The notes under the pieces: generated by a model
Database searches by the model: none
What the model was told of the DNA's origin: nothing
Seen by the model: only the letters and a program-made list of their open reading frames with translations
From: Macrostomum lignano
Lineage: Eukaryota
Length of the DNA: 64,000 nt
NCBI GenBank assembly: GCA_002269645.1
Contig: NIVC01002509.1
Span: 65,803 to 129,802 of the forward strand
Reading direction: 5' to 3'
Shown: positions 1-64,000 of the stretch, in pieces
Layout: each line of letters starts with the position of its first letter
How positions within the stretch are numbered: position 1 is the stretch's first letter
Translations under genes and position numbers: made by a program

Positions 1-500
1 TTCAGTAATCCATGAGCAGCTTCCAGTCCAGATTCTATATCTTAGAGATTCAGTAATCCATGAGCAGCTTCCAGTCCAGATTCTATATCTTAGAGATTCA
101 GTAATCCATGAGCAGCTTCCAGTCCAGATTCTATATCTTAGAGATTCAGTAATCCATGAGCAGCTTCCAGTCCAGATTCTATATCTTAGAGATTCAGTAA
201 TCCATGAGCAGCTTCCAGTCCAGATTCTAAATCTTAGAGATTCAGTAATCCATGAGCAGCTTCCAGTCCAGATTCTATATCTTAGAGATTCAGTAATCCA
301 TGAGCAGCTTCCAGTCCAGATTCTTTATCTTAGAGATTCAGTAATCCATGAGCAGCTTCCAGTCCAGATTCTATATCTTAGAGATTCAGTAATCCATGAG
401 CAGCTTCCAGTCTAGATTCTTTATCTAAGAGATTCAGTAATCCATGAGCAGCTTCCAGTCCAGATTCTATATCTAAGAGATTTAATAATCCATGAGCAGC
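1..500. repeat. 48-bp minisatellite (TTCAGTAATCCATGAGCAGCTTCCAGTCCAGATTCTATATCTTAGAGA), about 10 copies, truncated by the window edge; intronic to the + strand gene
   Basis: Direct inspection shows period 48. The array ends about 45 nt before the AG acceptor at 543-544. Confidence 0.97.
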
Positions 501-544
501 GTTCAATCGTTTGAAATTGTGCGCACGTATTTAATTTGCTACAG

Positions 545-874
545 GAGCAACAGCAACCGCAACAGCAGCAGCAGCCGCCGCCGCGCCCTCCGCCGCCATC
601 GGTGCCGGCCTACAGCCAGCAGCAGCCGCAGCCGCAGCAGCCGCCAATGCCCGGCTACCCGATGTACCCGCCCTACTCCGGAGCTCCCGGTGGCGGCTAC
701 CCGCCAGCTTACCAGCCGCCAGCCCCGGGCTACCCGCCCGGCTATCCGCAGCAGCCGCCAATGCCCAGCTATCCAGGCTATCCCGGATATCCGGCTTACC
801 CCGGGGCTAATCCCTATCCGACTTATCCCGGCTACCCGGCCTATCCGGGCTATCCACAGCAGCCGCCGCGTTGA
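545..874 (+). CDS. Terminal coding exon of a gene with a Pro/Gln/Tyr-rich C-terminus; probably the ALIX/PDCD6IP-like proline-rich domain
   Basis: Acceptor ttaatttgctacag| at 544, phase 0, TGA at 872-874, AATAAA at 1092-1097. The peptide has PPPRPPPP followed later by PYPTYPGYPAY, resembling the PARPPPP and PPYPTYPGYPGY (ALG-2-binding) motifs of human ALIX. Low complexity makes the identity uncertain, and upstream exons are outside the window. Confidence 0.6.
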   Translation, partial: EQQQPQQQQQPPPRPPPPSVPAYSQQQPQPQQPPMPGYPMYPPYSGAPGGGYPPAYQPPAPGYPPGYPQQPPMPSYPGYPGYPAYPGANPYPTYPGYPAYPGYPQQPPR

Positions 875-2377
875 AAGAAAAACAGCAAAGCCGGAAACTT
901 TACTGTTTTTTTCAACTCTGTAGGGTTGCTTTGAATATTTTATTGACTAATATTGATTTTTCTAAGAAACTTCAAACTTGATCGATTTTTTGCTGCGGTG
1001 TTTTTAATTCCCATTTAAGGCTTTATAGAAAAAAAACTGAAGAAAGAACCAACTGTGGCTTTAGATAGCAGAAATGTACACACACAGAATTAATAAATAC
1101 CCTATGTATTTGTGTTATTTATTGACCCCCACCCCCTGTTTTGTTATTTTTCGCCCCGAGCAGTAGTAAGTAAGCTGTGAGACTATAAATAATTAAGCTC
1201 ATTGGTATAAACCATCAGCTAGAATGCGTCACCGAATGTTAACCTATTTTTTCATGCACTTGTCATTTATACAATTAGAAATTAAAAATCAATACGTTTC
1301 CCTACTCATACTGTTGTACTTTTCTCATTGCAAATCTTTAAGATTGTTTTTTTAAACCCCAGCATAAAAAATATTAAATTGCTGTCTAATTTACCATCAG
1401 ATTGTTTGTCCCTATAAACCTGCTAATGCTACTTACTCTATTTGTAACGTAAGTAGTAAGTAAACCTAGAAAATGACAGAAACTTTATATTTAAAAATTT
1501 CTGAAGCAAGTTTTTCAACAAGCCGATTATTTTCTTAATCGTTTAAAATTCAAAATATTGTCCATTTTTGTTATTCCAGTTTTCCAGATTCCAGAACAGA
1601 TGCCGCTTGGAGGTGTACAATTGTTAAACTTTCTGGTGTTCTCTCTCGTATGCATAAACTAATAGCTACGGCACTAAAATATTCAGATTTACCTTCAAAT
1701 AAATATTTATCTTTATGTTTATTTTACACTGCTATCCATCTTCGTTCTCTAAACGTTCACTATAGCCATCGTAAAGACGAAATGATTCTTTTGTTATTGT
1801 CTTCTCAGATTATTGTTTAATGCACTTATCCCAGTAGAAAGAAACCCAGACTCTACTAAAGTGCAATGCCTGCGTCTGAGGAAATGAAAAATTGCAGCTG
1901 AGCCTCCAGTTGATGAAGGTGAATAAGGACTGTGCAAAAAATTAAACAAATTTAATAACAAAGAAGAAATTTGTCTCCTGGTTGGATTAGTGCAAGCATT
2001 AACATCAATCTCGAGCTAGATAATAAATATATAATTAGACACGTTTATGTGCGGGCGATATATATAGTAATAAAATAATTTACTATTAATCCTCAGAGCT
2101 AAAAATATTGTATTGAAAAACACATTTGCTTGAAAACTAATAACTTTTTACTGCTTTCAAACCGGCATAAACGGTCAAAAGACCACGGTTGCTTGTTAGT
2201 AGTATATACAGAATTATTTTCATGTAACGGACATATCTGCTTCACAAACGAAATTCAGAAGTCCTGGATTAACTAATAAATTAACTTGATAAAAATCAAT
2301 ACATTCATTGTCAAATTAGCATGGTCTTTAACTGTTATGCCGTGAAAGCTGTCCGGACTGTCCAGAATTTTTTAGTC

Positions 2378-2610
2378 ATTTCTTCAGTTTATCTTTCGCT
2401 TGTCTCTGGTTTCTCTTACGACTCTTCCTCTGTCTTGTTAACTCATATCTCTCTCCTTTGCTGCCTTTTGATTGGCTCTTCAATCTCGCCTCTTTCCTCT
2501 ACTGCGTTGAAAGAGCCAATAAGAAGGCAGCAAAGGAGAGAGATAAGAATAAGACTGAACCAGACAGAGGGAGAGAAAAACACAGACGAGGACAGATGAA
2601 CTCAAGAAAT
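2378..2610. other. Long imperfect inverted repeat: arms about 105 bp, 23-nt loop (2484-2506)
   Basis: 2446-2483 is the near-perfect reverse complement of 2507-2545. Pairing continues outward with mismatches and indels to 2378/2610. Confidence 0.85.
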
Positions 2611-3455
2611 AAAAAGATTCGCGGCGTATACAACAAAAACTACTCAAGAAAATAGTTTTGCCTATAGCGATGGAATGGAAAAATTGAAAAAAAAACTTTA
2701 GATACAAACGATTCGTTAAAAAACAACGCAAAAACAAAAAAAACTGCAGGAAAATAAAAAGTTCGCACATGTACTTTTGTTAAACGCAAAAAAGTTCAAA
2801 TCTGAATAAGAAACTTGTCGAACAAAAACAACATTCAGCAAAGTGTTACTATAATGTGACGTTTGAAGTGTCTGAACAATTCACTGAAGCATTCGGGTCA
2901 GTGTAGAGGCAGAGAATAACAAACAATTTGAAGCTAATTTTTTATATAAAATTGAAATAACTTCGACCTTAACTGGGATATCACAATGCAACCAAATGGG
3001 AACGCTAGCCATTATTAAATCAGACTAGAACCAGTGCACCTATGCTAAATTCAAGTCAATCCTATCATTAAAATGAAAATCTGCAAACATCGACTATCAT
3101 TTGCTTTACTTACGTATTTGAAACTAACATATTACATATATATAACGTTAAGTTTAACTGGTGTAAATTGCAAATAGTAATTATAATTTAAATTAATTAT
3201 AATAGTGTAACACTATAATAAATACATTAATTTAAACAACAATTAAAGAAATTATAATGGTTAATACACAACACTACGAGTATTAGACGCAGCTGACATT
3301 ATATAATGATTAATACAAAAAACCTACTTTAGTTGTAATAAGAGACGCGCGTTATGAGCCAAAGGTGCTAATGACCCTCCTGTCAATTGGCACCCAGCTA
3401 AGGACCTGGGAACCACGCTGTTAATTGTTCCTCTGTAAACTGTTTTACAAGTAGA

Positions 3456-4075
3456 TATACCCTGGCATCCCTCTAGATACCCTGGCATCCCTCTAGATAC
3501 CCTGACATCCCTCTAGATACCCTGACATCCCTCTAGATACCCTGGCATCCCTCTAGATACCCTGACATCCCTCTAGATACCCTGACATCCCTCTAGATAC
3601 TCTGACATCCCTCTAGATACTCTGAAATCCCTCTAGATACCCTGACATCCCTCTAGATACCCTGACATCTCTCTAGATACCATGACATCCCTCTAGATAC
3701 CCTGACATCCCTCTAGATACTCTGACATCTCTCTAGATACCATGACATCCCTCTAGATACCCTGACATCCCTCTAGATACTCTGACATCTCTCTAGATAC
3801 CCTGAAATCCCTCTAGATACCCTGACATCCCTCTAGATACTCTGACATCCCTCTAGATACTCTGACATCCCTCTAGATACCCTGACATCCCTCTAGATAC
3901 CCTGACATCCCTCTAGATACTCTGACATCTCTCTAGATACCCTGAAATCCCTCTAGATACCCTGACATCCCTCTAGATACTCTGACATCCCTCTAGATAC
4001 CCTGACATCCCTCTAGATACCCTGACATCCCTCTAGATACTCTGACATCCCTCTAGATACCCCAGCATCCCTCTA
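3456..4075. repeat. 20-bp minisatellite (CTCTAGATACCCTGACATCC), about 30 copies
   Basis: Direct inspection; period 20. Confidence 0.97.
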
Positions 4076-4251
4076 CGATACATAAAAATCCTAGATAACT
4101 GGAAGCTCTGGCAAAGACCCAGCTACATTTCTAATAGCTGCAGAAAGCAGATCATTCTATCCAGACGAAACCTAATCATTAATCGAATGACGCAACGTTA
4201 ATCAACAAAAACGAGTTCAGCAAACACTTTAAATGTCCAATTCAATCCAAA

Positions 4252-4932
4252 TCACTCTCGCTTGTTAGCGCCAGCGGCCTGCTCGGCTCTCTCCTTGGTA
4301 TCCAAGGCGGCCATGTTGACGCTGGCAACGTAGAGATGCACAGCGCTAATAGCGCTTTTAACCGCCGCCACGGGAAAGGTGAGAACGGCTAGCGTTGGCA
4401 CGAGGCCAAAGCCTAGCAGTATTGGTCCCCTAGTGAAGTGCATCAGGTACAGAGCAGCATAGAACAGCTCATTACCGGCGCACATGCAGAATAGCACAAC
4501 CCGACTATTGTAATAATAATATAGAATCGGATTAGAGCTCAAATCCACCGCCTTATGACTCTGAGCACCGCGCACAATAGACGAATGCAGATGCAGCCAA
4601 TGGCTGGCAATGTCCAGTGCGGCGCTCAATTGAAATGCCAGCATATATCTGGGATAGAACTGGGCTAGCACGAATAGCAGGCACATTGTGGCGCACCTGT
4701 CAGTCAGCATGTCCAGCATAGCGCCGAATTTAGTAGACTGATTCAGCAGTCTGGCCGCGTGGCCATCGAATGCGTCTAGCAGGCCGGATAGCAGATAGGC
4801 CCACGTGGCCCTCACGTGGTCGAATGGCATGTAATAGCAGGCCAGTATGGCTAACAGGATTCTGGCGTAGCCAATCAGATTGGGCACGAATAGGAATACA
4901 TTCTGTTCCGAATAGTTTGACGAGCTTAGCAT
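4252..4932 (-). CDS. CDIPT: CDP-diacylglycerol--inositol 3-phosphatidyltransferase (phosphatidylinositol synthase), 226 aa, uninterrupted CDS
   Basis: N-terminal NVFLFVPNLIGYARI, the CDP-alcohol phosphotransferase motif DAFDGHAARLLNQSTKFGAMLDMLTD, and the ASHWLH and FCMCAGNELFY motifs typical of PIS. Confidence 0.96.
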   Translation of the reverse strand: MLSSSNYSEQNVFLFVPNLIGYARILLAILACYYMPFDHVRATWAYLLSGLLDAFDGHAARLLNQSTKFGAMLDMLTDRCATMCLLFVLAQFYPRYMLAFQLSAALDIASHWLHLHSSIVRGAQSHKAVDLSSNPILYYYYNSRVVLFCMCAGNELFYAALYLMHFTRGPILLGFGLVPTLAVLTFPVAAVKSAISAVHLYVASVNMAALDTKERAEQAAGANKRE

Positions 4933-4955
4933 GGTTACAGTTGGTTGATTGCAAG

Positions 4956-4975
4956 CTGAAGTATGCCGTTAGGTA
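4956..4975 (-). promoter_or_regulatory. Branch point plus 3' splice acceptor (CTAAC...TACTTCAG|) 23 nt upstream of the PIS ATG; cis 5'-UTR intron or SL trans-splice acceptor
   Basis: The minus strand reads acctaacggcatacttcag|cttgcaatcaaccaactgtaaccATG. Confidence 0.6.
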
Positions 4976-5059
4976 ATGAGTTTGCGCCTGATGCACTGCA
5001 TTTTACTGCTAATCACTCAGATTTCTACTATTTGTAGCGATTCGATATCCATCTTTTTG

Positions 5060-5530
5060 GTCTGTTGTGGATTCTTCTATCTTTTGTGGATTCTTGTTGG
5101 GCTGTTGTGGATTTTTGTTGGTCTAATGTGGATTCTTATCTATCTGTTGTGGATTCTTGTTGGTCTGCTGTGAGTTTTTGTATAGCGGATTCTTGTTGGT
5201 CAGTTGTGGATTCTTATTGGTCTGTTGTGGATTCTTATCAATCTGTTGTGGATTCTTGTTGGTCTGTTGTTGATTCTTATCAATCCGTTGTGGGTTCTTG
5301 TTGGTCTGTTGTGGATAACTGCTGTGGATTTTTGCTAATCCGTTGTGAATTATTGTTTATCTGTTGTGGATTCTTGTTTATCTGTAGCAGATTCTTGTTG
5401 GTCTGTTGTGGAATCTTGTTTATCGGTCTGTTGTGGATTCTTGTTGGCCGGTCTGTTGTGGAATCTTGTTTATCTGTTGTGCATTTTTTCTCCTTTCTTG
5501 GTGGTCTTTTGTTGAATCTGACGTTCTGTT
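5060..5530. repeat. Degenerate minisatellite, about 21-bp unit (CTGTTGTGGATTCTTGTTGGT-like)
   Basis: Recurrent ctgttgtggattctt motif; accounts for ORFs 4976-5173, 5065-5625 and 5280-5609. Confidence 0.9.
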
Positions 5531-6040
5531 GTGACATTTGTGGCTTGTATTTCCAAAGCTCATCTCTAAACAAAAGTAAAGTAATGCGACTTACAAAAAA
5601 ATCAGACATTCTGCAACAGTTTTAAAAGTATATATATCTCGTACTTTCTTATTCAAAAAGTTTGCAAGGCATTTTCCACTGCCGCTGTCACAGGAGGGCC
5701 CGCACGAACAAAGAAAACGTGTTGCAATATCACGGATATGGACGAACAGCAGAAATTAATTGCGTCAAATTTTTTGTCAAATTAGATGCTCCCCAAAAAA
5801 CAGAATGCTCGAAGAAACTTCTTTGAGTCGGAAGCAAATAAAAGTCTCTACTTGCTACTCACAGTAAGAAACAAATGCAGCAATTGTCAAATTAAACTAT
5901 AAATAAATTTTACATTGTGAACATATTCGACTACATTGCAGCATTTTGAAGACAAGTAAAAGAGTGAATACATATCGCAGTACGCACAGACACGCGCACC
6001 AAGTCCCGAGACTACAACTCATTAGTTCATGCCAAGTTCC

Positions 6041-9000
6041 TTATGCGATTTGCATTATCAGAGGACGCCACGGCCTGAAAACAGGGAGGATGAAAGTAAA
6101 GCCATTATTTATTAATAAAAAAATCAAACATTTGGATGACAGAGAAAAAAATTATAAAGAATGGGCAATTAATAGAAGTAGAAAGTTTTATATGGAGTCT
6201 TTTTTGCCGATATGTAGCGCAATAAAGTATTTTACGCCAAAATACAGATTTTTTGGGTTGAAAGAATGACAGACGCAAGGCACAGATTTAGAACGGGATG
6301 ACAGACTGAATCAAGCCCATTTCATAGCACACCTGGAACTCACAGAGCTCATATCCTAGCACACCTGGAACTCACAGAGCTCATATCCTAGCACACCTGG
6401 AACTCACAGAGCTCATATCCTAGCACACCTGGAACTCACAGAGCTCATATCCTAGCACACCTGGAACTCACAGAGCTCATATCCTAGCACACCTGGAACT
6501 CACAGAGCTCATATCCTAGCACACCTGGAACTCACAGAGCTCATATCCTAGCACACCTGGAACTCACAGAGCTCATATCCTAGCACACCTGGAACTCACA
6601 GAGCTCATATCCTAGCACACCTGGAACTCACAGAGCTCATATCCTAGCACACCTGGAACTCACAGAGCTCATATCCTAGCACACCTGGAACTCACAGAGC
6701 TCATATCCTAGCACACCTGGAACTCACAGAGCTCATATCCTAGCACACCTGGAACTCACATAGCTCATATCCTAGCACACCTGGAACTCACAGAGCTCAT
6801 ATCCTAGCACACCTGGAACTCACAGAGCTCATATCCTAGCACACCTGGAAATTTGTGCACAGCAAAACCAGTTGAATTTGTGACAGCAATTAAAAGTAAC
6901 TGGAAACTTAAAAGGCAAAGGATGCACCGAAGACGGATAGAAAGAAGTCACTGTCTAATTGAAAATCTAATAGAGAAAAACAGTTACCTGTTGCTGGTGT
7001 GCAAAAGTGCGTCTAAACTGGTTTGGGGTGACTTGGCATTTATTTTCAACGAAGCGTTGAATAGAGATGAGTAACTATAATAGACAAAACGTATCTACTA
7101 GTTGGTTTCTTAGCATTCAACTCTTAACGATATGAGCGGACACTGAAAGCATGGGTTAATTAATAATGTTATTGGATTAAGAAAGCACCGAAACTCAACA
7201 ATTATATTATTAGTTAGTACTATTAGTAGCTACGAGCATAAAAGCAAAACAAAAAAAACAGTAAGTTTGATTAATTTTCCATTAAACTTTTCAGTCTAAA
7301 CCAAAGATACTAAAATAACAAAAATATTTGCGTGTAAGCTACTTTCAGTTCAGTAGAAAGCTTACGAAAAGTAAGCATTTTAATGTATTTTTATAGCCAA
7401 AAGGCTCATTTATTGGCTCTTACCCCCCCCCCCGCTTCGCCCAAATTTTATTGCCTTTCTCAGAATTCCAACCTAAAGTTGCCATGTACATTTCAGTGGA
7501 CTGGCTAATGTAGATTATTGTTGTTTAGCGAGTTGTTTACGCCTGCAAGCTTGGGCTTCTAAACTTGTTAAAGTCATTGCAGCTGCCTTTATTTCTATAG
7601 AATAGCTTATGTATTCTTTTTTGCTACTGAACAGAAAGTAGAAAGCAGTTTTACTAAGTAAGTGGTCCATCTAGTTATTTTAGTATCTGTGGTCTAAACT
7701 ATTTCTGTTCAAATTTGGCAATCTTTAAAAATATATTATAATCAGCTTACTAACAGTAGGCGGTACGTAAATCAAATGATTAATAAACATTTAAAAACTA
7801 ATTGTGCCAACAAAACAGCATCAAATAAAATGCAACAGCTATGAAAAGCACTTACCGAGAATGCTCAAAGGCATAATCAGCTTCATTAAAGGAAGCTGTG
7901 ACGCAATTCGACCAACGATCCAATACCAGTCCAACAGATAAATGACTCAAATCAAAATAAGAAGTAGAATGAAACAGTATGTTCATGTACACCACTATGT
8001 ATTCGGAGGCGGCAAAATAGGTGTACACTGAAATTTTTGCAGAAAAATAAATGCCTTTGTTGACACTAAAAATTTATCTAAAACGATTTTAGTTTTAAAA
8101 ACTCATAATAAATCCGCTTACTAAGCCGTTCGCACAGCGCCTGATGTCGCATATAAAAGTACACAGCCAGAGCCGTGCTCAGACAGTAAACGCCAAAGCT
8201 GATCAACTTGATATAAAACGACTGCGGACATGAATTCGTGACAAATTTGATATATTTAGGCTTAGTCTGTTGACAGCAACTGTGAAATCCAAATTGCTTT
8301 TCTCTTATCTACCCTCTGCCTGTCTCTCCCCTACCCTCTGCCTGTCTCTCCCCTACCCTCTGCCTGTCTCTCCCCTACCCTCTGCCTGTCTCTCCCCTAC
8401 CCTCTGCCTGTCTCTCCCCTACCCTCTGCCTGTCTCTCCCCTACCCTCTGCCTGTCTCTCCCCTACCCTCTGCCTGTCTCTCCCCTACCCTCTGCCTGTC
8501 TCTCCCCTACCCTCTGCCTGTCTCTCCCCTACCCTCTGCCTGTCTCTCCCCTACCCTCTGCCTGTCTCTCCCCTACCCTCTGCCTATCTCTTCCCTACCA
8601 TCCGCCTGTCTCTATTTCACCCGCTGCCTGGGCTACAAAAGTACAATTAGCACGCGGCCGAAGCACGCAGACGCACTCGAGTGGAAATCAGCTGTCGATC
8701 TGTCAGCTTCTGTCGACTCCGCAGTCGGCAGCAGACTCTCAAGTGCAGCAGCATGTACACAGATGAAGATATCAGGAATATGGCGAAACAGTTGCGATGG
8801 ATGGCTGAAATGAGCATGTGGCAGGAGAATAGTTAATCCGAGGTACTGCCGAAAGGACTGAAGCTTAAGGACCTCAATTGGGGCAGCACTATGGCTAGTG
8901 AGCACCAAAGGACACACACGGGCAACAAAGGACACACACCGTTGCTTCTAACGGACACATGGCTTATCTCCAAAGGACACACAGAGGCCATCAATAGACA

Positions 9001-11437
9001 CATTCAAAAGCCATCAATAGACGCATTCAGAAGCCATCAATAGACACCTGCAGAGGCCATCAAAAGACACCTGCAGAGGCCATCAAAAGACACCTGCAGA
9101 GGCCATCAAAAGACACCTGCAGAGGCCATCAAAAGACACCTGCAGAGGCCATCAAAAGACACATGCAGAGGCCATCAAAAGACACTTGCAGAGGCCATCA
9201 AAAGACACCTGCAGAGGCCATCAAAAGACACATGCAGAGGCCATCAAAAGACACTTGCAGAGGCCATCAAAAGACACCTGCAGAGGCCATCAAAAGACAC
9301 TTGCAGAGGCCATCAAAAGACACATGCAGAGGCCATCAAAAGACACTTGCAGAGGCCATCAAAAGACACCTGCAGAGGCCATCAAAAGACACTTGCAGAG
9401 GCCATCAAAAGACACCTGCAGAGGCCATCAAAAGACACATGCAGAGGCCATCAAAAGACACTTGCAGAGGCCATCAAAAGACACCTGCAGAGGCCATCGA
9501 AAGACACTTGCAGAGGCCATCAAAAGACACATGCAGAGGCCATCAAAAGACACTTGCAGAGGCCATCAAAAGACACCTGCAGAGGCCATCAAAAGACACT
9601 TGCAGAGGCCATCAAAAGACACTTGCAGAGGCCATCAAAAGACACCTGCAGAGGCCATCAAAAGACACTTGCAGAGGCCATCAAAAGACACATGCAGAGG
9701 CCATCAAAAGACACCTGCAGAGGCCATCAAAAGACACCTGCAGAGGCCATCAAAAGACACTTGCAGAGGCCATCAAAAGACACTTGCAGAGGCCATCAAA
9801 AGACACATGCAGAGGCCATCAAAAGACACATGCAGAGGCCATCAAAAGACACTTGCAGAGGCCATCAAAAGACACTTGCAGAGGCCATCAAAAGACACAT
9901 GCAGAGGCCATCAAAAGACACCTGTAGAGGACACAAGGACACCAAGTTATGAAACTCACGAAAATTATCAGACGAAGACACAACAGACAGGCCGAACAGA
10001 GCGGCCAATTCCAAGCAGTTGACAGCAAAATGACCGCCAGTCAAACAGCAGTCCTGGTCGCGCCGGAGGCGGCCGCGAATTTCCTGATAATAGGCCATGG
10101 CCAGGATGAGTCGAAGGGCGCAGCTAACGGTGAGGAACAGGGACCAGATCTGCTTCTCGGGGCTGGTCTCACCGACTGCAGCGCTGATTGATGGCAGGTA
10201 ATTGGCGGTCTGTAATAGGCAATAATCAGTCAGCTGCGATAGTAGATAGATATGCAATCAACGATAGCTTATTAAGTTATTACATATGAAAACTGCGACA
10301 TGTCAAATAGCAAAAAACGGCATATCTAAGATTATTTAAATATCGATATTAATCATCTACAGATAGATTATTCTTTACTGACTGATAATCAGCTACTTAT
10401 CGATAATCAGCTACCTACCGATAATAATCTACGTATCGATAATTGGCTTTATATCGATGATCAGCAACATGTCGATAATTATATACACATAAGTAATTAG
10501 CTACATATTGATTATCGATTCATTTTCGAAAAATTTTACACATTGATCAGCTACATATAGATTATCAGCTACATATCGATTATCAGCTACATATCGATTA
10601 TCAGCTACATATCGATTATCAGCTACACATTGATTATCAGCTACATATTGATTATCAGCTACATATTGATTATCAGCTACATATTGATTATCAGCTACAT
10701 ATTGATTATCAGCTACATATTGATTATCAGCTACATATCGATTATCAGCTACATATTGATTATCAGCTACATATTGATTATCAGCTACATATAGATTATC
10801 AGCTACATATTGATTATCAGCTACATATAGATTATCAGCTACATATTGATTATCAGCTACATATTGATTATCAGCTACATATTGATTATCAGCTACATAT
10901 AGATTATCAGCTACATATTGATTATCAGCTACATATAGATTATCAGCTACATATTGATTATCAGCTACATATTGATTATCAGCTACATATTGATTATCAG
11001 CTACATATTGATTATCAGCTACATATTGATTATCAGCTACATATAGATTATCAGCTACATATAGATTATCAGCTACATATAGATTATCAGCTACATATTG
11101 ATTATCAGCTACATATTGATTATCAGCTACATATTGATTATCAGCTACATATAGATTATCAGCTACATATAGATTATCAGCTACATTAATATTAAGTGTA
11201 AAAATAAATTTGGCACAGAAACCCTACAATAATCGGCTAAAGTTTTAACAAAGTTAAAAAGCATACAACTACGGCTCTCCTAACCAACTGACAGTCAATA
11301 GAAATAAATCTCACCTGACAGTGCGTGGCCAAACTGTGATCCGAGTGATAAGCAACCGAGTAGGTGACACAGATTGCCAAAGCCGATGCGGGCAGAACAA
11401 CTGATAGAGCTGATACTTGGCTAACACTGTACGACAT
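6041..11437 (-). CDS. PGAP2: Post-GPI attachment to proteins factor 2 (Frag1/DRAM/Sfk1 family), 268 aa, 6 coding exons: 11437-11315, 10209-9960, 8804-8677, 8221-8122, 8027-7856, 6074-6041
   Basis: All junctions are GT-AG with consistent phases (0,1,0,1,2); total 807 nt. The spliced protein contains ATHCQ|TANYLPSISAAVG, VNCLELAALFGLSVVSSSDNF|PIHRNCFAIFL, AVYFYMRHQALCERL|MYTYFAASEYIVVYMNILFH, colinear with the PGAP2 motifs (ATHCxVxNYLPSvSxAIG; VSSSEdfxIHEnaF; YfRHNxYCE; FAxxEYxVVxxNxxFH). The last short exon is the least certain. Confidence 0.92.
6325..6851. repeat. 32-bp minisatellite (TAGCACACCTGGAACTCACAGAGCTCATATCC), about 16 nearly identical copies, PGAP2 intron 5
   Basis: Direct inspection. 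Confidence 0.97.
8306..8610. repeat. 22-bp pyrimidine-rich minisatellite (ACCCTCTGCCTGTCTCTCCCCT), about 13 copies, PGAP2 intron 3
   Basis: Direct inspection; explains ORF 8270-8650. Confidence 0.96.
8985..9930. repeat. 23-bp minisatellite (GCAGAGGCCATCAAAAGACAC[C/T/A]T), about 40 copies, PGAP2 intron 2
   Basis: Direct inspection; explains the three overlapping QRPSKDTCRGH ORFs. Confidence 0.97.
10545..11187. repeat. 18-bp minisatellite (GATTATCAGCTACATAT[T/C/A]), about 35 copies, PGAP2 intron 1
   Basis: Direct inspection; degenerate copies extend leftward to about 10380. Confidence 0.96.
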
Positions 11438-11634
11438 TTTTCAATTATTTATCCAATGCTTTTCAATGCCTAACAGTAATATAATAGAATTTGCGTCTTC
11501 GAGAAGCGAACGCAACTGAGGCATGAAAGCATGAAAATTAATTAAAAAATGGATGGTTACTTGCTAGGCTCATTCAGAACCTGTTTTGGAATTATCATTA
11601 GATAAGACCTTTAATAAAAGTGCACATTCAGAGT

Positions 11635-12140
11635 AGGCCAAGTGTGCATTGAGACAGAGATGGGGTGGTGGGTGGGCTAAGACTAACCTTGAGTGGATTC
11701 GAATGGCCAAGTGTACATAGAGACAGAGATGGGGTGGTGGGTGGCTGAGGCAGGGGTTCAATGGATCGGTTTAGAATAGCCAAGTGTAGATTCAGACGGA
11801 GATGGGGTGGTGGGTGGGCTAAGACTAACCTTGAGTGGATTCGAATGGCCAAGTGTACATAGAGACGGAGATGGGGTGGTGGGTGGCTGAGGCAGGGGTT
11901 CAATGAATCGGTTTAGAATAGCCAAGTGTACATTCAGACGGAGATGGGGTGGTGGGTGGGCTGAGGATGAGGTGAAGTGGGTTTAGATCATAGCCAAGTG
12001 TACATTGAGATGAGAATGGTGTGGTGGGTGGCTGAGGCAAGGGTTCAATGAACCGGTTTAGAATAACCAAGTGTACATTGAGACGGTAATGGGGTGGCGG
12101 GTGGCTGAGGCAGGGTCATTGGACCGGTTTAGAATGGCTA
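11635..12140. repeat. G-rich tandem repeat with alternating 69- and 73-bp monomers (142-bp higher-order unit), upstream of the PGAP2 ATG
   Basis: GCCAAGTGT anchors at 11637, 11706, 11779, 11848 and 11921; each monomer carries GGGGTGGTGGGTGG. Confidence 0.9.
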
Positions 12141-13884
12141 CTGTGCGGCGGGCATCACTAAATTTATTGAAATGACAATGCTAGTTGTTGTTTCTGATAA
12201 ACTAGCAAATATTAGCGACAAATGTTAATTAAATAAAAACTCAGCAATGCAATAAGACGAAACGCTCAAAGGCCATGAAAAAGCGACGAATTGGCAGCGA
12301 TGAGCAACTGAAAATTGTTTATACTATTATTATAAATATATGAATATTATTTGGTAAAACTTTGTTCGTACAATCAATGAATGTTTCAATAAATGATGGA
12401 GACAAAACAGTAAAATAATTTATACTACTTATATTTAAAAGAAGCATACACGCACACACTGTGCTGCAAGTCTGACTGCAATTTGAAAAAATTATTAGTG
12501 TCTACAGGTACAGGCAAAACAGACAAACGAATGGACAAAACGTACTTTAATAAAAATTATAAGCATGAGCACGCGCATGATCAAGAAGCTCAAGGTAAGT
12601 TTCAAATACTAGAAACTGTTTTTCTATCAAATCTGAGAAGGAGTGTTTTATTAAAATTGAGAAAATCCATCTTAAAACCACAGTTCAAAGATAGACGTAT
12701 AGAGATGAAACCTGAACAAACAGAAGCGACTACTGACTAGATAGAGTGCGGATGAGATTCCATAATGAACACTACCGTAAATACAGGTAAAAATGGATAA
12801 GAGAAGAAAGTACTTTTGCCAGATCGCAGACCTGTTAAAACCCAAATCAATCAATCACCAACAACCATTTGAATTTCGGTTTATAATAGACAAAATATAA
12901 ATAGCTATTGCGCTAAACTGTGTACTTTAAGTAGGCAGTATGGAATACAGAAGCGGAAAAAACACTCACCATAGATAAAAGGAAAAGAGGTAAAGCTTTT
13001 CAATTTATTACTAGTAAGTAGCATGTGTACAGAGATTACTGAAACACCCGAGTGTGGAAACTAAGCAGGTAAATCAACTGCTTATTGAGAATAGCTAAGA
13101 AAGAGTAGGTCATTAGAGCTGATTAGTGAAATAAATAAATGGCGCCTTGGCTTCTCAGTAATACAATTAGCCAATCAATAACTTTAGTACGTTTAATTAG
13201 TTAAAGCACCGATGCTTAGAAAGCTTCAGAGAAGGCGAGTCACACTACTTAGCTACCGAGCAGGAAAGTAGCATATTGCAATTTTAAAATACGATTATTA
13301 AAGTACAGTACACCGCAAGCTAAAAAACACAATAATTTGAAGAGTTTATTTCGCAATGCGCATGAAACATGAAGCATATTTAAAAAATATCAGAAGTGCA
13401 TTTAGAAGCAGCAGAAACATGTGTACGACAGTAAGTGTGCTCGTACGAGGTCAGAGCGAAATGATTCGTGCCAGGTTTAACAATAACAGATGCTGTGCAT
13501 TGGGCTACGGCTGCATATTAGTATTTTAGTTTACACAATCGTAATGAAAATAAAATTCATTTGCAAAGCGAAATATGCCCACGTGTGTTCTGAGTTTAGC
13601 ACTGAAAAACAAAAGCAAGCAGGCCTACATTGGTAAAAAAAGCAATCGTTTATATAACAAAACAATATTGGGAAAGCAACAACAACGTGGAAAACCAAGT
13701 TACAAGTATATAAGTAAAGGTCAATTTTCACATCAAAGCTTAATAGCTTCTTTTTATATTGATCTACGAGTATATTTTTACCACAGTAAATATTTCTTAT
13801 TTTCATTTCTATTTTTATAGATAACTACCTGTGTTTTAGCTATTACCTTTAAATATGAAAGTCCTAATAACTTATCAATAGCTC

Positions 13885-14742
13885 TATCTGTGAGTAGGTC
13901 ATAATTATCACTATTTTATAGCTTCACATGTGGACAGGCCATAATTATCACCAATTTTATAGCTCCACCTGTGAGCAGGCCATAATTATCACCAATTTTA
14001 TAGCTCCACCTGTGGACAGGCCATAATTATCACCTATTTTATAGCTCCACCTGTGAGCAGGCCATAATTATCACCTATTTTATAGCTCCACCTGTGAGCA
14101 GGCCATAATTATCACCTATTTTATAGCTCCATCCGTGAGCAGGCCATAATTATCACCTATTTTATAGCTCCACCCGTGAGCAGGCCATAATTATCACCTA
14201 TTTTATAGCTTCACCCGTGAGCAGGCCATAATTATCATCAATTTTATAGCTTCACCTGTGAGCAGGCTATAATTATCATCAATTTTATAGCTTCACCTGC
14301 GGACAGGCCATAATTATCACTAATTTTATAGCCCCACTGTGGACAGGCCATAATTATCACCTATTTTATAGCTTCACCTGTGAGCAGGCCATAATTATCA
14401 TCAATTTTATAGCTTCACCTGTGAGCAGGCCATAATTATCATCAATTTTATAGCTTCACCTGTGAGCAGGCCATAATTATCACCAATTTTATAGCTCCAC
14501 CTGTGAGCAGGCCATAATTATCACCAATTTTATAGCTCCACCTGTAAAACTTATCACCAATTTTATAGCTCTACCTGTGAGCAGGCCATAATTATCACCA
14601 ATTTTATAGCTCCACCTGTGAGCAGACCATAATTATCACCAATTTTATAGCTCCACTTGTAGACAGGCCATAATTATCACCAATTTTATAGCTCTACCTG
14701 TGGACAGGCCATAATTATCACCTATTTTATAGCTCCACCTGT
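13885..14742. repeat. 41-bp minisatellite (GCTCCACCTGTGAGCAGGCCATAATTATCACCAATTTTATA), about 20 copies, just downstream of the MCT stop codon
   Basis: Direct inspection. Confidence 0.96.
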
Positions 14743-14800
14743 GGGTAACAAACAAAGAAACAATAAAAAATATAAATCCAATGAGCCCCTCGACCGCAGC

Positions 14801-17800
14801 TCAGATTCGGCTCTCGAACTCGGCCTCCGCAGTTTCCTGCTCGTCAGAAGCAGCAGCAGCAGCCGCTGTCGAAGACGCGCCGGCAGCGGCAGCGGCAGGG
14901 AACTGATCCTGATAAGTTGGCAGCTCGACAGCCGACTGAGCGGCAGTGGCCGGCGCCATCTGCGGAGTCTGCGGCGCCGAAAATTCGAAAGTATCCCCGC
15001 CGATGGCCAGCATAGGCAGCTGGCGACTGCCGATGGCGGAAGCTACGCCGGAACCACCGCCGCTGCCAGACGTAGCCGTCCGTTGTCGGTTCCGACCGCG
15101 GCTCCTACGCAGCTCTTCGCGCCGCTCCTCCCACTGGCTGAGGCGGCGAAGCGGCACGCCGAGCAGGCCGGACAGAATCAGAAAGCAGCCGGCCAGGTAG
15201 AAGCTCAGCGAATAGTTCGGCGTCGGATCCAGCTGGTCGATCGCCGAGCCGAGCGGCGGTCCGACAACGATGCCGACGCCTTGGAACAGCAGCAGCAGGC
15301 CGTAGGCATTGGTCAGGCGGTCCAGGCCCATTAGTTCCACCACCAGGATGGTGCGCAGCGACACCCAGGCAGCTGTAAGAAAATTTGAAGAGTTGCAAAA
15401 AAAATTATGCAATGATAATTTGAGGCATTTTTAATACCCGGTTTCGTTTCCATGCGCAGCCGAATTCACCTGGGGCTTAGTGCACGTAATTGGGGGCTGA
15501 TAAAGTATGTCAGACTGTCTAATGTTAATCTATCTATCAAAGTATGTCAGACTGTCTAATGTTCATCTATCAAAGTATGTCAGACTGTCTAATGTTCATC
15601 TATCAAAGTATGTCAGACTGTCTAATGTTCATCTATCAAAGTATGTCAGACTGTCTAATGTTCATCTATCAAAGTATGTCAGACTGTCTAATGTTCATCT
15701 ATCAAAGTATGTCAGACTGTCTAATGTTCATCTATCAAAGTATGTCAGACTGTCTAATGTTCATCTATCAAAGTATGTCAGACTGTCTAATGTACATCCA
15801 TAAAAGTATGTCAGACTGTCTAATGTACATCGATCAAAGTATGTCAGACTGTCTAATGTACATCCATAAAAGTATGTCAGACTATCTAATGTACATCGAT
15901 CAAAGTATGTCAGACTGTCTAATGTACATCCATAAAAGTATGTCAGACTATCTGATGTACATCTATCAAAGTATGCCAGACTGTCTAATGTTAATCTATC
16001 AAAGTATGTCAGACTGTCTGATGTACATCTATCAAAGTATGTCAGACTGTCTAATGTTAATCTATCAAAGTATGTCAGACTGTCTGATGTACATCTATCA
16101 AAGTATGTCAGACTGTCTAATGTTAATCTATCAAAGTATGTCAGACTGTCTAATGTTAATCTATCAAAGTATGTCAGACTGTCTGATGTACATCTATCAA
16201 AGTATGTCAGACTGTCTAATGTTAATCTATCAAAGTATGTCAGACTGTCTAATGTTAATCTATCAAAGTATGTCAGATTGTCTGATGTACATCTATCAAA
16301 GTATGTCAGACTGTCTAATGTTAATCTATCAAAGTATGTCAGACTGTCTGATGTACATCTATCAAAGTATGTCAGACTGTCTAATGTTAATCTATCAAAG
16401 TATGTCAGACTGTCTGATGTACATCTATCAAAGTATGTCAGACTGTCTAATGTTAATCTATCAAAGTATGTCAGACTGTCTGATGTTAATCTATCAAAGT
16501 ATGTCAGACTGTCTGATGTTAATCTATCAAAGTATGCCAGACTGTCTGATGTTAATCTATCAAAGTATGCCAGGCTGTCTAATATCCACCGATCAAAGTA
16601 TGTCAGATTTTTCTGTTTATCAAGGTAAGCTATCATGTTGTCTAGTATTTAATATATTCCAAGACACCCGCAAAATAGTATGCCAATAGTATGTCATTCA
16701 ATCAAGCCGCACTGAGAAGAGCATGCACAGATACGCACCGATAAATAGTCCGTAGCAACAGGCGCAACCAATCATTGGCTCCAATGTGTGACAGAACGGA
16801 ATGAAAGCCGTGGCCAGACCGGCGCCAATCAGTGCCAGGTTGTTTATCCACAGCGCATCCGCCCAAGAGCGATCCGAGGCCCAGCCTGGAAATAATAGGG
16901 CGATGCTGGGATCTGGGACTTCAGGGACTGGCTGCTTCTCGCTGGGATCTGGGACTTCAGGGACTGGCTGCTTCTTGCTGGGATCTGGGACTTCAGGGAC
17001 TGGCTGCTTCTCGCTGGGATCTGGGACTTCAGGGACTGGCTGCTTCTTGCTCGGATCTGGGACTTCAGGGACTGGCTGCTTCTTGCTGGGATCTGGGACT
17101 TCAGGGACTGGCTGCTTCTTGCTGGGATCTGGGACTTCAGGGACTGGCTGCTTCTGGGACTTGGGATCTTATATTTTAGGTACTTCACAATCTGATCTGA
17201 CCCACCTGCAACGATTCGTCCGACAGTGTTCGCAACGCCAATTAGCGTAACAAGTAGCGTAGCGTCGTTGTGCGGAATACCGCGTTTCATTGCGTAGCCC
17301 TTGATAAACTGGTAGAACTGAAGGAAGCCTGTGTTAAATAAGCGATAGTAGTATAGTATGAGTATGTTAGACCAGTCTGGGGAGTTGGAAGTACTTGAAA
17401 TGGATTAAGAAATATTCGCAATAGATTCGGAATGTATTCGGAATAGATTCGGAAATATTTGGAATAGATTTGGAAATATTCGGAATGGATTCGCAATAGA
17501 TTCGCAATAGATTCGGAAATATTTGGAATAGATTCGCAAAAGATTCGGAATAGATTCGAGAATATTCGGAATAGATTCGCAATAGATTCGGAATAGATTC
17601 GCTATAGATTCGGAATAGATTCGGAATGGATTCGGAATAGATTCGGAATGAATTCGGAATAGATTCGGAATATATTCGGAATGAATTCGGAATAGATTCG
17701 GAATAGATTTGGAATGGATTTGGAATAGATTCGGAATAGATTTGGAATGGATTCGGAATAGATTCGGAATGGATTCGGAATAGATTCGGAATGAATTCGG

Positions 17801-20800
17801 AATAGATTCGGAATATATTCGGAATGAATTCGGAATAGATTCGGAATAGATTTGGAATGGACTTGGAATAGATTCGGAATAGATTTGGAATGGATTCGGA
17901 ATAGATTCGGAATGGATTCGGAAATGATTCGGAATAGATTTGAAAATATTCGGAATAGATTTGGAAATATTCGGAATAGATTCGGAAATATTCGGAATAG
18001 ATTTGGAAATATTCGGAATAGATTCGGAATAGATTCGGAAATATTCGGAATAGATTCGGAAATATTCGGAATAGATTCGGAAATATTCGGAATAGATTCG
18101 GAAATATTCGGAATAGATTCGGAAATATTCGGAATAGATTCGCAATAGATTCGGAATAGATTCGGAATATATTCGGAATGAATTCGGAATAGATTCGGAA
18201 TAGATTTGGAATGGATTTGGAATAGATTCGGAATAGATTTGGAATGGATTCGGAATAGATTCGGAATGGATTCGGAATAGATTCGGAATGAATTCGGAAT
18301 AGATTCGGAATATATTCGGAATGAATTCGGAATAGATTCGGAATAGATTTGGAATGGACTTGGAATAGATTCGGAATAGATTTGGAATGGATTCGGAATA
18401 GATTCGGAATGGATTCGGAAATGATTCGGAATAGATTTGAAAATATTCGGAATAGATTTGGAAATATTCGGAATAGATTCGGAAATATTCGGAATAGATT
18501 TGGAAATATTCGGAATAGATTCGGAATAGATTCGGAAATATTCGGAATAGATTCGGAAATATTCGGAATAGATTCGGAAATATTCGGAATAGATTCGGAA
18601 ATATTCGGAATAGATTCGCAATAGATTCGGAATAGATTCAAAAATATTCGGAGTAGATTTGGAAACATTTGAAATTTTGAAATATCGAACATAGACCCTC
18701 CCAATCTCACCGAGCATAGTGAGCACGGAAGACACCAGCAGCAGACAGAATGTTGGAGACTTCAGTATTGACACATCCAGCATCTGCTTAATAGCGGACT
18801 TGGCCGGAGCGGCAGGCCTACCGGCATCTGGCGGAATGCTAGTGACCGATCGATAATACTCTCTAGTGCCAGCCACGCTCATCTTGCTCCTGGTGTACTC
18901 ATTCAACTGGTGCAGGGAGCCGCTATGGAATACGTCCTTCCTATTCATAGGCCTGAGCATCTCTCTGAGCACAGATTTTGATATAGCTTCTCGAACTTCC
19001 TCCGTGACAGCCAGCTGGTGTTGCCCAGCAACATCGTCCGGACCAGTTGAGCACCGGTGCAAATCCACTCCGGAAACAAATCTGGAGTGCTCGGGCGATT
19101 GCGGCTCCGAGCTGACCGATAACTGCTGCTGCCGCTGCGGCTGCTCCATGGACGGCGAATTATTCAAAGACGTCTGACTTTGCGAATAGTCGCGTACGAG
19201 CTGCGGCACGCTGCTCTTCATTGCGGCGGCGTTGCCAGGGATCGCAGCAGCGGTGGCGGCTGAATTATTCGTTGCCGCGGTAGCCGCGGCCGCTGAGTTC
19301 GCCGCGGCGGCTGCGGCGGCGGCATTCGAGTCGTTCAAGGCTGCGCTGCTGCGATTGGCGAGGCGGCGAGAGGCGTTGGTCTTCCTGCGCAGGACGGTCT
19401 CGGCGATGCGGTGCAGCGCTTCCGAGCTCATCACTGGCTGGTCGTCGAAGTCGGGCGGCGGCGGCTCAACCCGATTAGCCGTGGTGATGATCCAGCCATT
19501 TAGGGAGCCCTGGGGGAGTCCGGAGTGATGCAATCGGGATTACTGCTATCTATATTCGAATGCTTGGTAACGATGTACGGATATTTGCGATGAGTCCAAA
19601 AATAGTTATGCCAAAGGCGATCCCTAGAAAAGCAATTATGCCAATAGGCTGTTTCATAGAAACACTATTATACCCAATTTGTTGTTTCCTGGAAACAATA
19701 ATACCAAGAGTCTGTTTCCTAGAAACATGAATACAGCCAATAGACTGTTTCCTAGAAACATGAATACAGCCAATAGACTGTTTTCTAGAAACACGAATAC
19801 AGCCAATAGACTGTGTTCCTAGAAACATGAATACAGCCAATAGACTGTTTTCTAGAAACATGAATACAGCCAATAGACTGTTTTCTAGAAACATGAATAC
19901 AGCCAATAGACTGTTTCCTAGAAACATGAATACAGCCAACAGACTGTGTTCCTAGAAACATGAATACAGCCAATAGACTGTTTTCTAGAAACATGAATAC
20001 AGCCAATAGACTGTTTCCTAGAAACATGAATACAGCCAACAGACTGTGTTCCTAGAAACATGAATACAGCCAACAGACTGTGTTCCTAGAAACATGAATA
20101 CAGCCAACAGACTATGTTCCTAGAAACATGAATACAGCCAATAGACTGTTTCCTAGAAACATGAATACAGCCAATAGACTGTTTCCTAGAAACACGAATA
20201 CAGCCAATAGACTGTTGCCTAGAAACACGATGATAACAAAGTCTGTTTCCTAGCAACGCAAATATCCGAATATACTAATTCCTAGAAATAAATATAACCA
20301 ATACTCCAACAGTCTGTTTCCTATAAGAATAATAATAATAATTGATTAGTGATTACACCTGCCCCAATTAGGCCAGACGTGCAACCGACAGCTCAGCCGC
20401 AGCTATTGCGCGGCGCATCTGAAGGCTGCGTACGGCTGTTCAGTCCAATGACTGGGGGTCGCCACACACACCCTCAATTACCCCGGCTAATGCTGGCACC
20501 CATTTTATAGCTAGATGAACTGAAGTAATGCAGAGTTAAGTGTCTTTTTCAAGGACACCAACTGTTCCAGTGGGATCAGAAATCGAACCCCCGACCTTCA
20601 AGTCGTGAGTCGACGTTCTAACCACCAAGACAACAGCCACTAGAAACACAAATATCCTACCACACAGAACTAATTCAAAGTCTTAGAAAAAAATATATAT
20701 TCATAAGTGGAAGCCGTTAATGAAAAAACGGACTATGATTCTTCAAACTCACCTGACTAACATTCCGCTCTCGCTTCTTATTCTCAATCAATTTCTTCAT

Positions 20801-23800
20801 TATATTGCCTTTCACCCGAGGCTTCCCCTTAGCGATGCGGCGCTTCTCTCTCAGACTTAAAATTTCGTAGTAGCGCTCCAACGGCATCATGAAGCTGCCG
20901 GCTAGGGCGCAGTTAAGCACCAGTGCCGACAGGATCATAAGCGTACCGCGCCAAGAGAAGTGCTCAATTGTCCGATCGATTAGCACCGAAAATATTGCGG
21001 TGCCGATGCCGCTGCCGCACACGGCGATGCCGGTGGCGAAAGCTCGCCGACTTTCGAACCAGAAGCCAACGGTGACCACGGCGGGCAGGTACACTAGGCC
21101 GAAGCTGATACCTGCGAGAGAGGGGGGCGGGACAGAGTGAGAGGGGGTAGGAGAGGCAGAGGCTGATAGAGAGGAGGGAGATGGCAGTAGAGGACGACAG
21201 AGGGCGGAAGATGGCAGTAGAGGGCGGTAGAGAGGGCAGAAGATGGCAGGAGAAAGGGCGGAAGATGAAAGTAGAGGGCGGTAGAGAGGGCAGAAGATGG
21301 CAGTAGAGGGCGGTAGAGAGGGCAGAAGATGGCAGTAGAGGGCGGTAGAGAGGGCAGAAGATGGCAGGAGAAAGGGCGGAAGATGAAAGTAGAGGGCGGT
21401 AGAGAGGGCAGAAGATGGCAGTAGATGGCGGTAGAGAGGGCGGAAGATGGCAGGAGAAAGGGCGGAAGAGAGGGCAGAAGATGGCAGTAGAGGTCAGAAG
21501 ATGGCAGTAGAGGGCAGCAAAGAGGGCGGAAGATGGCAGTAGAGGGCGACAGAGGGCGGAAGATGACAGTAGATGGCGGAAGATGGCAGTAGAGGGCGGA
21601 AGAGAGGGCGGAAGATGGCAATAGAGGGCGGGAGAGGGCGGGAGATGGCAGTAGAGGGCGGAAGATGGCAATAGAGGGCGGGAGATGGCAGTAGAGGGCG
21701 AAAGATGGCAATAGAGGGCGGGAGAGGGCGGGAGATGGCAGTAGAGGAGGGCGGAAGAGAGGGCGGAAGATGGCAATAGAGGGCGGGAGAGGGCGGGATA
21801 TGGCAGTAGAGGGCGGTAGAAGGGGTGGGACGCCAGAGAGACTGGATGAAGGGAATAGATTTCCCAACAACAACAGATAATTACTATTACACTAACAGAT
21901 GACAGGTTAATAAAGTTCGAGTAGAACTTTTTTCAGCCCACTAACAGGCCAGCTTAACCTCTTAATTCGGCCTTATTAAGCAACAACAAAAAATTACGCA
22001 ATTGATTACGTTTTAGTTGGACAAATTGAACTGTCTAAGAGTTTCCGGTTTGCCGTATGCAAAATGCTGCGATATGATAGACGTGGCACTAAACATTTCT
22101 TATAAAGGTGCAGCCCAAGAGGCCACTAGCGCGCTGCCAATACAACCGTGAAATGTTGAAAAGCAGAACTGATGTTTATCAAGTAAGTCAGCCTATAAAG
22201 TTACCTGGAGTTGCAATGCGATACTTAGCTAACTATAACTTAATTTGGATATGGTAGCAACAAATCTGTCTCCACAGTCTGTACACAGACTGACTGGAAA
22301 GCCTCCATACAGTCTGCAAGCCGTAACAAACAGCCCCACACCAAATTGAATTCTAATGTAATTTCTATACTGAACCTAAAGCTTTAATGATTGTAAACTG
22401 ATTTTATTGATATAATAATCATTATTACATTACTGACAGGTGTCAACAGATAGTATGCGTGTACCGACGTTTACCCATCAACATGCATCAATTTATAGAA
22501 ATTTTAATGAAAAAATACACTTATCTTTATAACTCACCTCCTAGTACCCCGAATATAACAACAAATGCGTAGAAGTTTGTAAGATAAGAGGCTATGAAGA
22601 ATGACAAGCAGGCCAATACTGAGCCAGCCATAACCACTGGCCTGGAGCCAAATGTGTTTGCCAGAGCCGAGCTGATGGGACCTGCGGGTGAGAAAGGAGC
22701 AAGCATTCATATGTACTTCTTATTCTTACAATATTAACCATGATCTTAGTTACCATTCTTAGAATGATCTGATTCCTATTCATAGAAAGATCTAGTTCCC
22801 ATTCATAGAATGATCTAGCTTCCATTCATAGAATGATCTGGTTCCTATTCATAGAATGATCTAGTTCCCATTCATAGAATGATCTAGTTCCCATTCATAG
22901 AATGATCTAGTTCCCATTCATAGAATGATCTAGTTCCCATTCATAGAATGATCTAGTTCCCATTCATAGAATGATATAGTTCCCATTCATAGAATGATCT
23001 AGCTTCCATTCATAGAATGATCTAGTTCCTATTCATAGAATGATCTAGTTCCCATTCATAGAATGATCTAGTTCACATTCATAGAATGATCTGGTTCCCA
23101 TTCATAGAATGATCTAGTTCCCATTCATAGAATGATCTGGTTTCCATTCATAGAATGATCTAGTTCCTATTCATAGAATGATCTAGCTCCTATTCATAGA
23201 ATGATCTAGCTCCCATTCATAGAATGATCTAGCTCCTATTCATAGAATGATCTAGTTTCCATTCATAGAATGATCTGGTTCCTATTCATAGAATAATCTG
23301 GTTCCCATTCATAGAATGATCTGGTTCCTATTCATAGAATGATCTGGTTCCTATTCATAGAATGATCTAGTTCCCATTCATAGAATGATCTAGCTCCCAT
23401 TCATAGAATGATCTAGTTCCTATTCATAGAATGATCTAGCTCCCATTCATAGAATGATCTAGTTCCCATTCATAGAATGATCTAGTTTCCATTCATAGAA
23501 TGATCTAGTTTCCATTCATAGAATAATCTAGTTTCCATTCATAGAATGATCTAGTTCCCATTCATAGAATGATCTAGCTCCCATTCATAGAATGATCTAG
23601 CTCCCATTCATAGAATGATCTAGTTCCCATTCATAGAATGATCTAGTTCCCATTCATAGAATGATCTAGCTCCCATTCATAGAATGATCTAGCTCCCATT
23701 CATAGAATGATCTAGTTCCCATTCATAGAATGATCTAGTTCCCATTCATAGAATGATCTAGCTCCCATTCATAGAATGATCTAGCTCCCATTCATAGAAT

Positions 23801-25370
23801 GATCTAGTTCCCATTCATAGAATGATCTAGTTCCCATTCATAGAATGATCTAGCTCCCATTCATAGAATGATCTAGCTCCCATTCATAGAATGATCTAGT
23901 TCCCATTCATAGAATGATCTAGCTCCCATTCATAGAATAATCTAGCTCCCATTCATAGAATGATCTAGTTCCCATTCATAGAATGATCTAGCTCCCATTC
24001 ATAGAATGATCTAGCTCCCATTCATAGAATGATCTAGCTCCCATTCATAGAATGATCTAGTTCCCATTCATAGAATGATCTAGCTCCCATTCATAGAATG
24101 ATCTAGCTCCCATTCATAGAATGATCTAGTTCCCATGCATAGAATGATCTAGTTCCCATTCATAGAATGATCTAGCTCCCATTCATAGAATGATCTAGCT
24201 CCCATTCATAGAATGATCTAGCTCCCATTCATAGAATGATCTAGTTCCCATGCATAGAATGATCTAGTTCCCATTCATAGAATGATCTAGCTCCCATGCA
24301 TAGAATGATCTAGTTCCCATTCATAGAATGATCTAGTTCCCATTCATAGAATGATCTAGCTCCCATTCATAGAATGATCTAGTTCCCATTCATAGAATGA
24401 TCTAGCTCCCATTCATAGAATGATCTAGTTCCCATTCATAGAATGATCTAGTTCCCATTCGCTTACTGTACTTACTTATAGACTAATTTTATGAGTTTAT
24501 AAAAGCCGGGACAGATGAGGTCAAAAATATTTTTACCTAACTAAGCACCAGAATCCGTATGCCAAGGTGCTCCTAACTCGCACCCGTTTTCATAGACAAA
24601 TAGGAATAAAAGTGAAGAAAAATATTCAGCCAGGAAAATGGTTCTTGGGTACAGTTTCAGTTCATGTTCTTTAGAGTGCGGTGCAGGCACTGCGTGCGAC
24701 ACAGTTTGCTAATTTTTTTCATCTCCCCACTAGTACCGACTCCTGCACAGCAACTATATCTGCGCACACTGCTGGAAATGTCACGCTGCATTTCCTACCA
24801 TCCAAGTAGCGCCTCCATTATGCTCGTACATTTAGAACGAAAAACAAATATTAAAATCATAAATTGCCACACTGCTTAAACACTTCACAAATCGAAAAAA
24901 ATCAACTGTTCTTTAAGATAAGTACCCTCCATTGAATTCTCCTTTTCATGGAAATCTCCTCATCGTGGAATTCTTCTCTCCATGGAACTTTCCTCTGTAA
25001 ACCTCTTTTCCTCTATTCCTATGTAAACTGTAACTTTGCTTTAAACAGTAACTTTACTGTAAACAGTAACTGTAAACTCACCCATGAGCAGGTAGGCGCC
25101 GGTCAGGCTTGAGCCGGCAAAGGACAGCTGAGAGTCGGACGCGCCAACAAAGGAAGTGGCGATGTGGTCGCGCATGACGCCAAACGAGAAGCAGAAGCCG
25201 TCAACTAAAGCGTTGCACAGGAAAGAGCCGAGCACGATTAGCCAGGCGTAGCCTTTGTCAGGCGGATTTGGCGGAGACAGCTGGACTTCTTCTTTTGAAG
25301 GCAGCAAATTTGAGCACACTTGCGGCTGCTCCTGCTCCGCCTGAGCAATAGCGTCTCCTTCTTCCACCAT
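14801..25370 (-). CDS. SLC16/monocarboxylate transporter family (MFS) protein, about 810 aa, 7 exons: 25370-25082, 22681-22538, 21111-20753, 19509-18711, 17328-17206, 16885-16739, 15372-14801
   Basis: GT-AG junctions with phases 1,1,0,1,1,1; total 2433 nt. Motifs PPDKGYAWLIV (SLC16 signature PPDGGWGW), GPISSALANTFGSR, YLPAVVTVGFWFESRRAFATGIAVCGSGIG, ANTVGRIVAGWASD, ELMGLDRLTNAYGLLLLFQG and GPPLGS. It has a long central cytoplasmic loop. The orthologue cannot be assigned from motifs alone. Confidence 0.95.
15503..16610. repeat. 33-bp minisatellite (AAAGTATGTCAGACTGTCTAATGTTCATCTATC), about 33 copies, MCT intron 6
   Basis: Direct inspection; variant blocks (gttcat/gtacat/gttaat) are clustered along the array. 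Confidence 0.97.
16905..17166. repeat. 36-bp minisatellite, about 7 copies, filling most of MCT intron 5
   Basis: Direct inspection (CTGGGATCTGGGACTTCAGGGACTGGCTGCTTC..). Confidence 0.95.
17400..18665. repeat. Compound GAATAGATTCG/GAAATATTCG satellite with an internal duplication of about 497 bp, MCT intron 4
   Basis: The artefactual ORFs starting at 17852 and 18349 have the same sequence over most of their length. Confidence 0.93.
19690..20240. repeat. 33-34-bp minisatellite (CTAGAAACATGAATACAGCCAATAGACTGTTTC), about 15 copies, MCT intron 3
   Basis: Direct inspection; degenerate flanking copies on both sides. Confidence 0.95.
20328..20638 (-). mobile_element. tRNA-derived SINE with a CORE-like central domain and an (ATT)n tail
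   Basis: The minus strand has a tRNA-like head (A-box-like TTGGTGGTTAGA, B-box GGTTCGATT), then GTGTCCTTGAAAAAGACACTTAAC...CAGTT...CTATAAAATGGG, which resembles the CORE consensus GTGACCTTGGGCAAGTCACTTAAC...CTGTAAAATGGG. It ends in ATTATTATTATT. Confidence 0.75.
21180..21815. repeat. Degenerate purine-rich tandem repeat (about 20-bp GATGGCAGTAGAGGGCGGAA), MCT intron 2
   Basis: Direct inspection. Confidence 0.92.
22770..24460. repeat. 23-bp minisatellite (TCATAGAATGATCTAG[T/C]TCCCAT), about 72 copies, MCT intron 1
   Basis: Direct inspection. Confidence 0.97.
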
Positions 25371-25719
25371 CTTGTGCGTGTTTGTCTTGAGCGATTTGCT
25401 TAAAACTAACAGACCGCGAGAGGGCCGCTGTGCAGTAATAGTTTGCAGCTGAATTTAGCGGCTAAATATCATTAAGCAAAAAGGCGGGTGACTGAATATG
25501 CCTGTTTTTTTCTCTTTTTTTAAGGCACCGTTAAGTGCTGCCTGCCCCAGCGCTATGCGATCATCAAAATATTCTGGCATCCAATCCGGAAAGAGCCAAA
25601 TCGAGAGACAGAGAAAGATAGAGAGAGAAATGTAGAGAGAAAGAAGAGGACGAAATAAGTGACCTGAATGCGACTTAACAAATATAGAAACCGTTTCTGA
25701 CACGTTTTCGATTCCTTAG

Positions 25720-28700
25720 ATTTGAAACATTTACTTGGAAAGATTTAGAGAGACCCAGAAAAAGGACAAGAAAAGAACATGGTGCAAAGATCAAAAACAG
25801 TTCAAAAAAGAAATCAGAAAACAGTGGGCATAGTACTTTAGCCTTGTGCTGGCAAATTGGATTATAGAGAGCAAAATTTAAACACTGAACCTCATACTAC
25901 TTACAATAGTATAAGTATGAATTGATTTATAGCAGTAAGGAAATTTTTTTAATATAATTATAATGACCTTTTATATCTAATAAAAAATCTAATTATAGTT
26001 GCGAGTTTTACTTTAGACTACTGAAAAGAGTAGACAAATAAAGATTTGAGTTATAAAATCTTTCACATAGCCCAAAAATGCTGCCATTATAGAAATATTA
26101 GTGCACATAAGCAGTAGTGGGAGAAGTCATAATAAGGCTATGCTGATTGATAAAGGCAAACAAGCCAAAAACTAACCTCAGTCCACTTGTGAGGTTTGAC
26201 CCCCACTTTTAGTATCATATTACTGAATACAAGATAAAAAGGTTGTATTTTAGCTATAGCTTTATTTTGCATTTGGATGCTTATATAACTAAGAGATAAG
26301 TAGCTAGAAAAAAATTTACATTTTTATCATCAAATGTATTAGCATAAGATAGGAATAGATAAAAATATATTAAGTAGAATAGTATACTATATTATAAGAT
26401 GGTATATCATATTTCTATTTATCTTCAAGATTGGCAAAAAGTGACAAAAATGGACTTGTATATAATTTAGGAGCTGTTGTGAATGCCAACTTAAGCTCAT
26501 AAAGTAGGGTTTCTAATTATCCCCTTGCTTGTTCTCTCTTTTCTAAGTCCAATTCTTATTGCTTTCTTACCTAATCTAGCTTTCTAGTGTTGCTATGAGC
26601 AGAATGACATATCATTTGTGTATATAAGTCACTCTGGCTCCATTTAATGAGCTTAAGTTTATATGCCTTTTTCTATAACTGCATAACTTTCTTGCTATAC
26701 TTGCAATGCATTAGTGATACTTGGCAAGAATGCTATAGATAGAGAATTAGGACCTGTTGTTTCTAGCTAATATGGCTATAAGAATGCAGCTATGAATAGT
26801 ATTCTTCAGATTGTCTACCTTTTCTCTCTTTCCTCTCTTCCTTTCTTACTTCTTTCTTTTCTCTATCTCCTTATTTCTTTGCTCATTTTTCTTTACTTTC
26901 TCTTCTTTTATCTCTTTCCTTTCTTCTTTCTCTTTTTTTTTCTCTTATACATTTTTCTTCTTTCTCTCTCTTTTTTCTCTTTTCTTTCCCTCTCCTATTT
27001 CTTTTTATAACTGTTAATTAAATAAAGTGACAAAATTTCCTGCTTAGCAAGATTTAATATAAGAGTAATGGCCATGTTAAGTTAAGTAGTTGGTTCCCAA
27101 GAAGATTAGATAGTGGAAACCTTTTGAATACTTTGTAGTCTAGCCTTTTTTGATAGTGGCAAACACCGGGCAACCTACTTATTGGTTTTAACAATATTTT
27201 CAACTCAAAGTTTAGATTGTATATTAGAATATACTAGGTCTAATGCCAGAAAAAATTATTAGACCTTGTTTGTACATTGGAACTAACAAAACAAATGTGT
27301 CATTGACAAAATGTTTCTACTATGTCATGTATGCTTGGGTATATGCTATTATAAACTAAAAAATGGCAAGTACCTTTATTATACATTGGGAAATCCTGGC
27401 GTACATATAGCTTTCCAAAATATGTTGCTAAGTCCCTAACCCAAGGGATTTGAAAGCTTATATTATGAAAAGTAAAAATAGTCATCTTAATATTTGTTAG
27501 TGTTAATTGTTCTAGGCTTTCCCTGGATATCCTATTATCATTATTAATTAGTTATAGAGATTATAGAAAATAAAACATACAAACCTTAGAGATTTAGTAT
27601 ATTTAGATATAAAAATTCAAAGTTTCTAACCAACTTATCCCTTTGGGCCATAGATATTCCCAAGCATCAGTGCTATATCAAACAATAGAATTCCTGCATT
27701 TTTGTACCAATCTAAAAAAACTTCAAAACTTTGAATAATTGTTAAATATAATTACAAATTGCTAGAGACAAAAAAGCAAAAAGCAAAATTGTTAATTTTA
27801 CTACTTTAATAACTTGGAGAATATCCAAACATGCTAAAATCTGCTTTTTAGGTAGTGAAAGTGTGAAAAGCATCAAAAAAATAGTTTATATTAAAAAAAT
27901 TGAGGATACTAGAAAGGCATTGCTAGAGATAGAACAAAGTGCTTAATAGCTTAGAGAGTATCCAAACATGCTAAAATCAGTTTCTTAGATGGAAAAAGTA
28001 TGAAAAAAATTGAAAAAAGTTTGAAAAATGATTTAAGAAAAATGCCATAAAATCATTGCTAGGCCTAGAGTCTAGGCATAGTTTTTTATTTTATAAGCAT
28101 TAGGCCCTAATCTTAAGTAGGCCCTAGGCTTAAATAAAACAGATTCGGATTTACAACTAGAATTACTAACACAATACAATTTATTATTTTATTACATTTT
28201 TATAGTTTAGGTTCATAGTTTTATAGGCCTTTTTAATTAATGTTTTAATTTAAGGCTAGCAAGCAAAAGTGCAACTAAGGGGGATAAGAAAGGGAAATTT
28301 GCCCTTCTTGGCCCTTAGGTGAAGACTTGATAAAAATCAACTAATTAAGAGGGGAGTTGGGGGACCAAGTGCATTTTTGCCAAAATACTAAGCCAGCCCC
28401 TTTGCCCCTCTTCTTGCCTTGGTCTTTACAATCTAGAATCTGCCCCCTTTCAAAAAATTTCTGGTTGCTCCACTGCTGGCAAAAGTGAAGCCAAAAAAAT
28501 TATAACAGTTTGCATTTAATGCTTTAGAAAGAAATTTCATTGAATTTATTTTATTGAGTGGATTCCAGTCATCTTTCTAAGCTTCTAATACATTTTCTGG
28601 CTCACTGGCTGTAACTCGTAATGTTTGTTAATAGTTATTGTAAGTAGGCCTAACCATGTAGGAAAGAAAAGAATGGGGTGCTAATCTGAGAGACTTATTT
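25720..28700. other. AT-rich, CpG-depleted block (decayed repeat territory) upstream of the MCT ATG
   Basis: A manual count finds 5 CG dinucleotides in about 3 kb, while the flanks are CpG-rich. The block contains a CT-rich tract (26800-27010), a 137-bp-offset duplication (27822/27959) and a decayed MITE-like element (about 28265-28475). Confidence 0.8.
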
Positions 28701-29504
28701 TTGTTTTGCTTACTTTCGAATTTTTGCATCCTGGTACATCCGTTCTATTTTATTGGCTCTTGTCTCTTGAATGCCACAGACGACAGCAGTTTATTTGTTA
28801 TTGTTTCCCTTCCCAAGTTCGTCTGATTGATATCATATATATTAGTGTTACACCAAAAACTAGACTTATCTTAGAACGTTTCATTACATTTAATTCTCAT
28901 CTTACGTTATTACGATCGCACGATTCGCATGGAATGATGCGATATCAATCTGGCAATCTGGGAATTCAGAACTGAACTTGGGAACAGAGCAAATTGACCA
29001 TGTATAGTTCTTGGAAAATATCTTGAATTTAAAATAACGCATTAGAACTTGTTATAACATAAGTATATCCTAAGTATTTAGATGAATTATCATTAATTGC
29101 TGCAGCATAATCTATTAGAAGGCCTCTTATTGGAATCAAAATTTTTATTGTTTTTCAACATGATCCGTTTTCATTAGCTTTTTATACACGATTTCACCGT
29201 GTGCAGTTTCTATAGCAAAACTACACGTGCAGTCCAAGCTGAACAGTTCATATGTTCACATGCGATGCAAGTTTTTTTTATTGTTTCGACTCGATATTGT
29301 TTTCATCAAGGTGCCGAACTTGCCTGCTGGATTACTATTGCGTGGTCTGTAAATTTGTATTTTTGTAAGGATGACAATTGTTTGGATGTCCATATCCTAA
29401 AAGCGGATCGAAAAGGAAGAACACTGAATACATGAATTGATAGAGGAGGCCAGAAAAATATTGAAATACGAATTACATGGCATGTGTACATACCATCGAA
29501 TACG

Positions 29505-30290
29505 TACGAAGGGTACTGCAAAAGTGTAGCCACTTGGCATTTTTAGCCATACGCTGTTTGTCGGCTATCAGTTTCATTTTCCATAGGCTTACATGACAAT
29601 AAATGAATATGATGGATAATCTTGCAGCGTTCAGCCACTAGGGCCAGATAACTTCAGCACCTCTGTCCACTTTTAAAGCGGAGCTCCTGAAATTGACCGC
29701 GAATCGCGAGCATTTTCTTGCCATAATGATTTTTTATGACTATACCGCAGCGTCCTTGATTGCCGCCAGTGCAACGAAAGGCTATCAGTGGTTTCGCAGA
29801 AGCGGCTCCATCGCCTGCGACCGTCAGCAACTGGTTCTGTGAGTTTCTTCCTGGCTGAGACTCGTTGAAAGATAAGCGCGTACACGCCGACCTTCAACTA
29901 CATGTACCACGACACCATGCAGAAACTGCAGTGGCTCGATCGTGTCCGCCAGCTGGTTGAAGCTAACAAGCAGATAATTTACAAGGAGATCGAAGCATCC
30001 CTGGCATCCATTCGCCGGCAATTGCTAAAACTCTCACGACCACATCGGCTTGCGAATACTGATCATAGATAGGTGTGCCCCACCTGCTGCAGCCTGAGCA
30101 AAACGGGCCAGGGTCGATTGGTGCCACCAGATGCTTCAGAAGTACAGCGATATAGTGTCGAAATCGGTCGTCGACATCGTGACATGCGACAAGACTTGGG
30201 TGTACTGCTACACTGTACGAGCCAGAGCGCAAGCGCAAGTCGCAGGTTTTCAGACGAGGTGCCACCAACGAAGGTCCTACAAGGCTTTAA
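29505..30290 (+). mobile_element. Decayed mariner (Tc1/mariner) transposon: 5' TIR-like end plus frameshifted N-terminal transposase
   Basis: TIR-like TACGAAGGGTACTGCAAAAGT at 29505. Translatable fragments REHF..MIFYDY, EAAPSPATVSNWFCEF (mariner HTH), IVTCDKTWVYCY (mariner IVTGDETW) and EVPPTKV. No second half of the catalytic domain or 3' TIR was seen. Confidence 0.85.
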
Positions 30291-30389
30291 CTCCCGGACG
30301 CGTCTCCTCTGGACTGATCGTTCGTGACTGCAGCCGCCGCAGCGACTACCCGACGACCACCATGCCAAGCAGCCCTGCCCGTCGACCGC

Positions 30390-31370
30390 GACTCCTGATT
30401 GTTATCTTTATAGATTTTAAGAAGGCATTCGACTCTGTCGTCAAGGTCTGTGCTCCCAAAAGGTGCTCCGTGCGTACAACGTGCCAGATCGAGCAGCTGA
30501 TTTCCGCCATCATAGCGATGTACTGTGATACGAAAGCTGCTGTTTCAACATCGGATGGCCTAGCTATCGGACTTATTTGAGACATCCTCCGGGGTGCTTT
30601 AGGGAGATACGCTTGCGCCGTTCCTGTTCGTTCTGGTGCTTGACTGGGTGCTGCGGACCGCTCTTCCTACCATGAAATGACGACGGCTTTCTGTTGCGGC
30701 GACGCGTGGGTCGACGTCAAAAAGAGAGGCGCCTCAGCGTGCCTCGGCGTACGACGATCTCGCCCTGCTGTTCTCAACTGTCGAGGGCGCCCAGCGACAA
30801 CTGGACAAGCTAGTTTCTGTTGCGGCGAGTGTCGGCCTGGAGGTCAACACGCAGATGGGCTGCCTTTCGTTCTGTGAGAGCAGTCCTGCGGTCCGAGGCC
30901 TTACCTGACCGTGATCGAGACCATCCTTGCTATACAACGGCCGAGACCTGGACGCTGACGGAGTCGCTCGAGCAACAAGTTAACGCGGCGCACGCTGGCC
31001 TGCTGGCGTAGCCGCCTTCAAAATGGGCTACGAGCAAGTGACCAACGCGGCTTTGTATCGCCGCGTCGGCCTGGTCCGTCTAAGCGACCTGCTGTGCCGT
31101 CGGCAACTCTAGCTGACAGGCCACATCATCTGCGCCGAGTCGTACTACCCAGAGCCGGTGGAGGAGGTGCTGCTGCTAACGCTGCAGGCACCCTACCGGC
31201 AGCTGGGCAGGCGCGCACTCGGCGTTTCGTCGACTGCCTGCTGGCTGACGCCGGCGCCCCGGATTCAGCCGGCGGCGTGGCGTTCATTCGTGACCTGGCC
31301 TTGAAGCGCGCCCTGTGACGCTAACTGCGTATTATGTTGTTGTTTTTGTTTTTGTTGTTGTTTTTGTTGT
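30390..31370 (+). mobile_element. 5'-truncated, degenerate RTE-type non-LTR retrotransposon (reverse transcriptase and 3' end)
   Basis: FIDFKKAFDSV; GVL*GDTLAPFLFVLVLDWVLR (LQGD with CAG>TAG); a degenerate YADD (AYDDLALL); C-terminus ...RTRRFVDCLLADAG...LALKRAL* at 31316; (TTG/TTTTG)n tail at about 31333-31370. Confidence 0.88.
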
Positions 31371-31967
31371 GGTATGAAATGTGAGTAGTGAATGCGCCGG
31401 CCGCAGGGCATGGAATAGAAGCTGAGGATCAAAGTGGAAGATCACAGACTATGAGTATGAGCCGAACTTAAATCATCATAACAGTAAACAATACTTCTAA
31501 ATAAGTCCCTGTAGGAGGTGAATCACGAGAGAATCCTGCGACCCGCACTTGCCGCATCCCCTGCTGCATCGAACTCATCCAGAATAAAGACATTAAGATG
31601 GCGTTATATTTATTTATTATTTGTTTATTATTAGTTATTTACAATCGACCCTTGGAATCTTGGGGCTCAGGAGGGAATCGTAGTTTAAAACCGCTCACCA
31701 GCTATAAGATCCCCCTATGCAAAATTCCTCGTTTCCAGCACTGACTAGACTTGTCCTTGTATGCCTCGCATAGAGTCCCTTAATCGGCCATTTCTAGTAC
31801 AGTTGGGTCAAGAAGCTTCGTCCTTTACAGGCCGGGAGTCCCGTCTCGCTAGTGGGAGTTTTTACTTGGTGTACTCCAGCACAGGTGACTGGTGGCGGCC
31901 GCGCTTCTGGCGTGTACCTTCAAACCCGGGCCCGCTGTCGAGATTGCCCGCAGTGCAATTTGCTTAC

Positions 31968-32132
31968 GAGTGAACTGCCCGCGAACGAGTTGCCCGTCGA
32001 GTTTTTTCCGCCGAGGTTTGCCCGCAGTTCTTTTTTCCTGCAGCGCATTTAGCCAGTTCAGTTCACTTGTGGGCTATTTCCACTGCGGGCAGTTCTCGGT
32101 GGGCAAATCTCGGCAGGCAGACCCGACGAGGC
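31968..32132. mobile_element. Small degenerate palindromic (foldback/MITE-like) element with GCCGAG.TTTGCCC subterminal motifs
   Basis: About 31995-32040 is an imperfect reverse complement of about 32085-32130. Confidence 0.55.
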
Positions 32133-32790
32133 CTTGTTGCTGTACCTTTCAGCGCCAGAGCCCAGGGTTTGCACAGGTGTCTTCATGCAGCCCGGGTTAC
32201 GTCAGTTCGACATATACATTAAATACGGTGCAAATGTGGTATTGTACATTCACCCCTCGTCAGCAAGTGCAGTCGCATCTTAGACAGCCTGACGTGTTAT
32301 GTAATATAAACATGTGACGTATTTCCACATGTAATTGTTCATTTTAAGGCAACCGATCCATATAGAACTTCGTCGGCAACACTAAGACCGATGCACGGAC
32401 CCTTCAAGAAACAGTATGCATGTATACGCGTTTAAGGCGACCTAACAGACTGTCGATATTACATGTAAACGAGACGACTCCGCCAGTAAAACTTTATACA
32501 ATTTGTATTAAATTGTATTAGTTAATAGACGATCGACACGCAAAATACAATTCTTATATACTTGATGCAAGTACATTTTAAAGTAGTGTTAAAATGTATA
32601 ACATCTGCGACTTGTTTAAAATTTCTTTCTTGACATTGTCTATGGCTTAAAAAGGCAGGACACGGACGGAACCGAATGCGAGCATAAAAATTGAACGACA
32701 ACAAACAGAGCTGGTTTACATGTAGAAAAGTTAATTACCCAAATAAATAGAAGCATCACTAATTTCAACGAGAATACACTGTACGTCGCC

Positions 32791-34416
32791 ATGTTCAATC
32801 AGAAGTTTCTGGATGACACTATTCCAACTCGTTCGCGCAGCAAAGCCCATGTAGATGCTGCCAGCCAAAAGACTCAAAGCACTCGGTGCAGTAGCGTTAA
32901 GCGACACGCTCAAAGTCTCTTCAAACCATGGTTCACTGGTAATAACACTGCGACATCGGGAGTAGCTGCCGCAGCCTCCGCCGCCGCGGCCGCGCTGCAA
33001 GCCGGAACCCCAATGTCCGAGCCGACTCGCAATAGTAGCAATGCGCCAGAGCTGCCCGACAGCGGCCCGTACAACTATAGCAATGTCAGTAATATGACAG
33101 CCGGTGCTGACATGGGCGACAAGCCGATTAACAAAGACGATATTCGTCCGATGCCCTACCATGACTACAATCCGATTTTGGTGCGTCAGACTCAGAGCGA
33201 CCAAGAGCTACCAATTCACTATTGGTTCTACATCTACTTGTACAGCTCCGATGTAGACAAGTTGCTAACTCCGTTCGTTAGGATGGTTGACAGCTTTGGC
33301 ACTGATCGGCGACTTACTGTCATCATGAACAGATGCGGGGTATGGACAATGGGGAGGAGAATAAAGGAGAGAAAATGAGAGGAGAGGAGAGATTAGAAAT
33401 GGAATACGATCTAAAGTAGAATAGAATAGAGTAGAGTAGAATAGAGTAGAATATAATATAATAGAATGAAGTAGAAAAGAATAGAATAGAAAAAAAAAAC
33501 AGAACAGAATAGAATAGAATAGAATAGAATAGAATAGAATAGAATAGAATAGAATAGAATAGAATAGAATAGAATAGAATAGAATAGAATAGAATAGAAT
33601 AGAATAGAATAGAATAGAATAGAATAGAATAGAATAAAATAGAATAGAATAGAATAGAATAGAATAGAATAAAATAGAATAGAATAGAATAGAATAGAAT
33701 AGAATAGAATAGAATAGAATAGAATAGAATAGAATAGAATAGAATAGAATAGAATAGAATAGAATAGAATAGCATAGCATAAAATAGAATAGAATAGAAT
33801 AGAATAGAATAGAATAGAATAGAATAGAATAGAATAGAATAGAATAGAATAGAATAGAATAGAATAGAATAGAATAGAATAGAATAGAATATCGAGAAGA
33901 GAAGAGAATACAGGAGAAGATAACGGAAGAAAGGAAGGAAAGGAAAGGAGAAGAGTAGGGAGAATACTGAATGAGAAAATCAGATACACAATCAGATAGA
34001 GATCGAAGGTAAATCTTTACCTGACTACAGTTGCTATTGTTCGAGACAAGACGGGAGGTCAAAGTTAGAGCAAAGATTGTATCGCGATTAAATTTGGCTC
34101 CGAAATCATTATTTTCATACTGATATCATAATCATCCAACATCCCCTACTGTATCCTACATCTACAATTAATGTAGGTGCAAATCCTTCTGAAGGAGCTT
34201 GAGTTGTACAAGTCTCTACCTCGGCGCATTGTGGTGATCAAGGGGGCCAAGTGGACCAGCATCGTGAAGGCTCTGATAGAGATGGAGGAGCGCCTGCCCG
34301 ATCTCATGCGATTCGCCACCTTTCCGTTGCTATTGGATACGGACACCACCAAGTACGCGTGCACTAAATTTGATCGCACCGCTTGCATCAATCGGCTCGC
34401 CAAGCTGATCCACTGA
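32791..34416 (+). CDS. Uncharacterised 262-aa protein, 2 exons (32791-33339, 34177-34416): low-complexity N-terminus and a putative TIR-like alpha/beta C-terminal domain
   Basis: Donor ggg|GTATGG at 33340 and acceptor aattaatgtag| at 34176 join in phase 0. Codon style matches the other genes. The C-terminal about 120 aa show alternating hydrophobic strands and amphipathic helices (WFYIYLYSSD / LTVIMNR / RRIVVIKGAKW / TFPLLL / INRLAKLIH). An additional upstream exon is possible (tag| at 32750). Confidence 0.7.
33415..33890. repeat. (AATAG)n pentanucleotide microsatellite in the intron of the TIR-like gene
   Basis: Direct inspection; explains the YSILF ORFs. Confidence 0.98.
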
Positions 34417-35247
34417 GTATATCTATACTATTAGACAAACCGCTCGCTTCTTTGACTAAAACGTCAACAACGGCGTTTATAAACACTGAGAACGGAACCC
34501 GTAACGCATGCGCAGTACACTTGTAAAAGCGATATTTAGTTAACAATTTTAGTTTCCTTGTACCGATATGTCTGTTATTTTTTACTTGACAATCCGAATT
34601 TAGCGAAACGCACAAAAGCAGTAAATAGCAAAATTCTTTTTTTCGCAACAATGCTTGAGCTTCTACTAGAAGACAAAAGAAACAGTTTCGGTACTTCAGG
34701 CGTGAAGGTATACTTGTATTTCAGTTTTTTCTTGTCAAAAGGTATTTTACCATTTAAATAATGCTTCGAGAGTCGAGAGTTTTTGACAAAGTCTCTCTTT
34801 AAAAAAGTTATTTGATGAAAAAACAAGCAACAATGTCTTTGTATTTCGTATTAGCAATTAGCGGGTCAATGTTTGTTTGCTGTCCAACACAGCGCCTGTC
34901 CCCATTTTCGGGCCTTTTCAAATGTGCCAGCTCTCTGTCTCTGCCTTTACTTGAAATGGGTGCCTGATGGGGACAGTTATAAACTGTCCCCGTGCCTGAT
35001 TCCTACACATATCTAATTGCGATTCGTAACTGCTGCAGTTTGGGGAGTTCTTCAAAATGGTAAGTCGTGCATCCTAAAACTTCGCGCTCCAGAAAGTCCC
35101 TTGACCTATCCCCCGTGCCGTACGATCCCTCAATCAATTATAAACTAATTCATATTTCCAATGTTATTCACTAGACTTTCACTTACCATTCCCCAAGGAA
35201 TTAGACTAATCCGGTAATCCCATTCCCAAAGTCATTAGACTTCCCAT

Positions 35248-36344
35248 TAGGGAATACAATCCAGGATCCCGGGATCCCAGAATCACAGGATTAGGCCCAA
35301 ATCCCGGGATTCTAAATCCCCGGATCGACCATCGGGATCCTGATCTAGCTTTGTAATAATTCAACCATTCATTCTCGAGTAGTAGTACATGTATCTGCAG
35401 CTGAGATACTTGTCAGGTGAAAATCATAACCCAGTTGTCCTACTTTGATTTCTTAATATTTTAACCAATGCAGGCTAGAGAGTAGAAGGCTATAGGGCTG
35501 CAAGGATACAAAACAGAAGCTGTTAGCAGATCGTAAGGAGATTTAAGGTGTAATAATGGACCATCTCCATCTACTTTAAGCAGTGACTTAACTTCAAAAC
35601 TCCTTGGCCATAGTTGGGATCGGCCCACAACCCAAGCTACCAATTCTCCATCTAGGGCGGGTGCCCCTGGAAGGGTGATTTCTGATCCCCTTCTACCCTG
35701 GTATCAGTACCTCCGGCCATAGCTCTGTAAGTTACATGGGCGGCGGGAGCTTGCGGCCCCGGGGGCATGTGCCCCTCCCATAAAATGAGTCCATGCAGCA
35801 CACAAAACATTGTGACCTGAATTTTCGAGTTTCTGATATTTTAGTGCTTAGTAATAGATAATATCCATATTTTTTAGTGCTTTTTCTGATTTTAGGCTGT
35901 AATTAGCAGCATAGATAGACACCCGTGCCCCCGTGCCCAATGCCCAGTGACCCCCCCCCCTTAAATGTTAGGCTCCGCCGTCCCTGGTAAGCTATCATTC
36001 CCCAGGTTACATCACAATCAAGAGTGATTTTCCTGAGCTGATACGCTCGTACTGGCACGTAAAAAGCACGACTATTACGCCAGCCCGTACATCACCACTC
36101 CAATTCAGAGTCCATTAATGTCAGATTCTTGCTTGCAAAATATTTTATTCTGTTCTACTTTTATTATTAAAAGGATGAAAGCCCTTTAAAATTAGGTTAG
36201 ATGGCTTCGTAAACCGAAATTGCACCAACAAAAATTAGAAACCTTTTCAACCCATGCCTGGATCCCGGCCCAGTTCGTCGGAATCCTGGGTTTTTCAAAG
36301 TCCGGGATATCCCGATCCCGAGAATCGCGATTTTGTATTCCCTA
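35248..36344. mobile_element. Non-autonomous DNA element with TAGGGAATACAA terminal inverted repeats and ATCCCGGGAT-type subterminal repeats
   Basis: TAGGGAATACAA at 35248 and TTGTATTCCCTA ending at 36344, with GGATCCC/CCCGGG-rich subtermini at both ends. No TSD was found. Confidence 0.75.
35735..35986. mobile_element. hAT-type MITE nested in the 35248-36344 element
   Basis: Imperfect TIRs CATGGGCGGCGGGAGC / GCTCCGCCGTCCCTG, flanked by GTAAGTTA (35727-35734) and GTAAGCTA (35987-35994), a 7/8-identical 8-bp TSD. Confidence 0.8.
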
Positions 36345-36826
36345 GGCCTTGACCCTGACCACTGATTGTAACTTTAAAGCCGCCACCACCAGGCGCCAGG
36401 CAATCAGCGCAGCATTAAACAGCAAAACCATACATTTAAAACGTAAAAATGTTAGTAAAAAAACAATTAAAATTATTTTTTCTGATTCAATTTTTTTTAA
36501 AAACTTGTTAACGGGATTGAAAGGCAAAAACTAAGGTTTGACCTCTCGTCTCCCTCTCCCTAACTGTAGCTTTTCCGGATAAACTGGAATTTGGATTGGA
36601 ATTGTAAATTGGAACTTGGAACCCTGGATTTCGCCAAACATTACCTAGATTTAGAAGGAACTGGGTTGGGTCGGGTGTGCGTTTCTACTCCTATGTTGGG
36701 ACGGGAGTCGGGACGGGAAGGGAGTTTGAACTCGGGGAATGAATGGTTTTTAAATTCGTCTGGTCGTGCATTTGGCAAAACCCACTGAGTATAGTCAGTC
36801 TAAGTATGAGAAACGACAATTTAGGG

Positions 36827-36983
36827 CAGGGGCGGATCCAGAAATTTTTGAGGGGGGGTAAGCCATGCCATTGCCAACCCAAGCACTACAAGTCTACAAT
36901 CCAATATTGGAAAATAGACTTTGCAGTTACAGCAGGCCAAAAAAATATGGCCATGCGGCCTGCCCCCTCTGGATCCGGTTTTG
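36827..36983. mobile_element. Short MITE-like element with CGGATCCAGA / TCTGGATCCG inverted repeats
   Basis: Perfect 10-bp inverted repeat at 36833-36842 and 36968-36977 with G/C runs inside; no TSD seen. Confidence 0.65.
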
Positions 36984-39177
36984 GGCTCCGTGTCTCGGCA
37001 TCGGCACGGCATCCTCAGCTCAATTCCAATACCCAAAAACGAATAGAAGACATGTTGTTGTTCCTCTCCTCTCGAGTCTCCCACTCTCCTACCGTTTTCG
37101 ATATCTTCACAATCACAGGGGCACCATAAAAGCTCCAAACAGGGAGAAACGAGAGGAAGGGGTTTATTTGTTTGCGGCCGCATGCCGCATGGTGCAATTC
37201 TCACCGGGCCCGCACCCACCCCACCAGCCTGCACAAGGGGTTTTTACATCCATGAGAGCTTGTCTGACTATTGGCTAAGTAAGAAGCGAAGGCCAGTCGG
37301 GTAAGAAAAATAAGTAAGAAAGATTTCTAGGACTAAGACCATAAGGTTCGTTCATCGTAAAACGGAAAAAAAGATAAGGCTGGACCAACTCCCTAGAGCC
37401 CGTGCTATGTACGCTTCTAAATAAGTAAAAGAGCGTTTTGGTCCCCCACTCAGTTTATCGACCGGTTCACCCCTCCCCTAGCCAAAATCACGCCCAACAC
37501 CCCACAATCCGACTCTTTATTAACTGGTTGGCTAGACAAAGAGGGTCGGGGCCGTCTCGTACAGTCAGGCATAATAAAAGGACGCTGTGAGGAGGGACCT
37601 TTTGGCTGGGCCTATAATTTTTCTTAACCCTCCATCCGTTCCCCTTTAACCTCTTCTACACAAATATTCCAGTTTCATAGGGGCCACCTTGTGCCCATGA
37701 GAAAGGAAGCAAAGGAGGTCTCCATGCTCCTATTTCACTTTATTCCATTCCGGCTAGCTTAGCTTAGCTTAATTTTATATTCATGTATATTTATTTTATT
37801 TTCACACACTATTTAATTAGATAAAGAGCGTAATTAAGTCAGAATCAGGCTCAATCGGCAATCGGCATTACTTTGTTAACTGGTATTTAAACGTCTCTCT
37901 TCTCTTACTGGCGATTGGTAGGCAGCCAAGTCGTAAGTAAGATGCTTAATGAACTGACAAGTGACAACTGTCGAGTTATTTTTTCTTCTAACACCTGTAC
38001 CTAGTCTGACGCGAGTTGCACGGAGAAGCAAAGCCAAGCCAAAAAACAACTGAGCAAGGACAGTTTGCCTACATTATTTGCTTGTGTTTGTTTGTTCGTT
38101 CGGCTCGCGTACTGCTAGCAGGTTAAGCTACCTTCCCCCGTTCTTTCTTCGATACGTATTACGTAAGTTATTCATCCCTTTTTATATTTGGCCTTGTAAA
38201 ACTCCATATACATAGACTTAGTCCTGGCCGTGTCTGTCTGTATCCTGATTTCAAATGTTCGTGCTTGTCTTAGGGATCGACATCGAGTCATTATCGAAAA
38301 AATACTTTAACTTTCAAGCAAAGCAACTGGGAACTTATCTTCTAGCGCGTACACTTCACGACTTATTGTAGTAATGAAATAATCAATACTAAATAAATAT
38401 AGAATTACTTGTTCGTAATCGTATGCATTTTTTATCAATTTCTGTTATTACCAACTATTAGTCGTAGAAGATAGGTGATGCTGCTGATGCATGAGCATAA
38501 ATCTGTTTGTCAAACAGTCCAGGACAATCCAGAATGATAATTCTGTAAACGACAGTAGAAACTTTTTAAAAAGCACTTGTATTTTTAAGGATTTTTAGAA
38601 TATCTGCATTCTTATTGCAATCGTACTACTTGTAAGTAGGCCTTATCAGTTTGTAAAAAATGTTTTGAATATTTCAGGTATTTCACTCGTGGACGCAGAG
38701 AAAAACACACGAACGAGTTTTCAATAGTATAGCTTTTAGGCAGCAAGCTGCTCATATGTACCTTTCAAACATCAACAAGTTTATTTTTAAATAAGAATTG
38801 ATAAGAAACGAGTTGTACAAAGTGTAAATTTCTGTACACACCAAGCATCAATGCAGGGTCTAACTATTCATTGCAAGAAGGGAAATACGTATTTCTTTCA
38901 TCAAACGCACATTTTTGAACTTTGAACAGCTTCTAGCTGCCAAGGACAAGAGTGCAACTCGCGACTAATTGAGTTTTTTTTGCATTTCCAGTGCGCGCAT
39001 TATAGAATTCTACTGAAAAATTAGATTAGTTAAAAATGGGTTCTTCGCTTTTCAAGTTAGTGTTTGCAAATAACAGCCAATATATAAGCTCGCTTTTGAA
39101 CAGCTGTTATAATGGGGTTCAATATACCGGTACTTCAACATATGTAAATGTACATGAAGCGCTATTTCTAAATCACC

Positions 39178-60493
<21,316 letters not shown>

Positions 60494-63400
60494 AGTGATC
60501 CTGGCAGTTCTGCTTGACAATGTCTTTTTTTCAACCGTGTGGCGGCATGAAGGCTGTAGTCTGCCCTAGGCTTGAGCCGATCGCATTACTTTAGTTTGCT
60601 ATTTCAAAATATTCCTGGAATTAAGATAGGCAATGTATATTGATTTGACCAAACACTTTATTGGCTTCTTGTATTTTATTTGATGCCCGTTTGTTGGTAG
60701 ACGTTTGTTAGTCCTTTGCAAGTGGGCCTTTTTCAACCATTGGAGGAGGCACGGGGAATGGCTATTTAGGGTTGGTAGGGGGCCAGACAGAGAGAATTGG
60801 GGAGTGGGGTGGCTGGCCATGCTGAACCAGTCAGCACGCAAGCGCTCCACCCCAACACAGTCGCCTGTTCTCACTGCTAGCTGGTCTTCCCCTTGACTCA
60901 GAGGGGGGGGGGCGGTGCGTGTTGAGAGCAAGGGCAGACAGACAGACAGGGCGTGTGAGCGAGAAGAGCGAAGGCTGAGCAAGAGGCCCCCCTTCCAGAC
61001 ACGGAGGAGTACGGACGAGATCTCTGACTTGAATTGAGGAGATTTTTGTGGAAGCTTTGAAAAACGGAGAGCGGAGGCGAGCGCCTCGGTTAAAGAGGCC
61101 TGCCTGGACTCTAGACCAGAGTCTTGAAAGACGCTAGGGTTTGCCTTTGTTTGTCAGTAAATCTTTGAGCACGCCAAGGGGCATTCTTATTTTTTCTACC
61201 TTAATATATGCCACAGCGTATTTCACTTCTTTGCTTTGCTCTCCTACTATAGCCTACTGTGAGCTCAGGCAGTCCAATGAAGGAAAGCACTACTGTCCGT
61301 TAAGTCAAGCAAACACTCTTCCTGCTCAACTACTCGTTCTCACTCTTACTCACCTCGAATGGCCCTTGATAGCTGAGTCTGTGCCCGGACAAAGTCAGTG
61401 CATTTTATATTAGAATATCGTACAGAGACCGTGTAACAACTTGCACAAAAATTTGGTCGCAATTTTGGACTCGAAGTTTTGACTGCAATTGATATTTGAA
61501 ATTTGTGCAACAGTTTGTCTGAAATTGCGTTCCAATGCAAGATATAAAAATATGCATAATCAGATCGCCTGTTACCCGTGCCACTCGTTGCGAGCTAGAA
61601 TAGTCAGTTGGCAAAGTCCACAAAACGATGGAAGCAAGACTTTAATTCGCTACAAATCGCTCGATTCCCTCAGAGTTCGTTCCACTCTTTAGGGAACGCT
61701 ATTGCGCAGATGCAGAAGAAAAGAAGAAAAATTGCTGACTTTTGCCTTCAGCCGGGCAAACTGCATATAGTAGTTTCCTCTGAGGACAGCAGATGCTTCC
61801 TAGTTATTAGGGGCCCTGTAAAGCTGGCCCGGATTTTATGGTTTAAGCTCGGCTTTTCGCACGAAATTAGCTTTTCCCAAGTTTTACGCCGGAACGTTTA
61901 ATGGCCGAGCTTGTTGCTGGATCAGGATGCAGGGAAGGAGGGATGCAGACTTACTGCTTGGGAAATGGGTGAAATAGCGAGGGATAAGAGAGGCCGTGGA
62001 ATGGATTTTGAGAGAATTTTATAAAACAGATAAAGACAGGAGCTTATCTGCATTTTAAATTTGTCTTGCAAAGCAAGACTTGGAACATGGGGAGGACCAG
62101 AGCCAAGTGGTCTAGCGTGGCGTAAAGTGGTCTTACGTACCACTAACGTACCAGTGGCCCGTGCTCGATCTCAAGTGCAGCCATACTAATTTTGCTTGGG
62201 TCTACTCGTGCAATTAACGGCCTTGAGAGCCAACCCCCAAGGCACAGTGAAGTGTACATGCCCAACGATAAATAAAGTCAGGGTCCCTGTGTACACTCCT
62301 GTGTGAACGTGTGCCTGTGTGTGTATGACTGCGTACGTGTCCGCGCTCTTGTGTGCCTGCTCAGGGAGTCGACGGAACTTGGCCAGTAATGCCTCTCGCC
62401 GGTTGTGTGACAATGTCGCTTAAGCTCCCTGCCTCATACACACACAAAAAGAACTATACTTGTTATAAAAGACCTGCGGCCACCCAATTCTAGTAGAAAC
62501 GAAACGATGCAGTGAATAGACAGACAGTATTTCAGGAAGTTTTGCGCATAGACAGACAGTATTTCAGGAAGTTTTGCGCTTCCAAACTTCCCATTCCTCG
62601 AATTTCCACTCCCCAAGCTTCTTAAAGTTTCGCCGCCAATGACTCTTTTTCCCAGGCTAAGAGACAATGAGCGTGGCAACCGAAATCTAAATGTCATGAT
62701 CTCTAGACTATAGCCAGCAAGCTTGCAATTAAAAACACAGAGGGTCTCAATGACCAACGAAAGCATAGACCGGCTTTCTCAAGCAAGCAACACGCAAGCT
62801 CACATGCGGTGTGCACCAGTCAGCAAGCAAAAGGGGCATTCGTTCAAGCGGTAACAGGAAAACGATCTAGAATGTAATTAGGTTTGTCTCCTTTGTACAA
62901 CTGCAAGGCCCTTACATGTAATTACAGCACGAGAGGGTTTTGCTGCATGGACATGACTATAGTTAACATTAAAGATAAAATTAATAGATTAATAGGAAAA
63001 ATGAGGGCCATCGATGCTTGTAATTAGCAACTGTCGCATCTACACAATTGATTCAGCGCTGTGAGGCCCCCAGGCCCATAAAACTCGTCTGAGAATGGGG
63101 AGAGAGATCGCTTTTAATAGTCAACAAAGGGAGGAATCGAATGCGAGGAGGGCACGCAGTAGTGAAGGCCCTTCGGATTTCGGTAGGGGAGTCTAGGGAC
63201 TAAGTGATTGCGTAATCGGCTGGTCTGAAGAGTTGCAGCTAGCGGGACGGGGCCTAAGCTGCCTCCATTTCGATTAGATCCCAACCGTCACCCTCTCCGA
63301 TTGCTTGTCTCGCCTCCTCATTCTCAACTAAATCTCCAAGCGAACTCTTTCCAGTAAGGCAGAGCATGAGAGCGCTACCAGAGTACGGGCCCATGGGCCC

Positions 63401-64000
63401 GATAAAATCTGCTTAGATTAGGTTTAGCACGCAAGATGGCTGCAGAGGTGATGATGGATGCTGCATGGTGATTTGGGAGTGTTATATCGAATCTCGCAGC
63501 TAGTCCGAATTGGAATTAGATGAAAAGCGAATTGAATTATGGCCTCTACACCCTGTTCCCAGCGAATGTAGATCCTAGCTCACAATGATTCTTCTATTTC
63601 AATTTCACTCTTCAAGAGATGTTAAAGTTAAATTCTGTCTACAGACTGTGTCCATTCTTTCCATGCTATTTTGACAGGCTGCCGAAGCTGTTGCGTCATA
63701 CATGTAGATCTTGCAGCTGCACGGCAAGGTTCTTATCAACTGCCCCAAACCCCATCAGCCAAAGCACCTGACCCCCGCCTACTACAGCGGACAGCGCACG
63801 CGGATAAACATATCAATGCCAAGCCTTCGCTTACCCCTTTGCCCAGAAACGCTGCGCGTGCAGATCAGCCAAGAAATCAAAACAATTGGATCCAGTCAGT
63901 GCTTTAAAATCAAATTTGGGAGAAGACTTTTGGCTTTTTAGACAAATACATGCTTCAGCTACTAGAAGTAGTGTGATTAGTGTTACGGTAAGCAATTAGT

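Follow-up and report, generated by a model that had tools for sequence, protein, structure and literature searches.

A probable two-gene spliced-leader operon of PGAP2 and phosphatidylinositol synthase in Macrostomum lignano

In the genome of Macrostomum lignano a gene for PGAP2 lies immediately upstream of a gene for phosphatidylinositol synthase (PIS/CDIPT). Are the two transcribed as a single unit that is resolved by spliced-leader (SL) trans-splicing and, if so, has their association been selected for what the products do? The stretch of DNA analysed, called the window below, is 64,000 nucleotides long; the locus is that of Mlig_3_7 contig NIVC01002509.1, and the window sequence is identical to the contig. 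An initial annotation, made from the letters alone, had proposed a dicistronic pre-mRNA that would co-regulate phosphatidylinositol (PI) supply and the lipid remodelling of GPI anchors; its guess at the organism was correct.

The two genes and the spacer between them

4252 to 4932, minus strand: PIS/CDIPT open reading frame, a single exon of 226 amino acids from the ATG at 4932
6041 to 11437, minus strand: PGAP2 (Frag1-family) gene, six coding exons (11437-11315, 10209-9960, 8804-8677, 8221-8122, 8027-7856 and 6074-6041) with a 268-amino-acid product
5612 to 6040, minus strand: probable PGAP2 3' UTR, in which AATAAG at 5653-5648 is the only poly(A)-like hexamer of the gap outside the repeat
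5052 to 5485, minus strand: degenerate intergenic minisatellite, 434 bp by TRF

Judging from its full-length Frag1 domain (Pfam PF10277, 6.2e-44, residues 8-229), the 268-residue protein encoded on the minus strand is PGAP2, of the Frag1/DRAM/Sfk1 superfamily; its best named relatives are the PGAP2 proteins of Toxocara and Dermatophagoides (E-values 1e-25 to 1e-29, coverage 79-86%), and it matches GenBank PAA57265.1 (BOX15_Mlig013600g1) with 100% identity over 100% of its length. Every intron of the splice model is GT..AG on the minus strand and the stop codon is the TAA at 6043-6041. An end for the protein at a TAA overlapping the exon-5 donor (7854-7852), which would widen the gap to 2.9 kb, was ruled out because the GenBank protein and the isoforms of a second annotation both use the exon at 6074; this last exon is common to the window model and to the ML2 isoforms P0132 and P0133. 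By the same kind of evidence the 226-residue open reading frame is CDP-diacylglycerol--inositol 3-phosphatidyltransferase (PIS/CDIPT). It matches the CDP-alcohol phosphatidyltransferase profile (PF01066, 6e-16), the catalytic motif D53-x2-D-G-x2-A-R-x8-G-x3-D-x3-D78 is present and complete as read from the translation, and named animal CDIPTs are 58-71% identical to it across more than 90% of the length. A PDB sequence search with the PGAP2 and PIS proteins gave no match. Both identities proposed in the initial annotation are therefore borne out by these domains, motifs and relatives, and its minus-strand coordinates for the PIS start (4932) and the PGAP2 stop (6041) are confirmed.

PGAP2 is upstream of PIS on the same strand with 1108 nt between the two coding sequences, in agreement with the 1.1 kb first reported. 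The only open reading frames in this gap are repeat-derived, and no gene lies on the opposite strand between PGAP2 and PIS; the pair thus has the arrangement of adjoining same-strand genes with none opposite between them that is required of M. lignano operons (PMC8629364). The same source requires a repeat-adjusted intergenic distance of less than 1 kb; subtraction of the minisatellite leaves 674 nt (1108 - 434), a figure that UTRs could only reduce. About 15% of M. lignano genes are operonic, and repeats inflate operon spacers (PMC8629364). The minisatellite had been noticed before, at about 470 bp rather than the 434 bp found by TRF. TRF reports a 21-nt unit (as well as 42 and 63) at no more than 71-72% matches, and on the sense strand it reads approximately CCACAACAGACCAACAAGAAT; alignment of the three genomic copies of the locus shows that the repeat number varies among them.

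A hexamer scan found neither AATAAA nor ATTAAA on the sense strand of the gap, as had been stated for AATAAA, and the AATAAG at 5653-5648 is also as described, with the addition of a second copy at 5218 inside the repeat. The absence of AATAAA had been taken to favour an operon, and this argument fails: the hexamer occurs at 0.73 per kb in the window, so that its absence over 1.1 kb is unremarkable, and the PIS 3' region likewise lacks it, with no AATAAA, ATTAAA or AATAAG in the 850 nt past the PIS stop. Similarly, the trans-acceptor motif [T/C]TNCAG is seen 3 times in the 1108-nt gap, where 2.9 would be expected from its density of 2.65 per kb across the window. The sequence signals of the gap do not exceed chance frequency, and that all of them stand at this level is a point against an operon. 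The PGAP2 poly(A) site would lie within 5612 to 6040; an AT-rich stretch at around 5636-5628, which follows the AATAAG, carries indels between the three aligned copies. No SL RNA gene or SL-like sequence was found within the window at up to 3 mismatches.

One transcription unit or two

The order PGAP2 then PIS on one strand is found in 3 of 3 near-identical genomic copies, on contigs NIVC01002509.1, NIVC01001209.1 and NIVC01003039.1. On contig NIVC01003039.1 (copy L003) the GenBank tags are BOX15_Mlig014367g1 for PGAP2 and BOX15_Mlig014367g2 for PIS. Names of the form MligNNNNNN.g1 and.g2 are given to genes cut from one assembled transcriptional unit by means of SL-read and poly(A)-read evidence (PMC5730564), and the tags therefore place the pair, in this paralogous copy, in one transcriptional unit. 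An assembled transcriptional unit can also come from read-through or overlapping coverage. SL-spliced M. lignano genes are enriched for conserved genes, a set into which PGAP2 and PIS fit, both being conserved. The annotated 5' end of PIS also bears on the question.

4924 to 4926, minus strand: annotation-implied 5' boundary of PIS, AG at 4926-4925 and then C at 4924

In all three copies the GenBank PIS coding sequence is 5'-partial, with 223 amino acids, a start at 4923 and an N-terminus of SSNY that lacks a methionine. It starts one base past the AG, and the boundary at 4924 is 8 nt downstream of the A of ATG 4932. Since a control gene at another locus (L004) has a 5'-partial coding sequence beginning 2 nt past a canonical TTTCAG acceptor, such 5'-partial starts abut real acceptors. 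In the independent ML2 annotation PIS begins at M35, the first in-frame ATG past the 4924 boundary. Exact-protein look-ups of both PIS forms and of protein clusters matched only the three genome contigs and UniRef entries.

The shared unit name, the 5'-partial PIS flush with an AG and the agreement with the spacing rule make the dicistronic pre-mRNA resolved by SL trans-splicing, as initially proposed, a plausible one, and PGAP2 and PIS are probably one SL-resolved transcription unit of the ordinary two-gene type of M. lignano. For the window copy, co-transcription, SL addition and the choice of acceptor are what we infer. RNA polymerase II would start upstream of PGAP2 and transcribe through both genes, with cleavage and polyadenylation of the PGAP2 mRNA at some point in 6040-5612. 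The single 35-nt M. lignano SL would then be trans-spliced to an acceptor before or just inside the PIS open reading frame, forming the 5' end of the PIS mRNA, and the spacer, filled by the repeat, would be lost as outron or intron.

Alternatively, the genes may be two independent units, with a PIS promoter in the 1.1-kb spacer or in the last PGAP2 intron and a PIS mRNA that carries a cap or, as a monocistron, receives the SL by trans-splicing; the shared unit name would then have come from read-through of PGAP2, or from unbroken RNA-seq coverage that the assembler joined. Consistent with this, around 60% of M. lignano SL-spliced genes are outside operons and the modal length of operon spacers, about 100 bp, is exceeded tenfold here (PMC8629364). 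Divergence between the copies is about 4% in the spacer against 0.6% in the PIS coding sequence, so little of the spacer is constrained, and the ATG at 4932 is in a good context, AACCATGC, with an in-frame stop upstream. However, the shared unit prefix requires at least one assembled RNA covering both genes, and the PIS coding sequence flush with an AG and the repeat-adjusted distance below the published operon threshold also weigh against separate units. Independent transcription is unlikely.

The 5' end of the PIS mRNA

4956 to 4972, minus strand: acceptor named in the initial annotation, with CTAAC at 4972-4968, then CATACTTCAG, and AG at 4957-4956
4902 to 4905, minus strand: hypothetical acceptor inside the PIS open reading frame, CAG at 4905-4903 and then AAT at 4902
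5595 to 5610, minus strand: candidate 16-nt mini-exon AATGTCTGATTTTTTT, between an acceptor and a donor

If one SL-resolved unit is accepted, the position at which the leader would be joined has to be considered. The branch point and the AG 23 nt before the PIS ATG, to which attention was first drawn, are present: the cttcAG acceptor (AG 4957-4956) would give an exon start at 4955 and fits the published trans-acceptor motif [T/C]TNCAG (PMC8629364). Its use as the acceptor is not supported, the annotated boundary being at 4924 and the region in L003 reading CAAATTTATG, in which 10 nt carry four substitutions (copy variants at 4963, 4961, 4958 and 4957) and the AG has gone. The destruction in L003 of what is the best-looking acceptor is a further point against an operon. 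The possibility that CAAATTTATG is a retro-copied SL tail was rejected, as it resembles the 3' end of the SL too weakly; the leader's 3' portion in M. lignano reads CGGTCTCTTACTGCGAAGACTCAATTTATTGCATG.

Direct SL addition at 4924 was rejected as the productive form in the window copy, because the first AUG would open a 65-codon out-of-frame reading frame; that no PIS reading frame results from the first AUG of this joining is again an observation against an operon. The only acceptor position that would put the SL-terminal ATG in frame with PIS is 4902, where the modelled product (MNVFLFVPN..., 217 aa) resembles other animal CDIPTs; this acceptor is hypothetical, and the annotation gives it no support.

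A second acceptor and donor pair, about 40 nt past the AATAAG, had also been pointed out. The ttgcAG and GTAAGT are indeed there, as an acceptor TGTTGCAG (AG 5612-5611) and a donor at 5594-5589 that flank a candidate mini-exon containing an ATG at 5609-5607; as the PIS boundary, however, the annotation gives 4924 and not this pair. The mini-exon is conserved in 3 of 3 copies, with a run at 5601-5595 of seven T in L001 and L002 and of six in L003. It is possible, if only tentatively so, that the operon transcript receives the SL at 5610 and that the mini-exon is then cis-spliced across a 640-670 nt intron holding the minisatellite, to 4955 in copies of the window type and to 4924 in those of the L003 type. 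The annotated start at 4924 would on this account be the second block of spliced SL reads rather than a trans-splice site.

Such a route would make use of a strong acceptor and a strong donor kept 16 nt apart in every copy, and the distance of about 40 nt from poly(A) signal to acceptor fits the modal spacer of about 100 bp (PMC8629364). Furthermore, in L003, where the 4955 AG is lost, the six-T run puts the mini-exon ATG in the PIS frame through 4924 (MSDFF-SSNY..., 228 aa), while in L001 and L002 the seven-T run joined to the 4955 acceptor gives a short upstream reading frame ending 2 nt before ATG 4932; the ML2 PIS model that starts at M35 carries L003-type residues. Against it, the AAG followed by C at 4924 makes a weak acceptor, lacking a pyrimidine tract, the difference between six and seven T could be a homopolymer assembly error, and on either route the PIS start is preceded by one or two AUGs.

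Two larger claims might be built on the locus, namely either that a conserved Macrostomorpha operon was selected for linking PI supply with GPI lipid remodelling or that construction of the PIS 5' end has diverged among the three paralogous copies, and we consider this pair of readings improbable. In the second of them, loss of the 4955 acceptor and of a single T in L003 may jointly shift the start codon to a 15-nt mini-exon spliced into 4924.

Pathway, gene order and other operons

The products of PIS and PGAP2 both act on inositol phospholipids in the secretory pathway. This, and the retention of the PGAP2-PIS order in 3 of 3 M. lignano copies, is what would be expected of a functional operon selected to co-regulate PI supply and GPI-anchor lipid remodelling. 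However, the three copies are recent duplicates with spacer identity of 94-96%, and so they do not amount to independent conservation. No Frag1/PGAP2-like sequence is present within 10 kb of PIS in the cestodes Echinococcus granulosus, Sparganum proliferum and Anoplocephala perfoliata, and in E. granulosus and A. perfoliata PIS has a divergent TAF2 as its upstream neighbour. Nor is there a PIS alongside the older PGAP2-like paralogue of M. lignano itself, so that in these three cestodes and at this paralogue adjacency does not extend beyond the recent duplicates. In addition, every PI pool draws on PIS, and the action of PGAP2 comes many steps further on, in the Golgi. Chance pairs of loosely related genes are expected where about 10,000 genes are operonic, as in M. 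lignano (PMC8629364). The microsynteny that was to be looked for in other flatworms is thus absent from the three cestodes, and PI/GPI co-regulation is not borne out, given this absence, that at the paralogous PGAP2-like locus and the roughly 15% of genes that are operonic; a selected functional operon is very improbable indeed. That the two genes lie together is most likely an accident of operon formation in this lineage rather than a selected PI/GPI module. An Echinococcus PIS transcript contig (L006) has no recognisable SL at its 5' end, which may be incomplete.

The closest likeness is to the other SL operons of M. lignano, which share with this locus the organism, the single 35-nt SL and the same-strand neighbours, and 75% of which are, like PGAP2-PIS, of two genes (Wudarski et al. 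2017, PMC5730564; Ustyantsev & Berezikov 2021, PMC8629364). They also resemble it in having conserved housekeeping genes and a repeat-inflated spacer that is below 1 kb after subtraction, and their.g1/.g2 naming is present in one PGAP2-PIS copy. There is no difference in kind; the PGAP2-PIS spacer is among the longer ones. The SL2-type operons of Caenorhabditis elegans are alike in being transcribed as a polycistronic pre-mRNA, with formation of the upstream 3' end coupled to trans-splicing of the downstream gene, and their genes usually have no shared pathway; they differ in that their leader is a specialised SL2 and their spacers measure about 100 nt, as against a single SL in M. lignano and, at this locus, a spacer of up to 1.1 kb that contains a minisatellite. 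Operons of parasitic flatworms, for example a trematode one with enolase second, are likewise SL-resolved dicistrons with an SL that ends in AUG, and the survey describing them mentions no PGAP2-CDIPT pair (PMC12582326). Bacterial metabolic operons are similar only in the word operon and the idea of co-transcription; PGAP2-PIS differs from them in having no translational coupling, no sign of pathway-based selection, and cistrons that would become separate monocistronic mRNAs.

The pairing, believed at first to be undescribed, is already encoded in public annotation; the papers and the PMC5816591 supplements make no mention of the locus names, CDIPT or PGAP2, and no paper that was found discusses it. 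PGAP2-PIS is probably one more among thousands of M. lignano two-gene SL operons and carries little weight beyond annotation. In this respect the GenBank PIS model is 5'-truncated and without a start codon, and the design of PIS reporters or knock-downs should take account of the PGAP2 promoter and the probable shared precursor. Were the divergence of the PIS 5' end true, the L003 changes would be a compensated pair, showing that the start codon of a trans-spliced gene had turned over; an acceptor lost in one copy only, combined with a 1-nt difference in a candidate mini-exon, would provide a small, testable case of duplicated trans-spliced genes rewiring their 5' ends.

PGAP2, PIS and their surroundings

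Pfam matches and closest named relatives bear out the names that the initial annotation gave to the two genes, phosphatidylinositol synthase (PIS, CDIPT) and the Frag1-family GPI lipid remodelling gene PGAP2. PIS matches CDP-alcohol phosphatidyltransferase (PF01066) at 6e-16, is 58-71% identical to named animal CDIPTs over more than 90% of its length, and its translation contains the complete catalytic motif, D53-x2-DG-x2-AR-x8-G-x3-D-x3-D78. PGAP2 was rebuilt from six exons; its product of 268 aa shows full-length 100% identity to GenBank PAA57265.1 (BOX15_Mlig013600g1), matches Frag1 (PF10277) at 6e-44 and has PGAP2 from Toxocara and Dermatophagoides as closest named relatives.

Features of the locus (window coordinates)
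4932-4252, minus strand: PIS ORF, ATG 4932 to stop 4252, 226 aa, single exon
11437-11315, 10209-9960, 8804-8677, 8221-8122, 8027-7856, 6074-6041, minus strand: the six rebuilt PGAP2 exons, introns all GT..AG
3457-4081, 5052-5485, 6314-6850, 8309-8613, 8982-9930, 10546-11186, 11637-12135: minisatellites

The short last PGAP2 exon sets the size of the gap to PIS; it is also present in a second, independent annotation (ML2), where the 205-aa isoforms P0132 and P0133 end in ...CERLSRGVL. In these isoforms exon 5 (7856-8027) is skipped, exon 4 being joined to 6074 in another frame; the reading then ends at a TGA (6060-6058), without the last two of the predicted helices.

Most non-coding intervals of the locus (PGAP2 introns 1, 2, 3 and 5, the upstream region, the PGAP2-PIS spacer and the region after PIS) have their own, mutually unrelated minisatellites, whose units measure 18-73 nt. 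In the three genomic copies the span of the PGAP2 CDS is 5397, 4096 and 6253 nt, which suggests that the repeats vary in copy number. Converging on PIS is the 3' end of an ALIX/BRO1-domain gene (1-874, plus strand), the stop codons lying about 3.4 kb apart; one minisatellite (1-500) overlaps the ALIX 3' end and another (3457-4081) lies between the stops. A FAT-like protocadherin gene occupies 39178-46099 and 55040-60520 on the minus strand, with one unbroken 1826-aa ORF of at least nine cadherin domains (PF00028, 6e-160) and more cadherin-coding ORFs downstream. An MFS/UNC93-like transporter gene (14801-about 22000) lies 5' of PGAP2 on the same (minus) strand; this order is repeated with a PGAP2-like gene at an older paralogous locus (L004, 5704-6246), where ML2 has fused both genes (P0127). 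The MFS-PGAP2 adjacency may be older than that of PGAP2 and PIS.

The PGAP2-PIS pair as a probable operon

PGAP2 and PIS, both on the minus strand, are 1108 nt apart. The layout of this gap bears out the initial description: about 1.1 kb with a degenerate minisatellite (5052-5485, 434 bp where about 470 bp had been noted, 21-nt unit, 71-72% matches by Tandem Repeats Finder), neither AATAAA nor ATTAAA on the sense strand of the 1108 nt, an AATAAG at 5653-5648, an acceptor-like CTTCAG giving an exon start at 4955, and an acceptor/donor pair, TGTTGCAG and GTAAGT, around 5610-5595. These signals do not exceed chance level. The trans-acceptor motif published for M. lignano, [T/C]TNCAG (PMC8629364), occurs three times in the gap against 2.9 expected from the window mean of 2.65 per kb, and at a window frequency of 0.73 per kb the lack of any AATAAA in 1.1 kb is unremarkable. 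AATAAA, ATTAAA and AATAAG are likewise all absent from the 850 nt 3' of the PIS stop. The absence of AATAAA from the gap is therefore uninformative on read-through, and the argument for an operon drawn from it is void.

The public annotation also bears on the operon reading. RNA-seq was assembled into transcriptional units, many of them multi-gene precursors, which the TBONE pipeline cut into genes at peaks of spliced-leader (SL) and poly(A) reads (Wudarski et al. 2017, PMC5730564). The genome has three near-identical copies of the pair, on contigs of 129,802, 133,928 and 123,682 bp. The window copy of PGAP2 is tagged Mlig013600g1; it is in the third copy (L003) that a shared prefix is read, PGAP2 being BOX15_Mlig014367g1 and PIS BOX15_Mlig014367g2. 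A prefix common to two unrelated genes means that some assembled RNA spanned both. Operons have been defined as same-strand neighbours with an SL-spliced downstream gene and a repeat-adjusted spacing below 1 kb, with the stress that repeats inflate operon spacers (Ustyantsev and Berezikov 2021, PMC8629364); here the adjusted spacing is at most 1108 - 434 = 674 nt, below 1 kb. By this spacing the pair fits the ordinary two-gene class of M. lignano SL operons, 75% of operons having two genes and 10,458 genes, about 15%, being operonic (PMC8629364).

Judged from sequence and annotation, the operon reading would have a good chance of being right. For the dicistronic, SL-resolved transcript first proposed, the shared Mlig014367 prefix, the 5'-partial PIS model and the 674-nt spacing make the operon itself probable; the proposed acceptors were unconfirmed. 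It is probably an SL operon of the routine two-gene kind, one that public annotation already implies and that is to that extent not undescribed, and our literature search found no paper joining PGAP2, CDIPT and operon or citing the locus names.

Pathway co-regulation and gene order

Co-regulation of PI and GPI lipid metabolism, also proposed initially, is without support. The PI in every pool comes from PIS, and PGAP2 is a late-acting Golgi factor that works on anchors already attached; among about 10,000 operonic genes, chance alone should bring together a loosely related pair. Spacer and downstream non-coding DNA diverge by 4-6.5% between the three copies, which are recent duplicates and give no independent evidence for a conserved order. 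The suggested check for PGAP2-CDIPT microsynteny was negative in three cestodes, none of which has a PGAP2 match within 10 kb of PIS (tblastn, M. lignano PGAP2 query; L004 as positive control at 4e-25). In Echinococcus granulosus and Anoplocephala perfoliata, PIS has a TAF2 in divergent orientation as its upstream neighbour; in Sparganum proliferum the roughly 9 kb upstream of PIS contain no called gene. Nor does PIS lie beside the older PGAP2-like paralogue of M. lignano, which is 55% identical and, like PGAP2 in the window, retains the upstream MFS/UNC93-like gene. Neither gene is mentioned in a survey of parasitic flatworm operons (PMC12582326).

The 5' end of PIS

In all three copies the annotated PIS CDS is 5'-partial: 223 aa, beginning SSNY without Met, with its start at 4923, one base past the AG at 4926-4925. 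Because of an in-frame TAA upstream, a start at 4955 or further upstream would give a longer partial or a complete ORF; therefore the transcript behind the annotation has to begin at 4924. The 5'-partial PGAP2-like gene of L004 served as a control, starting 2 nt past a canonical TTTCAG acceptor, which indicates that such starts mark acceptors. In ML2, PIS begins at M35, the nearest ATG in frame 3' of 4924, and a well-placed ATG (AACCATGC) lies 9 nt 5' of the annotated start (4923-4932). The public model, startless in every copy, probably needs correction.

The SL sequence was joined in silico to each candidate acceptor and the resulting ORFs were read. Joined at 4955, it gives a 7-codon uORF from the SL's AUG and then the 226-aa ORF; joined at 5610, with the 16-nt mini-exon spliced to 4955, it gives two short uORFs before the same ORF, which is valid for the copies L001 and L002. 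Directly at 4924 it yields a 65-codon out-of-frame ORF and PIS is not encoded. The annotated start could be explained by SL reads that span the mini-exon, the pipeline cutting at the second block; alternatively, several acceptors could be in use, the last cut winning. A join at 4902, a site without annotation support, would put the SL's AUG in frame and give a product of the usual length for a CDIPT, 217 aa (MNVFLFVPN...).

The particular acceptors proposed were not confirmed, and that at 4955 is destroyed in L003: in the three-copy alignment CATACTTCAG (4956-4965) reads CAAATTTATG at L003 9958-9967, four substitutions within 10 nt between identical flanks, with loss of the AG. The change creates an ATG exactly at the position of the SL's ATG in a trans-spliced mRNA. 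The mini-exon (5595-5610) has T6 in L003 and T7 otherwise; T6 puts its ATG in the PIS frame via the 4924 acceptor, and in L003 only, joining the mini-exon to 4924 opens a 228-aa ORF in frame, MSDFFSSNY.... From these differences the 5' structure of PIS is possibly copy-specific, and it is the one slightly interesting residue of the locus.
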